64,000 nucleotides of DNA, from assembly GCA_037925075.1 (NCBI GenBank), contig JAXSNR010000001.1, positions 804,330-868,329 on the forward strand. The letters run 5' to 3'. Positions 1 to 64,000 of the stretch are shown in pieces (the stretch's first letter is position 1; every line of letters starts with the position of its first letter). This DNA comes from Aquificaceae bacterium. GTDB taxonomy: Bacteria > Aquificota > Aquificia > Aquificales > Aquificaceae. The position numbers and the translations under genes are program-made. The notes under the pieces were generated by a model. It was given only the letters and a program-made list of their open reading frames with translations, was not told where the DNA came from and did no database searches.

Positions 1-1040
1 AGATGGTTTATAAATTCCAACCTGCTTAGAAGACTTTCCATATGCTCTGCCTTGCTTTTGTAAAACTCCAAGAGGCTACTACCCCTCTCCATGTATTCCT
101 GAAAGCTCCTATAAACATTTCTTGCGTCCCTTTCCGAAGCTTCTACCACAAACCTAAAGAAATCCCTTACCGCGGGCTCTTGGGAGTCCTTGAGCCTTTC
201 AAAGACCTCTCTGTATTTGCTGAGGATACCCCTCTCTGTGAGGTTCCACAGTGCCTTTAAAAAGGCGGGAGTATCCTTTGCCTCCATAGCCCTAAAAAGC
301 TCTGCCTCCCCCATAGATTCAAGGAGTCTCAACAGTTTCATATACTCCTCATGGTCAAGGTCTTCAAAGAGTAAGGTCTTCAAAGAAGAGGCAACCAAGC
401 CAAACTCTTCAACCTTCTGCTTGAGGATTTCAAGGAGTTTCCGTACACCCTCGGTATGTGGCTCGTATTCCATCTTCAGCAAAGATGAAAGTTCTTGTGC
501 GTAGGCAAGAAGGGACCTTGTAAGCTGTGCCTTTGTGTCCTTCAGGAGTTCTTCAGGCTTTAACCTTCCAAGAAGTAGTTCAATCAACTTTCTTTCATAA
601 AAGAGGCCAGAGTTCTCCACATCTTCCATTAACCTCTCTGGACTTACGGAGGTGTAGAATTTTCTCTCGTCTTCAAACACAAGACCAAGGATATCCACCT
701 CGTAGCCCTTCCTGTACAGGCCTGTTATCCTAAAGGTCATCGGGTTTCCTTCCTCTACCTTAAGTTCAAGAACATCACCGGGAAGCAGTCTAAGAGAAGA
801 CCTGTTTTCAGCCTTGAGCTCAAAACCCCCCTTCAGCGTAAGGGTTAACAAATCTCCCTCAGAAGAGGACACCTCCGCCTTTATTGTGCCTCCCCCGCCA
901 GAGGAAAGCTCAAGAAGGACATCTGGAACTGTTGACAGTACCTTTATCCTGAACTCTTCTCCAGTTTTCTGGGCTTGAGAAGCTTTTGATTGGTCAATGG
1001 CATGCTGTAGAAGAATACCCTCTATCCTTCTTATCTCCAT
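1..1040 (-). CDS. Partial CDS (3' end off window), possibly FliK-like flagellar hook-length control protein
   Basis: Not in the ORF track. Manual translation from ATG at 1040 (MEIRRIEGILLQHAIDQ...) stays open to position 1 and contains ENSGLFYERKL, resembling the SGLFYE motif of FliK-like proteins. The CDS is solid; the product call is tentative. Confidence 0.5.
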   Translation of the reverse strand, partial: MEIRRIEGILLQHAIDQSKASQAQKTGEEFRIKVLSTVPDVLLELSSGGGGTIKAEVSSSEGDLLTLTLKGGFELKAENRSSLRLLPGDVLELKVEEGNPMTFRITGLYRKGYEVDILGLVFEDERKFYTSVSPERLMEDVENSGLFYERKLIELLLGRLKPEELLKDTKAQLTRSLLAYAQELSSLLKMEYEPHTEGVRKLLEILKQKVEEFGLVASSLKTLLFEDLDHEEYMKLLRLLESMGEAELFRAMEAKDTPAFLKALWNLTERGILSKYREVFERLKDSQEPAVRDFFRFVVEASERDARNVYRSFQEYMERGSSLLEFYKSKAEHMESLLSRLEFINH

Positions 1041-1044
1041 AGGG

Positions 1045-1902
1045 TTAAATATCGTCCATAAGGGCAAGGGCTAAAGCCCCGCGTGCCATACAGTACTCCG
1101 CACAAGAAGAGAAGTTAAGACTAAGGCAATCTGCGGGCAGGCCCTCACAAAGGTTTTTCAGCTCCATCTCAAGGTTGCCAAGAAGGTCCCTCATGGCATC
1201 AATAAGACCACCCCCAAGCACCACCCTGTCTGGGTTGATTATGTGGATGGCGTTCATAAGACCCGCAAGCAGGAAGCTTTTAAAATCAAGTACAGCCTTT
1301 AGGGCAATCTCTTCTCCCCCTTTTGCCTTCTGGATTATCTGATAGTCTCTTAGGTGGTAGCCTGAGAGGTTTTTGTAAAGCCTCTCAAGACCATAAGAGG
1401 AGCAGTAAGCCTCCCAACATCCCAACCTTCCACAGCTACATCTATCCCCCCCGAGAAGTATGGTGTGGTGTCCCAGCTCAAGGGCACTTCCACAGGCACC
1501 CAGAAAGGGCTTGCCGTCAAATACAAGCCCCGCACCAAGACCTGTGCCCACCGCAACAAAGAGAAGAACCTTGCTTTCCCTGTGTTCGTAAAACCACTCC
1601 CCATAAGCCCCCGCAGAAACATCGTTAACCACCTTGATCTTTAAACCCTTCAAAAGTTCTTTAAGGTTGACACCATCAAGGGCTGGTATGTTGGGAGATT
1701 TATAAACTTTGCCTTCTAAGGATGTAAAACCTGCCACCGCAACACCCACAGAGGATGGGTTGCCCTCAAGGGCTATCTCTCTTATCCTTTTTAAAAAGGT
1801 CTCTCTGTCCTTGGATATATCTTTTATGTAGTACTTTTCCCTCCTGCCGTCTTCCCAGTAGACCTTTACAAAGCTACCCCCTATGTCAACTCCCTTTCTC
1901 AT
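1045..1902 (-). CDS. ROK family sugar kinase (glucokinase-like)
   Basis: GVDIGGS, VNDV, GTGLGAG and ELGHH...CSCGRLGCWEAY (ROK Zn motif). Confidence 0.9.
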   Translation of the reverse strand: MRKGVDIGGSFVKVYWEDGRREKYYIKDISKDRETFLKRIREIALEGNPSSVGVAVAGFTSLEGKVYKSPNIPALDGVNLKELLKGLKIKVVNDVSAGAYGEWFYEHRESKVLLFVAVGTGLGAGLVFDGKPFLGACGSALELGHHTILLGGDRCSCGRLGCWEAYCSSYGLERLYKNLSGYHLRDYQIIQKAKGGEEIALKAVLDFKSFLLAGLMNAIHIINPDRVVLGGGLIDAMRDLLGNLEMELKNLCEGLPADCLSLNFSSCAEYCMARGALALALMDDI

Positions 1903-2338
1903 ACTCAAGCCTTTCTATTCTTATGCTCTTGTCTTCCCTTTTGAAGTGCAACTTTACAGAAACAAGCCTTCTGGTAATACCTTTTTCTTTTTTTGTTAGC
2001 ACCACCATAAGCAGACCATCTTGCAAAAGCCTTTCTTCAACCATAGCTTCTGGGTATGCCTTCCTGTAAGACTGGCAGGTTTTAACAAGCCCATCCACAC
2101 CACCCATTTCCCTCAGAAGACCTTCGGACATAAGGCCCAAAAGATCTTCTGCCCTTTCCCTTTTGCATTCTTCAAGTCCAAGTAAAAAACTGTAAAAAGA
2201 CCTCACTTCTTCTGTTCCCCCTCTTCTTTCTTCCACATACTGTAGGAATATAATGAGTGCGGTTATAAAGGGATATGAAACGCCAAGAAGTATGAAAAAG
2301 CCTATAACAAGGTCCTCCTTGCTGTAGCTCAGCTTCAT
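1886..2338 (-). CDS. Hypothetical membrane-anchored protein
   Basis: N-terminal hydrophobic helix; ATGA overlap with the corA stop. Confidence 0.6.
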   Translation of the reverse strand: MKLSYSKEDLVIGFFILLGVSYPFITALIIFLQYVEERRGGTEEVRSFYSFLLGLEECKRERAEDLLGLMSEGLLREMGGVDGLVKTCQSYRKAYPEAMVEERLLQDGLLMVVLTKKEKGITRRLVSVKLHFKREDKSIRIERLEYEKGS

Positions 2339-3276
2339 AACCAACCCTTTTTTCTCACCCAGTATATGAGGGACAAGGTCACTGCCACCATAAGGAGCAG
2401 AGAATAAGGGTAGCCATACTTCCAGTGTAGTTCTGGCATGTGCTCAAAGTTCATACCGAAGATGCTGGCTATGAGGGTGGCAGGGAGGAATATGGTGGCA
2501 AGCACAGTAAAAACCTTTACCGCCTCGTTCTGTTTTATGGATATGAGCCCCAAGAGGGAGTTTTGTATGCTGTCCAGTTTGTCCATGTAAAAGCTTGTGT
2601 AGTCAAGGAGCGTATGAAGGTCATCAAGGGCGATCTTTATCTCCCTCTTTGTCTGTGCGTTTATCTTTGGGCTTTTCACAAAGTGGCTCAAAATTCTCAG
2701 CTTTTCGTTTATGGTTTCCCTTATGGTTATGTTAAGCTCATCGTAGTAAGATATATCTCTTATGATCTCCTCAGATTGCTCTACAAAGACCTCCTTTCTG
2801 AGATTTCTTATCCGTCTTCCCAATATCTCAAGCCTATCGCCGATTCTGTCCACTTCTATGCTCACTATCTGTGAAAATATGGCTTCTGGAAACTGGAAGT
2901 TGATGGGGCTTTGTTCCATCCTTTTGATAAATATCAGCATACTGGGTATGTCTCTGTATCGTATGCTTACCATGTATCTACCCTTTAGAAAAAAGAGTAC
3001 TGGTTCAACGCTTATGTCTTCCTTTTGCTGTATCACAAAGGAAAGGTTCATGTATATGGCCTCTCCCTCCTCCTTGTATTTACTGCTTATCTCAATGTCT
3101 CCAAAGACCTCTCTAGGAGGCATATGAAAGCCTATGGCACTTTTGAGCCAATCAATCTCCGCATCGCTTGGCTTTTCCACATCAAGCCAGACAACGGATT
3201 CCTTCCTTATGTCTCCAAACTGGTCAAGTCCAAGCTTTTTAAAAACCCCTCCGTAGCTGGCGTATACATGGATCAT
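2335..3276 (-). CDS. corA: Magnesium/cobalt transporter CorA
   Basis: IFGMNF...MPEL signature and two C-terminal TM helices. Confidence 0.93.
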   Translation of the reverse strand: MIHVYASYGGVFKKLGLDQFGDIRKESVVWLDVEKPSDAEIDWLKSAIGFHMPPREVFGDIEISSKYKEEGEAIYMNLSFVIQQKEDISVEPVLFFLKGRYMVSIRYRDIPSMLIFIKRMEQSPINFQFPEAIFSQIVSIEVDRIGDRLEILGRRIRNLRKEVFVEQSEEIIRDISYYDELNITIRETINEKLRILSHFVKSPKINAQTKREIKIALDDLHTLLDYTSFYMDKLDSIQNSLLGLISIKQNEAVKVFTVLATIFLPATLIASIFGMNFEHMPELHWKYGYPYSLLLMVAVTLSLIYWVRKKGWL

Positions 3277-3286
3277 CAAAGATATT

Positions 3287-3874
3287 TTAATCAGAAGTGA
3301 GGTCCTTTATAAGCTCCTGCTTTACCGCCTCCGGAATAAGGGTCATAGCCTTGTAGTTGGGATGGTTTATCTCAACCCTCACATCTTCTCTTTTGAAATC
3401 CTCCACCTGCTCCTCTGTAAGCCTTGCTTTCAGAAAATGTACCACCGCTGCCTTTCCATACTCATAATCTTCTTTGCTTCTCTCATCAGCCACAGCCCTT
3501 ATGGTGTGCTTATTTCCTATGTGGAAATAAAGATGGTCATGCAAGCCCACAAGCTGTGGAAGAAGCCTTTTTCTTTCGCTCGCCTCTGGTATTTCTATAA
3601 ACATGGTGACCGAAAGCTCATTTTTGTCGGGTATAAGCTCGTTGTACACATCTATTTCTTGCTGGATCTCTTCCTCTTTTACCATTCTCTCAGCCCTGAT
3701 CATTTCCTGAATTTGAAACCAGACCGTTTCCCTGTTTTCAAAGACAAGGTGAACCCATGGCTCTATAAACACCCTTCTGTTTTTCTTTAGCTGTATTATC
3801 TCCTGCACCTTTTGGGGGCGAACCTTTTCGTACTCGTATATGTTGAGTATCTCTTCTCTGGATATCTTCTTCAT
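3287..3874 (-). CDS. DUF3501 family protein
   Basis: KKNRRV...FENRETVWFQIQEMIRAE...YNELIP pattern typical of DUF3501; AGGAGG RBS upstream. Confidence 0.8.
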   Translation of the reverse strand: MKKISREEILNIYEYEKVRPQKVQEIIQLKKNRRVFIEPWVHLVFENRETVWFQIQEMIRAERMVKEEEIQQEIDVYNELIPDKNELSVTMFIEIPEASERKRLLPQLVGLHDHLYFHIGNKHTIRAVADERSKEDYEYGKAAVVHFLKARLTEEQVEDFKREDVRVEINHPNYKAMTLIPEAVKQELIKDLTSD

Positions 3875-3926
3875 GGCGTACCTCCTTAACTTTTATAACT
3901 TATTATATGCAAATTATTCTCAGTTG

Positions 3927-4976
3927 TCAAGGGTTAAGGAGGATATCTTGTAGGGCTTGGAGGAAGGCGTCGTTTTCCTCTGGCTTCCCTATGCTCACCC
4001 TAAGACAGTCGGCAACCATGTAAGAAAAGTTTCTCACAAGCACGCCCCTTTGCAGAAGTCTTTTGTGAAGCTCATCTCCCGAAAGATATAGGCTCTTGAA
4101 GAATATGAAGTTCGCCCCCGATGGGTAGGTCCTAATGCCCTCCAGCTTTAACATCTCTTTGTAAACCCTTTCTCTTTCAGAAATTACCTTTTTCACAGCT
4201 TCTTCAATGAGATGGTAAAAATCCCTCAGCATAAGGGTTGCTATAACCTGAGAAGGGTAGGTTATGTTAAAGGGAAGCCTTAGCTTATTGATTTCTTTGA
4301 CCACCTCTTCCCTACCTATTAATATACCAACCCTAAGCCCAGCCATTCCTATCTTTGAAAGGGTCCTGAGCACCACTGTATCGCTTCTTTCTAAAGCTTC
4401 TTTAAGAAAGGTCTTTCCAGAGTAGTGATAATATGCCTCATCAATCACTACAAACAATCCTTCATCTCTTATAGCCCTGATTTTGTTTTCGCTAAAGTGG
4501 TTTCCTGTGGGGTTGTTGGGGTAGGCAAAGTAGGCAAGGGCTGGTTCTTTTTCCCTTATCAGTTCAAGGCTTTTCTCAAGGTCTATGTCAAAGTCCTCAT
4601 TTAGTTTTATTTCCAGTTTTTCCCTCCCAAGAACCTGTGCAGATATACCGTACATGGAAAAGGTGGGTACGGGATATAAAACACCACTGTGGAATTCACC
4701 TACAGCAATGGAAAGGTAGTATATAAGCTCATCGGAGCCGTTTCCCAAAACTAAGTTTTCTGGGCTTACGCCAAAGCGAAGGGCTATGCTTTCCTTTAGC
4801 TCCCTTGCCTCTGGGTCTGGGTATCTGTGGAAGGGTATTCGGGAGATCTCCTCACCTATGCGTTTTTTTACTTCCTCCGGAAGCTCAAGAGAAAGCTCGT
4901 TGGAGGAAAGCCTAACCCTTGCCCCCGTGGTTTCTGTCTTGTAAGGGGCAAAGTCCCTTACCCTCTTACTTATCAT
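3927..4976 (-). CDS. hisC: Histidinol-phosphate aminotransferase
   Basis: RYPDP, GNGSDE, PNNPTG, DEAY and RTLSK(PLP)..GLRVG. Confidence 0.93.
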   Translation of the reverse strand: MISKRVRDFAPYKTETTGARVRLSSNELSLELPEEVKKRIGEEISRIPFHRYPDPEARELKESIALRFGVSPENLVLGNGSDELIYYLSIAVGEFHSGVLYPVPTFSMYGISAQVLGREKLEIKLNEDFDIDLEKSLELIREKEPALAYFAYPNNPTGNHFSENKIRAIRDEGLFVVIDEAYYHYSGKTFLKEALERSDTVVLRTLSKIGMAGLRVGILIGREEVVKEINKLRLPFNITYPSQVIATLMLRDFYHLIEEAVKKVISERERVYKEMLKLEGIRTYPSGANFIFFKSLYLSGDELHKRLLQRGVLVRNFSYMVADCLRVSIGKPEENDAFLQALQDILLNP

Positions 4977-5212
4977 TGTTGCTCTTGGGTCTGTTCTTCC
5001 TCCTCTTCCTCTTCGGCCCTTCCAAGATAAAGTTCAAGTTCCGCAACTGTTGATTCCATAAGTTTGTCCTCAAGGATGCCCTTTATGAGCCTGTTTAATC
5101 TCCTCTCATCTCCCATAGCTATCCCATTAAGCACATAATAAAGCCTTTTGGGAAGAGAAAGAACAACCCTTTTATACCTTGCACCGCCTTTTCTTCTGGG
5201 TTTTCTTGCCAT
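4973..5212 (-). CDS. Small hypothetical protein, possible ribbon-helix-helix DNA-binding fold
   Basis: Basic N-terminus, then alternating strand KRVVLSLP, two helices and an acidic tail; AAGGAGGA RBS; ATGA overlap with hisC. Confidence 0.55.
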   Translation of the reverse strand: MARKPRRKGGARYKRVVLSLPKRLYYVLNGIAMGDERRLNRLIKGILEDKLMESTVAELELYLGRAEEEEEEEQTQEQQ

Positions 5213-5254
5213 CTTACTCCTCCTTTTGAGATTTTTACCATTTAAAATTATAGC

Positions 5255-6055
5255 ATGATAGTCCTAGTTTTGTTTTTGATTACTTTGATTTTAATCACAG
5301 AAGCCAAAGAAAGCACGGAAGAATCTCTTACTAAATACCAAGTTATATTCCTTCCAGAGGAACACACAAAAAAAGAAGACCATGACTTTCAACTTGACAT
5401 CATAAAACTTTTGAGCTCAAAAAACTACAAGTTAATAATAGCCATGGAGATGTTTCAGCAACCTTTTCAGGATGCCCTTGATCAGTACATACAGTGCCAG
5501 ATAGACGAAGAAGAGATGCTCAGAAGAACAGACTACAGAAGGCGGTGGGGCTTTGACCCAAGCCTTTACAGAGATGTATGGAGGTTTGCAAAGGAAAGGG
5601 GCATAAGAATAATGGCCATAAACATCTCCTCGGAACTGCTACAAAGGATAAGAAGAGAAGGTCTGGACAAGATAAAGGATGAAAGCCTACCCTTTCCCAT
5701 AATAAAACAGAACGAAAGAGAAATAAAAGACCTAAAAGAAGTTATCAAGACACATCCCAAGGTGGAGGAAAATAGGTTTTTTGAGGTGCAAAACGCTTGG
5801 GACAACGGCATGGCTTTGGCAATAGCAAGGCTTTTGGAGAGTTACCCAGACTATAAGATAGTGGTGCTTGTAGGTAGGGGGCATGCCCAAGATGATGAAA
5901 GCGGAATACCCAGAAGGCTCCGCATACTTAAACCAGATAACACCATGAAGATTCTCATAAGGGAAGAATTTCAAAGGTCTCTTCTGTTTTCTACGGACTT
6001 CTCCAGTGAAAGCTCGTCCGCAAGCTCTATAAGAGAGCCAAACTGCAAACCGTGA
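5255..6055 (+). CDS. ChaN/DUF399 family exported protein
   Basis: Signal peptide, EEH...HDFQL, AMEMF, QNAWDNGMA and VGRGH motifs. Confidence 0.8.
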   Translation: MIVLVLFLITLILITEAKESTEESLTKYQVIFLPEEHTKKEDHDFQLDIIKLLSSKNYKLIIAMEMFQQPFQDALDQYIQCQIDEEEMLRRTDYRRRWGFDPSLYRDVWRFAKERGIRIMAINISSELLQRIRREGLDKIKDESLPFPIIKQNEREIKDLKEVIKTHPKVEENRFFEVQNAWDNGMALAIARLLESYPDYKIVVLVGRGHAQDDESGIPRRLRILKPDNTMKILIREEFQRSLLFSTDFSSESSSASSIREPNCKP

Positions 6056-6585
6056 GATATTCGGGTTATCTTGAGGGTGGGGAACTGCTTTTTTATTATC
6101 CTTGCAAGATAGTTTGCGGTTGCTTCACCCTCCAAGTTTGGGTTTGTGGCCACTATAACCTCCTTTGGTTTGTACCTTTCTATTCGCTCCATAAGGCTGT
6201 CTATGTTAAGGTCCTTGGGTGATACGCCCTCAAGGGGTGCTATCCTTCCACCCAAAACATGGTAAACGCCAGAGTACCTTTCTAACCTCTCTATGGCAAA
6301 GGCGTCCTGAGACTCTTCTACCACGCATATGAACTTTTTGCTTCTCTTTGGGTCTGAACATACTTTGCATATCTCTTGGTCTGTGTAAAGGCCACACTCC
6401 TTGCAAGTTTTTATCCTTTCCGCAACCAAGCTGATGGCTTGAGCCACCTCAAGCCTTTTTTCTAAGGGTAATCTAAGAAAGTTGTACAGAAACCTCCCAG
6501 CGGACCTCTCACCATAGGTGGGTATTTGTGTTAGCTTCTCAAGAGCCGACTTTATGGGTTCTGGTAGGCTATCTTCGTAAGACAT
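5971..6585 (-). CDS. recR: Recombination protein RecR
   Basis: CKECG...CKVC zinc finger, ICVVEE, YHVLGG, ATNPNLEGEATA (Toprim). Confidence 0.95.
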   Translation of the reverse strand: MSYEDSLPEPIKSALEKLTQIPTYGERSAGRFLYNFLRLPLEKRLEVAQAISLVAERIKTCKECGLYTDQEICKVCSDPKRSKKFICVVEESQDAFAIERLERYSGVYHVLGGRIAPLEGVSPKDLNIDSLMERIERYKPKEVIVATNPNLEGEATANYLARIIKKQFPTLKITRISHGLQFGSLIELADELSLEKSVENRRDL

Positions 6586-6608
6586 GGAAAAATTTTATAA
6601 TTAAAACC

Positions 6609-7538
6609 ATGCACCAGCTTGTGGTAGTGGGCGGAGGCCCTGCGGGCATATCTGCCAGTATATACGCTCAGAGGAAAAGGATGGACTTTGTCCTCATAAC
6701 CAAGGATGTGGGTGGTCAGATAATAAAGGCGGGCGAGATAGAAAACTATCTGGGTTATGCCATGGTGGATGGGGTTGTGTTTGTGCAGAGGATGATGGAG
6801 CAGATGGAAAGGCTTGGGGTCAAACCCATCTTGGATGAAGTGGTCAAGGTGGAAAGACTTGAAGAAGGCTTTCTTTTAAAAACCCTATCTGGAAAGGAGT
6901 ACAGGTCAAAGACAGTTCTCTTTTGCACTGGTGCGGAGCATAGAAGACTGGAGGTTCCCGGAGAGAGAGAATACACAGGAAGGGGAGTATCTTACTGTTA
7001 TACATGCGATGCACCCTTTTTTAGAGATGTGGATGTGCTTGTAGTAGGTGGTGGAAACTCTGGCTTTGAGGCGGCGGACCAGCTTACCAACTACGCAAAG
7101 AGGATATACCTTATGGAGATAGGAGATCACTTTAGGGCGGACGAGGTTTTAAAGGAAAAGGTCCTGTCAAACCCAAAAGTAATCCCTCTTCTCAAACACA
7201 GAGTTTTGGAGATAAGGGGGGACGAAAGGGGAGTAAGGGGTGTTTTGGTGGAAGACATGGGAGGTTCAAGGGTATATGAAATTGATGTGGAGGGGGTTTT
7301 TGTGGAGGTGGGGCTAAAGCCCAACTCTGAACTGGCAAAGTCCTTGGGCGTTCTTACCACCCAAAGGGACGAGATAATAATAGACTGCAACAACAGAACA
7401 TCGGAACGTGATGTATATGCGGCTGGAGATTGTACCAACGTGTTTGCAAAGCAGATAATAACCGCGGCGGGTGATGGTGCCAAGGCACTCCTTTCCATAT
7501 ATCATGACCTTACTTATGGTGTTCATTCATGGATATAG
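6609..7538 (+). CDS. trxB: Thioredoxin reductase-like (TrxB / AhpF C-terminal-like) flavoprotein
   Basis: GGGPAG, GVSYCYTCDAP (CxxC), GGGNSG, YAAGD, KQIITAAGDG; start set at ATG 6609. Confidence 0.85.
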   Translation: MHQLVVVGGGPAGISASIYAQRKRMDFVLITKDVGGQIIKAGEIENYLGYAMVDGVVFVQRMMEQMERLGVKPILDEVVKVERLEEGFLLKTLSGKEYRSKTVLFCTGAEHRRLEVPGEREYTGRGVSYCYTCDAPFFRDVDVLVVGGGNSGFEAADQLTNYAKRIYLMEIGDHFRADEVLKEKVLSNPKVIPLLKHRVLEIRGDERGVRGVLVEDMGGSRVYEIDVEGVFVEVGLKPNSELAKSLGVLTTQRDEIIIDCNNRTSERDVYAAGDCTNVFAKQIITAAGDGAKALLSIYHDLTYGVHSWI

Positions 7539-8170
7539 CAAAGTTCATAGACCACTCTATACTAAAGCCTAACCATACCCTTAAGGACCTTGAAGAGCAG
7601 GTTGGTAGATGTATGGAGCTTGGTGTTTACGGGGTATGTGTAAATCCTTTTTGGGTTAAAAGGGTGGTAGAAGTATCGGGCGGTAAGCTGACAGTTTGTA
7701 GTGTGGTTTCTTTTCCCTTTGGCCTTGATACGAAGGAACAGAAGGTTATGCAAGCGGTTAGGGCTTTGGAAGAGGGAGCCAGTGAGCTGGATATGGTTAT
7801 GAACATATCCGCTTTCAAAAGCGGGCTGTATGGTTATGTAGAGGAGGAGTTAGAGGCTATAGCAAGGCATACAGAGGGAGCCATAAGGAAGGTTATAATT
7901 GAAACCGCGTATCTAAGTGAAGAAGAAAAGAGGCTTGCGGTGGAGCTTGTGGCAGGCTCGGGCATGGAGTTTGTAAAAACTTCTACAGGATACGCACCTA
8001 CGGGTGCGGTAGAGGAGGATGTAAGGCTTCTTTTGAACCTTTCAAAGGGAAGGCTTAAAGTTAAGGCGTCAGGTGGTATAAGGACAAAAGCTCAGGTTAT
8101 AAGATTTTTGGAGCTTGGTGTGGAAAGAATAGGAACCAGTAGTACCTTTGATATTCTTAGAGAAGGGTAA
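7529..8170 (+). CDS. deoC: Deoxyribose-phosphate aldolase
   Basis: IDHSIL, ELDMV, KVIIET, FVKTSTG, KASGGIR, RIGTS. Confidence 0.95.
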   Translation: MDIAKFIDHSILKPNHTLKDLEEQVGRCMELGVYGVCVNPFWVKRVVEVSGGKLTVCSVVSFPFGLDTKEQKVMQAVRALEEGASELDMVMNISAFKSGLYGYVEEELEAIARHTEGAIRKVIIETAYLSEEEKRLAVELVAGSGMEFVKTSTGYAPTGAVEEDVRLLLNLSKGRLKVKASGGIRTKAQVIRFLELGVERIGTSSTFDILREG

Positions 8171-8173
8171 AAT

Positions 8174-8716
8174 ATGGAAGATGCAGAGTGCAAAGAGCTT
8201 ATGGATATAATCGGTGAAATATACGCGCAGAAACCTATAGAGCTTGGTTGTGGAGAAATTGGCTGTTTCCTGTGTGCAAAGGGGGGCAAACTAAAACCCT
8301 GCGATAGACTAAAGGAGGCTGTTGTGCTTCTACCTGGAGAAAACAGGCTCTTTACCCAGCTTAACCTCAAACCCTTTCCAGAGTTGAATGTTAACGGCTT
8401 TAACATAGGCTTCCTTGCACCTGAAGAGGATTGTCCCTTTAACATGGATGGCTGGTGTGGAATACATGGGAAGCATCCCATAGACTGTAGGAGTTTTCCC
8501 ATAGTGCCCTCTGTAAACGAAAGAGGAGACCTGATAGTCTCTATATCCATAAAATGCCCAGCCATACCACCTTGGGATTTCACTAAAAGATGGGTTGAAA
8601 ACTGGTACAGGATATGGAAAAAGGCTCCTTTAGAGTGGTTCAGGTTCTATTCAAGTGTTCCCACAAATCACCTTAAACCGATAGCCATCTTTAGAGTGGA
8701 GGAAAGGAATGATTGA
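8174..8716 (+). CDS. YkgJ-like cysteine-cluster (Zn/Fe-chelating) protein
   Basis: CPF...WCGIHGKHPIDCRSFP pattern plus an N-terminal Cys cluster. Confidence 0.65.
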   Translation: MEDAECKELMDIIGEIYAQKPIELGCGEIGCFLCAKGGKLKPCDRLKEAVVLLPGENRLFTQLNLKPFPELNVNGFNIGFLAPEEDCPFNMDGWCGIHGKHPIDCRSFPIVPSVNERGDLIVSISIKCPAIPPWDFTKRWVENWYRIWKKAPLEWFRFYSSVPTNHLKPIAIFRVEERND

Positions 8717-10022
8717 AAGATACACGAGAAAAGAGATGGGGCAGATATGGTCTGACCTCAACAAGTTCAGGCTATGGCTTAAGGTGGAAATAGCGGTATG
8801 CAGGGCATGGTCAAGGCTTGGTAAAATTCCCTCAGAGGCTTTAAAGGCTATAGAGGAAAGGACCTTTGTGAATGAGGAAGTAGTAAGAAGGATATTAGAA
8901 TACGAAAGAAAATACAAACACGACGTGCTTGCCTTTGTGTCCGCCATAGGTGAGCAAATCCCAGAGTACTCCCATTACTTTCATATGGGGCTTACCTCTT
9001 CTGACGTGGTGGATACAGCCCTTGCCTTGCAAATCAGAGAAGCTCTAAAGCTGATAATTGAGGATGTGGAAAAGGTTATCCAAAGGTTAAAATCCCTTGC
9101 CCTTGAGCACAAAAACACCCTTATGATGGGAAGGACCCATGGGGTGCATGCGGAGCCCATGACCCTTGGACTTAAGTTCCTCAGCTGGTATGAGGAGATA
9201 AAAAGAAACAGGGAAAGGCTTTTGCAGGCTATTGATAACATATCCTATGGTAAGCTTTCTGGTGCGGTGGGTACCTACTCCAACCTTGAGCCAGAGGTAG
9301 AAAGGTTTGCCCTTGAAGAGTTGGGCCTAAAGGTAGAGCCTGTTTCTACTCAAATAGTGCCAAGAGATAGGCATGCACAGGTTATGTACGCCCTTGCTTC
9401 CACCGCCTGTGCCCTTGAGAGGTTTGCGACAGAAATAAGACATCTCCAAAGGACGGAGGTTTTGGAGCTTATGGAGCCCTTTGGAAAGGGTCAAAGGGGC
9501 TCATCCGCCATGCCTCATAAGAAAAACCCCATACATGCGGAAAGGCTATGCGGGCTTGCCCGTATAGTAAGGGCAAACTTGCTTGTAGCCCTTGAAAACA
9601 TCCCCTTGTGGCACGAAAGAGACATATCCCATTCTTCCGCGGAGCGTGTGATCCTACCAGACTCCACCATAGCCCTTGACTACATGCTAAACCTTTTCCT
9701 TGAGATGATTGAGGGACTTGTGATAAACCCAGAAAGAATGAGGAAAAACATGGAGCTTTCTCATGGCCTTTATGCGTCTTCAAAGGTGCTTGTAAGACTT
9801 ATGGAAAAGGGTGTGCCAAGAGACGAAGCTTATAACATGGTTCAAAGATGTGCCATGAGAAGTTGGGAAGAAGGCATAGCCTTTGAAAAAGCCTTGATGG
9901 AAGACAAGGAGGTAAGCTCTTATCTTAAAGAAGAGGAGCTGAAAGAAATACTCAATCCACATGCCTTTTTGAAAAACATAGAACACATATACAAAAGGAT
10001 TTATAAGGAGGAAATCCTATGA
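8709..10022 (+). CDS. purB: Adenylosuccinate lyase
   Basis: [34 protein letters not shown]. Confidence 0.97.
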
Positions 10023-11227
10023 TAAAGCATAAGCTTTACACACCGCCAGATGAAAAGGGGTACTTTGGAGAGTTTGGAGGAAGGTTTGTACCCGAGACTC
10101 TCATGTACGCCCTTGAGGAGCTCACAGATGCCTACCTTAAGGTAAAAGAAGACCCCTACTTTTGGGAGGAGCTAAACTACTACCTTAAAAACTTTGCGGG
10201 AAGACCTACACCCCTTTACTTTGCGGAAAGACTCACCCAGTATGCGGGTGGTGCAAAGATATACATAAAGAGGGAGGACCTTTTACATACGGGAGCCCAC
10301 AAGATAAACAACACCCTTGGTCAGGCTCTTCTTGCGAAAAGGATGGGAAAGAAAAGGATAATAGCGGAGACGGGAGCGGGCCAGCATGGAGTGGCAACCG
10401 CCACAGCCTGTGCCCTTCTTGGGCTTGAATGCGTGGTTTATATGGGAGAAGAGGATGCGGAACGTCAAAAACTCAATGTTTTCAGGATGAAGCTTTTGGG
10501 TGCGGAAGTGCGTGTGGTAAAAAGTGGCTCAAAAACCCTTAAGGACGCCATAAACGAAGCCCTAAGGGACTGGGTCACCAACGTGGAAAACACCCACTAC
10601 ATCATAGGCTCCGTGGTAGGACCCCATCCCTTTCCTATGATGGTAAGGGACTTTCAAAAGGTCATAGGTGAAGAGGCAAAGGAACAGATTCTTGAAAGGG
10701 AAGGAAGGCTTCCCCATGTGGTTGTCGCCTGCGTTGGTGGAGGCTCAAACGCCATGGGTATTTTTTATCCCTTTGTGGAGCATAGGGAAGTAAGGCTTAT
10801 AGGGGTTGAAGCGGGTGGTCTTGGATTGCACACGGGCAAGCATGCAAGCTCCATAAACGGTGGCTCTGTGGGAGTTTTACATGGCATGAAGTCCTACTTT
10901 TTGCAAGACGAAGAGGGACAGATCCAGCCCACCCATTCCATCTCCGCAGGGCTTGACTATCCCGGTGTGGGACCAGAACATGCATACCTCTTCAAAAGCG
11001 GAAGAGCCAAGTACATCTACGCGACCGATGAGGAAGCCCTTGAAGGTTTTAAGTTACTTTCAAGGCTTGAAGGCATAATACCAGCCCTTGAGCCAGCCCA
11101 TGCGGTTTTGAAGGTGGTAGACTTAGCCAAAGAGCTTGGGAGGGATGGTATAGTGCTTTTCAACCTCTCGGGAAGAGGTGATAAGGATATGATGCATGTG
11201 ATGGGATATATTAAAGGTATGCTATAA
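10019..11227 (+). CDS. trpB: Tryptophan synthase beta subunit
   Basis: [52 protein letters not shown]. Confidence 0.97.
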
Positions 11228-11234
11228 TATCTTC

Positions 11235-14292
<3,058 letters not shown>

Positions 14293-14301
14293 ATTCTCTA
14301 C

Positions 14302-14330
14302 TTGACAACTTAATTTTGGGATTGTATATT
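14302..14330 (+). promoter_or_regulatory. Sigma70-type promoter of feoAB
   Basis: TTGACA (14302-14307), 17-nt spacer, TATATT (14325-14330); GGAGG RBS before feoA. Confidence 0.75.
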
Positions 14331-14360
14331 AATTTCTAAATCTTTTTCTGGAGGTAAGCT

Positions 14361-14573
14361 ATGAACCTTGAAGAGGTGAAGCCCGGGCAAGAGGTGACAA
14401 TCCTTGGTTTGAGCGGAAAAGAGGAGGTGCTGGAGAAGGTAAAAGCTATGGGTCTCAGAAGGGGTAGGAGGGTGTCCCTTTTGCAGAGGGTGGGAAGAAA
14501 CCTTCTTTTAAAGGTGGACAATTCAAGGATAGTCATAAGCAGGGATCTGGCAAAAGGTATAGAGGTTCAATGA
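14361..14573 (+). CDS. feoA: Ferrous iron transport protein A
   Basis: 70 aa, AMGLRRG...ISRDLAKGIEV FeoA pattern; ATGA overlap with feoB. Confidence 0.9.
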   Translation: MNLEEVKPGQEVTILGLSGKEEVLEKVKAMGLRRGRRVSLLQRVGRNLLLKVDNSRIVISRDLAKGIEVQ

Positions 14574-16642
14574 AAAGCATCAAGGTGGCACTTGCGGGCA
14601 ATCCCAATGTAGGGAAGACGAGCCTTCTTAACCATATTGCGGGCACAAGCCTTAAAGTAGGCAACTGGCCTGGAGTGACGGTGGAAAAGAGGGAAGGAAA
14701 GGTAAAGTTTTGGGACTATGAGATAAACCTTGTGGACCTTCCCGGTATATACACCCTCGAGCCTATTTCAGAAGATGAGTGGATCGCTTACAACTACATA
14801 AGACAGGAAAAACCGGATTTGATACTCAATATCATAGAAACACCCAACATGGAAAGGGACCTACTTTTGACGGTGGAGCTTCTTGAGCATGAGGTCCCTC
14901 TGATCATTGTTCTCAACATGATAGATGAAGCCCAAAAGTTAGGGATAGAGGTCAATGACCGTTGGCTTTCCGAACTGCTTGGTGTGAGAGTTTTAAAGAC
15001 CAATGGAAGGACCGGCGAAGGTGTAAAGGCTTTGCTTCCTAACATAGTGGAGGTTTTTAATTCAAAGGAAAAGCCCAAAAGCCTTAGATACAGTAAAGAA
15101 TTAGAAGAGCTTCTTGAGAAGGTTAGGGAAAAGGGTGATGAGACAAAGGCGGAGCTCATAAGAAAGCTACTTTACAGAGAAGACCTTAAGGAACTCAGAG
15201 AAAACCTAAAAAGGGTCTTTGGGAAGGAGGTTCATGAATTGATTAAGGATGAAAGGTACGCAAAGGCTCACGGGCTTTACAAAGAAGTAGTTTCAAAAAA
15301 GCCACTAACCGCAAGGGACATAACGGACTCCCTCGATAAGGTTCTTCTTCATCCCACCTTTGGCATACCCATCTTTTTCCTTCTTATGTTCCTGCTTTTT
15401 AAGCTTTCCTTTGACTTTTCTAAACCCTTTATGGACTGGGTGGACGGCTTTATAAACGATTTTGTGGCTCCGTTGGTTTCTCTGCTTATTTCTTCCCTTG
15501 GGGCGGGTGATTGGGTTCAAAGACTCTTTTCAGAGGCTGTGGTAGGTGGTGTGGGCTTTGTGCTTACCTTTGTCCCTCTCATTGCGGTCATATACTTTTT
15601 GCTGGCTCTTATGGAATTTTCGGGCTACCTTCCTAGGGTTGCCTTTCTTATGGACAGGCTCATGCACAGGCTTGGGCTTCATGGCAAGAGCTTGGTTCCC
15701 CTTCTCCTTGGTTTTGGATGTAATGTACCAGCCATAGTTGCCACAAGGGCCTTGGAAACAAAAAGGGACAAACTGCTTGTGATAGCCATGATCCCCTTTA
15801 TGAGCTGTCCCGCGAGGCTTGTGGTCTTTTCCTTCTTTGCGGTTCTCTTTTTCAAAAACCCGGCAATTATTATATTTTTTCTCTACCTTCTGGGTATCCT
15901 AATTGCCTTTCTGACCGCATTTTCTCTAAGGAAAACCATCTTTAGAGGAAATATTTACCACTTTGTTATGGAGCTACCGCCATACAGACTTCCCACCTTG
16001 AGGCTTCTTTTTAAGGTGGTTTGGGTTTATGTGCGTGATTTCCTATACAGGGCAGGGACCCTTATATTTGCCGCATCGGTTTTTATATGGCTTTTGCTAA
16101 ACATTCCACCGGGAGTTAAAAACCCTTCCGAAAGCATTGCTGGATATGTGGGAAAAGCCATAGCACCCCTTTTTAAGCCCTTGGGTTTAGAAGATTGGAG
16201 GATTGCCACATCCCTGATACCAGCCTTCCTTGCCAGAGAGATAGTGCTAAGCTCCATGGGTACCATATACTCCGCGGAGGTTGATAAGGAAGAAAAGGAA
16301 TTTTCCTTTTCGGAGGCTTTAAGGGAACAGGTTTATGGGCTTGGGAAGGCTCTAAAGGATGCGGTCCTTAACACCTTCAAACCCGTGCCAAGTGCCTTTG
16401 AAGTAGAAGAGGAAGGGACAGACAGCTTGAGGGCTTTGGTATCACAAAGTCTATCTCCAGCGTCCGCTTTGGCTTTCATGGTTTTTCTTCTGTTATACAC
16501 TTCCTGTCTTGGAACAGTGGCTATAATGTGGAAGGAGGTGGGAAGGCGCTTTGCTATTGTCTTTCTTGCCTACAGCTTACTTCTCGGTTGGCTTTTGGGC
16601 ACGCTTGCCTACAGAATAGGAGGTGTATTATGGAATACTTAG
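14570..16642 (+). CDS. feoB: Ferrous iron transporter B
   Basis: GNPNVGKT, GNWPGVTVE, DLPGIY, NMID, GFGCNVP, MSCPARL, ELPPYRLP. Confidence 0.97.
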   Translation: MKSIKVALAGNPNVGKTSLLNHIAGTSLKVGNWPGVTVEKREGKVKFWDYEINLVDLPGIYTLEPISEDEWIAYNYIRQEKPDLILNIIETPNMERDLLLTVELLEHEVPLIIVLNMIDEAQKLGIEVNDRWLSELLGVRVLKTNGRTGEGVKALLPNIVEVFNSKEKPKSLRYSKELEELLEKVREKGDETKAELIRKLLYREDLKELRENLKRVFGKEVHELIKDERYAKAHGLYKEVVSKKPLTARDITDSLDKVLLHPTFGIPIFFLLMFLLFKLSFDFSKPFMDWVDGFINDFVAPLVSLLISSLGAGDWVQRLFSEAVVGGVGFVLTFVPLIAVIYFLLALMEFSGYLPRVAFLMDRLMHRLGLHGKSLVPLLLGFGCNVPAIVATRALETKRDKLLVIAMIPFMSCPARLVVFSFFAVLFFKNPAIIIFFLYLLGILIAFLTAFSLRKTIFRGNIYHFVMELPPYRLPTLRLLFKVVWVYVRDFLYRAGTLIFAASVFIWLLLNIPPGVKNPSESIAGYVGKAIAPLFKPLGLEDWRIATSLIPAFLAREIVLSSMGTIYSAEVDKEEKEFSFSEALREQVYGLGKALKDAVLNTFKPVPSAFEVEEEGTDSLRALVSQSLSPASALAFMVFLLLYTSCLGTVAIMWKEVGRRFAIVFLAYSLLLGWLLGTLAYRIGGVLWNT

Positions 16643-16716
16643 GGGTACTTATTGTAATAATTTTCTTGCTTTACCTTTGGCATAGGGGCAAAAGAAACTC
16701 GTGCTGTGGCTATTGA
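16630..16716 (+). CDS. Putative FeoB-associated Cys-rich membrane peptide (28 aa)
   Basis: MEYLGVLIVIIFLLYLWHRGKRNSCCGY: one TM helix, a basic patch and CC; AGGAGG RBS just upstream; overlaps the feoB end. Confidence 0.65.
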   Translation: MEYLGVLIVIIFLLYLWHRGKRNSCCGY

Positions 16717-16737
16717 TTAGAGATTATAATTTTAACC

Positions 16738-19539
16738 ATGGTGGAATGGCTTGTTAAAAAGCTTCTTGGTACAAAAAGCGAGAGAGAGGTAAAGAGGCTA
16801 AAGAAGGTAGTTCAGAGGATAACTCAAAAGGAAAAGGAGCTGGACCTACTTTCAAACAAGGAAATAAGGCTTATGGCTCAAGAGCTTCGGCAGAAAATTC
16901 TACAAGATGAAGAACTTAAACAAAAGATTATTCAAGGTAAGATAACGGAGGAGGTGGAGCTTGCCTTTGCCCTTGTGAGAGAAGCGGGTAAAAGGACTTT
17001 GGGGCTTAGGTTTTTTGATGTCCAGCTCATAGGTGGGCTTGTGCTTCATGAAGGTAAGATCGCAGAGATGAAAACGGGCGAGGGTAAAACCCTTGTGGCT
17101 ACCTCCGCGGTGGTAATAAACGCTATGACCGATGAAGGTGTTCATGTGGTCACCGTCAATGACTACCTTGCAAGGAGGGATGCCCAATGGATGGGCCCCA
17201 TATACCTTTTGTTAGGTCTTGATGTGGGTGTTATAAACTCTGACTATAGCACCTACAAAGTGGAATGGGCAGACACAGAGCTTGCGGAAAGGGCAATAGA
17301 GGAAGACTGGAGGGTGTGGCCACAGGGCTACTTTGAGGAAACCCTTCCTTCAGACCTTATAAAGGTGCAGGCAAAGAAGGCCTTTTATGCCAGGCTTACA
17401 CCTTGCGGTAGAAGACAGGCTTACGAATGTAGTATAACATACGGCACCAACAACGAGTTTGGTTTTGACTATCTGAGGGACAACATGGCTTTTTCCCTTG
17501 AGGAAATAGTGCAGGTAAAGGGGCATAACTTTGCCATAGTGGACGAAGTGGACTCCATACTCATAGACGAGGCAAGGACCCCCCTTATCATCTCAGGTGT
17601 TGCGGAAATGGACACTTCTGTCTACTACAAGGCGGATGAGGTGGTAAGAAGGCTTGTAAAGGACGAGGATTTTACCGTTGATGAGAAAAACAGAACTGTC
17701 CAGCTTACAGAACAGGGCATAAAAAGGATAGAAGAGTTAGCAAACATAGAAAACCTATACGACATAAGGCACATAGACCTTCTCCATGCCATAAATCAAG
17801 CCCTTAGAGCCCACACCCTTTTTAAAAGGGATGTGCATTACATAGTGAGAGATAATGAAGTCCTGATAGTGGATGAGTTTACTGGTCGCGTGCTTCCCGG
17901 TAGGCGGTGGAGCGATGGGCTTCATCAGGCAATAGAGGTCAAAGAGGGCGTTCCCATACAGAAAGAAAACCAGACCCTTGCCACCATAACCTTTCAGAAC
18001 TACTTCAAGCTTTACAGAAAACTCTCAGGTATGACGGGCACCGCAGAAACGGAAGCCCTTGAGTTTAAGGAGATATACGGTCTTGAGGTGGTTGTAGTCC
18101 CAACCCACAGGCCCATGAGAAGAAAAGACCATCCGGATATGGTATACAAGACGAAGAAAGAAAAGTGGCATGCGGTGGTAGAGGTCATCAAAAGGGAGCA
18201 TTCAAGGGGCAGACCCATCCTTGTGGGAACCGTTTCCATAGAGGATTCTGAGCATCTTTCAAGGCTTTTGCAAAAGGAAGGGATCCCTCACAATGTTTTA
18301 AACGCCAAGCAACACGAAAGGGAGGCTGAGATCATAGCTCAGGCGGGTAGGTTGGGTGCGGTCACCATATCCACCAACATGGCAGGAAGAGGAACGGACA
18401 TCTTACTTGGTGGAAACCCAGAATACCTTGCAAGGGAAATGCTAAAGTCTAAGGGCAGAGCTGTAGAAGAGGCAACAGAAGAGGAGTGGAAAGAAGCCTT
18501 AGAAAAGGCGTACAGGATAACGGAAGAAGAAAAGAAAAAGGTGGTGGAGCTTGGGGGGCTACTCGTTATAGGTACGGAAAGGCATGAATCAAGGCGGATA
18601 GACAACCAGCTAAGGGGTAGAGCGGGAAGGCAGGGAGACCCTGGAGAGTCTCGCTTCGTCCTTTCTCTTGAGGATGACCTTATGAGGATATTTGGTGGTG
18701 ATAGGGTAAAGAAGCTTATGGAAATACTCAAGATTCCAGAAGGAGAGCCTATAGAAAGTGGTATGGTTACAAAGGCAATACAAAATGCCCAGAAGAGGGT
18801 GGAAGCCCAGAACTTCCAGATAAGGAAAAGGCTCCTTGAGTACGACATGGTGATGAACACCCAAAGGCTCACCGTATATTCCATAAGGAGAGACCTCCTT
18901 GAGTCCAAGGGGCTTGAGGAATACTTGCAAGAGTTTGTACATGACCTTATGGAGCAAAAGGTAGGAGAGCTTATAGAGGGAGAAGAGCCGGAGCTTTGGG
19001 ACCTTGAACCTTTGAGGAACTACCTAAGGGAGACAACAGGTCAAGATATGGAAATTCCTCCCGCGAGGGATAGAGAAGAACTGATAAACCTTCTTTCGGA
19101 GAAGCTCTACGAGCTAACCATAAAAAGAAGGGAAGAGATAGGAGAGAAAATTTTCTCAGAGCTTCTGAAGATAGTTATGCTTTCAAACCTTGACCACCTT
19201 TGGAGAGAGCACCTTCATACCATGGACAGGCTCAGAGAAAGCATATACCTAAGGGGCTACGCCTCAAAGGACCCTCTTGTGGAATACAAAAAAGAGGCCT
19301 TTTACCTCTTTGAGGACATGCTTTCAATGTTTAGAGAAAGGACCATATGGGACCTCCTGCACATGCAGGTAAGGACTCAGGAAGAGGTGGAAGAGGAGCT
19401 CAAAAGGGAAGAGCAAGAAAGGGACAAGCTTCTAAGTATGGCGGTCTTTAGTGGTGTGGAAGGTAAGGCAGACCAAGGTCAAAAGGGCCCTAAGAGGAAG
19501 ACTCTAAAGGAGCGTCTTCAGGCAAAGAGGAAGAGATAG
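16738..19539 (+). CDS. secA: Preprotein translocase ATPase SecA
   Basis: EMKTGEGKT, DEVDSILIDEARTPLIISG, TNMAGRGTDI, QLRGRAGRQGDPG. Confidence 0.98.
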   Translation: MVEWLVKKLLGTKSEREVKRLKKVVQRITQKEKELDLLSNKEIRLMAQELRQKILQDEELKQKIIQGKITEEVELAFALVREAGKRTLGLRFFDVQLIGGLVLHEGKIAEMKTGEGKTLVATSAVVINAMTDEGVHVVTVNDYLARRDAQWMGPIYLLLGLDVGVINSDYSTYKVEWADTELAERAIEEDWRVWPQGYFEETLPSDLIKVQAKKAFYARLTPCGRRQAYECSITYGTNNEFGFDYLRDNMAFSLEEIVQVKGHNFAIVDEVDSILIDEARTPLIISGVAEMDTSVYYKADEVVRRLVKDEDFTVDEKNRTVQLTEQGIKRIEELANIENLYDIRHIDLLHAINQALRAHTLFKRDVHYIVRDNEVLIVDEFTGRVLPGRRWSDGLHQAIEVKEGVPIQKENQTLATITFQNYFKLYRKLSGMTGTAETEALEFKEIYGLEVVVVPTHRPMRRKDHPDMVYKTKKEKWHAVVEVIKREHSRGRPILVGTVSIEDSEHLSRLLQKEGIPHNVLNAKQHEREAEIIAQAGRLGAVTISTNMAGRGTDILLGGNPEYLAREMLKSKGRAVEEATEEEWKEALEKAYRITEEEKKKVVELGGLLVIGTERHESRRIDNQLRGRAGRQGDPGESRFVLSLEDDLMRIFGGDRVKKLMEILKIPEGEPIESGMVTKAIQNAQKRVEAQNFQIRKRLLEYDMVMNTQRLTVYSIRRDLLESKGLEEYLQEFVHDLMEQKVGELIEGEEPELWDLEPLRNYLRETTGQDMEIPPARDREELINLLSEKLYELTIKRREEIGEKIFSELLKIVMLSNLDHLWREHLHTMDRLRESIYLRGYASKDPLVEYKKEAFYLFEDMLSMFRERTIWDLLHMQVRTQEEVEEELKREEQERDKLLSMAVFSGVEGKADQGQKGPKRKTLKERLQAKRKR

Positions 19540-20152
19540 GGCTTAGCTCCAAGTAGGCTTTGAGTATTTCTTTGAAGGGTATATTACCTTCTCTTATTAG
19601 CCTGATACCCTTAGGGTAGAGTGCCCTGACTATGGTTGAGGGCTTGCCCTCTCTCGTACCACCATCCACATAAAGGTCAACGCTGTCTCCAAAATAGTCC
19701 ATTGCCTCTTCTATAGTGGTCGCAGGCTTTTGACCCTCTGGGTTCGCACTGGGTGCCACCAAGGGTGACCTTAAAAGCACAAAAAGCTCGTAAACATGGC
19801 TGTTAAAGTAGGGTATCCTCACCGCAAGGCTCTTCCTTCCGCGCGTGAGGTAAAGGGGTAAGGTGTTTTTCTTATAGAAGACAAAGGTGGCACTAAACCT
19901 CAGCATAAGGCTCTTGTGAATATAGCTAGCCATAAGGCCAAGGTCCTCAAGCCAGTAGACATCATTTACGAGAAGAAGAAAGGGCCTACCAGAGGGTCTT
20001 CTTATGGAATAGAGCCTTTCTACCGCCTTCCTATCAAAAGCCAAGGCCAAAAGCCCGTATATGGTATCTGTAGGGAAGCATACTATCTTGCCCTTTTCGA
20101 GAGCTTTCACCACCTCAATGAGGTTGATCCTCGTAAGCTCTATAACCTTCAA
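19490..20152 (-). CDS. tsaC: L-threonylcarbamoyladenylate synthase (TsaC/YrdC/Sua5)
   Basis: [30 protein letters not shown]; likely TTG start at 20152 overlapping the thrC stop. Confidence 0.88.
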
Positions 20153-21207
20153 AGTTCTATTACTTCCATAACCCTTTCCACATCTGGTGGTAGTGTTATG
20201 GGCTGTTCGCAAACCTTCATGGCAGTGTCCGGGTCCTTTAGCCCGTTTCCCGTAAGGGTGCATACCACCGTCTCGCCACCTTTGAAAAAGCCTTCTCTTG
20301 TAAGCTTTATAAGCCCTGCAATGGACGCTGCGGAGGCAGGCTCGCAAAATACACCCTCGGTGGAGGCGACCAGTTTATAAGCATAGAGTATCTCCTCGTC
20401 GCTTACCGCGTCTATAAGCCCACCAGACTCGTGCATTGCTTGAAGTGCGGACTGCCAGCTGTATGGGTTCCCTATCCTTATGGCGGTGGCTATGGTCTGG
20501 GGGTTTCTTATAGGGTAGCCCTTCACTATGGGAGCTGAGCCCTCAGCCTGCCAGCCCATCATCTTGGGAAGATTACTCACCTTGCCCGCCCTGTGGTATT
20601 CCTTGTACCCCTTCCAGTAGGCGGTTATGTTTCCTGCGTTGCCCACGGGTATAAAGTGGTAGTCTGGAGCCCTGCCAAGGGCATCACAAACCTCAAAGGC
20701 ACCGGTTTTTTGTCCTTCTATCCTATAAGGGTTCACAGAATTAACGATCTCAACGGGCAAAAGCTCGCCTATTTTTCTCACAATGTAAAGGGCATCATCA
20801 AAGTTGCCTTGAATGGCTACTACTCTGGCACCGTATATGACAGCCTGAGAGAGCTTGCCAAGAGCCACCGCTCCCTTTGGAAGCAAAACAAAAGCTTTTA
20901 GGCCAGCCTTTGCCGCATAGGCGGCTGCGGAAGCAGAGGTGTTGCCGGTGGAGGCACATATTACAGCCTTCTTGCCTGCCTCTACCGCCTTAGAAATAGC
21001 CACCGTCATCCCTCTGTCTTTAAAAGAGCCTGTAGGGTTAAGCCCCTCATACTTGAGAAACACATCCCCCTTAAACCCTATTGCCTTGGCAAGATTTTCT
21101 GCGTAGATCAGTGGAGTGTTTCCCTCACAGAGGGTTATTACAGGGGTGTTCTCATCTACGGGAAGAAACTCCTTGTACTTGTTTATTATACCTCGCCAGT
21201 AGCTCAT
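20149..21207 (-). CDS. thrC: Threonine synthase
   Basis: [41 protein letters not shown]; start MSYWRG at 21207. Confidence 0.96.
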
Positions 21208-21242
21208 AACTCCGAGGGAAATATTATAATTTAATACTCGCA

Positions 21243-21325
<83 letters not shown>

Positions 21326-21334
21326 TAACTTGCC

Positions 21335-21868
21335 ATGATACTGAGCGATAGAAGTATAAAGGAGCTGATCAGAAAAGGTAGGCTTGTGATAGAGCCTTAT
21401 GTGGAAGAAAATGTACAGGCCTCCTCGGTGGACCTGACCTTAGGAGGTGAGCTTCTCTTCTACAGGTCTGAGTGTATAGACCTAAAAAGCCACCACGTAC
21501 CAGTGGAGAGACTAACCATCCCTGAGGAAGGCTTTCTTATACCCCCAAAGGCTTTTCTTTTGGCAACCACGGAGGAATACATAAAACTTCCAGAAGATAT
21601 TACCGCCTTTGTGGAGGGTAGGTCCTCCTTGGGAAGGCTTGGGCTTTTTATAGAGAACGCAGGATGGGTGGATGCGGGCTTTGAAGGACAGATAACACTT
21701 GAGCTTTACAACGCCAACAACTGCCCCATACGCATATACAAAGGCGTCCGAATATGCCAGATAGTTCTGGCAAGGCTTGATGGGAAAGCAGAAAAGCCTT
21801 ACAGGGGTAAATATCAGGGGCAGAGGGGGGCTACGCCTTCAAGGGTTTACATGGATTTTTATTCATAG
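21335..21868 (+). CDS. dcd: dCTP deaminase
   Basis: [43 protein letters not shown]. Confidence 0.95.
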
Positions 21869-22236
21869 AGCAGGTCAATGGGCTTCCTGCCAGCAAAGCC
21901 CTCATCAAGCTCGTGCCAGTACATGAGCGTATCTTCGTCCTCCTTCCAGCAAAGCCATATGTAGCGGTTCTGATGAAAGGATAAAAAGTCCACAAGGATT
22001 GGGTCTATTCCCTTGATAACACCACCCAGAGCCTCTATCTTCTGAAAGAGCCTTCTTATCTCTATGTCAAGGTCTTTTATATGGCTCTGAAGATAGAGCC
22101 TTTCAAGCTCATCATCCTCTTCTTCAAGCCTTGTGAGGCAAGAGTGTAGCTCTTCCCTTTTTGTGTTTATTTCTTCGACTATTGGCTTTATGACTGCTAT
22201 AAGGTCCCTTGCGGTGTCTATATCAAAGACCTTCAT
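21859..22236 (-). CDS. DUF2203 family protein
   Basis: GVIKGIDPILVDF...LCWKEDE...YWHELDEGFAGRKPI pattern. Confidence 0.8.
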   Translation of the reverse strand: MKVFDIDTARDLIAVIKPIVEEINTKREELHSCLTRLEEEDDELERLYLQSHIKDLDIEIRRLFQKIEALGGVIKGIDPILVDFLSFHQNRYIWLCWKEDEDTLMYWHELDEGFAGRKPIDLLYE

Positions 22237-22247
22237 GCTTGATAAAT

Positions 22248-23258
22248 TTAGTGTAAAAAGACGGTTGAGCAACAGTTAGGTGATACAACAGGGTTCAGTC
22301 CAAGGCTTTTTGCGTAGGTGAAAATACCTTCTGCAGGAAAGGTTATACCGTTCACGCCAGCATAAAGAGAATACAGGTCAAACTTTATCCTCTCTGGTCC
22401 AGCAGGTCTTGCACAGCCTATTACCACCGGCCTTTTGGGCAGGGCTTTTCTTGCGTGCAAAACAACCATGGCGCTTTCTTCGGGCTTTGGTGGAGGCAAA
22501 AGCTGAAAGCGGGCCTTGCCATAATAGGGCATAACCACCACCATAACGAGGGCGGACGGGTCAAACTGTGCGACCATGTCTATAGCTCTGTATTCACCCC
22601 TTATCTGCCCGTAGTGTAAGCCTATTATCACATGTGGAACTATGTTATGTCCAGCTTCCTTTAAAAGCCTTAAAGACTCTTCGTAATCTTTAGTGCTTTT
22701 GTGGGGTAGTTTGTAAACCTCCGCTATGGTCTGGTCATCACCTATTACATCAAGAAGGACCGCATCCACTTGAGCTTCTTTAAGACCTTCCGCAAGAGCT
22801 ACATCCACCAAGCCCACGTGACAGCTTACAAACATGCCCAGCTCTTCCTTTATCCTTCTCATAGTCCTTAGAAAAGGATAAAGCTCCACAACACCGTCCT
22901 TGTTGGAACCTCCCGATATTAGAAGCCCATCCACACCCTTTTCTTTTAGCTCCTGAGCGACCTTCCAAAGCTCCTCGGGAGTTGTGGCAGGTATCATATG
23001 CCATAGTATCTTTGAGGCACAGTGATCACACATAAGCTCGCAGTTTTTCCCAGTTATGGATATATCCACAAACTTTGGACCAGTTTTTATGGAAAAGTCC
23101 TCCACCTCGTAGTGCTTAAAGCCGGGACTGTGAAAAAGTATATCCCTCCCAAAGTTTTCAAGTCTTATCTGAAAACCTTCAGAAAGCTCCTCAAGAAGGC
23201 ACTTGTCTAATTCTATATCTTCGAGGGAGGGATGGGTTAGCCCATCCCTCAAGCTCAT
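22248..23258 (-). CDS. lipS1: Radical SAM lipoyl synthase subunit LipS1-like
   Basis: ISITGKNCELMCDHC (CxxxCxxC), GCARP and C-terminal CC motifs; directly downstream of lbpA in the sHdr cluster. Confidence 0.8.
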   Translation of the reverse strand: MSLRDGLTHPSLEDIELDKCLLEELSEGFQIRLENFGRDILFHSPGFKHYEVEDFSIKTGPKFVDISITGKNCELMCDHCASKILWHMIPATTPEELWKVAQELKEKGVDGLLISGGSNKDGVVELYPFLRTMRRIKEELGMFVSCHVGLVDVALAEGLKEAQVDAVLLDVIGDDQTIAEVYKLPHKSTKDYEESLRLLKEAGHNIVPHVIIGLHYGQIRGEYRAIDMVAQFDPSALVMVVVMPYYGKARFQLLPPPKPEESAMVVLHARKALPKRPVVIGCARPAGPERIKFDLYSLYAGVNGITFPAEGIFTYAKSLGLNPVVSPNCCSTVFLH

Positions 23259-23704
23259 TATCCGCACTTTATGCCCTTTTCGTTTATGACCTTTGTGAGG
23301 GCATCCACTGCAGCCTGACCCTTTAAAAGGTTATTTACTTCCTCAGGGTTAGTGGGCTTTATTTTTGCTATCCAGCCTGCACCGTAAGGGTCATCGTTTG
23401 CCAAAGCGGGGTTGCCCTTAAGGGCTTCGTTTATCTCCACTACCTCTCCTGTCAGAGGTGTGGGAACCGGTCCGACCCACTTACCGCTTTCGATGGTGGC
23501 GATGCTCTTACGCCTTTCTATAACCTTTCCAGCTTTTTTTGGGGTGTAGGCTACCAGCCTTCCTGCCATAGCGGCAGCCACGGAGGTTAAACCAACGGTG
23601 TATGTGCCATCACCGTTGTCCTTTGCCCAGGTGAAGGCGTTTGCCTCTGGGTCCACATCGTACAAAAGGTCTTCTGGTATGTTGCAACCGTTGACTGTTG
23701 CCAT
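23258..23704 (-). CDS. lbpA2: Lipoate-binding protein LbpA (GcvH-like), copy 2
   Basis: IESGKWVG lipoyl-lysine motif, NDDPYGAGW; sHdr context. Confidence 0.85.
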   Translation of the reverse strand: MATVNGCNIPEDLLYDVDPEANAFTWAKDNGDGTYTVGLTSVAAAMAGRLVAYTPKKAGKVIERRKSIATIESGKWVGPVPTPLTGEVVEINEALKGNPALANDDPYGAGWIAKIKPTNPEEVNNLLKGQAAVDALTKVINEKGIKCG

Positions 23705-23728
23705 GCTTTACCCTCCTTTATAGAAATT

Positions 23729-24118
23729 TTAAAAGGTTAGCACCTTATCAGCTTCCATAGCCCTGAGAGCAAACTCACTGGCGGGAACGATCCCATCCAG
23801 CTCTGGTATAAGGTCTTCGGGCTTATAGCCCAAGGAGTCTATGGCCTGCTTACAGGAATAAAACTTTACTCCAGCCTGCTTGGCATCCTTCATAAAGTCA
23901 TAAACCGTTTTTAGCTTTTTGCCGTTGGGAGAAAGACAGTTGGGCTCCGCGGGTATGATTCTTTCCGCCACGCCCCTTTTCAATAGCTTTGTGCCGTCCA
24001 TGTTAAAAAACATCTCCACCTCCGCCTCGTTGGCGGACATTAGGGCTGCAATATAAAAGGGTGAGGCACATCTCCATGGAGTTTTTGGACCGCTGGTCAT
24101 AAGTATGACCACCTTCAT
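23729..24118 (-). CDS. DsrE3-family sulfurtransferase
   Basis: RCASPFYIA...EMFFNMDG...GVKFYSC DsrE-fold pattern. Confidence 0.8.
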   Translation of the reverse strand: MKVVILMTSGPKTPWRCASPFYIAALMSANEAEVEMFFNMDGTKLLKRGVAERIIPAEPNCLSPNGKKLKTVYDFMKDAKQAGVKFYSCKQAIDSLGYKPEDLIPELDGIVPASEFALRAMEADKVLTF

Positions 24119-24375
24119 GACTCTATTGCCCTTCTGGCTTCCGCTTCATCGGGAACACCCACAAAGACCAGCGTCCCGTCAATTATGGTGGAGGGTACAG
24201 ACCTTACTATGAGCTTTTTTGCCCACATCCTACCCTCCGGCTGAGCCACATCAAGCACATCATACTTAAAGCCGTACTCGGATTGCAATTTTCTCCAAAG
24301 GGCATCCGCATCTGGACAGGTCGCACACCACTGAGAAACAAGCAAAATAACATGCTTGTCCTTCGCTGCCATCAT
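24115..24375 (-). CDS. Thioredoxin/glutaredoxin-like protein
   Basis: WCATCP (CxxC), RSVPSTIIDG (cis-Pro loop), FVGVP. Confidence 0.8.
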   Translation of the reverse strand: MMAAKDKHVILLVSQWCATCPDADALWRKLQSEYGFKYDVLDVAQPEGRMWAKKLIVRSVPSTIIDGTLVFVGVPDEAEARRAIES

Positions 24376-24851
24376 GTACACCTCATACAAATTATATCCC
24401 ATTCATCAATATACTTTCTCATCTCCTCTATGGCTTCCTTGCCATAGAGCAGGTCCTTTATATCCCTCTGAAGGTCAAAGGGCTTCATCTTAACTATCCA
24501 ACCCTCTCCATAGGGGTCGTAGTTTATTATATCAGGCTGTTCAAGTACCTTCTCGTTCCTATCAACCACTTCACCTTCTACCAGAGCGTTTATAGGACCA
24601 GCCCACTTTCCACTTTCTAAGGATGCAACAGGTTTTCCCTTTTGCACCACCTTTCCCACGTCTTTTATTCGGGCGTGCAGGAGCCTTCCAGCCCTCACTT
24701 GTCCCACATCTGTAAGACCCATGGTGACGGTGCCATCTTCATTTAACTTTACCCAAGTCTGGGTCTCTATCTCATAATAAAGGTCAAGAGGTACAACGCA
24801 TCCGTTGTATTCCCATTCGTTCTTGCTTTCCAGCCCCTGCACCATACCCAT
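24372..24851 (-). CDS. lbpA1: Lipoate-binding protein LbpA (GcvH-like), copy 1
   Basis: LESGKWAG, NYDPYGEGW, C-terminal CMRC. Confidence 0.85.
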   Translation of the reverse strand: MGMVQGLESKNEWEYNGCVVPLDLYYEIETQTWVKLNEDGTVTMGLTDVGQVRAGRLLHARIKDVGKVVQKGKPVASLESGKWAGPINALVEGEVVDRNEKVLEQPDIINYDPYGEGWIVKMKPFDLQRDIKDLLYGKEAIEEMRKYIDEWDIICMRCT

Positions 24852-24860
24852 AGCTTACTC

Positions 24861-25820
24861 CTATGCAAGCCCAAGTCTTTTGAGCACTGGTAGTGGGTCT
24901 GAGAGATTGTCCTTTAGCTTTACATCGCTTGCACTGTAGCCAAAGGCAAGCCCAAGAAGCTGTGTAAAGTATGCGGCGGGCACATCCACATCGGGGACAC
25001 CCTTCATCATAAGCCTATGGCGGTACATCTCAAGGGAGGCATGACAAAGGGGGCACTCTGTGGCTATTATGTCTGCACCGTTTCTCTTTGCGGTTTGTAG
25101 TATCATCATCACAAACTTTTCGGAAACCATCTCATCGGAGAGGGAGTGGGGTCCTCCACAGCACTGGGTATGCATGGGCTCAAACTCCACGCTTGTGGCA
25201 CCCGCAGCCTCAAGAAGAACGTTCATGTAATAGGGATGTTCATCGTCATCGGCGGTTTCCCTTCTTCTTGGTCTTGCCTCCTCATCCTGACCACCCGCGT
25301 GGGCGTAGGTTCTTGCATAAAAGTGGGGTCTTGTGTAAAGGCATCCGTAGTAGTTGGCAACCTTGAGACCCCTGAGGGGCTTTCTGGTTTTTTCCTTTAC
25401 CTTTTGGGGACCGCCCTCGTGGTAGAACCATTCCAGTATATGGTAGGTATGGGGTATTTGGTCAAGGGGTTCTAAGCCACCCTCTCTCAAAAGGGCATTG
25501 ACCTTTTCATAGACAGCCCTGTCTGTCTCGAGGAAGTATTCCGCCCTTTGAAGAGAAAAAGAACATCCGTTGCAAGGTGCCACAATGACGCTATGCCCTT
25601 GCTTTCTGGCAAGGAACATGTTTCTGGCGTTTAGAAGCATGGTGCCCATAAAGGTCACGTTCTTGGATTCCATGGCACCACAGCAGTTGTAATCCTCAAG
25701 ATAATCCAACTCAAGCCCAAGCTCCTTTGCCACTATCCTTGTGGAAACATCATAAGACCTTGCTGCACCTTCAAGGGAACAGCCCGGATAATATGCAACC
25801 CTTTTTCCTATCACACCCAT
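24861..25820 (-). CDS. shdrB2: sHdr subunit B2 (CCG domain)
   Basis: YYPGC, NCCGA, PCNGC, YYGC, QCCGG, ECPLC. Confidence 0.9.
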   Translation of the reverse strand: MGVIGKRVAYYPGCSLEGAARSYDVSTRIVAKELGLELDYLEDYNCCGAMESKNVTFMGTMLLNARNMFLARKQGHSVIVAPCNGCSFSLQRAEYFLETDRAVYEKVNALLREGGLEPLDQIPHTYHILEWFYHEGGPQKVKEKTRKPLRGLKVANYYGCLYTRPHFYARTYAHAGGQDEEARPRRRETADDDEHPYYMNVLLEAAGATSVEFEPMHTQCCGGPHSLSDEMVSEKFVMMILQTAKRNGADIIATECPLCHASLEMYRHRLMMKGVPDVDVPAAYFTQLLGLAFGYSASDVKLKDNLSDPLPVLKRLGLA

Positions 25821-25831
25821 GTTAAACCTCC

Positions 25832-26590
25832 TTAATGTAATGCTCCTTCTTCTTGCATAACCTTACGCAGGACCTGCTTAAACTTGTTCCAGTTTTTCGT
25901 TTTCGGATGGAAAAGCATATGCTTTGCGTTTAAGATAAGGAAGCCTATGTTCATAGACTTTATGGGCTTTACCGTTAACTGCTTTAGCCACTCGGGAGTT
26001 TCTCCTATGAAGGGTATGGGCTTTTTAAGTATGGGGTCTTTGAAGACCTTATAACCCTGCTTTTCTATCCATCCAAAGAGAAGCTCTCCGTCCTCTATCC
26101 TTCCGTACTCAAGCACCGATTCTGTAAAGAACTTGTCAAACTTTTTAGAAGGATACTCCTCAATAAGACCCTTCTTTGCCATCGTTCTGAGGATAGCCTT
26201 TAGGACCTCTTCCACAAGCACGCCCTTTGGACATCTGTGGGTGCACTTGTGGCAGGAAACGCATCTCCACATTACATCCGCACGTTTTTGAAGTTCATCT
26301 ATCATACCGAGCCTTGCAAGATATATAAAGTGCCTTGGGTTGTATCTTTCGTCCCAGTAGTTGTGCACCGGGCACGATGCGGTGCAGTAGGAGCATTGAT
26401 AGCACTGGTTTATAGTCTTGCCATCGGGTGAGTTTATGACCTCTTTGGCAAAGTCAAGGTCATAGTCCTGTATGACTCTGGGTAGGATTATAAGGTTCCA
26501 GTCCCCAGAGACATCAATACCGTCAATAACAAGCCTTTCCTTTCTTAGAACTCTTTCGGGCTCTACAAGGCTACGTTCATGTATTGCCAT
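25832..26590 (-). CDS. shdrC2: sHdr subunit C2 (two [4Fe-4S])
   Basis: CYQCSYCTASCP and CVSCHKCTHRCP. Confidence 0.9.
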   Translation of the reverse strand: MAIHERSLVEPERVLRKERLVIDGIDVSGDWNLIILPRVIQDYDLDFAKEVINSPDGKTINQCYQCSYCTASCPVHNYWDERYNPRHFIYLARLGMIDELQKRADVMWRCVSCHKCTHRCPKGVLVEEVLKAILRTMAKKGLIEEYPSKKFDKFFTESVLEYGRIEDGELLFGWIEKQGYKVFKDPILKKPIPFIGETPEWLKQLTVKPIKSMNIGFLILNAKHMLFHPKTKNWNKFKQVLRKVMQEEGALH

Positions 26591-26592
26591 GG

Positions 26593-27327
26593 TTATACCT
26601 CCAAAAGGTCTTCGTTTCTTACAACGCCAAGGAGCCTTCTTGCCATAACACCCGCGGGCGGGAAAAAGCCCTTGGCACTGTGCATGGTGGACAGGGTCAT
26701 GTAATCCACATAAGTTGCGTATATCATGGCAAGGAATATATCCACAAAGAGGTACCCTTTTACCTTTATACCAAAATCAAGAAGCTTTTCCTGAACCTGT
26801 TTGTATATCTGCTCAAATTCTTCGTAGGTTTCACCGTACATGCTCTTCTTTGGTGGCTCTTCCTTCAGAAAGACCACAGCTCCGCTTTCGCTTTCTGGGT
26901 CCCATATCCAGCTTGTCCAAAGCACATATTGCTCCGGAAAGGTAAAGTGAAGTATCTCGCTTGCCATATCCCTTGCAAACTTCCTGTCCACACCCCTTAT
27001 CTCCTTTACAAACCCCTCTACCCTCTCTTCCCAGCTTTGGGCTTTCCCGTACAAAAGGTCGCTTATGGCTCTCTTGAGCCTGTCTACACCCGTTTCTTGG
27101 ATGATCTTCTTTTTCCTTCTTCTTGAAGGAAACATCTTCTCAAGAACAAGCTCAAGGTCTTCTTCCGTCAGAGAGGGTAGCTTTTCCTTTGAAAAGGCCT
27201 GTTGGAAAAGGAGAGACTTGGCGAGGAGGTCTTTGTAAAAGTCTTGCACAAACTCCTCGCCTTCTCCGAGGATCTTTATCAGGTAATCCCTAACCAGAAA
27301 GTCATCAAGAGCAACGGGTTTTTTCAT
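26593..27327 (-). CDS. shdrH: sHdr-associated conserved protein (sHdrH/Hyp)
   Basis: Canonical position between hdrA and hdrC2; ASEILHFTFPEQYVLWTSWIWD. Confidence 0.75.
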   Translation of the reverse strand: MKKPVALDDFLVRDYLIKILGEGEEFVQDFYKDLLAKSLLFQQAFSKEKLPSLTEEDLELVLEKMFPSRRRKKKIIQETGVDRLKRAISDLLYGKAQSWEERVEGFVKEIRGVDRKFARDMASEILHFTFPEQYVLWTSWIWDPESESGAVVFLKEEPPKKSMYGETYEEFEQIYKQVQEKLLDFGIKVKGYLFVDIFLAMIYATYVDYMTLSTMHSAKGFFPPAGVMARRLLGVVRNEDLLEV

Positions 27328-28382
27328 ACCGCCACCTTTGCACCGAGAAATGCTGCAGCTTCTGCGGCAGCCGCCTCACCTTCTGATAAGGAAGACTCTA
27401 TGTCTATGGGACCTTTGCAGGCACCCGCTATGAATATGCCGGGCTTGTTGGATACAATGTTAGAGCCAGACTCTTCGGAGGGTATAAGAAACTGGCTGTC
27501 GGGGTCCTGAGCAAGGCCGAGGATTTTGGCAACCTTCTTAGTACCCGGTGAGGGCTCCATTCCAAGCACAAGCACCACCAAGTCCATGGGTACCTCTGAA
27601 GGCCTTTGAACTATAGTGTCCTCATGCTTGACCCTCAGCCTTCCGTCCGCCGGGCTGTAGGTGATCTCCGCAATCCTTCCCCTTACATACCTGACACCAT
27701 ACTGTTCCTGAGGAGCCCAGTAGAAGGGATATTCCCATGTGCCGTAGGTCCTAACATCCATGTAGTAGCAGAAAACATCCACATCTGGATAGTGCTCCCT
27801 TATTTCTGAACCTTGTAAGCCAGAAAGGGCACAGCCGTACCTACAGCAATGCACGTTTGTCACGCCTAGCTGTCTATCTCTGGAACCCACACAAAAGACA
27901 AAGGCGACCCTCTTGGGAAGCTGTCCGTTGGAAGGTCTGTAAAGCCTGCCCTCTTGGGAGAACATTCTTTCCAGTTCAAGGTTTGTGATCACATCGGGGT
28001 AAAGTCCGTAGCCGAGCTCTCCCTTTCTCCTTGGGTCAAAATGCTCAAAGCCCGTGGCAACTACAATGGCACCCACTTCATGCTTTTCACCATTGGAAAG
28101 GCTTACCTTGTATGCTCCGGGTTCTCCTTCACAGGCGGTAAGCTCAGTGTTCAAAAGCACCTTAACGTTTGGATTTTGCTCCACCTCCTTTATGTAAGGA
28201 CCTATCACCTGGGAGGGCTTTAGTTTTCTTGGTATGAGGGTGTGGTAGTGGTTTTTGATGGGGTTCCCACCCAGCTGACTGTCCTTCTCCACAAGTATGG
28301 TGGATACTCCAAGCCTTCCCAAAGCTCTTGCAGCAGCAAGTCCTGCAGGGCCACCACCTATCACTAATACGCTCTTGGCCAT
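27324..28382 (-). CDS. shdrA: sHdr flavoprotein subunit A
   Basis: IGGGPAG, VATGF, FCVGSRD...HCCRYGC, YYMDVR, AGACKGPIDI; short HdrA lacking the ferredoxin domains. Confidence 0.92.
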   Translation of the reverse strand: MAKSVLVIGGGPAGLAAARALGRLGVSTILVEKDSQLGGNPIKNHYHTLIPRKLKPSQVIGPYIKEVEQNPNVKVLLNTELTACEGEPGAYKVSLSNGEKHEVGAIVVATGFEHFDPRRKGELGYGLYPDVITNLELERMFSQEGRLYRPSNGQLPKRVAFVFCVGSRDRQLGVTNVHCCRYGCALSGLQGSEIREHYPDVDVFCYYMDVRTYGTWEYPFYWAPQEQYGVRYVRGRIAEITYSPADGRLRVKHEDTIVQRPSEVPMDLVVLVLGMEPSPGTKKVAKILGLAQDPDSQFLIPSEESGSNIVSNKPGIFIAGACKGPIDIESSLSEGEAAAAEAAAFLGAKVAV

Positions 28383-28408
28383 GTTAAACCTCCTTTAATT
28401 GTTCTTAA

Positions 28409-28423
28409 GGGGGCAAAGCCCCC
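28409..28423 (-). terminator. Intra-operon GC hairpin between shdrB1 and shdrA
   Basis: GGGGGC-AAA-GCCCCC perfect 6-bp stem; weak U-tail on the minus strand. Confidence 0.4.
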
Positions 28424-28432
28424 AGAAAAAGC

Positions 28433-29785
28433 TTAGGACTTAAACAACGGCATGTTGGCAGTTGCGGAAGCCTTTGGCTTGCCAGTGGAGGTTTTGCTGT
28501 AGGGTTCATAAAGGTCGTACTCCTTGAAGAACTCCATAAGCTCATCGTACTTTCCAGCCTTTTCCAAGTCCGCAATGTATTTGACCGCATCTTCCCACTC
28601 TTTCTTGAGCTCTCTCCAGTTGGTTATACCCATCTTTTCAAGCAAGGGTTCGTAGTTGGAGCAGTTCCAGTAGAGCTGGACCACCTTAAAGGGATGCGCA
28701 CCACAGGCAAGGGCGGAAAACATTACATCGGACATAACCGCAACAGGATGGTACATGCCATGAGCTTTTCCTATCCACTGGTTCTTCTCAAAGGTGGTGG
28801 TGCAACCCGTATCGTGGGTCACTATAAGGTCCGCCTTTATCTCTTCTGCGATAACCTTAAGCTTTCTTTGTATAGCAAAGGACCTTGTGAATTCTCTCTC
28901 GGTAAGTATGTGCCTAAAGCCAAAGCCACAGCAGTCGTACCATGTGGAGTAATCTACCACTTGAGCACCAAGGGCCTTTACCACCGCGGCGGAAGCTGCG
29001 GGCCTTTGGCCGTTGTAAACCTCTGGGTCATAGGGATAATCATCCGCGATCATCTTGTAGGTGTGGCAAGCGTTGTGTATGGCAACCCTTACGTTAGAAA
29101 CGTCTATTCCCTTTGCCTTTCCTTCCTTCTCATAAAGCTCCTTTATCCTATACCTCATGGCGTGTACCCACTCAGAGTAGTGGACCACCTCCTGAGGTAT
29201 AACTATCCTTCCATCTTCCGTTAGCCTTCCAAGCTTTTTGAGTATGGGCTTTACAGCATCTCTGAGTTCCTTGTTCATTATGAGCTGTTCCCTTGTTTCC
29301 TTGTAGGAGCCAAAGGATGTTCCGCAGTGGATGAGCGGATAGTAGCCCGTTTTCCATGCTTGATGCATGTTTCTAAGCCAAACCGCTGCCAGAGCAACGG
29401 GGTTAGAAGTGCCAGAGCCGTGGTAGTTCCATGCGGTGCAAGAAGTTTGATGGGGTTCGTTAAGGTAATCAAGGCCAAACTTGTTCATAAACCAGAAAAC
29501 TGAGGCAGGGTATCCGGGGATGTTTCCACACTGACCGCAGGACTTGTGGTGCCATAGCTTGTTGGTGGGTATGGTTTTTATTCTTCCTGTCCTTGTGAAT
29601 ACCTCTATAGGCTGATGCTCTTCGGTGATCCTGTGTATGAGAATTTCACCTTTGGCTTCAAGCTCTTCCATCATCTCAAAGATATGATCGTAGTGGGCGC
29701 TGTACTCTTTGAGTGGGAAGGGTGGCTCTTTTGGATATCTCAAAAGGCCTCCGGGGCTGTTATGTCCAAAGCCATGCTTTGCCAT
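28433..29785 (-). CDS. shdrB1: sHdr subunit B1
   Basis: HKSCGQC, QTSCTAW, HCGT, HNACH, DCCGFGF, DTGC. Confidence 0.9.
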   Translation of the reverse strand: MAKHGFGHNSPGGLLRYPKEPPFPLKEYSAHYDHIFEMMEELEAKGEILIHRITEEHQPIEVFTRTGRIKTIPTNKLWHHKSCGQCGNIPGYPASVFWFMNKFGLDYLNEPHQTSCTAWNYHGSGTSNPVALAAVWLRNMHQAWKTGYYPLIHCGTSFGSYKETREQLIMNKELRDAVKPILKKLGRLTEDGRIVIPQEVVHYSEWVHAMRYRIKELYEKEGKAKGIDVSNVRVAIHNACHTYKMIADDYPYDPEVYNGQRPAASAAVVKALGAQVVDYSTWYDCCGFGFRHILTEREFTRSFAIQRKLKVIAEEIKADLIVTHDTGCTTTFEKNQWIGKAHGMYHPVAVMSDVMFSALACGAHPFKVVQLYWNCSNYEPLLEKMGITNWRELKKEWEDAVKYIADLEKAGKYDELMEFFKEYDLYEPYSKTSTGKPKASATANMPLFKS

Positions 29786-29831
29786 GATTACACCTCCTTA
29801 GTTTTTTGGGGCACTTACCCCTTTTGTTAGC

Positions 29832-30560
29832 TTACTCTTCTTCCTCATAAAGCTCCTCATACCTTTCCTCGTTTTCTTCCACTATGTCCATTATGACGTT
29901 ATAGAGGTTGGGGTCAAGCTTTTCAAGCATTTCAAATATGCCCGTCTCTCTCCATATGGTGTACATCTCAATGGCGGTCTCAAGGGAAACTTCCCATGCG
30001 GTTTTGACAGACTTGCCCACATCAAAGGGTATGGCAAGCCTTTTTGCCCTGAGGTTTTCCATGTTGTCCGCCATCTTGGGTCCCCAGTCGGGGAAAAAGT
30101 CAGGCTGAAGCATATCTGCAGAAAGCTGGTTTCCTGTGGTCATAACCTTGAGAAGAACTCTTCCGTAGGGCTTAAGAAGGTCCTTCGTGGCTTCAAAGGC
30201 ATTACGCACCGCCACCTCTCTCATTATGGCAACAAGACCACCGGGATTGTTTACAAAGGGGCATCTTATCCAACAGGTAAAACACTGAGAACATGCCCAG
30301 ATGTACTCATGCATCATATCGTAGAGCACTTCCACATCCTCTTCTAAGAACCTCTGCACTATCTCCCTTGGGGAATAATCGAAAAACCTGTTGGAGGGAC
30401 AGGATGCGGTGCAAACACCGCAGTTAAGACAGCCAAAGATGTATTCCTTAAACCTAAAATCAGATTTTACCTCCTCCACTATGCGAACCTTTTCCTCCCA
30501 AGGCACCGCCTTGGTCTTCTCCGATATGGGGAGGTTGTATCCATAAATATGTCCATCCAT
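29832..30560 (-). CDS. shdrC1: sHdr subunit C1
   Basis: CLNCGVCTASCP and CSQCFTCWIRCP. Confidence 0.9.
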   Translation of the reverse strand: MDGHIYGYNLPISEKTKAVPWEEKVRIVEEVKSDFRFKEYIFGCLNCGVCTASCPSNRFFDYSPREIVQRFLEEDVEVLYDMMHEYIWACSQCFTCWIRCPFVNNPGGLVAIMREVAVRNAFEATKDLLKPYGRVLLKVMTTGNQLSADMLQPDFFPDWGPKMADNMENLRAKRLAIPFDVGKSVKTAWEVSLETAIEMYTIWRETGIFEMLEKLDPNLYNVIMDIVEENEERYEELYEEEE

Positions 30561-30695
30561 GATGAACCTCCTTAAGATTTGCTTACCTCTATAAAGGTAT
30601 GGTGCACATGATAAAAGTCAATTAAATTTTGCTTATGTATATATAAGAATAGACTTATGTGTGGATACTCAAAAAAGGGGGAGATGCGAAAAGTC

Positions 30696-31112
30696 TTAGA
30701 GGGTAAGCACCGCATACTCACCACTCATAAGCTTGTCAAGAAATGCTGCACCGCCTATTATACCGTCGCAAAGCTCGGGGTTTACATCTTCCTTTTTGTA
30801 TATATCTGTAAGGTCGAGGGATGGCACGCATAGGTATATCTTCACTCCAGCATCCTTTGCCATCTTTATAAAGTCGTATATGGTCTGTTCTACACCCGGA
30901 CGAACCTTTACTTTTTTTGCGTTGTCCCGCATAAGCAAAAAGCCGGCTTCTGAGGTTATAACCATCTCCACCTCATAATCCATAGTGGTGGCTGCGGTCG
31001 CAAGGAAGAAGGGGGCACCTGCTTGAGGGTTGATAAGCTCTCCTGTTGTGGGTTCTGCCCTTTCAAAGAAGGGAACGGTTAGAATGTAGAAAAGTACCTT
31101 TTCGTATGACAT
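30696..31112 (-). CDS. DsrE3-family sulfurtransferase
   Basis: APFFLATAATTMDYEVEM...GVKIYLCVPS...IIGGAAF. Confidence 0.8.
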   Translation of the reverse strand: MSYEKVLFYILTVPFFERAEPTTGELINPQAGAPFFLATAATTMDYEVEMVITSEAGFLLMRDNAKKVKVRPGVEQTIYDFIKMAKDAGVKIYLCVPSLDLTDIYKKEDVNPELCDGIIGGAAFLDKLMSGEYAVLTL

Positions 31113-31123
31113 ATCTATCCTCC

Positions 31124-31657
31124 TTAGACAAAGATTATCATGGGTTTGTCCGCTTCAAGCACATAGTTCATAAAAGTAGCTGCACCTGCGGGAGGTTCAA
31201 GCCCATCTATAAGGTCTTCATACTTGTAGCCAAAGAGTTCCATGGTCATCTGACAGGGTATAAGCTTTACATCCGCTTCCTTGCAAGCTTCTATAAGCTC
31301 TGGTATATCCGCCACTCCGTGCTCCTTTATGGTCTTTTTCATCATAAAGCTCATCAGGTCCGTCATGCCTGGAATTATGCCCATTATCTGGGGTGGTCCG
31401 GGAAATATGGAGGATATGGCGTTGGTCAACGGGTTTTGCATAGAAGGTGGAAAGGCCATAGGCATGGCTGGGTTTCCTATGGGTGCAATCTTGAGCTCGT
31501 GCATCTTCTTTTTATGGATTATGTTAAGCCCGTAGAAGGTGAAGAATACCGCAGTCTCTATTCCAAGAGAGGCGGCGGTTGAGGCAAGTATAAGAGGAGG
31601 ATATGCCATATCAAGGGTGCCCTTTGTAGATATTATGGCAAGTCTTTCCGTAGCCAT
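31124..31657 (-). CDS. dsrE2: DsrE2-family sulfurtransferase
   Basis: KGTLDMAYPPLILASTAA, FFTFYGL, IPCQMTM, AGAATF. Confidence 0.85.
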   Translation of the reverse strand: MATERLAIISTKGTLDMAYPPLILASTAASLGIETAVFFTFYGLNIIHKKKMHELKIAPIGNPAMPMAFPPSMQNPLTNAISSIFPGPPQIMGIIPGMTDLMSFMMKKTIKEHGVADIPELIEACKEADVKLIPCQMTMELFGYKYEDLIDGLEPPAGAATFMNYVLEADKPMIIFV

Positions 31658-31669
31658 TTTTATCCCTCC

Positions 31670-31906
31670 TTATTTTTTCTTGAGGTAGAAAATTATCTTT
31701 CCTCCCTCTTCTACCGTTTCAAGAAGTTGGTGTCCTGTCCTGTTGCAAAAGGCTGGTATGTCTGCCTTTGCTCCTGGGTCTGTGGTTATTACCTCGAGGA
31801 TCTGTCCAGATTGAAGTTCTTCCATAGCCTTTTTAGTTTTAAGAACTGGCAAAGGACAGTTAAGGCCAGATGCATCAAGGGTTTTGTCTGGTGTTATGGT
31901 TGCCAT
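31670..31906 (-). CDS. tusA: Sulfur carrier TusA (sHdr-linked)
   Basis: LDASGLNCPLPVLKTKKA, TDPGA. Confidence 0.92.
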   Translation of the reverse strand: MATITPDKTLDASGLNCPLPVLKTKKAMEELQSGQILEVITTDPGAKADIPAFCNRTGHQLLETVEEGGKIIFYLKKK

Positions 31907-31987
31907 CTCATACACCTCCTGGGTAAGATTATCCTCATATTATAAATCTCCAGCATTGGGTATGCCATTAATAATTATGATGAATAT

Positions 31988-32004
31988 TATAAGTTTTCCT
32001 TATA
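31988..32004. promoter_or_regulatory. LysR-type palindromic operator upstream of tusA
   Basis: TATAAG-TTTTC-CTTATA (T-N11-A core). Confidence 0.55.
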
Positions 32005-33147
32005 TCAATGCTTGAGCCAAAGCACATCAGATACAAGACATACTCCCCCAACCTTTTTAAGAAGTAGCCTAAGGCTTTCCGCTATCTTGTAGGCGGTTTC
32101 TTCGGAGCACACGGTAAACACGTAGCTGTTTTTGAAAACGTCTGTGAGCTCATCACCAGCCATTATGCCCCTTTCTCCCTTTCCCAGAACGTCTCTTATA
32201 ACCGTATAACCGGAGACCTGAGCCCTCTCTAAAACATCGAGCACCTTGTTGAGGTGTATGCTGTCAATAAGGCTCGGGTTTGCTTCGGGAACGGAAAGCC
32301 TCATAGCAGCAGGAACCGCAATGTAGGAAGCACTGGCACATAAAATGGAAAACATAAAGGCATCGCCCTTAGCTAAACCAAAGGCTTTTGCAAGAAGTAT
32401 GCCAACAAAGGCATTAAGCACCGGCACAAGCACACCAAAGGCTATAAGGAAAAGCCCTACCTTTTTTATTTCTCCAAGCCTACGGCCCGCTACTATGCCC
32501 ATATCCAGCAAGAAGAAGGCAAGCATGCCCTTAAAGAGGTTGCCAAAAAGCGGGTCCATAGCCTTCCAACCCTTTTCACCTGTCAGAAAACCTATTAGAA
32601 GCGTTCCCATAAGGATGTAAACGGAAGGATTAAGAAAGGCTTCTCTGAAAATCTCAGACCAGTTTACCCCAGAATTGTTGTTTCTCTTTGCAAAAAGTGT
32701 TAAAAGCAAAAGCCCAATTACAATGGCGGGGGATTCCATAAGGGTCATACCCGCAACCATATATCCTCCATAAGTTTCTCCTAAGCTATTCAGAAAGGAG
32801 CCTGCGGTTATAAAAGTGACCGCACTTATGGAGCCGTAGGTGGCAGCTATGGCAACGGAGTTGTAAACATCCAACTTCAGCCTAAGAAGTAAAAAGGTGT
32901 ATATGGGCACTACAACCGCCATTAGAATGGCAAGGAAAAGAACCTTTAGCACATCGATGGTTATACCACTTTTTGAAAGCTCATAACCTCCATGAAGACC
33001 TATGGCTATAAGAAGGTAAAGGGAGAAGAGTTTGGGCAAAGGTTGAGGTACTTCAAGCTCCGTCTTTAAAAGCACTGCACCAAGCCCAAGAAGAAACATA
33101 AGAACGGGCGGATTGAGTACATTCTGCAGGAGCAATTCAAAGCCCAT
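32005..33147 (-). CDS. sbtA: SbtA-family Na+/bicarbonate transporter fused in frame to an N-terminally truncated SbtB (PII-like); possibly a pseudogene
   Basis: SbtA motifs (YLLIAIGLHGG, YGSISAVTF, MESPAI, FLLDMG, SASYIAVPAAMR...ANPSL) run directly into SbtB-like IDSIHLNKVL...SGYTVIRDVLGKGERG...GGVCLVSD; junction near 32268/32269. Confidence 0.8.
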   Translation of the reverse strand: MGFELLLQNVLNPPVLMFLLGLGAVLLKTELEVPQPLPKLFSLYLLIAIGLHGGYELSKSGITIDVLKVLFLAILMAVVVPIYTFLLLRLKLDVYNSVAIAATYGSISAVTFITAGSFLNSLGETYGGYMVAGMTLMESPAIVIGLLLLTLFAKRNNNSGVNWSEIFREAFLNPSVYILMGTLLIGFLTGEKGWKAMDPLFGNLFKGMLAFFLLDMGIVAGRRLGEIKKVGLFLIAFGVLVPVLNAFVGILLAKAFGLAKGDAFMFSILCASASYIAVPAAMRLSVPEANPSLIDSIHLNKVLDVLERAQVSGYTVIRDVLGKGERGIMAGDELTDVFKNSYVFTVCSEETAYKIAESLRLLLKKVGGVCLVSDVLWLKH

Positions 33148-33162
33148 TTTACCCTCCTTAGA

Positions 33163-34041
33163 TCAGTCTCCTATCAAGACCAAAAAGGAGGGTCCGTCGT
33201 AGCCTTTAACTTCTATAGGGTTATCTATGTATCCAAAGGAGTAGTTTATAGCTATAGGAAAGGGATAGTGTTTTAGCCTTACTATTCCCTTAGCTCTTAT
33301 TATGTTATCTGGTAAGCTTTTTAATCTCTTTTCAAGCTCTTCGTAATCTACAGGCTCAATGAGATTTACAACTTTATAGTTATGATTGTGTTCATGCTCT
33401 GTGGCTATAGTTTTTAGTTCAGGAGTTGTGTAAGCACCAGAGAAGACCTCGTCGGGAAGCCTACCGTAGGTGGTCTTATAAATCCTGAGTTTTGTATAAA
33501 AGGCTTCTCCCGTGAAGGAGTTTACCGGTCTGTATAGATTCCAGATTTCTACCGCCTCTTTTTCTATCTTTTGTACCTCTTCCTCCTCTACCAAATCGGT
33601 TTTGTTCAAAACCACTATGTTTGAACCGCCTATCTGATACCTTGCAGTACTATCCTCCATATACCTTTCAAAGTTGGCACAATCCACAAGGCATATAACT
33701 CCATCCACAGAACAGCCCAAAGCCTGAAGGCTAAGAATCACTGGAAAAGGAACCGCACCGCCAGAGGTCTCCACAAGAAGCACCTCGGGGTCGTATTTAG
33801 ATCTTATTTCTTCAATTGCCTTTTCGAACTCCGCATGTAAAGAACAGCATATACAGCCCTCTGGAAGTTCAAGCACCTCAGAGTAGGCGTTTCTCAAAAC
33901 CTTTCCATCCACACCCACCTCACCAAGCTCATTGACTATAACTGCCACCCTCTTTCCGGAAAAGTGCTCCCTTGCGGAGTTAAGCAAAAGGGTAGTCTTA
34001 CCGCTTCCAAGAAATCCCGTTATTACAAAGGCGGGGAGCAT
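33163..34041 (-). CDS. CobW/COG0523 metallochaperone GTPase
   Basis: GFLGSGKTT, VNELGEVGVD, GCICC, ETSG, NKTD, short His stretch, RAKG. Confidence 0.9.
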   Translation of the reverse strand: MLPAFVITGFLGSGKTTLLLNSAREHFSGKRVAVIVNELGEVGVDGKVLRNAYSEVLELPEGCICCSLHAEFEKAIEEIRSKYDPEVLLVETSGGAVPFPVILSLQALGCSVDGVICLVDCANFERYMEDSTARYQIGGSNIVVLNKTDLVEEEEVQKIEKEAVEIWNLYRPVNSFTGEAFYTKLRIYKTTYGRLPDEVFSGAYTTPELKTIATEHEHNHNYKVVNLIEPVDYEELEKRLKSLPDNIIRAKGIVRLKHYPFPIAINYSFGYIDNPIEVKGYDGPSFLVLIGD

Positions 34042-34042
34042 T

Positions 34043-34339
34043 TCACTCTCCACCGTATTCTACGGAGTCTATCTCCTCCATAAACTGTTGAATCTGAAAG
34101 GTGACAAAGTCCACAAGGTCCTTTACATCCTTCTCCCAGTAAATGGGGTCTATGTCTATCTCTTTTTCATACATATCATGCCCTTCTATCACATACTTCA
34201 CCCTAAGGTAAGGATAGCTCTTTACTTCACAGCTTTGGCTCACTTCGTTGGGAAAGCATAGTTCAATGTCAAGGTCTGGATTCGCCATACTCTTCTTTAT
34301 TTCGTCCGCCAAAAGCTTAAACTTTTCCCCTAAGTCCAT
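34043..34339 (-). CDS. forF: Small acidic protein at the forF position
   Basis: Directly after forE in D-A-B-G-E-F order; positional call only. Confidence 0.55.
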   Translation of the reverse strand: MDLGEKFKLLADEIKKSMANPDLDIELCFPNEVSQSCEVKSYPYLRVKYVIEGHDMYEKEIDIDPIYWEKDVKDLVDFVTFQIQQFMEEIDSVEYGGE

Positions 34340-34349
34340 ACTTACCTCC

Positions 34350-34574
34350 TTAATCTCCCGCGGTTACCATTACCATCTCTATACAGTTTCTCTTTAGAAG
34401 GTCTGAGCATACATAGACGCATATGGCACAGCCCTTACATCTTGAATAGTTTACCCATGCCACATGTTTGGAGTTGTGGTACATAAGGGTATTGGGTTCA
34501 GGGCAAAAGAGCACACACTGTTTGCAATTGTACTTGGCACAATCAGCCTCCTTTACATCCGCCACATAGTACAT
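34350..34574 (-). CDS. forE: 2-oxoglutarate:ferredoxin oxidoreductase epsilon (ferredoxin-like) subunit
   Basis: CAKYNCKQCVLFCP and CKGCAICVYVC. Confidence 0.8.
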   Translation of the reverse strand: MYYVADVKEADCAKYNCKQCVLFCPEPNTLMYHNSKHVAWVNYSRCKGCAICVYVCSDLLKRNCIEMVMVTAGD

Positions 34575-34601
34575 ACCTGCCTTGCCTCCTTATAGATTAA
34601 T

Positions 34602-35285
34602 TTAGCCAGTAAGTGCTTCCTCTTCCACCCAACCCCTTTCCTCCGCTATCTTGAAGGCTTCTCTTATAACCTGCATATTCTTTTCAAGAAGCTCCATTTT
34701 CTTTTTGAACTTCCTTTCTATGGCACTGTCCAATGCGGTGGTTCCGCCAGAAGCGACAAAGGTATTTCCAAGGAATCTTTCTCTTACCGCTTGCTCTATG
34801 TGCTCAAAGCCTACAAGACGAGTTATACCAAAGAAAAGACCTATCATAGCCATGTTGGTGGCAAGCTCTGTTCCAGCTATGTCAAGGGCTATCTTTGTAG
34901 CCGGGAACATGTAAACCCTTGTGTTCAGTTCTTTGAGTATCTTCCAGTCTTCTTCCGGAATTATGTCCACTTCTGTGTTTATTATAACAAGCCCGTTTTC
35001 TTTCAGTCCCGAGTAGAAGGGCATGGTGTAGGACTTTCCGTGTGTTATAACCTGTGGGTGGTAGATCATTATCACATTGGGATAGACCACTTCACCCACT
35101 TCGTAAATGGGCTGGTCGGAAACTCTCACATAGGCTTCAACGGGTGCCATCCTCTTTTCGGAGCCAAAGAAGGGCACAAGGGTAGCGTACTTGCCTGCAG
35201 CGGACATGGCATTACCAAGGATGTGGGCGGAGGTGACCACCCCCTGCCCACCAACACCTGCTATGCGTATGTTATACCTCTTCAT
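34602..35285 (-). CDS. forG: 2-oxoglutarate:ferredoxin oxidoreductase gamma subunit
   Basis: IRIAGVGGQGVVT, FGSEKRMAPV, NMAMIG. Confidence 0.85.
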   Translation of the reverse strand: MKRYNIRIAGVGGQGVVTSAHILGNAMSAAGKYATLVPFFGSEKRMAPVEAYVRVSDQPIYEVGEVVYPNVIMIYHPQVITHGKSYTMPFYSGLKENGLVIINTEVDIIPEEDWKILKELNTRVYMFPATKIALDIAGTELATNMAMIGLFFGITRLVGFEHIEQAVRERFLGNTFVASGGTTALDSAIERKFKKKMELLEKNMQVIREAFKIAEERGWVEEEALTG

Positions 35286-36148
35286 GCTTTGACCTCCTCA
35301 GGCTTTCTTTCCATTTCCTCAAAGAACTCTTTTACCTCGTCCGTCATCCACTCGTAAAAGCCAAAGTCTTGCTTTTCCCTCTTTCTTGCATCTTCAAGGA
35401 CCTTTTCCGTAGGTATGGAGTACTCTATGTTGCAAGAGGTGTAAGCGTGTATGAAGGTGGGTCCAAAGTGCCTTGCGGCAAGTATTGCTCTTTTTACTGT
35501 CTTTGCTATCCTCTTGGGGTTTGTGGGTGCCAACTTTGCCACATAAACACAGCCTGCGGTTTTTGCAAGCTCTACCGCGTTTATCTTGTCAAACTGCTTG
35601 CCCTTGGGAGCCATCTTAAGCTGGACGCCTCTTGGAGACATGCCGCTTTCCTGACCTCCCGTGTTTCCGTAAACCTCGTTGTCCACCATGATGGTGGTGA
35701 ATTTCTCCCTTCTAAACCAAGAGTGCATGGTCATACCAAAGCCTATGTCTATAAGACCACCATCACCTGCTATAACCACCACGTCCTTTACCTTGTCGGG
35801 GAACCTTATGCTGAGGGCTCTTTTGAGGCCAGAAGCTATTGCGTTTGTGTCTCCATAGTTTCCATATATAAAGGGTACAGCTGCCTGAGAGAGGGCAAGC
35901 CTTGCACATCCTGCTGTACCTATGACTATGGTGTCTTCCGGCTTGGGAAGGGCTGCGTAAAAGACTCTTATAAAGTAAGCCATAAAGCAACCCGCACACA
36001 TGGGGTGCTCTTCCACAAGCTCCTTAAATTGTCCAAGCTGCTGGACATCTATTTCTTTGCCAAACTGCCCATATTGGACCAGGTCCACATAGTCCTTGGG
36101 CATGTATTTTTCAAAGCCGGGTGAGATCCTAACGTACTCCAAGCCCAT
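35282..36148 (-). CDS. forB: 2-oxoglutarate:ferredoxin oxidoreductase beta (TPP-binding) subunit
   Basis: CAGC, GTAGC, AGDGG...DNEVYGNTGGQ. Confidence 0.85.
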   Translation of the reverse strand: MGLEYVRISPGFEKYMPKDYVDLVQYGQFGKEIDVQQLGQFKELVEEHPMCAGCFMAYFIRVFYAALPKPEDTIVIGTAGCARLALSQAAVPFIYGNYGDTNAIASGLKRALSIRFPDKVKDVVVIAGDGGLIDIGFGMTMHSWFRREKFTTIMVDNEVYGNTGGQESGMSPRGVQLKMAPKGKQFDKINAVELAKTAGCVYVAKLAPTNPKRIAKTVKRAILAARHFGPTFIHAYTSCNIEYSIPTEKVLEDARKREKQDFGFYEWMTDEVKEFFEEMERKPEEVKA

Positions 36149-36170
36149 GTTTGTACCTCCTTTAAGTTTT

Positions 36171-37340
36171 TTATACTACAACCTTCTTTTCCTTCTTTAT
36201 GCCAAGGACATTGTATATTTTTTCCATTATTAGTTCTACTGGCAAAGTCATACCACCGTAGACCCTTGGACCGCCTATAACTATGTCGTTGTTTGGAATT
36301 GATGCTTTTACTTCTTTGGCAAGCCATCCTACTATGTTATGCTCTGGCACTATTACCGCCTTTGCCTTTGAAAGAGCTTGCCTTATTTCCTTTTCGGGGA
36401 AGGGTCTTATGGATTTTACCTTTACAAGGCCCACGTTAAGACCTTCAAGCTGAGCGTAGCGAACCGCCTCTCTTCCCTGTGCTGCAGCACATCCAGAAGC
36501 CACCACAAAGACCTCCGCATCGGGGTTTACCACCTCTATGGGTCCTCCAAGGTACTTGTAGATGTACTTCATAGCCCTTATGTTGGAAGCCCACACCTCT
36601 TGTTGCCAGACTGCGTGTATAAGATAGCTCATAAAGTTGGATTTCTGGACCGGTGCGTCTCTTTGTATTCTTGCGGGTGGTATCTCACAGTCGGTAGGTG
36701 GCACTGGTGCCTTGTAGGGGTCTCTTGGTGGTAGTTTCATGTCCTCTGGGGTCATATTCACATAACCCTTGGCGTGGGTAACGAAAAAGCCCTCTGTACA
36801 GACTGCCACAGGTATGTACACATCTACCTTTTCAGATATGACAAAGCCAGCAAGGGTAAAATCAAAAGCGTCCTGCTGGTTTTCCGCATGTAGCACAATA
36901 ACTCCAGAATGAAGTAGGTAAGCTATCTCCACGTTGTCTGGCTGTATGGAAAGTGGGGCATTTACAACCCTTGTAAGAACACCAAGCACCGCGGGAATTC
37001 TATGCCCGGGCCAAGAAACTATAGCCTCCAAACCCCTCAAAAGTCCCGGTCCAGAAGTGGCGGAGAAAGCCCTCGCACCGCCTCTGACCGCTCCGGCTAT
37101 GGCGGACATGGCACCATATTCCTCTTCCGCTCTGTAGTAATCCCTTAGATAGCCTTGTGCCCATATATCACCCACAAGGTGCATCACTTCAGATTGAGGG
37201 GTTATAGGGTAAGCTATGGCCATATCCACGTTGGCACGTTTTACCGCCTCCGCCATCGCCTGGGCACCTGTGATAAACTTTCTTTCTCTTGGTGCTTCTA
37301 AAAGAAGGTAATCCGCATCTACAACTCTTTGTTCTGGCAT
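36171..37340 (-). CDS. forA: 2-oxoglutarate:ferredoxin oxidoreductase alpha subunit
   Basis: AYPITPQSE, ATSGPG. D-A-B-G-E order matches the for cluster of Hydrogenobacter thermophilus rather than porEDABG. Confidence 0.85.
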   Translation of the reverse strand: MPEQRVVDADYLLLEAPRERKFITGAQAMAEAVKRANVDMAIAYPITPQSEVMHLVGDIWAQGYLRDYYRAEEEYGAMSAIAGAVRGGARAFSATSGPGLLRGLEAIVSWPGHRIPAVLGVLTRVVNAPLSIQPDNVEIAYLLHSGVIVLHAENQQDAFDFTLAGFVISEKVDVYIPVAVCTEGFFVTHAKGYVNMTPEDMKLPPRDPYKAPVPPTDCEIPPARIQRDAPVQKSNFMSYLIHAVWQQEVWASNIRAMKYIYKYLGGPIEVVNPDAEVFVVASGCAAAQGREAVRYAQLEGLNVGLVKVKSIRPFPEKEIRQALSKAKAVIVPEHNIVGWLAKEVKASIPNNDIVIGGPRVYGGMTLPVELIMEKIYNVLGIKKEKKVVV

Positions 37341-37356
37341 GATACCACCTCCGTTT

Positions 37357-38070
37357 TTATTCGCTTTCGGTTATATGCTCTCCCCTTCTGGGGATAAGCA
37401 GATAGGAATACTCTCCGTAGTCAAGCACAGAAAGGGTCTGATACTCTTCCTTTGGAAGGGATGGATTTTCTGGTGGAAGCTTTGGCTCCCACTTTATACC
37501 AAGCTCTTCTCTCACCTGTACCAATACATCCCTAAAACGTCTGATTTCTTCCGCATGCTGGTCTCTGAGAGAAACCATGGCGTCTTCGTGCCCCATTTCA
37601 GCACAGAGGGCAATGGTAAAGCAATTGGTTCCAGCCCTTATCATCCTCAAGGAGAGGTTTGCATAGTGGCAGTGCACTCCTACGAAAATACAGGCTTCTA
37701 TCTTATTGTGAAGTATGGTAAGGTTTGGATGGTTTGGGTTTATTTCTGCCTCTGGGTCTATTTTGGGATATTTTGGTCTGTAGTCGGGCATGGGAATTAT
37801 CCTACAGTTGGGTATCTCCATGGCAAGCTCAAGGACTGCCTTTGCCTTTTCCATAGCACTTGCATTCCACCCCCAAAGAACTAAGGGGCCTGGGAAGATG
37901 GTTGGGTTTCTTCTTGTAAGCATAGCCTTTGCGGCTTCTCTCATTGCGGTTTCTTCATCCACTATTCTTCCGTAGAGAAGTGCCTTTCCTTCTGGGGGAA
38001 GCTCAACGCCTTCAAAGGCTGCAGGTGTTGGCATATAACCGGCTGGTCCCGGCAAGACTTCCATTGACAT
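37357..38070 (-). CDS. forD: 2-oxoglutarate:ferredoxin oxidoreductase delta subunit (five-subunit type)
   Basis: NPTIFPGPLVLW, INPNHPNLTILHNKI, GVHCHYAN, GHEDA; first gene of the operon. Confidence 0.8.
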   Translation of the reverse strand: MSMEVLPGPAGYMPTPAAFEGVELPPEGKALLYGRIVDEETAMREAAKAMLTRRNPTIFPGPLVLWGWNASAMEKAKAVLELAMEIPNCRIIPMPDYRPKYPKIDPEAEINPNHPNLTILHNKIEACIFVGVHCHYANLSLRMIRAGTNCFTIALCAEMGHEDAMVSLRDQHAEEIRRFRDVLVQVREELGIKWEPKLPPENPSLPKEEYQTLSVLDYGEYSYLLIPRRGEHITESE

Positions 38071-38104
38071 GCCTTACCTCCTTATTAATAGGTTATCAAA
38101 AAAT

Positions 38105-38153
38105 TAGCATGAGCTTAAAGGCTGTCAAGAGGAATTTATATGATAAAAATCAT
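38105..38153 (-). promoter_or_regulatory. for operon promoter with upstream ATGAT-N4-ATCAT palindrome
   Basis: Minus strand reads ATGAT-TTTT-ATCAT (38140-38153), then TTGACA (38123-38128), then an AT-rich -10-like region. Confidence 0.55.
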
Positions 38154-38350
38154 GACTTTTTATCCTTCTTCTCATCACTTCCCTCCAATTCCCTTATTCT
38201 TCTGTCTCTAAGCTCCTCGTACTTGGGACCCACCTTTCTGTATACCCTGTCTGCTATAAAGACTATAATTAGAAAAAGGGGCACACCCACAAGAAACATA
38301 ACAAGTAAGAGCTTTCCAAAAAACAGCAGTAAGCCTATAAGGTTTTCCAT
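38150..38350 (-). CDS. Small hypothetical membrane protein
   Basis: 66 aa, hydrophobic N-terminal half and charged tail; starts 1 nt after the leuS beta stop. Confidence 0.6.
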   Translation of the reverse strand: MENLIGLLLFFGKLLLVMFLVGVPLFLIIVFIADRVYRKVGPKYEELRDRRIRELEGSDEKKDKKS

Positions 38351-38351
38351 C

Positions 38352-39215
38352 TTACACCACCAGATTAAGAAGTTTGTTCTTTATGTATATAACCTTCTTT
38401 ATTTGCTTGCCGTTTAGCCACTGGCTTACCCTTGGGTCTTTAAGTGCCATTTCTTTTATAAGGTTTTCTTCCGCATTCACGGGGACTCTCAAAACAGTTC
38501 TTAGCTTTCCATTTACCTGAACTGGGATTTCCACCTCTTCAAGGGTAAGGGCTTTCTCATCGGGCTGTGGAAAGGGGTAATAGACCATTAGCTTTTCGTA
38601 TCCCAGTCTATGCCAAAGCTCTTCGCATATGTGGGGGGTTATTGGATATAGCATAAAGAGTAGGATTTCAACAGATTCTTTGAGTACCTTGTAGTCTATC
38701 TCTCCAAGAGGTTGGAAGTCCTGAAGGGCATTCAAAAGCTCCATTATGCTGGCTATGGCGGTATTGAAAGAAAGCTCTTCCATACTGGTAAGGTACTTTT
38801 TAAGGGTTTGATGGCTTTTGTGCCTTATCTCCTTTGACCTTCCAGAGAGTGCTGTAAAATCTTCCCTGTGGTATTTTACACTCCTTAGACTTTCCAAATG
38901 CTGGTGGAAAAAGCTCCAAAGCCTTCTGAGAAATCTGTAGGCTCCTTGCACGCCCTCTTCTGTCCATTCAAAGTCCTTCTCCACAGGTCCGGCAAAGAGT
39001 ATGTAGAGCCTCACCGTATCCGCTCCATATTTTCGCACTGCCTCTTCTGGGTCAACCGTATTCCCCTTTGACTTGGACATCTTGGCTGGCTCTCCAATCT
39101 CCTGCTCCTTTGTTCTTATGTAATCTTCTCTGCTAAGCTCCAAAGAGTCCAAAAGAAGATAAAAGTTATCACCTATAGATATGTTCTTCTGCCTGAGAAA
39201 ATCCGCAAGCTTCAT
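38352..39215 (-). CDS. leuS: Leucyl-tRNA synthetase beta subunit (C-terminal half of split LeuRS)
   Basis: KMSKSKGN, YGADTVRLY, FNTAIA, PHICEELW, VQVNGKLR; start MKLADFL at 39215. Confidence 0.93.
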   Translation of the reverse strand: MKLADFLRQKNISIGDNFYLLLDSLELSREDYIRTKEQEIGEPAKMSKSKGNTVDPEEAVRKYGADTVRLYILFAGPVEKDFEWTEEGVQGAYRFLRRLWSFFHQHLESLRSVKYHREDFTALSGRSKEIRHKSHQTLKKYLTSMEELSFNTAIASIMELLNALQDFQPLGEIDYKVLKESVEILLFMLYPITPHICEELWHRLGYEKLMVYYPFPQPDEKALTLEEVEIPVQVNGKLRTVLRVPVNAEENLIKEMALKDPRVSQWLNGKQIKKVIYIKNKLLNLVV

Positions 39216-39537
39216 AGGAAAATAATTTAACGCAAGTCGGTTTATAGAAGACTGCAAGAGAGTTGGCATGCTTAAAGGCCTTCAGGAGAAATAGCTATTA
39301 GCCAAGCCTTTATAGACTGGGCGAGAAATTGGAGAATGCGTAAGTCCCTTGTAGTTTTATGCTCGTTTATTCCCTTTTGTACTTGATTGTACTGTGAGTG
39401 GTAGTTTAGGGGAAGCTAAGCTGAAGAGGAGTTTTTCACTGAGCGTATACTGACTCCAGATGTGAGTTATATACCTTTATTCAATCTTTTTATATGATGA
39501 GACGGAATTATTGGAATTAAATAAGAGAGTCTTAGAC

Positions 39538-39839
39538 ATGAAGAAACTGCTCTTTGTCTTCCCTATGATAGCCAAAGTTTTCCCTGTTAGTTTTGGGAGA
39601 AGTTCATGGGGTATAATCCCTGCCCTGTTTGGAGACAGTCACAGGCACCTCTTACCAACACCTATTAAGGAAGTTCTTGTATAAAAACCTACCACGGAAG
39701 CAGTGATGACGGTGCCTTCTACATGTATCATGCCTATAATGACAGATATGTGGTCGTAGGAGAGACTGCCTCCCCCTATGCTTGCGGTCCTGACTTCTTG
39801 GTTCTCAGGCCTGATCAAAATGGCGAGGTTTATGAATAA
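39538..39839 (+). pseudogene. Remnant of a secreted beta-propeller-repeat protein
   Basis: Signal-like start MKKLLFVF stops at 39684. A second frame (39681-39839) reads IKTYHGSSDDGAFYMYHAYNDRYVVVGETASPYACGPDFLVLRPDQNG, similar to WxKTYGGSxxD...GYIVAGxT...DxxVLKLDxNG blade repeats. Confidence 0.5.
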
Positions 39840-39864
39840 GCTTGCTACTTCTTAATCCCTTCAT

Positions 39865-39889
39865 GCCCTTTCGGGGGTTGTTTATTTTG
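39865..39889 (+). terminator. Putative intrinsic terminator after the pseudogene
   Basis: GCCCT-TTCG-GGGGT stem-loop followed by TGTTTATTTTG. Confidence 0.45.
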
Positions 39890-39994
39890 TTTGTGATATA
39901 CCTGAGCTGGGTTTTTTATCTGTTATTTACGTACGTAATATTACACAAGCTTGACCTTCCGAGACATTGTAAAACCGTAAGCAAAGGTCTTTGA

Positions 39995-40411
39995 TCAGAT
40001 ATCAAATATTACCTCCGCCATCCAGAGGTCTCCTTGCTTTTCTACCCTAAGGTCATGGTAAGTGGCTGCCTTTATTACAAGCTTGGGTTCGTGCTTTTGT
40101 GGATCAAACTTGCTTCCAAACAACCTTACTTTTGCGTAATCTTCTCTGACTTCCAAAGGTTGGCATCTTGACGCCACAAAACCTTCAATCTCATGCAAGA
40201 GTATAGCTTGGTTTATAAGGTCTGCGAGCAAAAAGGGAAGCTCAGAGGAGATCTCTAAGGTTTTCTCCTCTTCAGAGGGTATGTTTTCTATAGGTGTGAT
40301 CTCGTTAAAGGTTGCCAGTATGCTTTTGCATAAAAGATCCTCAAGACTTTTTGCCCATACCCTTATGCCCGCATCTGCAGTTATACGGTCTATGGTTTCA
40401 TAAAAGCTCAT
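39995..40411 (-). CDS. Archease
   Basis: YETIDRITADAGIRV, IKAATYHDL, AEVIFDI. Confidence 0.9.
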   Translation of the reverse strand: MSFYETIDRITADAGIRVWAKSLEDLLCKSILATFNEITPIENIPSEEEKTLEISSELPFLLADLINQAILLHEIEGFVASRCQPLEVREDYAKVRLFGSKFDPQKHEPKLVIKAATYHDLRVEKQGDLWMAEVIFDI

Positions 40412-41202
40412 ATTCCTAACACATCAAACATGGAATACCAGCCTGCGGGCTTGCCCTTTATCCATCTTCCAGCTTCTATTGCTCCCCTTGCGAATATGTC
40501 CCTTGAGGTTGCCCTATGAGTAAGCTCAAGCCGTTCTCCAAAGCCCAAAAAGTAAACGGTATGCTCACCCACCACATCTCCACCCCTTAAAGCCATAACG
40601 CCTACCTCATCTATTTCCCTTGGTGATATACCATCTCTTCCATGCACCTTTCTTTGTAAGTTCATAGCCTGCGATACTATCTCCTCAAGCCTTAGAGCTG
40701 TTCCACTTGGTGCATCCTTTTTGTAGCGGTGATGGATTTCAAGCACTTCCACATCAAAGCCCCTGTTTTTTAAAACACTACTGGCTATTTCTACGAGTCT
40801 AAAAAGTAAATTAACACCAAGGCTCATGTTGGGTGAGACAAGGATGGGAGCATGCTCTGAATAGGGTTTTAGGTCTTCAAGCTCTTGCTTGCTAAAGCCC
40901 GTGGTTCCAATTACTACTCCTTTTCCCGCAAGGGCTGAGAGTTTTGCATGAGAAATGGCCGCGGTAGTGTTGCCCGAAAATTCTATAACCACATCACAAA
41001 GACCAAGGACTTCTTCAAGTCTTGAGGTTAGAGGAAGTCCCTTTAGCTCTTCTATACCAGAAGCTTCACCAAGGTCCTGTGACCTTACACAATCTGGATG
41101 CTCCACCCCTGCAACCACTTGAAAGTCAGAATACTCAAGGGAAAGCCTGAGGATGCTTTTTCCCATCCTGCCAAGGGCACCGCATATAACCGCCTTTGTC
41201 AT
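40408..41202 (-). CDS. dapB: 4-hydroxy-tetrahydrodipicolinate reductase
   Basis: GALGRMG, IGTTG, PNMSLGV, EIHHRYKKDAPSGTA, RGGDVVGEH. Confidence 0.96.
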   Translation of the reverse strand: MTKAVICGALGRMGKSILRLSLEYSDFQVVAGVEHPDCVRSQDLGEASGIEELKGLPLTSRLEEVLGLCDVVIEFSGNTTAAISHAKLSALAGKGVVIGTTGFSKQELEDLKPYSEHAPILVSPNMSLGVNLLFRLVEIASSVLKNRGFDVEVLEIHHRYKKDAPSGTALRLEEIVSQAMNLQRKVHGRDGISPREIDEVGVMALRGGDVVGEHTVYFLGFGERLELTHRATSRDIFARGAIEAGRWIKGKPAGWYSMFDVLGI

Positions 41203-41450
41203 TCCTCCTCCTCTTCACCAAATATCATATCCTCAAGCTCCTCCACCGCATCCTCCGCCTGATCTGGTGGTACTACCGATGGATAGAGGGCAACTTGAAT
41301 GCCTTCTGTGAAGAGGAACCTACTTATTATCTCTTGTAGCTTTTCTAACTCTTCTGGGCTCAGGTCTCCTCTGATGCTTTCTTCTACGGGCTTGTTGGTA
41401 AAGAAGAAACCTACAAGGCTAAAAGGGACTGCGTAAAGTTGTTCTTCCAT
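41199..41450 (-). CDS. Small acidic hypothetical protein
   Basis: 83-aa ORF with AAGGAG RBS; ATGA overlap with dapB. Confidence 0.65.
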   Translation of the reverse strand: MEEQLYAVPFSLVGFFFTNKPVEESIRGDLSPEELEKLQEIISRFLFTEGIQVALYPSVVPPDQAEDAVEELEDMIFGEEEEE

Positions 41451-41484
41451 GATACTCTCCTTTAGGTTTTGAGAAAATTATAAT

Positions 41485-43314
41485 ATGAATATGGACTACA
41501 GACCACAGGAAATAGAGGAAAGGTGGCAAAGGGTTTGGGAAGAGCAGGGCATTTTTAGGGCAAAGGAAAAAGGCAAAAAGGTTTATGTGCTTGAGATGTT
41601 TCCGTATCCTTCCGGAAGGATTCATATGGGGCATGTGAGGAACTACACCATAGGGGATGCCATAGCCCGCTTTCTTAGGTTTAAGGGCTATTCGGTGCTA
41701 CATCCTATGGGATGGGATGCCTTTGGGCTACCTGCGGAAAACGCTGCCATAAAGCATGGAGTCCATCCAGCCAACTGGACCTACGAAAACATAGAATACA
41801 TGAAAAAACAGCTAAAGAGCCTTGGCTTTTCCTACAACTGGGACAGGGAAATAGCCACCTGCTACCCAGAGTATTACCGTTGGAACCAGTGGCTTTTCTT
41901 GAAGTTTTACGAGCATGGACTGGCCTATAGAAAGTCCGCAGAGGTCAATTGGTGCCCTAACGACGAGACAGTCCTTGCCAACGAACAGGTTATAGATGGA
42001 AGATGTTGGAGGTGTGGCACGCCTATAGTGAGAAAAGAAGTACCCTCTTGGTATCTCAAGATTACCGCATATGCGGAAAGGCTTTTGGAAGATTTAAAAG
42101 AGTTGGAGGGCAAGTGGCCCGAAAGGGTTATAGCCCAGCAGAGAAACTGGATAGGAAAGTCCGAAGGTGCCATTATAAGGTTTTTCGTAGAAGATACACC
42201 CGTAGAGGTCTTTACCACCCGCCCGGATACGGTCTTTGGAGCTACCTTTGTGGTGCTTGCACCGGAGCATCCTCTTACCCTTGAATTGGCAAAGAGGGGA
42301 CAAAACTACGAAAAGGTGAAGGCTTTTGTGGAAAAGATGAGGCAAAAATCCACAAGAGAAAGAAGCACAGAAGGAGAAAAGGAAGGTGTTTTTCTTGGTG
42401 TGTATGCGGTTAATCCCGCGACCGGCGAGAAGGTACCCGTATGGACCGCCAACTATGTGCTTTATGAATACGGCACCGGTGCCATCATGTGCGTGCCAGC
42501 CCATGACCAAAGGGACTACGAGTTTGCCATAAAGTATGGCCTGCCTGTAAGGCATGTTATAAAGCCAGAGGGGGGAGAGCTTCCTAAGGACAAAGCGTAT
42601 GAAGATCCGGGCCTTCTCATAAACTCTGGGCAGTTTAACGGTATGAAGTCCACAGAGGCAAAAAGGTCCATAACCCAATGGCTAAAGGAAAAGGGTCTTG
42701 CGGACTTTAAGATCACCTACAGGCTCAGAGACTGGAACATATCAAGGCAAAGATACTGGGGCACGCCCATACCTGTGGTTTATTGTGAGGAGTGTGGTAT
42801 TGTACCAGTGCCAGAAGATCAGCTTCCTGTAGTATTGCCCCAAAAGGTGGAGATAACGGGACATGGAAACCCTCTTGAAAAAGCCCAAGAGTTTGTAAAT
42901 ACCACATGCCCAAGGTGTGGAAGACAAGCGAGGAGAGAAACGGATACCATGGACACCTTTTTTGACTCAAGCTGGTACTTTTTACGCTTTTGTGATCCCA
43001 AAAATTCAGAAAAGCCCTTTTCACCGGAAAAGGTAGAGTTTTGGATGCCAGTGGACCTCTATATAGGCGGAATTGAGCATGCGGTTTTGCACCTCTTATA
43101 CGCAAGGTTTTTCCAAAAGTTCCTCTATGACCTTGGGCTTGTCAAGGACAAGGAGCCCTTCTTGACGCTAATTACTCAAGGCATGGTGCTAAAAAGGTGG
43201 GTAAGTGTGGAGAGCTACCTTAGGTATTTAGAAGAAAAGTACGGAGTTGAAAACCTTGAAGATAGCCCAGTGGAAGTTCTAAAGGAGCTGATAATTAAAG
43301 ACATGAATTCATAG
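41485..43314 (+). CDS. leuS: Leucyl-tRNA synthetase alpha subunit (N-terminal half of split LeuRS)
   Basis: [15 protein letters not shown]1 editing FTTRPDT and [39 protein letters not shown]; ends after TQGMVL with no KMSKS. Confidence 0.96.
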
Positions 43315-44259
43315 ATACAGGCTTGCGTAGTCCTTTCCTCTTAATGACGCTAAGACTATTAGCCCTGAAGCGAAGAGCGCGGTTATCTGAAAAGTCCAAA
43401 AACTAAAAAGTTTCACATAAGCCACGCCAGAGCCCACGTATAGCAAAAGCAAGTTAGAAAGGTTATCAAGAAAGGAGAAGATAAATATGGTTATACTTAG
43501 CAGTAGGCTTTTCCTTCTTCTCATGCCTGTAAAGGGTAGTAAGTGTGAAACTATCAAGGAATATACAGCCATAGAAACAAGATGCGGGTAAAAGACCTTG
43601 TAGATGCCTTGAAAGCTTTTCGGTTTTATATAAAGCTCTGGGTTGCCAAGAAAGTAGTTTTTTATGCCTTCAACCCCAAAGCCCATTTTAGAGTGAAAGT
43701 TTATAAAGTTGGATAGGATAAAAAGGAGTGAAAAAATACCAAATATAAAGGTAAGCAACCTCAATGTAAAGGGCTTTGGCGGTGTGGAATTGCCCTTGAA
43801 GACGAAAAGGGTGGTAAAAAGCCATGTGATTAAAAAGGCAAACTGATAGGCAACAAAGAAAAAGAGCTTTAGAAACACCGCACCAGTCCCAGTAAAGATT
43901 ATTAGAAAATCGGAAAAAAGGTATAAAAGGGCTAAAAGCCCTGTGGATGTTATAAGAAGTAGCTTAGTCCTTGTGCCTATGACAGTTATGTTAAGGAGGG
44001 AAAATAAAGTAATAAGAACAATGCCATGTAAAAAAAGTCCCACATGCAAGTCTTCGGAAATCTGTGCTAGGGAGATTCTCTCCGGAAACTCTGGATCCAC
44101 AAAAAAATACCTTATGAGACTCTCCTTAGAAAAGCCGTATTTTGAGTAAAAGTGTAGCCATGAGGCAAGCCAGAAAAGGAGCGCAAAAAGCAAAAACAAA
44201 AGCACCGCATAATAGAGTGGCTTGTTTTTCTTTATGTCTGAGGATATGAAAAACCTCAC
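43309..44259 (-). CDS. Polytopic membrane protein with internal duplication and intramembrane His
   Basis: About 8 hydrophobic segments in two similar halves: [18 protein letters not shown]...DLHVGLFLH and [18 protein letters not shown]...YPHLVSM...SHL. Confidence 0.7.
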
Positions 44260-44798
44260 CTTTGGCCTCCAAAAAGCACCTGCCAGAGGGCAAGTACCTT
44301 GCGTGCGTTATCGGTTATGGCTCTTGCGGTAAGGGTTGCTCCCGTTATGTTGGGTATGTCCTTTCTTAGTCTTATGGGGTCTTTGCTTAGCTGTTTTCCT
44401 GCAAAGAGCTTGAGCCATTGGGTCTCTGGCATGTACTCAAGAGGCTCATGAAAGGCAAGCACCTCCACCACATCAAGCCTACCATCAGGTGTTATGGTGT
44501 AAAGCACCACCTCTGAATGGGTTCTTACCCTATGTATGTCCGCATACCCGTAGGCTACCACTTGCGTACCCTTTTTGACTATATACCACGAGGCAAGCCT
44601 TGTCTCCAACTTTACCCCAGATATTCTCTGCACCTCTTCTGCTTGCTCTTTTGTAAGGGTGATGTTTCTGACCTCTATCTGAGAGCCCGGATAGATTTGA
44701 GATAGAGCTTGCTCTGGCTTTTTGAACTCCTTTGCTTGCAAGGAGCTTAAGGGTGAAAAGGCAAAAACAAAGAAAAGCACAAGGGCAAGCAATACCAT
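44256..44798 (-). CDS. Exported FMN-binding (flavinylation-motif) protein
   Basis: Signal peptide, FHEP, WLKLFAGK, NITGATLTARAIT ([S/T]GA[S/T] motif of the FMN_bind/RnfG family). Confidence 0.85.
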   Translation of the reverse strand: MVLLALVLFFVFAFSPLSSLQAKEFKKPEQALSQIYPGSQIEVRNITLTKEQAEEVQRISGVKLETRLASWYIVKKGTQVVAYGYADIHRVRTHSEVVLYTITPDGRLDVVEVLAFHEPLEYMPETQWLKLFAGKQLSKDPIRLRKDIPNITGATLTARAITDNARKVLALWQVLFGGQR

Positions 44799-44847
44799 TT
44801 TGACCTCCTAATCTTCTAATTCTACTCCACTACATGAGGAGGAGCCA

Positions 44848-46248
44848 CTAAAACATAAAGCTCAATGTAAGCCTGTATTCCTTTTCATCCCTTTTTGGCT
44901 TGCTGTAGTCTAACTTTGCATAGTCCGCCTTTATGGCTACAAGAGGATGGGGCTTGTAGGATATGCCAAGGTTATAGACCTTTAGCTTGTTTCCATCAGG
45001 TTTTAGATAGCCACTCGGCACCTTTCTGTGGGTGTCAAAGTCTTCATAAATTCCAAAAACATAAAGCTCCTGATTTTCTGGTCCAAAGAGCCTAAAAAGG
45101 TCATAGGCAACCTGCAAATAAAAGCCCCGTTGTTCTTCTGGCATAATGTTATTTTTGTTGGCACCAGTGTCTGGGTTTTGTATGTTGTTTCCAAAAAGGT
45201 CTTGGGACATCCTCAAAGCATCGTCGGTTTTTACCACCGCCCCCACAAACCTCACATCCCATCCCGCATACTGCCACCAAAGGTGAGGAGAGAGCATAGT
45301 AAGAGACTCAACCTTTGAACCTCTTCTAAGACCAAGCTTGGAATCCGAGCCACCCTTAGACTGCACATCCGCATAAACAAGGGAAGCTCCAAGCTTTACA
45401 TTCAAGGGTAGGTTTATATCAAACCTTCCAGTAAATCCAAACCTGTCTGCCACAGCCCTTGCGCCTCTTTGTCTGACGGTTTTTAAAGGCTCCAGCACAT
45501 CGTAATCACCCCCGCCCTTTAGCATAAGCCCGTTTATAAGATAAATCCTGTAGTCCACAGGACCCACCGTTCCATAGGCTCCGAGACCCATCTCTTCCCA
45601 TGTGGACATCATTATTCTTCTCTCAAAATAGGGCCTTTCTGCGGATGGGAAAGTGGGAGGTTCATGAACTTCATTGACTATTCCCACTGGCATGAGAAGA
45701 AGACCACCCCTTAGCCCAAACTCAGGCCTGAACTGGTAATCAAGATATGCAAGCTCTGCTTTAAAGTAACCCCCGCCTGTTCCATGTGCCCCGGAGGTGG
45801 ACGCATGCTCCAGTTCAAGCTCTGAGTTAAACTTAAGCTTTTCGTCAAAGGCATAGCCAAGGTACAGAATTAACCTTTGCATGTCGGCTATTGACTTAGC
45901 TCCACCTCTTGCATTCACATCGTTATGCCTAAAGGTAAGCTCGCCGTACCCACCTATGGATACACCCCTTGGGTTAAAGTGCACTTTAGAGGCGGCGGGA
46001 CCAAGACCAGAATAGGACTTAATCTCAAGTGTTGGCATGGCAATATCAAGCCTGAGCTGTCTTATCTCCTCCTTTAGGGCTTCCGTTTCCTTTTTTGTCT
46101 CTTCCGCCTTTTTCTGTTCTTCCTTAAGCCTTTGCACTTCTTGCTGTAGCATTCTTATCTGCTCCTCAAGCTGACGAATCTTATCTTCTGTAGGTTGGGC
46201 AAGTGCTACGGTGGAAAAAATCGCTGTCGCTAAAAAAGCCTTTTTCAT
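44848..46248 (-). CDS. Outer-membrane porin with N-terminal coiled coil
   Basis: Signal peptide, EQ/K-rich coiled coil, SIGGYGE, FNSELELEH, NEVHEPPTF, amphipathic strands and C-terminal Phe. Confidence 0.8.
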   Translation of the reverse strand: MKKAFLATAIFSTVALAQPTEDKIRQLEEQIRMLQQEVQRLKEEQKKAEETKKETEALKEEIRQLRLDIAMPTLEIKSYSGLGPAASKVHFNPRGVSIGGYGELTFRHNDVNARGGAKSIADMQRLILYLGYAFDEKLKFNSELELEHASTSGAHGTGGGYFKAELAYLDYQFRPEFGLRGGLLLMPVGIVNEVHEPPTFPSAERPYFERRIMMSTWEEMGLGAYGTVGPVDYRIYLINGLMLKGGGDYDVLEPLKTVRQRGARAVADRFGFTGRFDINLPLNVKLGASLVYADVQSKGGSDSKLGLRRGSKVESLTMLSPHLWWQYAGWDVRFVGAVVKTDDALRMSQDLFGNNIQNPDTGANKNNIMPEEQRGFYLQVAYDLFRLFGPENQELYVFGIYEDFDTHRKVPSGYLKPDGNKLKVYNLGISYKPHPLVAIKADYAKLDYSKPKRDEKEYRLTLSFMF

Positions 46249-46270
46249 GCTATACCTCCTTACATTAAAA

Positions 46271-46333
46271 TTGAGATTTTATAGCAAGATAGTATATAAG
46301 ACTAATATCTAATGTCAATATGATTTCAATCAC
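46271..46333 (-). promoter_or_regulatory. Porin operon promoter with CRP/FNR-like box and Fur-like box
   Basis: Minus strand GTGAT-TGAA-ATCAT-A-TTGACA-N16-TATACT; TTGA-N9-GCAA at 46271-46287 lies downstream of the -10. Confidence 0.6.
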
Positions 46334-46368
46334 GGTAATGCTATTTTCGTAACCCCTGTGTAATTCTT

Positions 46369-46791
46369 TCATGCGTAGGTCTTTCTCAGACCTTTAAAAA
46401 ACGGGAGGCAAGGCAAAACCTCCATTAGCGAGAGCCTACCCTCTTCAAGCCTTGGGTTTTTGTCCTTTACCATTTCCAGCAGTGCCTCATACCCCTCAAA
46501 GGTTTTAAGCTTATGCTCCAGAGACTCCTTGAGGATCTCTTCAATCGCATGCCTGTAAGTTTCAAGAAGTGGACCAATTGCCAATGAAGGGTGTCCACCA
46601 AGATAAGTGATAAGCTTGCCCGCTTCTCTGGCATGTTGGAGGACTTCCTTTGTCGGCTTTTCAAGCCACTTTACAACAGGTATGCGGTTAACACCGTAGA
46701 CAATCAAAACGTAGTGGGTGTATCGCGCCACGCCCGCCAGTTCGAGTTCAAGTACCCGGTTGAGCCTTTGAATAATTGCTGCCTTGTCCAT
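46369..46791 (-). pseudogene. Truncated/degenerate bacterioferritin-like (ferritin-like) gene
   Basis: LNRVLELELAGVARYTHY...HAREAG...LGGHPSLAIGPLLETY...ESLEHK. Similarity stops at PRLEE; the last helix with the second ExxH is replaced by unrelated sequence. Confidence 0.65.
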
Positions 46792-46909
46792 GTCTATACC
46801 TTCCAAAGTATTGTTGACAGCATATAAAAGGCAAAAAGCGAGTCGAAAGCCAAAAGCCAAGAGACCTTATCCCAGTCCATGGCTCAACTCCTACCAAGGC
46901 TTGTATCAA

Positions 46910-46952
46910 GTATACTAAAATTAGAATTAAATGTCAATATGATTTGTATCAT
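46910..46952 (-). promoter_or_regulatory. Promoter of the ferritin-like gene with ATGAT-N4-ATCAT box
   Basis: Minus strand ATGAT-ACAA-ATCAT-A-TTGACA-N17-TATACT. Confidence 0.6.
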
Positions 46953-47226
46953 TTTCCACTAACCTTCTTATCTCCCTTTTCAAAGAGCTAACGCCGTGAG
47001 AGTTGCAAAAAATGCACCGGTCCCCCGCGTAACTCTTGGCAAGCCTTACCATGTTGTGTCCCACAAGCCCTGTAAAGACAATAACCCAGTCCGCACAAGC
47101 TAGGACGTTGTCAATATTTTGCTGAGTTTCTTGATTGATAAACTTGATGTTTAGTCCATACCTCTTAGAAAGCTCCTTTACCCTAGCCCTCATCCTGTCG
47201 TGGCCACCAAGCACCAAAGGTTTCAT
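46927..47226 (-). CDS. DUF2325 family protein
   Basis: LVLGGHDR...ADWVIVFTGLVGHNM...AK...GVSSL; AAGGAGG RBS. Confidence 0.75.
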   Translation of the reverse strand: MKPLVLGGHDRMRARVKELSKRYGLNIKFINQETQQNIDNVLACADWVIVFTGLVGHNMVRLAKSYAGDRCIFCNSHGVSSLKREIRRLVENDTNHIDI

Positions 47227-47242
47227 AACTCACCTCCTTGTT

Positions 47243-47302
47243 TTGAAATTAGATATCAATATTATATCAGTATGAAAGTACAGTCAATATGAGCTATATC
47301 AA
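47243..47302 (-). promoter_or_regulatory. DUF2325 promoter with FNR-like and Fur-like boxes
   Basis: Minus strand TTGAT-ATAG-CTCAT-A-TTGACT...TATAAT; TTGA-N9-TCAA at 47243-47259. Confidence 0.6.
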
Positions 47303-47330
47303 CCTGACTATAATTTTCTTTGTGAAGGAG

Positions 47331-47735
47331 ATGAAAACACCTTACCTTGCGGTAGATGGCATATTAAGGCTTTGGGAGGGAGAAAGGTTTAAAGGTCTTA
47401 TTTTGATAGAAAGGCTCTACCCTCCCTATGGTCTTGCCCTTCCGGGTGGTTTTGTGGAGGTGGGAGAAACTGTAGAATCCGCAGTACTAAGAGAGATAAG
47501 GGAAGAAACTGGGCTTGACGCAAGGATAAACAGACTTCTTGGAGTTTATTCAGACCCCAAAAGAGACCCACGCTTTCATGTGGTGTCTGTGGTCTTTGTA
47601 TGCGATGCGGAGGGTGAGCCAAAGGCTGAAGATGATGCAAAAAAAGTAAAAATTTACAGCCTTGAGGAGCTTCCTCTTGACCTTTTGACCTTTGACCACA
47701 AAAGGATACTGTTAGACTATATGAAAAAATGCTAA
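47331..47735 (+). CDS. NUDIX hydrolase
   Basis: PGGFVEVGETVESAVLREIREETGL Nudix box, RDPR, TFDH. Confidence 0.92.
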   Translation: MKTPYLAVDGILRLWEGERFKGLILIERLYPPYGLALPGGFVEVGETVESAVLREIREETGLDARINRLLGVYSDPKRDPRFHVVSVVFVCDAEGEPKAEDDAKKVKIYSLEELPLDLLTFDHKRILLDYMKKC

Positions 47736-47768
47736 AATTTTTAAAACACTTGCAATCGGAGGAGATAA

Positions 47769-48083
47769 ATGACTAAGGAGTTTGAAATAGGCATAAACCT
47801 ACTTAAAAAGGTTCAAAAGGAATTGGAGGAGCTTTCTCAGGCTCAGGAAAAACTTGTGGCAAGAAGGATAGTTAATGCCATAGTTAATCCAATTACCGCT
47901 TCCGCATACCAGATAAGGGTGGGCGATGGACCTAACAAAGAGGAGCTACTTGAGAACCTCTTGAGGTTAGTAAAAGAAATGAGAGACTTATCGGACTTAA
48001 ACGGTCTAAGAGAAAACGTACATAAGGTTCTTAGGTTGGTTAGAGAGATAGAGGAAGCGTTGGTAGAAAAGAAGGAAGGCTAA
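47769..48083 (+). CDS. Hypothetical protein (helical)
   Basis: 104-aa ORF with GGAGGAG RBS; upstream of panB. Confidence 0.7.
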   Translation: MTKEFEIGINLLKKVQKELEELSQAQEKLVARRIVNAIVNPITASAYQIRVGDGPNKEELLENLLRLVKEMRDLSDLNGLRENVHKVLRLVREIEEALVEKKEG

Positions 48084-48087
48084 ACAC

Positions 48088-48888
48088 ATGGAGCCTATAA
48101 CACTAAGAAGCCTTCAGAAGAAAAAACGAGAAGGCAAAAAAATAACCATGGTATCTACCTATGATTACCTTACCGCGAGACTATGTGAGCAGGTGGGTAT
48201 AGATTGTGTACTTGTGGGTGATTCTCTTGGGATGGTTTTTCAGGGCTTTGACTCCACCTTGCCCGTAACCCTTGAGGAGATGATATACCACGCTAAGGCT
48301 GTCAGAAGGGGTGCAAAAAACACCTTTGTAATCGTGGATATGCCCTTTATGAGTTATCAGGTGAGCCTCGAAGAGGCTATAAGAAACTGTGGAAGAGTCA
48401 TAAAGGAAACAGGGGCAAACGCAGTAAAGATTGAGGGAGGCGAAGAAGTATCGGAGCTTGTTTATAAACTTGTAAATATCGGCATTCCTGTGGTTGGGCA
48501 TATAGGCTTTACACCTCAAAGTGTGCATGCCCTTGGTGGGTACAGAGTGGTTGGTAAGGTAGAGGACGAGGCTCAAAGGATTAAAAGGGATTTTAAGGCT
48601 TTGGAGGAGGCTGGAGCCTTTATGGTGGTGCTTGAAAGCATACCAAAAGGGCTTACAAAAGAGATCACAGAAAGCTCAAAGGCCATAACCATAGGCATAG
48701 GAGCAGGACCTTATTGCGACGGTCAAGTTCTTGTGTTTCATGACCTTGTGAGTCTTGTGGAGGATATAAAGCCCAAGTTTGTAAAGAGATATTTGAATGG
48801 TGCGGAGCTTTTCAGGGATGCACTAAGAAAGTTTAAAAGGGATGTGGAGGAGGGATCCTTCCCATCAGAGGAAGAGAGTTATGGATGA
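48088..48888 (+). CDS. panB: 3-methyl-2-oxobutanoate hydroxymethyltransferase
   Basis: LVGDSLGMV, VDMPF, VKIEGG, GHIGFTPQ, IGIGAG, GQVLV. Confidence 0.97.
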   Translation: MEPITLRSLQKKKREGKKITMVSTYDYLTARLCEQVGIDCVLVGDSLGMVFQGFDSTLPVTLEEMIYHAKAVRRGAKNTFVIVDMPFMSYQVSLEEAIRNCGRVIKETGANAVKIEGGEEVSELVYKLVNIGIPVVGHIGFTPQSVHALGGYRVVGKVEDEAQRIKRDFKALEEAGAFMVVLESIPKGLTKEITESSKAITIGIGAGPYCDGQVLVFHDLVSLVEDIKPKFVKRYLNGAELFRDALRKFKRDVEEGSFPSEEESYG

Positions 48889-50581
48889 GGCAAGGCTTTT
48901 AGAGCTTTTGGTAAAACTTGGATACATAAGCGGAGACAAAGCACTACAGGCTCAGAAAGAAAAAGGGAAAGATGAAGACATAATAAGCACCTTATTAAGG
49001 CTTGGTTTTATTGACGATGTGCGACTTATAGATTTCTATCAGAAATATATGCCACAGAGATTATGGAAGGGTAGAATTGAAGATGTGGTACTTTCCGAAG
49101 AAATTAAGGAAAAACTTCCAGAGGGTCTGTTAAAGAAACATACCATTGCACCTATTAAATACGAAGATGGGAAGCTCTATGTTTTGACTATAAATCCCTT
49201 TAATCAAACCGCCATAAACGAGCTCAGGTTCAAGACAAAAATAAGCACCATAGTGCCCTTTGTTTCCACAAAAAAGTCCATAGAAGACCTTCTGAATAAG
49301 TTATATCCTACCTTGGATAGAATTGTGGAAAGCTTTGAAATGGGAGAGGAAGTGGAGATAGAGGCAGAAGAAAAAGAGCTTTCTCCTGAGATGTTGGTGG
49401 CGGAGGCAGGTGAGGGTCCCATTGTTAGACTTGCAAATTTTCTGATAGCGGAAGCTGTAAACCTTGGAGCTTCAGACATACACATAGAACCTCAGGAAAA
49501 AAAGCTCGTGGTGAGGTACAGAGTGGATGGAGTTTTAAAGGTATACCACGAATTTCCAGTAAAAATAAAGGATTCCATAGTGGCAAGGTACAAGATAATG
49601 TCAAACTTGGACATAGCAGAAAAAAGAAGACCTCAGGATGGAAGGATAAGAACAAGGTTCAAAGGCAAAAAGATAGACCTTAGGGTTTCCACAGTCCCTA
49701 CCGTATATGGAGAAAAGGTGGTTATGAGAATTCAAGAAGCGGAAAAGTACCTAAACGTAAAGCTTGATGATTTAGGATTTGAACCAGACGACCTTGAAAA
49801 GTTTAGAAGAGCCATATGGACTCCTTGGGGTATGGTACTGGTTACTGGACCTACAGGTTCTGGTAAAACCACCACCCTTTATGCGGCACTTATGGAACGC
49901 AACAGCCCAGATGTGAATATAATGACCGCAGAAGACCCAGTGGAGGTTTCCATACCTGGTTTAAACCAGGTTCAGGTAAACGAGAGGATAGGTGTAACCT
50001 TTGCCAGTGTGCTAAGGGCTTTTCTCAGGCAGGACCCAGACATAATACTCATAGGTGAGATAAGGGACACGGAGACCGCAGAGATCGGCATAAAGGCAGC
50101 TCTTACAGGACACTTGGTTTTTTCCACATTGCACACCAACGATGCTCCCTCTTCCATAACAAGGTTGGTGGACATGGGCATAGAACCCTTTTTGGTGGGT
50201 TCATCGGTAATACTCATAGTCGCTCAAAGGCTGGTAAGAAAGCTTTGTCCAAGGTGTAGGCTTGTTGATGATACGCCAAGAGAAGCACTTTTGAGGCTTG
50301 GAGTTATAAAGAGTTTGGATGAGAAGATAACCATATACAAGGCTAATCCCAATGGTTGTGATCACTGTAATGGGTCTGGTTATAAGGGGAGGACCGCGGT
50401 GCACGAGATACTGGAAGTGGACGAAGAGCTTAGAAAGCTTATAGTAAAAGGTGCCACCGCAGAGGACATAAGGGACCTTGCGCGAAAAAATGGTATGAGA
50501 ACTCTTTATGAAGCTGGTATTCTGAAGGTCAGAAAAGGTATAACATCCATCGCCGAAGTGGAAAGGGTCCTTGCAAAATAA
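48881..50581 (+). CDS. pilB: Type IV pilus / type II secretion assembly ATPase (PilB/GspE)
   Basis: ASDIHIEP, RRPQDGR, GPTGSGKTT, LRQDPDIILIGEIRD, TGHLVFSTLHTND, CPRC/CDHC Zn motif. Confidence 0.92.
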   Translation: MDEARLLELLVKLGYISGDKALQAQKEKGKDEDIISTLLRLGFIDDVRLIDFYQKYMPQRLWKGRIEDVVLSEEIKEKLPEGLLKKHTIAPIKYEDGKLYVLTINPFNQTAINELRFKTKISTIVPFVSTKKSIEDLLNKLYPTLDRIVESFEMGEEVEIEAEEKELSPEMLVAEAGEGPIVRLANFLIAEAVNLGASDIHIEPQEKKLVVRYRVDGVLKVYHEFPVKIKDSIVARYKIMSNLDIAEKRRPQDGRIRTRFKGKKIDLRVSTVPTVYGEKVVMRIQEAEKYLNVKLDDLGFEPDDLEKFRRAIWTPWGMVLVTGPTGSGKTTTLYAALMERNSPDVNIMTAEDPVEVSIPGLNQVQVNERIGVTFASVLRAFLRQDPDIILIGEIRDTETAEIGIKAALTGHLVFSTLHTNDAPSSITRLVDMGIEPFLVGSSVILIVAQRLVRKLCPRCRLVDDTPREALLRLGVIKSLDEKITIYKANPNGCDHCNGSGYKGRTAVHEILEVDEELRKLIVKGATAEDIRDLARKNGMRTLYEAGILKVRKGITSIAEVERVLAK

Positions 50582-50608
50582 TATGTAGGTATTATAATTA
50601 AAGCCTCT

Positions 50609-50857
50609 ATGGAGATGGATATGGTCAGGCATGACAGGGATTTGGATATAAGAGGTGATGTTTGTCCCTTTACCTTTGTAAAGAGCAAGCTTGCCCTTGA
50701 ACAGATGGAGGTGGGTCAAGTGCTCAGGGTAATAGTGGACTACAAGCCCTCCGCAGAAAACGTACCAAAAAGCATGAGAGAAGAAGGTCAAGAAGTGCTC
50801 GGAGTGAACCAGATTTCGGAAAACACTTGGGAAATATTGATAAAAAAGGTGAGATGA
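50609..50857 (+). CDS. TusA/SirA-family sulfur carrier
   Basis: LDIRGDVCPFTFVKSKLAL. Confidence 0.85.
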   Translation: MEMDMVRHDRDLDIRGDVCPFTFVKSKLALEQMEVGQVLRVIVDYKPSAENVPKSMREEGQEVLGVNQISENTWEILIKKVR

Positions 50858-51156
50858 AGTTCCTTCTTATAGTGACCAGCAACCCCTTTGCAAAGGATTA
50901 CAACACAATAATAAACTTAGCAAAGGAGCTCGTAAAGAAGGGAGAGGTTACCATATTCTTTTCAGGAAACGGTGCCTACTACACCATAAGACCTGAAACC
51001 AAAGAACTAAAGGAGATGGGAGTAAGGCTTCTCTATTGTGCTCACTCCGCACACCAGAGGGGGATAGAAAAGTCCCTTGACTTTTTTGAAAGTAGCTCAA
51101 CCTACAACCTTTCAAGGCTCATCGGAGAATACGACAAGGTGATAAACTTTAATTGA
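50854..51156 (+). CDS. dsrE: DsrE/TusD-like sulfurtransferase
   Basis: IFFSGNGA, LYCAHSAHQRG (active-Cys pattern CxxxAxxRG). Confidence 0.75.
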   Translation: MKFLLIVTSNPFAKDYNTIINLAKELVKKGEVTIFFSGNGAYYTIRPETKELKEMGVRLLYCAHSAHQRGIEKSLDFFESSSTYNLSRLIGEYDKVINFN

Positions 51157-51157
51157 G

Positions 51158-51499
51158 ATGAAGATAGCATTCGTCATAAAAGGTGACCCCTTTTCATGGA
51201 AGTGCCACGAAGCCTTTAGGGTTGCCATGGCTCTTGGTATAAGCTGTGAGGTAAGCCTTATACTTATAAAGGATGGTGTTTATGCGGTAAGCAAGTGGAA
51301 CCCCGAGGAGTTAGGTATTCAGGGCTTTGAGAGGCTTATGGAAAACATGGCTTACGTTAATGTGAAAATATTCGCAGAAGATATCTCTTTAGAAGAGAGA
51401 GGGCTCAAGCCAGAGGAACTAGCCTTTAGTGTAGAGTTAAAGAGCATAGAGGAGATTAAACAAATCCTTTCCAGTTTGGAGGCGGTTTTGGTATGGTAA
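51158..51499 (+). CDS. dsrF: DsrF/TusC-like protein
   Basis: EAFRVAMAL, LIKDGVY, SLEERGL. Confidence 0.75.
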   Translation: MKIAFVIKGDPFSWKCHEAFRVAMALGISCEVSLILIKDGVYAVSKWNPEELGIQGFERLMENMAYVNVKIFAEDISLEERGLKPEELAFSVELKSIEEIKQILSSLEAVLVW

Positions 51500-51732
51500 A
51501 GACCCTTTGGCTTGTGAGGAAGCTTGGAGACTTTAGCTCTGACCTTGTGGATGAGGAAGACGTGGTCATACTTATCCAAGATGGCGTGCTTAGGTTTCCC
51601 ACCAAAAAGGCTTGGTATGCCTGTAGAGAGGATGCAAAGGCCAGAGGCATAAAGATCCCAGAAAACTTGACAAAAAGCTACGAGGAGATCGCAGAGCTTA
51701 TAGTGAGGGCTGAAAGGGTGGTGATTTGGTGA
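51493..51732 (+). CDS. dsrH: DsrH/TusB-like protein
   Basis: ILIQDGV, EDAKARG, SYEEIAELI, C-terminal W. Confidence 0.8.
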   Translation: MVKTLWLVRKLGDFSSDLVDEEDVVILIQDGVLRFPTKKAWYACREDAKARGIKIPENLTKSYEEIAELIVRAERVVIW

Positions 51733-52226
51733 TGAAGTGGCAGATATCAAAAACCTTTAGGTTCGAAGCTGGGCACAGAGTGTGGAAGCAAAACCTTACC
51801 TGTGGAAGGGGTGCTGACTTTACCTTAGGCAAAGAGGTGCCCGTAAACAAGTGCGTAAACCTTCATGGACATGGCTATGTGCTTGAGGTGGTCTTAGGTT
51901 CCAATACTCTCTCGGAACAAGAAATGGTAATGGATTTCTACCATGTGAAGAACGCCCTAAAAGACCTTATAGACACCATAGACCATAGCTTTATCATAGA
52001 CGTAAATGACCCCATGTACGAGGAGCTAAAGGCTGTAGCGGAAAAGTACGGTGCCATGAAGATCTTCCCAGTGGATTTTTGTCCTACCGCGGAAGCCCTT
52101 GCCAAGTTTTTTTATGACTTTCTCGTGCAAAAGCTCTCAGAAGCGGGACTTCTCGGAGATGTGAAGGTGGTAAAGGTGGTCCTGTGGGAAACCGCCACCT
52201 CAAAGGCTGAGTATTACGGTGAATGA
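51732..52226 (+). CDS. queD: 6-carboxy-5,6,7,8-tetrahydropterin synthase
   Basis: FEAGHR, CVNLHGHGY, MDF, DH, PTAE, WET. Confidence 0.9.
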   Translation: MKWQISKTFRFEAGHRVWKQNLTCGRGADFTLGKEVPVNKCVNLHGHGYVLEVVLGSNTLSEQEMVMDFYHVKNALKDLIDTIDHSFIIDVNDPMYEELKAVAEKYGAMKIFPVDFCPTAEALAKFFYDFLVQKLSEAGLLGDVKVVKVVLWETATSKAEYYGE

Positions 52227-54232
52227 ACCTAAAGCTTGCCCTTCCGGGGGGAAGAACTCTAAAGGTAAAGGCTGAGTTTCCATACAAGGGCAGTCCCATA
52301 GGCTACAGGGCCCTTTTGGGTGGAAAGACCGCCATCGTTGTGGGCTTTTCAGAGGATGGTCAAGAAGTATCCCTCGAATTTCCCGACAAAGCTCCTATTA
52401 CTACAGAAAAACACCTAAAGGCGCTATTGGGCACAGCGAGCTTTTATGCCCTCGACCCATGGCTTCTACTTTACAGGCTTTTGCCCTCTGTATTTAACTG
52501 GAGGGAAGAAGAGTACATAGTGCCTTCTGAAAAGCCTCAAGTCTTCTTAGACAAAAAGAGTTTGGAGATTCTCGGTTGGGTAAGACAAAAAAGAAAAGTA
52601 AAGGAGGAAAGCCTAAAAAAACGTTTTGGAGATGGTCCAGTAAAGTATCTTCTGGATCTTGGCTTTCTCCTTAAGAAAAGACAGTGGAAAATTCCAAATA
52701 TTGTGGATAAAGTTTACAGATTGAGCATATCCTTAGAAGAAGCACTGCAAAGGGTCAGCTGGTTGAAAAAAAAGGAAGAAGCCCTTAGGCTAATTGACTT
52801 TTTATTTGAAAGAAGATACGCAACCTTAGAAGAGCTTAAGGAAGTGGGCTTTAAACTTGAGAGTGTAAGGAACCTGATAAAGAGGGGCATAGTTGTAGAA
52901 ACGGAGGAGGTGATCCCGCAGATAAACGCAAAGCCCACCTTGCTTAGGCAAGAAGACAATGCATTCCTTAGACCTCTGGGAGGCAAAAGCCTTCTTATGG
53001 GTAGCTGGCAGGGGGTAAGCACAAGAATTTTTAGGGAGATTCAAGCTCTTGTGGAAAGGGGAGAATCCGCTTTACTTTTTTGCGACAGCAAAGAGCTTTT
53101 GAGGGCCTTCTACCATCAACTTTATCCTTTTCTTAGAGAAAAGCTTGTGCTTTTGAGCTACACCCTAAAGGAAAAGGAATTTTTGAAAAACTGGTTCAGA
53201 TGTGGCGAAGAGGCGGGTCTTGTGGTTCTTGGAAGTAGAATTTCTTTGCTTGCTCCCATTAAAAACCTAAGGCTAATAGTCCTTCTTGGAGATAGTCCTT
53301 CAAAGCTTCCAGATGGCACGGACCTAAGGCACTTTCTCTTTGAGCTTTCCCAATATTACGGTGCGAACTTCTGCGTGGCAAGCCCCCTTCCACCCCTTAA
53401 CCTTTGCCTAAGGGACAGTTGGAGTAAGGAAGTTTTCATTCCCTCTGCGGATGTTATTGTGGTAAGCAGAAAACCAGAAGAGGTGCTTGCTTCTGAGACT
53501 TTAAAGATTTTAAGGGAATGCCTTGACGAGGAAAACCTTATCCTTGTGAATAAGGTGGGCTATGCCTATGCCTACTGTAGAGCTTGCGGTTATTTAGTGG
53601 AATGTCCAAGATGTGCAAGTCTTTTAACCATGGCTAAAGAAAGAAGCACGCTTTTTTGCAACTCTTGCGGGTACAAGACGGTAGCAAAATGTCCAGAGTG
53701 TGGAAGAGAACTTTCTGAACTGGCTTTTGGAATAGAAAAGGCCACGGAAGAGGTGAAAAAGCTACTTGGAAGCTTCTCAAATCTGCACTTTGATACACAG
53801 CCCCAACTTGACAGGACATACGAGAATGTGTTTGTACTCCACGCGGACAACATACTTTCTGTTCCGTGGTATGACTCTACGGAGCGGTACTTTTCTTACA
53901 TGTGGAAGGCACTTAGCATAAGCAGAAAAAGGCTTGTAGTTCAGACGGTTTTAGGGCATAACCCACTTTTGGACCTTTTGAAGGTAAAGGACTGGAAAGG
54001 CTTTTGCAAAGGGGAGCTTGAAAGGAGAAGGGAAGAGAACCTACCCCCCTACAGCAGGCTTATTAGGCTTGAAGTAAAAAAGGAGCCAGACCTTAGCCAT
54101 CTTCCCGTGGAGATAAGCAGGAGAAACCTTGGAAATACAAGGGAACTGCTTCTAAAGGTGAACACCAAAAGCTTTAGCTCAGTTCTGAAGTTCCTCAGAT
54201 CCCTAAGGCCTATTCGCTTGGAAGTGTTATAA
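52223..54232 (+). CDS. priA: Primosomal protein N' (PriA)-like with degenerate helicase motifs
   Basis: 8-Cys region CRAC...CPRC...CNSC...CPEC, VLGSRISLLAP, FGIEK, VQT, ELERRREENLPPY. Confidence 0.75.
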   Translation: MNLKLALPGGRTLKVKAEFPYKGSPIGYRALLGGKTAIVVGFSEDGQEVSLEFPDKAPITTEKHLKALLGTASFYALDPWLLLYRLLPSVFNWREEEYIVPSEKPQVFLDKKSLEILGWVRQKRKVKEESLKKRFGDGPVKYLLDLGFLLKKRQWKIPNIVDKVYRLSISLEEALQRVSWLKKKEEALRLIDFLFERRYATLEELKEVGFKLESVRNLIKRGIVVETEEVIPQINAKPTLLRQEDNAFLRPLGGKSLLMGSWQGVSTRIFREIQALVERGESALLFCDSKELLRAFYHQLYPFLREKLVLLSYTLKEKEFLKNWFRCGEEAGLVVLGSRISLLAPIKNLRLIVLLGDSPSKLPDGTDLRHFLFELSQYYGANFCVASPLPPLNLCLRDSWSKEVFIPSADVIVVSRKPEEVLASETLKILRECLDEENLILVNKVGYAYAYCRACGYLVECPRCASLLTMAKERSTLFCNSCGYKTVAKCPECGRELSELAFGIEKATEEVKKLLGSFSNLHFDTQPQLDRTYENVFVLHADNILSVPWYDSTERYFSYMWKALSISRKRLVVQTVLGHNPLLDLLKVKDWKGFCKGELERRREENLPPYSRLIRLEVKKEPDLSHLPVEISRRNLGNTRELLLKVNTKSFSSVLKFLRSLRPIRLEVL

Positions 54233-54244
54233 TTCTAAATTTGA

Positions 54245-54316
54245 GGGGACGTAGCTCAGTGGGAGAGCGCCTGCATCGCAAGCAGGAGGTCGGGGGTTCA
54301 AATCCCCTCGTCTCCA
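54245..54316 (+). tRNA. tRNA-Ala (anticodon CGC), CCA not encoded
   Basis: Acceptor GGGGACG/CGTCTCC with G3:U70, anticodon arm CCTGC-ATCGCAA-GCAGG, GGTTCAAATCC. Confidence 0.96.
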
Positions 54317-54398
54317 TTTTGATACTCAAAGCAAATCCTTGATAGACCTTTGGTATAAGGAATTGCTTATATTCACTTCTACCTCTTTTCATGGCACT

Positions 54399-54893
54399 TT
54401 ATTGTGGAAAATTCACTTTCATTTTCGGCAATATCTCGGCAATCTCTGAGCCTTGAAAATGTAGCTTTCTAAGACATGCCTGATATTCATCGTTTATGGT
54501 GATATCATCCTTTGACTTAAAGACAAAGTCCTGACACTCTACCTTTTTGAATACAGGATAAACTACATACACATTCTCTCTGTCAACATAGTAGACCCTT
54601 TCCACATTTTCAAAGCTACAGTCCCATTTGCATGTGTTCTCCACAACCTTTAGGTCCTCAGTCAAGCCTCTTATATGAATGCCCGCTTTAGTATCTCCTA
54701 CAAAGATCCAGCCTCTCTCCACAGGTATAGAGTTCTCTATCCTACATCTACCTCTGCCTGTTATGTCAATGTCGCTTGAGTATTCCAGTTTAGCTATGGC
54801 TTTAATAGGTATAGGAAAGTTGTTAATAAGAAAGGCAAAAAGCACAAGTCCTGAGCCTATCTCTAAAAAGTCCCTTTTAGTTAACTTCCTCAT
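54399..54893 (-). CDS. Hypothetical exported protein with Tat-like leader
   Basis: MRKLTKRDFLEIG followed by a hydrophobic stretch; beta-rich, 5 Cys; AAGGAGG RBS. Confidence 0.6.
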   Translation of the reverse strand: MRKLTKRDFLEIGSGLVLFAFLINNFPIPIKAIAKLEYSSDIDITGRGRCRIENSIPVERGWIFVGDTKAGIHIRGLTEDLKVVENTCKWDCSFENVERVYYVDRENVYVVYPVFKKVECQDFVFKSKDDITINDEYQACLRKLHFQGSEIAEILPKMKVNFPQ

Positions 54894-54922
54894 GTTTTGC
54901 ACCTCCTTATCTATAAAACACG

Positions 54923-56725
54923 TTAAAAATCCACTCTTTGGTTAGAGGCTTTTACCTCTTTAGTCTTGCCTCTGACCTCTATCTTCAAAATGCCCTTTGC
55001 ATTCTCCACAAAGACCCTTCCTGTGTCATCGGTTATGTATTCCTCACCATTGATAAGAATTCTCTCAAGACTTACAGGCTTGCCATCCATGTAAATCTCT
55101 AATAGCACATCCTTACCAGTCCTTATTCTTCTACCTTGCCCTGAGTAGAGTGAAAGCTTCTCTGAATGGGTATCTGAGATAACTAAGTGATTGTAGTAGG
55201 AGCTAAGAGGAATTAGGCTAAAGGCTTTTACACCACCGCTTTGTAAACCTTTACCTACCACAAAGCTATCCCAAACAGGCAAGCCAAGACCACACTCAAG
55301 ACCATCTTCATAGACACATCCTATGCTACCTGAAAGGCTATAGCTTGTTCTGTCTTTGTTTAGACTTAGCCTTATGAGGTTTATGCTTTTTAACTCAAGC
55401 TCTGCAGAGGTATACTCTGTGTGGTTCTTTTGATAGTTCACTCTAAAGCCATAGTCTATCTCTTTGCTACTAAGCAGGCTTTTATAGAGGCTTACTCCGT
55501 AGCCATCCTTTTGCTTAGATATGCCCGCACCAAAGCCACCACCAAAATACATAGTCCAGCCCACAAAGAAGTTGTCCTTTGATACACTTACACTAAGAGT
55601 TCCTTTGAGTAAGCTTCCTGAAAGGGTTAGCCCTACAAAAGACCTCTGGTTCTTGTATCCATAAAGCCCCACTGTGAAATTGCCTATAGGAAAGCTTAGG
55701 TTATATCTCAAATCTCTTTCTCTATAGCCTACAGTAAGCCCAGCTTTAGCTATCTCTGTATAGTAGCTAAGGTCATAGTCCTTTTTGCTATCCACAAAAA
55801 CAGAAAACACTCCCAGCTTAGTCAAAGTGGTAAAGCCCAATCCTTGCTTGTTATTACTCCCAGCAACCTCTAAGGTAAGATGCTTGTTTAGACCATACCT
55901 GTAGTAGCCTCTAAATTGTCCCCTCTCAAAAAAGCCTAAAGAGAAATCCGAATAGCCCTCAGGCAAAACCTGAGGAGAATACAGAAAGAATAGCTTTTCC
56001 TCTCTAACTCCTTTGCTATCTGTTATCCTCAAAGTAAGCTCATTAGATAGTCCACTAAGAGGTAAGTTCCTAAGGTCATATATGCCCGCAGGCAATTCAA
56101 TCTTTTGCAGAAGCTTACCATCTCTGTAAACCTCTATCACAGACCTATCTGTAAGGATAAGCTGTGTGCTTGCATAAACAGGGCTTTGGTTTATCCAATG
56201 TCTTTGAAGGACAAAGCCTCTTGAGTATAAGCCTTGCAGAGTTTTCCATCCGCCAGACCATCCATAACCTAAAGTAAACCTCAAATCCCTCTCAGGGTTA
56301 TCAAAAACAAGCCTGTAATCTCGCCATTGCCCTTGCTTCTTGTCATAAAAACCGCTCAGAGAAAACCGCTTTAAGAAAAGGATAGGCTGTAAGACCACAT
56401 TGTCCTTTGTAAGGTAGTAGTTCAAAGCAAGGCTATAACTTTCCTCAAGGATAGGCTTTTCTTTGCTTTCTATAGCCTTACTTTCTAAGCAAGACTTGTG
56501 AGGATAGACCTTTATAAAGCCCTTTTCCTCATCAACCTCCACCTTTCCAAAATCCTTTAGGTTATCACTCTTGCATTTCCCAAAAGTTATCTGTTTTTCA
56601 AGCCTGTAAGCTTCCACAAGAACCACATCTCCATAATCCACTCCACCAATATCCAGTGTGAATATCATCAAAAGGTCAATTACGTTAAAAGGGCTTTGCA
56701 AAAGGTAACGTAATTTAGTAGGCAT
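54923..56725 (-). CDS. Fimbrial outer-membrane usher-like protein (compact, about 600 aa; start uncertain)
   Basis: Plug-domain motif SVIEVYRDGKLLQKIELPAGIYDLRNLPLSGLSNELTLRITDSKG...LPEGYSDFSLG, YRYGLNKHLTL, beta-barrel strands, C-terminal DGKPV...TDDTGRVFV. Confidence 0.75.
   Translation of the reverse strand: MPTKLRYLLQSPFNVIDLLMIFTLDIGGVDYGDVVLVEAYRLEKQITFGKCKSDNLKDFGKVEVDEEKGFIKVYPHKSCLESKAIESKEKPILEESYSLALNYYLTKDNVVLQPILFLKRFSLSGFYDKKQGQWRDYRLVFDNPERDLRFTLGYGWSGGWKTLQGLYSRGFVLQRHWINQSPVYASTQLILTDRSVIEVYRDGKLLQKIELPAGIYDLRNLPLSGLSNELTLRITDSKGVREEKLFFLYSPQVLPEGYSDFSLGFFERGQFRGYYRYGLNKHLTLEVAGSNNKQGLGFTTLTKLGVFSVFVDSKKDYDLSYYTEIAKAGLTVGYRERDLRYNLSFPIGNFTVGLYGYKNQRSFVGLTLSGSLLKGTLSVSVSKDNFFVGWTMYFGGGFGAGISKQKDGYGVSLYKSLLSSKEIDYGFRVNYQKNHTEYTSAELELKSINLIRLSLNKDRTSYSLSGSIGCVYEDGLECGLGLPVWDSFVVGKGLQSGGVKAFSLIPLSSYYNHLVISDTHSEKLSLYSGQGRRIRTGKDVLLEIYMDGKPVSLERILINGEEYITDDTGRVFVENAKGILKIEVRGKTKEVKASNQRVDF
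56678..56715. repeat. Perfect 10-bp inverted repeat between the divergent usher and chaperone genes
   Basis: AATTACGTTA (56678-56687), 18-nt spacer, TAACGTAATT (56706-56715). Confidence 0.8.
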
Positions 56726-57269
56726 GAGGCTAATAGGATTGCTCGGGCTGGTAGGACTTAGCTTTGGCTTGACTATCTATCCAATACCTGTAGAAGTTAA
56801 AGGTAGAGTAGGCTATCTGTATATAGAAGGTCAAGAAGGGCAAACCTTCAAAATAACCTCTGAGCCTTTTGAAGAAGGGGAGCAAGACAATCTGATAGTC
56901 TATCCTCCACAGGTTAGGATAAGAAATGGCAAAGCTGTTATCAAGGTAGCCTTTAAAAACACAGACACCTCAAAAGAGCAAGCTGGTAGAGTAGTCATTA
57001 CAGAGTTAAAACCCCAATCAGAAGGCTTAAGTATAGCCTATAGCTTTTCAGTGCCTGTTTTTCAACCACCTCGCAAGGAAGTTTTTGAAGTGGAAGTAGA
57101 ATGCATGAAAGACCGCATGATAGTTAAAAACAAAGGCAATATCCATATAAAGATAACAAGCCTTGATGACAAGCCTGTTCTACACTATGTGCTACCTAAT
57201 AAGCAGATAGAGGTTCAGAGGGCTAAGGTTATAGAAACTCAGAGAGGGAAAGTAAATGCATGCTTTTAG
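56724..57269 (+). CDS. PapD-like fimbrial chaperone
   Basis: Signal peptide, LTIYP, LIVYPPQVRI, EQAGRVVITEL, FSVPVFQPP, VKNKGNIH. Confidence 0.78.
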   Translation: MRLIGLLGLVGLSFGLTIYPIPVEVKGRVGYLYIEGQEGQTFKITSEPFEEGEQDNLIVYPPQVRIRNGKAVIKVAFKNTDTSKEQAGRVVITELKPQSEGLSIAYSFSVPVFQPPRKEVFEVEVECMKDRMIVKNKGNIHIKITSLDDKPVLHYVLPNKQIEVQRAKVIETQRGKVNACF

Positions 57270-57272
57270 GGC

Positions 57273-58754
57273 TCACTTGCTGAATAAACTTTCCTCTACC
57301 TCTCTTGCTCTTTGCCTTGCCCTCAGCCATCTTTCTTCTACTCTCTTTTGTATCTCCTCTTTATCCGCTGTGTTAACTCTTTGTTTTTCCCACTTCTCTT
57401 GAAGTTCAAGTAATACTCTTGCAAAGTCCTTTAACCACAAGGACATCTCCCTTTCCCTTTTTTCATCCCACCATTTGAAATCACTATCTGACACCATAGA
57501 AAAGAGAAAGTCTGTAAATACTGTATCCGTTAAAGTATTGTGGTTTTGCATCATATAGACGAATACCATTGTATCTAAGACATTTACAGGCGGATGATAT
57601 GTTGTTAACCTCGCATTTAGCCATTGAGTTAACACAGGGTTTGGTTCTGGTAGTAGTCTTGCGGATAATGGGTTTGAATGCCAGAAGAAGATTTCAGGTT
57701 CGTAGTCTCCATGAATATAAAATGTAGAGCCATACAAGAGGGAAAGCCCCGAGAGCAACTCCAAGTTTATAAGGGAGTTAAGCAAAGGGTCGTCAGTATA
57801 TTTTATGGATTTATCCCTGTATCCTGTCAGGAAAATATACAAAAGCCTCTGAAGATTAGAGGTTTCATGATTTTTTCTAAATTGGTATATCATGCCCGAG
57901 TATTTGTTTAGGGTCAACTCTAAGTTTATGGAAACCTTTGCTATTTTCCCCCCTTTTTCAAAAGTCAGCTGAGGTGTGTAAGAGGAAATACTACCAAAAA
58001 GACTTTCATAAGTAGCGACAAGTCTTTGGGAAATGGCTTTGTAGAAATCTAACTCTGTCTTAAAAGCCTGCTGTGTATACTTATTCAGGATATTGTTGAG
58101 ATATTCGTAGATGCTTATCGGAATTTTAGTAGGGTCTATTCTCAGAGGGGGAGCGGGTTGCCAAAACAAAGATGTTGGGGGGACTGCGGGTTTTCTTGGA
58201 TATAGATACTTAACAAATGGGTCGCATAAACCAGGGGCAATCTCTGAAAGAATAAGAGAAGGAGGATGCGGATACTCTGTTATAGCCCTATGCCATAAAT
58301 GTAATGCTACAGGGTCTCGGGCAATAACTGACAATAAGACCGTTTCTACTGCCTCAGGACCCGCTTGTGGCGGTGCAAGAGAAAAAGCGGTGAGAATATG
58401 AGGGCTTTCTTCTATATAACTTACCAAGTCATAAGCCTTTGTTTTCCCTAAAGCATTTCTATTTAAAGGAACAGGAGAGAACACTATCTTAGGACAAACA
58501 AGAGGGTCTACTTTCCCTTGTGCTAAGCGTAGTGTGGTAAGAAATGCGGGTCTACTTGCTAAGTCTAATTTTATAGGTTTTTCTGTGTTTTTTAGTGTAG
58601 TAATCGCTTTCTCTGGCGGTGAGCTTGTGTATGTTTGTGGTGTTGATGTATTCGCCGGAACATCCATGACTGTAGGAGGTATAAATGAAGTATCAGCTAA
58701 TACCGTTGAAGCCCATATAAGTAGAGGTATGGAAAAGAGAATTTCTCTTTTCAT
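57273..58754 (-). CDS. Hypothetical secreted protein (Pro-rich N-terminus, C-terminal coiled coil)
   Basis: Signal peptide ending VLA-D; 493 aa; ATGA coupling with the upstream gene. Confidence 0.7.
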   Translation of the reverse strand: MKREILFSIPLLIWASTVLADTSFIPPTVMDVPANTSTPQTYTSSPPEKAITTLKNTEKPIKLDLASRPAFLTTLRLAQGKVDPLVCPKIVFSPVPLNRNALGKTKAYDLVSYIEESPHILTAFSLAPPQAGPEAVETVLLSVIARDPVALHLWHRAITEYPHPPSLILSEIAPGLCDPFVKYLYPRKPAVPPTSLFWQPAPPLRIDPTKIPISIYEYLNNILNKYTQQAFKTELDFYKAISQRLVATYESLFGSISSYTPQLTFEKGGKIAKVSINLELTLNKYSGMIYQFRKNHETSNLQRLLYIFLTGYRDKSIKYTDDPLLNSLINLELLSGLSLLYGSTFYIHGDYEPEIFFWHSNPLSARLLPEPNPVLTQWLNARLTTYHPPVNVLDTMVFVYMMQNHNTLTDTVFTDFLFSMVSDSDFKWWDEKREREMSLWLKDFARVLLELQEKWEKQRVNTADKEEIQKRVEERWLRARQRAREVEESLFSK

Positions 58755-60208
58755 TTCTTTTCCTCCGCAAGGCTGTCAAGTTTTCCGGCAAGCACCTCTA
58801 AGTTCTTGTCCGCACTCTCTTCAACTGTATGCGAATACAGACCACCAGTTTCTTGTCCTAAAGGAGCCTTTCTTCTTGGGGACACTCCTTCTACATAAAC
58901 CTCTAATGGAGAACCACCCCAAAGAGTGCATACATGCTCGTTAAACTCTATACATACAGGATTGGGATACCAATAAGTTTTAGCCATCTGAAGTCCTTGA
59001 TAAGCAAATGTTTTCTGCAATTCATTTAGTCCAGATATTGTTGAACCTATAGACTGAGACCTTACCGCATTAGCATGTGCGAAGGGAAGATAAGGGACTG
59101 CACCACAAATGGAAGCAAATTGAGGATTTATACCTATAGCTTCCATTGTAGCCAATATTCCCTTTTTATACCTTTGGTAAAACTTCTCTATGTGCTCCTT
59201 GCTATAACAAGCTACCACATATCTGTCATCAATCCTTGCAATTAAACCCATATCCTCTCCAGTTCCCATTTCCTTAGTAGCATCCATGCTTGCTACCCAA
59301 AGAGTCATTTCTTTTGATAGAGGTGTATCTACCTTTAAAGTAGTCATCTTCCAGCCTTTCCAATCCATAAGGCACTCTATAAAACCTGTTTGGATGGGAG
59401 ACATAAGCCTTGTGAAGAACTTTTTAATCATACTTTCTGTATCATCCCCAACCTTTGAGTCAACTTTCTTGAAGTAATAGCAAAAGTTCCTTTCTGGCTT
59501 AAAAGAGATTAGTATAGTAGGCACTCTACCTAAAAAAAGACCCGCTCCAAATTCATCCCACAGATACCATCCATCTCCTTTGGCTATTGTCATTTGCGTT
59601 CTGGCATTTCCTATAAATTCAAGTCGGTCAATAGATCTTACAGCATTAGCACTATACTGATTGGTTAAGCAACCATTAAACTTTTCATATTCACGCCTCT
59701 GTGTTTGTGTGTTCCTTCTATACTCAACTTCCTTCCAGAATAACCTTTCTGCCAAAGATAGCTTCTCATCGCCTGTGAACTCTCTTGCAGATTTTACTAC
59801 CTTCTCTCTCACAAAGTCAGAATTAGCAAAGTCCCTTAAGCTACTGTTAACTTTGACAATAAATGTGGCATAGGTTATTTCATTGTAATTACCTGAAGCA
59901 TCACCTTTTGCTGTCAATAGCCTTTTTGATACATTAGCTTGGCTTTTCTCTAAAGCTGTGCCAAGAAAAACAGGGTGAAAAACAATGTAATTCTCAGGCT
60001 TGCCCCATTTATCTACAGGAAAGTCCTTGCATCCTGATAAGGCTTTTGCCTTTTCTTTTTCCTCTTTTTCCTTATCTTGTTTCTTCTCTTGTTCACTCTT
60101 TTCCTTTGCCTTATCTAACCACTCTTTGCTAAGCCAATTAGTGTTGTCCTGAGAAAAACCTATCTGAGTTAAACAAAGACCTATTGCTATAAGCTTCCAT
60201 CTTTTCAT
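58751..60208 (-). CDS. Hypothetical secreted protein
   Basis: Signal peptide ending GFS-Q, K/E-rich linker, several Cys; 485 aa. Confidence 0.7.
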   Translation of the reverse strand: MKRWKLIAIGLCLTQIGFSQDNTNWLSKEWLDKAKEKSEQEKKQDKEKEEKEKAKALSGCKDFPVDKWGKPENYIVFHPVFLGTALEKSQANVSKRLLTAKGDASGNYNEITYATFIVKVNSSLRDFANSDFVREKVVKSAREFTGDEKLSLAERLFWKEVEYRRNTQTQRREYEKFNGCLTNQYSANAVRSIDRLEFIGNARTQMTIAKGDGWYLWDEFGAGLFLGRVPTILISFKPERNFCYYFKKVDSKVGDDTESMIKKFFTRLMSPIQTGFIECLMDWKGWKMTTLKVDTPLSKEMTLWVASMDATKEMGTGEDMGLIARIDDRYVVACYSKEHIEKFYQRYKKGILATMEAIGINPQFASICGAVPYLPFAHANAVRSQSIGSTISGLNELQKTFAYQGLQMAKTYWYPNPVCIEFNEHVCTLWGGSPLEVYVEGVSPRRKAPLGQETGGLYSHTVEESADKNLEVLAGKLDSLAEEKK

Positions 60209-61332
60209 AGGCTAAACCTCCTTTGTATGCTAAGTTTCTTTTCAAGCTCCTCAACATCTCTGTATAGTTTGTTTCTTACATTAGAGTCTGCAAAGTCAAG
60301 TAAATATAAATTTCCTAAAACCGCTAAGTATGGTAGACCTTTTATTCTTTCTATTTGCAACCTACCTTTGACTTTGTAGTATCTACCCTCTAAAGAAACT
60401 TCAGATGTGGGCTTCCACAGTTCAGTGTAATACTTGACATAATCCCTCAAGGTTCTGAGATACACATAGTAGTAATCCCAACCAAGAGCGTTAAGTTTTT
60501 CTCTTACAACATTTTCTAAGGAAGCAAAAGTGGGAACTCCCGCAAGTGGGTAGTCTATCCTGCTTATAAACAGGGCATACTCTCTGTAGTAGTTCATTAA
60601 CAGGTAAGCCCTACTGTAGAGTATTTTTGCCTCCTCTTTCATACCTAAATTCTCAAAAACTACCGCACTCATAAGCATGGCATAGTGTGTGGGTCCGACA
60701 GAACCTCCGAGAACCTGACCCACAAAAGCACCTGTAGGGTCATTAGAATTGAGGATATTTCCATAAAAAAGGAAAACATCTACATAGCGATTTAGGAGAA
60801 AACCATATCTTTTAGTATCTAAACCAAGCTCCTGTGCTATGGTAGTAAAGACAAATTTTCTTACTTGTTCCTTGTCCGTGAAGCGTTTCACAGTATCAAA
60901 GTCTCCATTGTCCAGAGGGTCGTATATCCACTTTTTCAAAACTCTGGGATTAAGAGAAGCAAGTCCATAGTAAGAGTCATCCTCTAAAAATTTCTTAGCA
61001 AAAGGAAGAGCTCCTTCCCAGTCCTTCATCTTGTATCTAAGATTAAATTCGCAAAAGTAGGAATGTTTAAAACCTTTCAGAAGTCTATCCTTTTTCTCCT
61101 CTTCTGGTAGTTTATCCACAAACAAAGGCTCAAGACACAGTTGTCGGTATTTCCTCCACCAACCTTCATCAAGTCTACCATAAGCGAGAGGCACTACTAA
61201 TGCCTCTAAAGGATTTCCTGCTTTTAATTCCTGTGTTCCTATAATCTTATCAAGAAAGTCTTGAGCAGAAACAGTGGAGATAAACAAAGTATTGGATAGC
61301 AAAGCAATTGCCATAAGTTTTTTAAGCTTCAT
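60205..61332 (-). CDS. Hypothetical secreted helical (possibly TPR-like) protein
   Basis: MKLKKLMAIALL...VSA-Q signal; AVVFENLGMKEEAKILYSRA resembles a TPR; GGAGG RBS before 61332. Confidence 0.65.
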   Translation of the reverse strand: MKLKKLMAIALLSNTLFISTVSAQDFLDKIIGTQELKAGNPLEALVVPLAYGRLDEGWWRKYRQLCLEPLFVDKLPEEEKKDRLLKGFKHSYFCEFNLRYKMKDWEGALPFAKKFLEDDSYYGLASLNPRVLKKWIYDPLDNGDFDTVKRFTDKEQVRKFVFTTIAQELGLDTKRYGFLLNRYVDVFLFYGNILNSNDPTGAFVGQVLGGSVGPTHYAMLMSAVVFENLGMKEEAKILYSRAYLLMNYYREYALFISRIDYPLAGVPTFASLENVVREKLNALGWDYYYVYLRTLRDYVKYYTELWKPTSEVSLEGRYYKVKGRLQIERIKGLPYLAVLGNLYLLDFADSNVRNKLYRDVEELEKKLSIQRRFSL

Positions 61333-61522
61333 CTTTTCCACCTCCAAAGAGTTCCTTTTCCAAAATACTATAGCTTTCCTTAAACTCTTGCAGAGCGGTA
61401 TTGACTGCATCTGAAAAGGCTAAGACAAGTTCAAAGTAGCCCTGTGCTAAAAATTCAACAAGTTCTCTAAGGGCTTCTACCTTTTCTTCAAGGTTCATTT
61501 CTTGCCATCGCTCTTTATTCAT
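61322..61522 (-). CDS. Small hypothetical protein
   Basis: 66 aa with AGGAGG RBS; overlaps both neighbours. Confidence 0.6.
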   Translation of the reverse strand: MNKERWQEMNLEEKVEALRELVEFLAQGYFELVLAFSDAVNTALQEFKESYSILEKELFGGGKDEA

Positions 61523-61742
61523 GTTTTCCTCCTTTTTGAAGAGTAGAATACGTTAACTGTTTGTAGTCCAAGTCTGTGTTTTCTTTACTTGGTTCTTCAG
61601 AAAGCTTCAGGAAAAGCCAATAAAGGGCAAGTGTAAAGCCACCACTTAAGAGGGAATAGAACAGGCTTGCGGTAAAATAGTAAGCAGGCAAAACAGAGAT
61701 TAAAAGAAGGCTAAAGGCTTTTAAGATGGTAGCTATTCTCAT
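61515..61742 (-). CDS. Small two-TM membrane protein
   Basis: Two hydrophobic helices and a charged tail; overlaps the 3' end of the coupling-protein gene. Confidence 0.6.
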   Translation of the reverse strand: MRIATILKAFSLLLISVLPAYYFTASLFYSLLSGGFTLALYWLFLKLSEEPSKENTDLDYKQLTYSTLQKGGKHE

Positions 61743-63033
61743 CTCTTTCAAAACCTCCTGTTATTTCTGGTAAGTCATACCATACAGGTTTTATAAAGGT
61801 CTTTAGCTTGCCCGAAGATGTGGTTATCTCCGCATAGGCTATGTAGTCTCTTAGGTCTAAGAAAACTTCTGGGGGGACTGTATAGGTTTGCACTCTTGTG
61901 TGTTGAACTTGCCCGCTAAGCCCTCCCATTATGTTGGTAAGGCTAAAATCACTTTCTTGCATGCTTATATCTTCCACTCCATACTCTAAACTTCCTGAGC
62001 TTTCCGCAAGCACCTTTGCTGTCTCTACCGCATCCACTCTAAAGGCAAAAAGAAAATGCCTTGAGTTCATCAAAAGAGAAAGCCTATCTTTGCTATCTAC
62101 GGGTAGAAACTGCATTCCTAAGAATAAACACATGCCTTTACTTCTTGCTAAGGTAAGAACCTGTTTTTCAAGGTCAGGGTCTATGTTGAAGTTAAGGTAT
62201 TCATCAAGGATGAAAAAAACAAAGTCCTTAAAGTCCTTTGTATCTGGTCTTGAAAGATATCTTAGAAAACATGCACTCAAAAAGCCTTGATTTACTATCT
62301 GAAGTGGCTTGGAAAACTCAGGCAAGAAAACAAGGAATATCCTCTTGGCTTGAAGTATCTTATCTAAAGGCATAGGTTCTTTATTTGACATATAGGCAAG
62401 AGAATAAAGGTCTAAAAGTGTTTGGATTACAGGTTGAGCGGTGGCAAAGGCGGATGCAGAAGTGGTAGGTAGTGAGCTTTCTTTCTGTTTTTTATACCAC
62501 TCATAAATGGCAAGAGCGGTTTCTTTTGCGGGTAATTGTGGAACATACTCTAAGAGTTTCATTAGCCATTCTACGGCTTTCACAGTCCAAAACTCCGCAT
62601 CTTTGCCCTTGTTGTAGCTTGATACCATGTTGTAAAACACACTCCTTGCAAACATCTTATCCTTTCTACAATCTCCTAAAACATCCCATATAACACCCCT
62701 GCGGTCAAGATGGTTAAGTATCACATCTCCCTCTTGGTAAAAGTGGGCGGTATATTCACCTTTTACATCGTGTATCACATACCTGTTATCAAAGCTGGCG
62801 GTAATATATTTCAAAAGGTTAGATTTACCACTTCCCATCTTTCCTATAACCAGCGAGGTTTTGTTGAAGTCCCTTGAGTTTATGTAGATATCTTCAACCC
62901 ACCACTCCTTGTATAGGTCTTTTAGATAAAACCGCCTCATCTCCACATTACCACCAGAGCCTATGAGAAAGTCTCCCTTTGCTTTCATAAAGTCTTCCTT
63001 ATCGGATAAAAGGCTTCCTTTATAGACTTTCAT
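61711..63033 (-). CDS. Type IV secretion coupling protein-like ATPase (TraD/TrwB/VirD4 family)
   Basis: VIGKMGSGKS Walker A, VIHDVKGEY...GDVILNHLDRRG..WD, EFW, FFILDEY Walker B, ARSKG..LFLGMQ, ETAKVLAE. Confidence 0.85.
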   Translation of the reverse strand: MKVYKGSLLSDKEDFMKAKGDFLIGSGGNVEMRRFYLKDLYKEWWVEDIYINSRDFNKTSLVIGKMGSGKSNLLKYITASFDNRYVIHDVKGEYTAHFYQEGDVILNHLDRRGVIWDVLGDCRKDKMFARSVFYNMVSSYNKGKDAEFWTVKAVEWLMKLLEYVPQLPAKETALAIYEWYKKQKESSLPTTSASAFATAQPVIQTLLDLYSLAYMSNKEPMPLDKILQAKRIFLVFLPEFSKPLQIVNQGFLSACFLRYLSRPDTKDFKDFVFFILDEYLNFNIDPDLEKQVLTLARSKGMCLFLGMQFLPVDSKDRLSLLMNSRHFLFAFRVDAVETAKVLAESSGSLEYGVEDISMQESDFSLTNIMGGLSGQVQHTRVQTYTVPPEVFLDLRDYIAYAEITTSSGKLKTFIKPVWYDLPEITGGFERDENSYHLKSL

Positions 63034-63683
63034 CTCTCAAGTTCCTCCGAAGCTTCCAAGTCTTTTTGTGCATCCTTTCCCATGTTGTTTATTGCATTCC
63101 TTTCCTCGTTGAGCCCCTGTGTATTGTTTTTGTCCGATTCTTGAGTTTTCTGTTCATCAGATTTCTCTAAGTCCTGCATATACCGCTCCTTAAACTTCTC
63201 AAAACCCTCATCTCTTCCAAACCTTCCTTTATCTAAGTTTTCCTTATCTAAGCCTTTGCCTAATTCCTCTCTTAGGTTCTTAACTTCCTGTGTAGTAGAC
63301 CTTATCTTGTCCGCTATGTTAACAATGCTGTTGTTGAAGTTTAGATTGTAATTAACCTGAGGTGCGTGCAAGGGTCTGAAGTTTTCTTTAGGAATATTAC
63401 CATTCCTTATTTCCTTGGCAAGGTTCTTGTAGGCTTCCCTTAACTCCTTTGAGTTAGCTAAAAGAAGATGGGTCTGTTTCTCGGCAAGCTGGGCTACCTT
63501 GTCCCAATATTCCTGCTTTCCTGTAAGTCTGGCAAGTTTTTCATTTATCTGGATAGCCCTATCTAATTGTGATGCTTCCCGCATCTCCAAATTTTTCATG
63601 TGTTCCCAAGCACTTTTCCCATCTTTGGCATTAGCTATGGATGCCAATATAAAATTGCTGAGTTGTTTAGTAAACGCACCCAT
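63030..63683 (-). CDS. Hypothetical charged/coiled-coil protein
   Basis: 217 aa, highly charged; ATGA overlap with the coupling-protein gene. Confidence 0.65.
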   Translation of the reverse strand: MGAFTKQLSNFILASIANAKDGKSAWEHMKNLEMREASQLDRAIQINEKLARLTGKQEYWDKVAQLAEKQTHLLLANSKELREAYKNLAKEIRNGNIPKENFRPLHAPQVNYNLNFNNSIVNIADKIRSTTQEVKNLREELGKGLDKENLDKGRFGRDEGFEKFKERYMQDLEKSDEQKTQESDKNNTQGLNEERNAINNMGKDAQKDLEASEELER

Positions 63684-63685
63684 GA

Positions 63686-64000
63686 CTATTTACCTCTCTT
63701 TGGTAATAGTTCTTTAGCTAAAAACAATGCTATAACTACCAAAGCACTGAAGCTTAGCACCAAAAGTAAGAAAGGAAGTGGAGTTTGTCTGGCACTAAGT
63801 AAGATGGCATCGTAGTAAGACTTGACTTGCTTTTCTGTTCTAAAAAGCTCATCCTTGCTTGCGGAGACTTTCCTGTAGTTTTCTAAAGCTTCCTTGTAGT
63901 TTGCTTTTGCTTGCTCACATTCTTGAGGGTCTACATTAAAACCACTACATGCAAAATCCATGTCAAATTTAGCCTTGTCTAAATCCTGTTTAGCTAAGGT
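63686..64000 (-). CDS. Partial hypothetical protein with C-terminal TM helix (5' end off window)
   Basis: The frame stays open from 63961 to the window edge (TLAKQDLDKAKFD-MDFAC...), so the listed Met is probably internal. Confidence 0.6.
   Translation of the reverse strand, partial: TLAKQDLDKAKFDMDFACSGFNVDPQECEQAKANYKEALENYRKVSASKDELFRTEKQVKSYYDAILLSARQTPLPFLLLVLSFSALVVIALFLAKELLPKRGK

Follow-up and report, generated by a model that had tools for sequence, protein, structure and literature searches.

The minus-strand gene block that follows tRNA-Ala(CGC) in the window (the whole 64-kb stretch of DNA analysed, from genome G000, a hot-spring bacterium) is probably the left arm of an integrative mobilisable element inserted at this tRNA gene, which would borrow the F-type mating channel of another element. 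In this scenario, a tyrosine integrase would excise the element as a circle, and a MOBH relaxase would nick that circle. Coupling ATPases without transmembrane (TM) segments, each probably tethered to the inner membrane by the small product of a neighbouring gene, would pass the substrate to the helper channel. The chaperone-usher genes probably encode adhesive fimbriae of the Csu type, which would favour biofilm contact, and three secreted proteins would form an exchangeable envelope cassette rather than part of the channel. Excision and mobilisation are inferred, as are the identity of the helper and the function of the pilus. We suggest that the island likely spreads on another element's conjugation machine because its best-assembled relative has no recognisable mating-channel motor.

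Integration at tRNA-Ala

The integration target is tRNA-Ala(CGC) (54245..54316, plus strand, found with ARAGORN). The 46-bp attL core (54272..54317, plus strand) corresponds to the 3' half of the tRNA gene and has a direct repeat, attR, identical at 45 of 46 positions, at the start of the next contig (G000:C2:82-127). This attR lies 23 bp past the stop codon of an integrase, whose tail on C2 (the last 18 codons) matches a tyrosine integrase that is complete in the congener G009 (PF00589, E 4e-35); contig G009:C71 has an att arrangement like that of G000. The empty site, priA-tRNA-dprA, is present in the complete congener G015. A site-specific recombinase adjoining att, and direct att repeats with an empty site in a relative, both mark an integrative element (ICE or IME). 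The sequence-only reading had taken the block for one end of a mobile element that targets a tRNA gene, and the att repeat, integrase tail and empty site bear this out. It had proposed looking for a repeat of the tRNA-Ala 3' end and an integrase past 64 kb, both of which are represented on C2 (the integrase by its tail), and for an empty tRNA-Ala site in a related genome, which is the one in G015.

The GC content of the element arm is 0.396, versus 0.456 in the remaining window and 0.446 +/- 0.022 across 162 genome bins. A core-genome reading was rejected, since the ATPase arm has a DNA-level match in G009 alone among 60 relatives. The window stops where contig C1 stops, and the C1-C2 gap, of unassembled length, holds the middle of the G000 copy. 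Contigs C3 and C4 were considered as the missing middle and rejected, being ~80% copies of C1 housekeeping regions. Because this middle is unassembled, the relaxase, second ATPase and pilins are known from relatives rather than from G000; no relaxase was found in the assembled G000 sequence, and the MOBH relaxase of this copy presumably lies in the gap. No excision joint was present among the joints listed for four runs, in which the reference was without C2.

Gene order and selection

Minus-strand ORFs run from tRNA-Ala(CGC) onward, with ATGA stop/start overlaps at 63030, 60205 and 58751, as expected for the tightly coupled operon proposed earlier. Promoter and terminator scans gave matches at chance level only. 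The contig end cuts a two-TM protein of ~160 aa, of which the 3' part is present (63686..64000, minus strand; 91% to G009). This protein is a core marker of the element family and was found in nine of 178 genomes. Directly upstream of the coupling ATPase gene is that of a 217-aa helical protein (63030..63683, minus strand), the N-terminal half of which is conserved across the window, L031, G009 and G178. Its low-complexity charged tail has Arg at the end. Charged tails closing with Arg are typical of T4SS substrates, and the protein is possibly a substrate or an adaptor.

Such tails, found in the 217-aa family, could point to a protein-delivery and immunity module, in which the coupling ATPase would load the 217-aa protein (or others) as an effector onto a borrowed channel and the signal-peptide proteins would provide periplasmic immunity or exclusion. 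The exchangeability of the cassette fits this view, as do the small look-alike signal-peptide proteins that, by eye, stand in tandem beside the coupling gene in relatives. We nevertheless find it very unlikely, given that no toxin domain was found among the proteins scanned and that the order of the secreted-protein trio is maintained at 25-28% identity, as would not be expected of a loose immunity array.

The window ORFs are intact, and dN/dS values of 0.07-0.14 for the ATPase gene, 0.28 for the 217-aa gene and 0.41 for the 375-aa gene (versus L034) indicate purifying selection. Together with the near-perfect att repeat and the finding of relatives behind different target sites and recombinases, this makes it highly improbable that the block is a decaying, immobile remnant of a larger conjugative element, even though the chaperone gene is inverted, the usher lacks an evident signal peptide and several family-f3 copies are frameshifted.

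The coupling ATPase and its predicted anchor

The ATPase, here termed T4CP-B (61711..63033, minus strand), matches PF10412 (TrwB_AAD_bind) above the cut-off (E 2.5e-23), which upholds the earlier call of a coupling-protein-like ATPase in the operon. In its family (430-453 aa), Walker A and B are invariant in six of six sequences and an N-terminal TM is absent from all six. Judged by these sequences, T4CP-B fits the TMD-less subfamily rather than the VirD4 type with N-terminal TM helices.

The 75-aa membrane protein encoded downstream (61515..61742, minus strand; D59, Y65 and S66 conserved) is predicted to be a separate membrane anchor of T4CP-B. The predicted complex scores 0.73, versus 0.00 for the best control, by a measure whose mark is passed by 116 of 157 solved pairs and 2 of 215 mismatched pairs; this pass may stem from likeness to solved coupling proteins. 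Contacts agree between runs to at least 87%, with a partner pLDDT of at least 67, and the modelled interface coincides with residues invariant in both families. No sequence homology was detected between the anchor and the N-terminal TM regions of 19 full-length coupling-protein relatives. With 10 changes, the dN/dS of the anchor gene is uninformative. Conserved behind the anchor gene is a 66-aa helical protein (61322..61522, minus strand; 48% in G009), and a 59-aa protein that looks alike by eye takes the same position in G178.

The pairing of TM-less coupling proteins with small membrane proteins is known, as excerpts of one article describe (PMC7434980). The pIP501 TraJ/TraI and R27 TraG-TraJ pairs resemble the present one in joining a soluble ATPase to a small membrane protein, the docking being predicted here, but in the element family the anchor gene is downstream of the ATPase gene and the partner is just 75-90 aa.

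An exchangeable cassette of secreted-type proteins

Three secreted-looking ORFans follow, of 375 aa (60205..61332, minus strand, ATG at 61332; a TPR-like helix pair, with homologues in L034, G178, L029 and L030), 485 aa (58751..60208, minus strand; a same-position homologue in G178) and 493 aa (57273..58754, minus strand; 28% to the same-position G178 gene, E 5e-23). Signal peptides had been assigned to all three, which holds by eye and by hydropathy, except that the 493-aa protein falls below the hydropathy threshold. Their homologues on G178:C10 keep the gene order at 25-28% identity, and an interim reading of the trio as random cargo was dropped because G178 carries all three in order. We regard the trio as accessory because in the near-identical sibling L033 (~95% DNA identity) it is swapped for one other secreted gene. 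The cassette junctions lie near 57271 and 61309, and the cassette is skipped in two of four runs.

The 485-aa protein belongs to a small new family with conserved cysteines (six representatives including itself at E<=1e-10, 1.84 billion searched), and profiles of the 485-aa and 375-aa families matched G000 alone among 178 genomes. For the model of the 485-aa protein (pLDDT 62.5, pTM 0.65), Foldseek gave no match at E<=0.001 (best Z 3.5), which proves neither a new fold nor an absence of relatives. The ORFans gave unnamed clusters only at 0.90, or nothing, in the ESM Atlas, and profile searches against the PDB were empty or insignificant. The envelope proteins had been said not to resemble VirB/Tra proteins by eye, in agreement with the finding that they have no match among Pfam, NCBIfam and PHROG families or among local F-type Tra proteins.

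Chaperone-usher and pilin genes

Between the cassette and the tRNA are genes for a PapD-like chaperone (56724..57269, plus strand) and a short fimbrial usher homologue of 581 aa (54923..56668, minus strand; the ORF extends to 56725). Singly, both proteins fall below the Pfam cut-off. A five-sequence usher profile matches FimD at E 4e-9 and also the Caf1A plug, and the window usher is 40% identical to that of the G178 element. PapD_N is matched by the window chaperone at E 0.021 and by the G178 chaperone at E 7e-4, and the two chaperones are 41% identical. An usher and a chaperone had been described as following the operon; both homologues are indeed present, but the chaperone gene lies outside the minus-strand operon because it is on the plus strand, head-to-head with the usher gene. 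It is inverted relative to the gene order in G178 and G124. For an invertible chaperone gene, no convincing flanking inverted repeat was found, and no strand-switch joint among the joints listed.

The conserved start of the usher is Met20 (56668), with no evident signal peptide, and the G178 usher gene has an in-frame stop just upstream of its start. The lack of an evident signal peptide puts pilus assembly in question. The single-sequence model of the usher was unusable (pLDDT 34.5). Nearest the tRNA is an unassigned terminal ORF of 167 aa with a hydrophobic N-terminus (54399..54902, minus strand), which in its C-terminal part shares 40% identity with an ORF of 69 aa in the G178 element; remnants of it stand beside tRNA-Pro(CGG) in G031 and G012.

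Chaperone-usher genes recur across the element family. No SCPU pilin was found in the assembled part of G000, while one lies beside the integrase in G009 and a pair of Csu-type pilins in G178. The likeness to Csu/SCPU-type fimbriae extends to the collinear SCPU pilin, usher and chaperone genes of G178 and G124. Unlike those of the Csu/SCPU and mrk systems, the element ushers are ~580-630 aa (FimD, 830-880 aa) with no evident signal peptide. Plasmid-borne fimbriae can increase conjugal transfer, according to part of one report (PMC5023117). In family-f3 relatives, the stretches examined contain no usher, chaperone or pilin. Given this and the replacement of the trio in the sibling, neither pilus nor trio finds support as an obligatory part of a transfer machine.

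Relaxases and VirB4 in related elements

Among the 178 genomes of the phylum, 11 have markers of the element family. Contig G178:C10 (24.8 kb) combines a MOBH relaxase and an integrase with the three ORFans, usher and chaperone, two Csu-type pilins and two TM-less coupling ATPases. Between the relaxase (TraI_2, E 4.6e-12) and the integrase the genes run without interruption over 20.4 kb and include homologues of window genes. The whole contig, which is open at both ends, has just two Walker-A ORFs, both coupling-type, and no VirB4 was found on it. The near-complete G054 (2 contigs) has a related chromosomal element with relaxase and coupling protein, and a VirB4 on its second contig only. Overall, a VirB4 profile was above the cut-off in two of the 11 marker-carrying genomes, in both on contigs other than that of the element, and had no match in nine. 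No match was found in G048, G117 and G055 (99% complete), all with family markers, nor in the assembled sequence of G000 (C1-C2 gap excluded). The self-transmissible ICE proposed from the sequence is not supported, as VirB4 was not found in the best-assembled relatives.

In the MOBH relaxase of G009, G178 and f3 elements, the HHH, H and HD motifs are conserved; no oriT was located. The closest match of the relaxase is MobH (NF041494, E 7e-11 and 3.5e-19) and that of the second ATPase is SXT TraD (E 7e-20), with all SXT_TraD and MobH matches far below the curated cut-offs. No mating-pair-formation gene of type F, T, I or G had a convincing Pfam or NCBIfam match among the window, G009 and G178 proteins. 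The sole hit of this kind was a below-cut-off TraK_N match on a pilin. Profiles found no match among 113 ORFs around local F-type systems, a comparison that remote homology may escape. A prophage or phage satellite was rejected: there were no structural PHROG matches in 15 proteins, no virion or packaging genes among 25 G178 proteins (Pfam), and no hits in four scans of viral contigs. Plasmids, too, contained no close relative.

A secreted protein of ~335 aa, a two-TM protein and a TM protein of ~130 aa are conserved across two families. They count against a mobilisable element, since a simple hitchhiker has no obvious need for them. Alternatively, the element could be self-transmissible by an undescribed VirB4-independent channel, in which a coupling-type ATPase replaces VirB4 and the secreted and membrane proteins form the conduit. 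Two tethered coupling-type ATPases would then drive the MOBH relaxase-DNA complex, and the signal-less minimal usher would build a contact pilus. Two intact ATPases, the nine marker-carrying genomes with no VirB4 match, and envelope proteins conserved at 25-50% across families with no known-family match are consistent with such a machine, as is the gene order in G178, where the pilus genes are flanked by those for relaxase and coupling protein, all on a single strand and mostly with short gaps or overlaps. However, the trio is replaced in the L033 sibling, f3 elements show a single ATPase and, over the stretches examined, no pilus genes, the only outer-membrane channel candidates identified are the usher and one unassigned 190-aa ORF, and F-type systems exist in the clade. 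We therefore consider this unlikely.

Candidate F-type helpers

The congener G016 has an F-type system with TraC, TraG, TraH and TraU, and G178 carries a TraC 97% identical to that of G016. The F-type tra genes of G178 are on contig C27. G178 has one close integrase only, which shares 76% identity with the integrase of the F-type ICE in G016. Since C10 is open at both ends, the tra genes are on C27 and there is one close integrase, a composite ICE in G178 is possible. More generally, the window could be the coupling and cargo arm of an ordinary F-type ICE, with VirB4 and the tra operon in the assembly gap (on separate contigs in relatives). The undefined length of the C1-C2 gap and the tra genes on C27 together with the single close integrase of G178 would allow this, but we think it quite unlikely, because the G054 element is whole in an assembled chromosome without VirB4, G048, G117 and G055 (99% complete) have markers and no VirB4 match, and G178:C10 shares backbone genes with the G016 ICE at no more than 44-76% identity, versus 88-99% for the C27 genes.

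For a mobilisable element that borrows an F-type channel, there is precedent in that the MobH relaxases of SXT and IncA/C use F-type channels, as stated in a portion of a 2017 review (PMC5704250), and excerpts of an earlier survey list one Aquificae with an F-type T4SS and no relaxase (PMC3548315). Helper co-occurrence with family markers is not enriched (2/11 versus 23/178 overall).

Comparison with known mobile elements

The element family resembles IMEs with their own coupling protein (streptococcal MobC+VirD4 elements, CloDF13-type plasmids) in its own relaxase and VirD4-type protein, its integrase, att at a tRNA 3' end and no VirB4 found. It differs in the MOBH-type relaxase, two coupling proteins, conserved envelope proteins and fimbrial genes. 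In the excerpted text of the 2017 review, neither MobF nor MobH is known from a canonical IME, and IMEs that have a VirD4 of their own have MobC (PMC5704250). A MobH-like relaxase and an SXT_TraD-like ATPase recall the MOB module of SXT/R391 and IncA/C (MOBH TraI with TraD), but the family is without F-type mating-pair genes and its envelope proteins have no homology to local F-type Tra proteins. Among SGI1-like islands, SGI1, in the same excerpt, carries envelope subunits while using a helper, as the present family would, and unlike this family it is listed without a canonical relaxase (PMC5704250).

Implications

No description of an integrative mobilisable element from this phylum was found in the literature. 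The family combines a MOBH relaxase, twin split coupling proteins, at least five envelope protein families without assignment, and fimbriae. If transfer were in fact independent of a helper, the working rule by which all single-strand conjugation systems are marked by VirB4 would be overturned, and the VirB4-independent machine would represent a new class among those that transfer single-strand DNA, from a thermophile lineage that branches deeply. The site-specific thermophilic integrase and its att pair are offered to a lineage with few genetic tools. The elements are candidate users of the F-type channels of Aquificae, and the helper-hitchhiker pair is therefore directly testable.

Integration site and boundaries

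The island forms the left arm of a mobile element at tRNA-Ala(CGC) (54245-54316, plus strand). This tRNA, the island genes and their overlaps lie at the positions given by the sequence-only reading, and the block is GC-poor (0.396 versus 0.456). Contig C1 of the genome (G000) ends where the window ends, and the next contig, C2, opens with the 3' end of an integrase gene (18 codons), followed by a 45/46 direct repeat of the 3' half of the tRNA and then by the 3' part of dprA. Of the features that the earlier reading had proposed to look for past 64 kb, the repeat and the tail of an integrase are thus present, and the element therefore bridges an assembly gap. The unoccupied tRNA-Ala site that it had also proposed to seek is found in the complete congener G015, where priA, tRNA-Ala and dprA are adjacent. 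In another congener, G009, the same att adjoins a tyrosine integrase gene that is complete and preceded by an SCPU pilin gene. Contigs C3 and C4, both small, were ruled out as the middle of the element: they duplicate housekeeping regions of C1 at ~80% identity and likely derive from a different strain or species present in the assembly.

What lies at the tRNA-Ala(CGC) site varies: in four congeners (L020, L021, L023, L017), the tRNA or its att repeat is followed by a molybdopterin oxidoreductase block. Just past attR (C2:131-13405, L022), a ~12 kb insertion with TnsA-, transposase-, TniB- and TniQ-like genes and methyltransferase-like cargo splits dprA; it is a Tn7/Tn5053-like element and a neighbour of the island. 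Remnants of the terminal 167-aa ORF (54399..54902, minus strand) adjoin tRNA-Pro(CGG) in two other genomes (L018:12473-12865, L019:4724-5131), which suggests that related elements sit at another tRNA. The PriA-like gene at 52223-54232 has a zinc ribbon and no helicase match in Pfam at E<=0.1.

Gene content and relatives

The coupling-protein-like ATPase (ATPase B; 61711..63033, minus strand) is a clear coupling-protein homologue, and in 6/6 close family members the Walker motifs are invariant and a transmembrane segment is absent. An usher and a chaperone had been described as following the minus-strand operon. Profile search upheld the usher (54923..56668, minus strand, in an ORF extending to 56725), but the chaperone (56724..57269) is on the opposite, plus strand. 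Members of the usher family (window 54923-56725; L107:3337-5175; P0071) are short and apparently start at a conserved motif, without a signal peptide; the untranslated bases upstream of the start look alike in the window and in the Aquificales bin G178.

This bin holds the best relative, contig C10 (24,805 bp), where relaxase through integrase form a single co-directional run of 20.4 kb. The run begins with the relaxase, a phosphoesterase, homologues of the 375-, 485- and 493-aa proteins (ordered as in the window), a 190-aa ORF and two pilins, and continues with the usher, chaperone, ATPase A, membrane proteins, a homologue of the 217-aa protein (63030..63683, minus strand), ATPase B (63%), the anchor, a secreted ~310-aa protein and the integrase. 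Only two ORFs of C10 have a Walker A motif, both coupling-type. The 217-aa family ends in charged tails, a trait typical of T4SS substrates. On G009:C58 the upstream continuation of the operon encodes a two-TM protein, a secreted and a membrane protein of 331 and 128 aa, a second coupling ATPase, an excisionase-like HTH protein and a metallophosphoesterase; a MOBH relaxase is at the end of a different G009 contig. A second family of this bacterial order, f3, has related elements that encode a relaxase, the secreted protein (~340 aa), membrane proteins and ATPase A. Three of them lie downstream of a serine recombinase at tRNA-Met, and the f3 stretches examined showed neither usher nor chaperone nor pilin. 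Next to the f3 coupling gene lie small signal-peptide proteins that resemble one another and stand in tandem, together with helical proteins rich in cysteine (L125:4651-6655, L126:6724-9769).

Among 178 genomes, the secreted protein occurs in 8, the relaxase in 7, the two-TM protein in 9 and a close ATPase A (E<1e-70) in 9, with any ATPase A match in 21; the union of these four markers, counting close ATPase A, is 11 genomes, G178 being outside that set. ATPase B occurs in 4 genomes and the usher in 2. The island stretch is also present in hot-spring metagenome runs from six studies. NCBI labels assign some proteins of the element family (P0003, P0027, P0033, P0048, P0062, P0063) to archaeal bins of three kinds; they are probably from misbinned element contigs.

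Exchangeable secreted proteins

The three secreted-type ORFans (375, 485 and 493 aa) are real genes. Purifying selection acts on the 375-aa gene, and a set of 1.84 billion representatives yielded five relatives for the 485-aa protein, one of them the G178 protein. No match to the trio was found among protein families, structures or local Tra proteins. The trio is exchangeable: in metagenome contig L033, both flanks agree with the window at 94-96%, with junctions at 61309 and 57271, and one different secreted gene stands between them. A joint skipping these 4,040 bases was found in 2/4 runs. In G009-type copies the slot is occupied by still other secreted genes, one belonging to the 375-aa family.

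A possible split coupling protein

In the predicted complex, the conserved tail (residues 58-66) of the 75-aa membrane protein (61515..61742, minus strand) lies against invariant residues 413-421 of ATPase B. The model scored 0.73, the best of three controls 0.00, with contact agreement of at least 87% and partner pLDDT of at least 67. This mark was reached by 116/157 solved pairs and 2/215 mismatched pairs, counts that hold only roughly because alignments made here were used. The modelling supports binding of the 75-aa protein to ATPase B, and the pass may stem from likeness to solved coupling proteins.

Transfer and candidate helpers

VirB4 exceeded the profile cut-off in 23/178 genomes and in only 2/11 marker-carrying genomes, on other contigs both times. 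The G054 genome (2 contigs, 100% complete) has the element in its chromosome, and VirB4 is surrounded by F-type genes on the second contig. Such F-type systems are candidate helpers; that their co-occurrence with the element is not enriched counts against a helper-dependent reading. G016 has an F-type system with TraC, TraG, TraH and TraU at a tRNA-Ala(GGC)-like repeat, and G178 encodes a TraC 97% identical to that of G016, on a contig separate from C10. A further point against a helper-dependent reading is that only one close integrase is found in G178, so that a composite element is possible there. The coupling protein of the chromosomal F-type system in G016 (G016:C1 about 782900-785200; L114:12936-15206) has a C-terminal HD domain (E 6e-9), and no TraI_2 relaxase was found in that genome. 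It is possibly a coupling protein-relaxase fusion, matching the MOBH profile built here at only E 0.14.

Helper-free transfer through a novel channel is improbable in our judgement, and we retain it because the conserved envelope proteins lack an explanation. PMC3158045 counts a relaxase cluster that lacks VirB4 as mobilisable; PMC5704250, PMC7434980, PMC3548315 and PMC5023117 were also drawn on. No published description of the element family was found in literature listings, whose coverage leaves out most subscription journals; such loci may already figure as mobilisable clusters in the supplementary tables of conjugation surveys across genomes. The island is a real, apparently undescribed variant of integrative mobilisable element.

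What is shown directly is limited to the anatomy of integration, the genes present and the exchange of the cassette. Most likely, the element would be excised through its own integrase, its MOBH relaxase would then nick the DNA, and its own anchored coupling proteins would give entry to the F-type channel of a helper. The fimbriae would likely keep host cells in contact within hot-spring biofilms.
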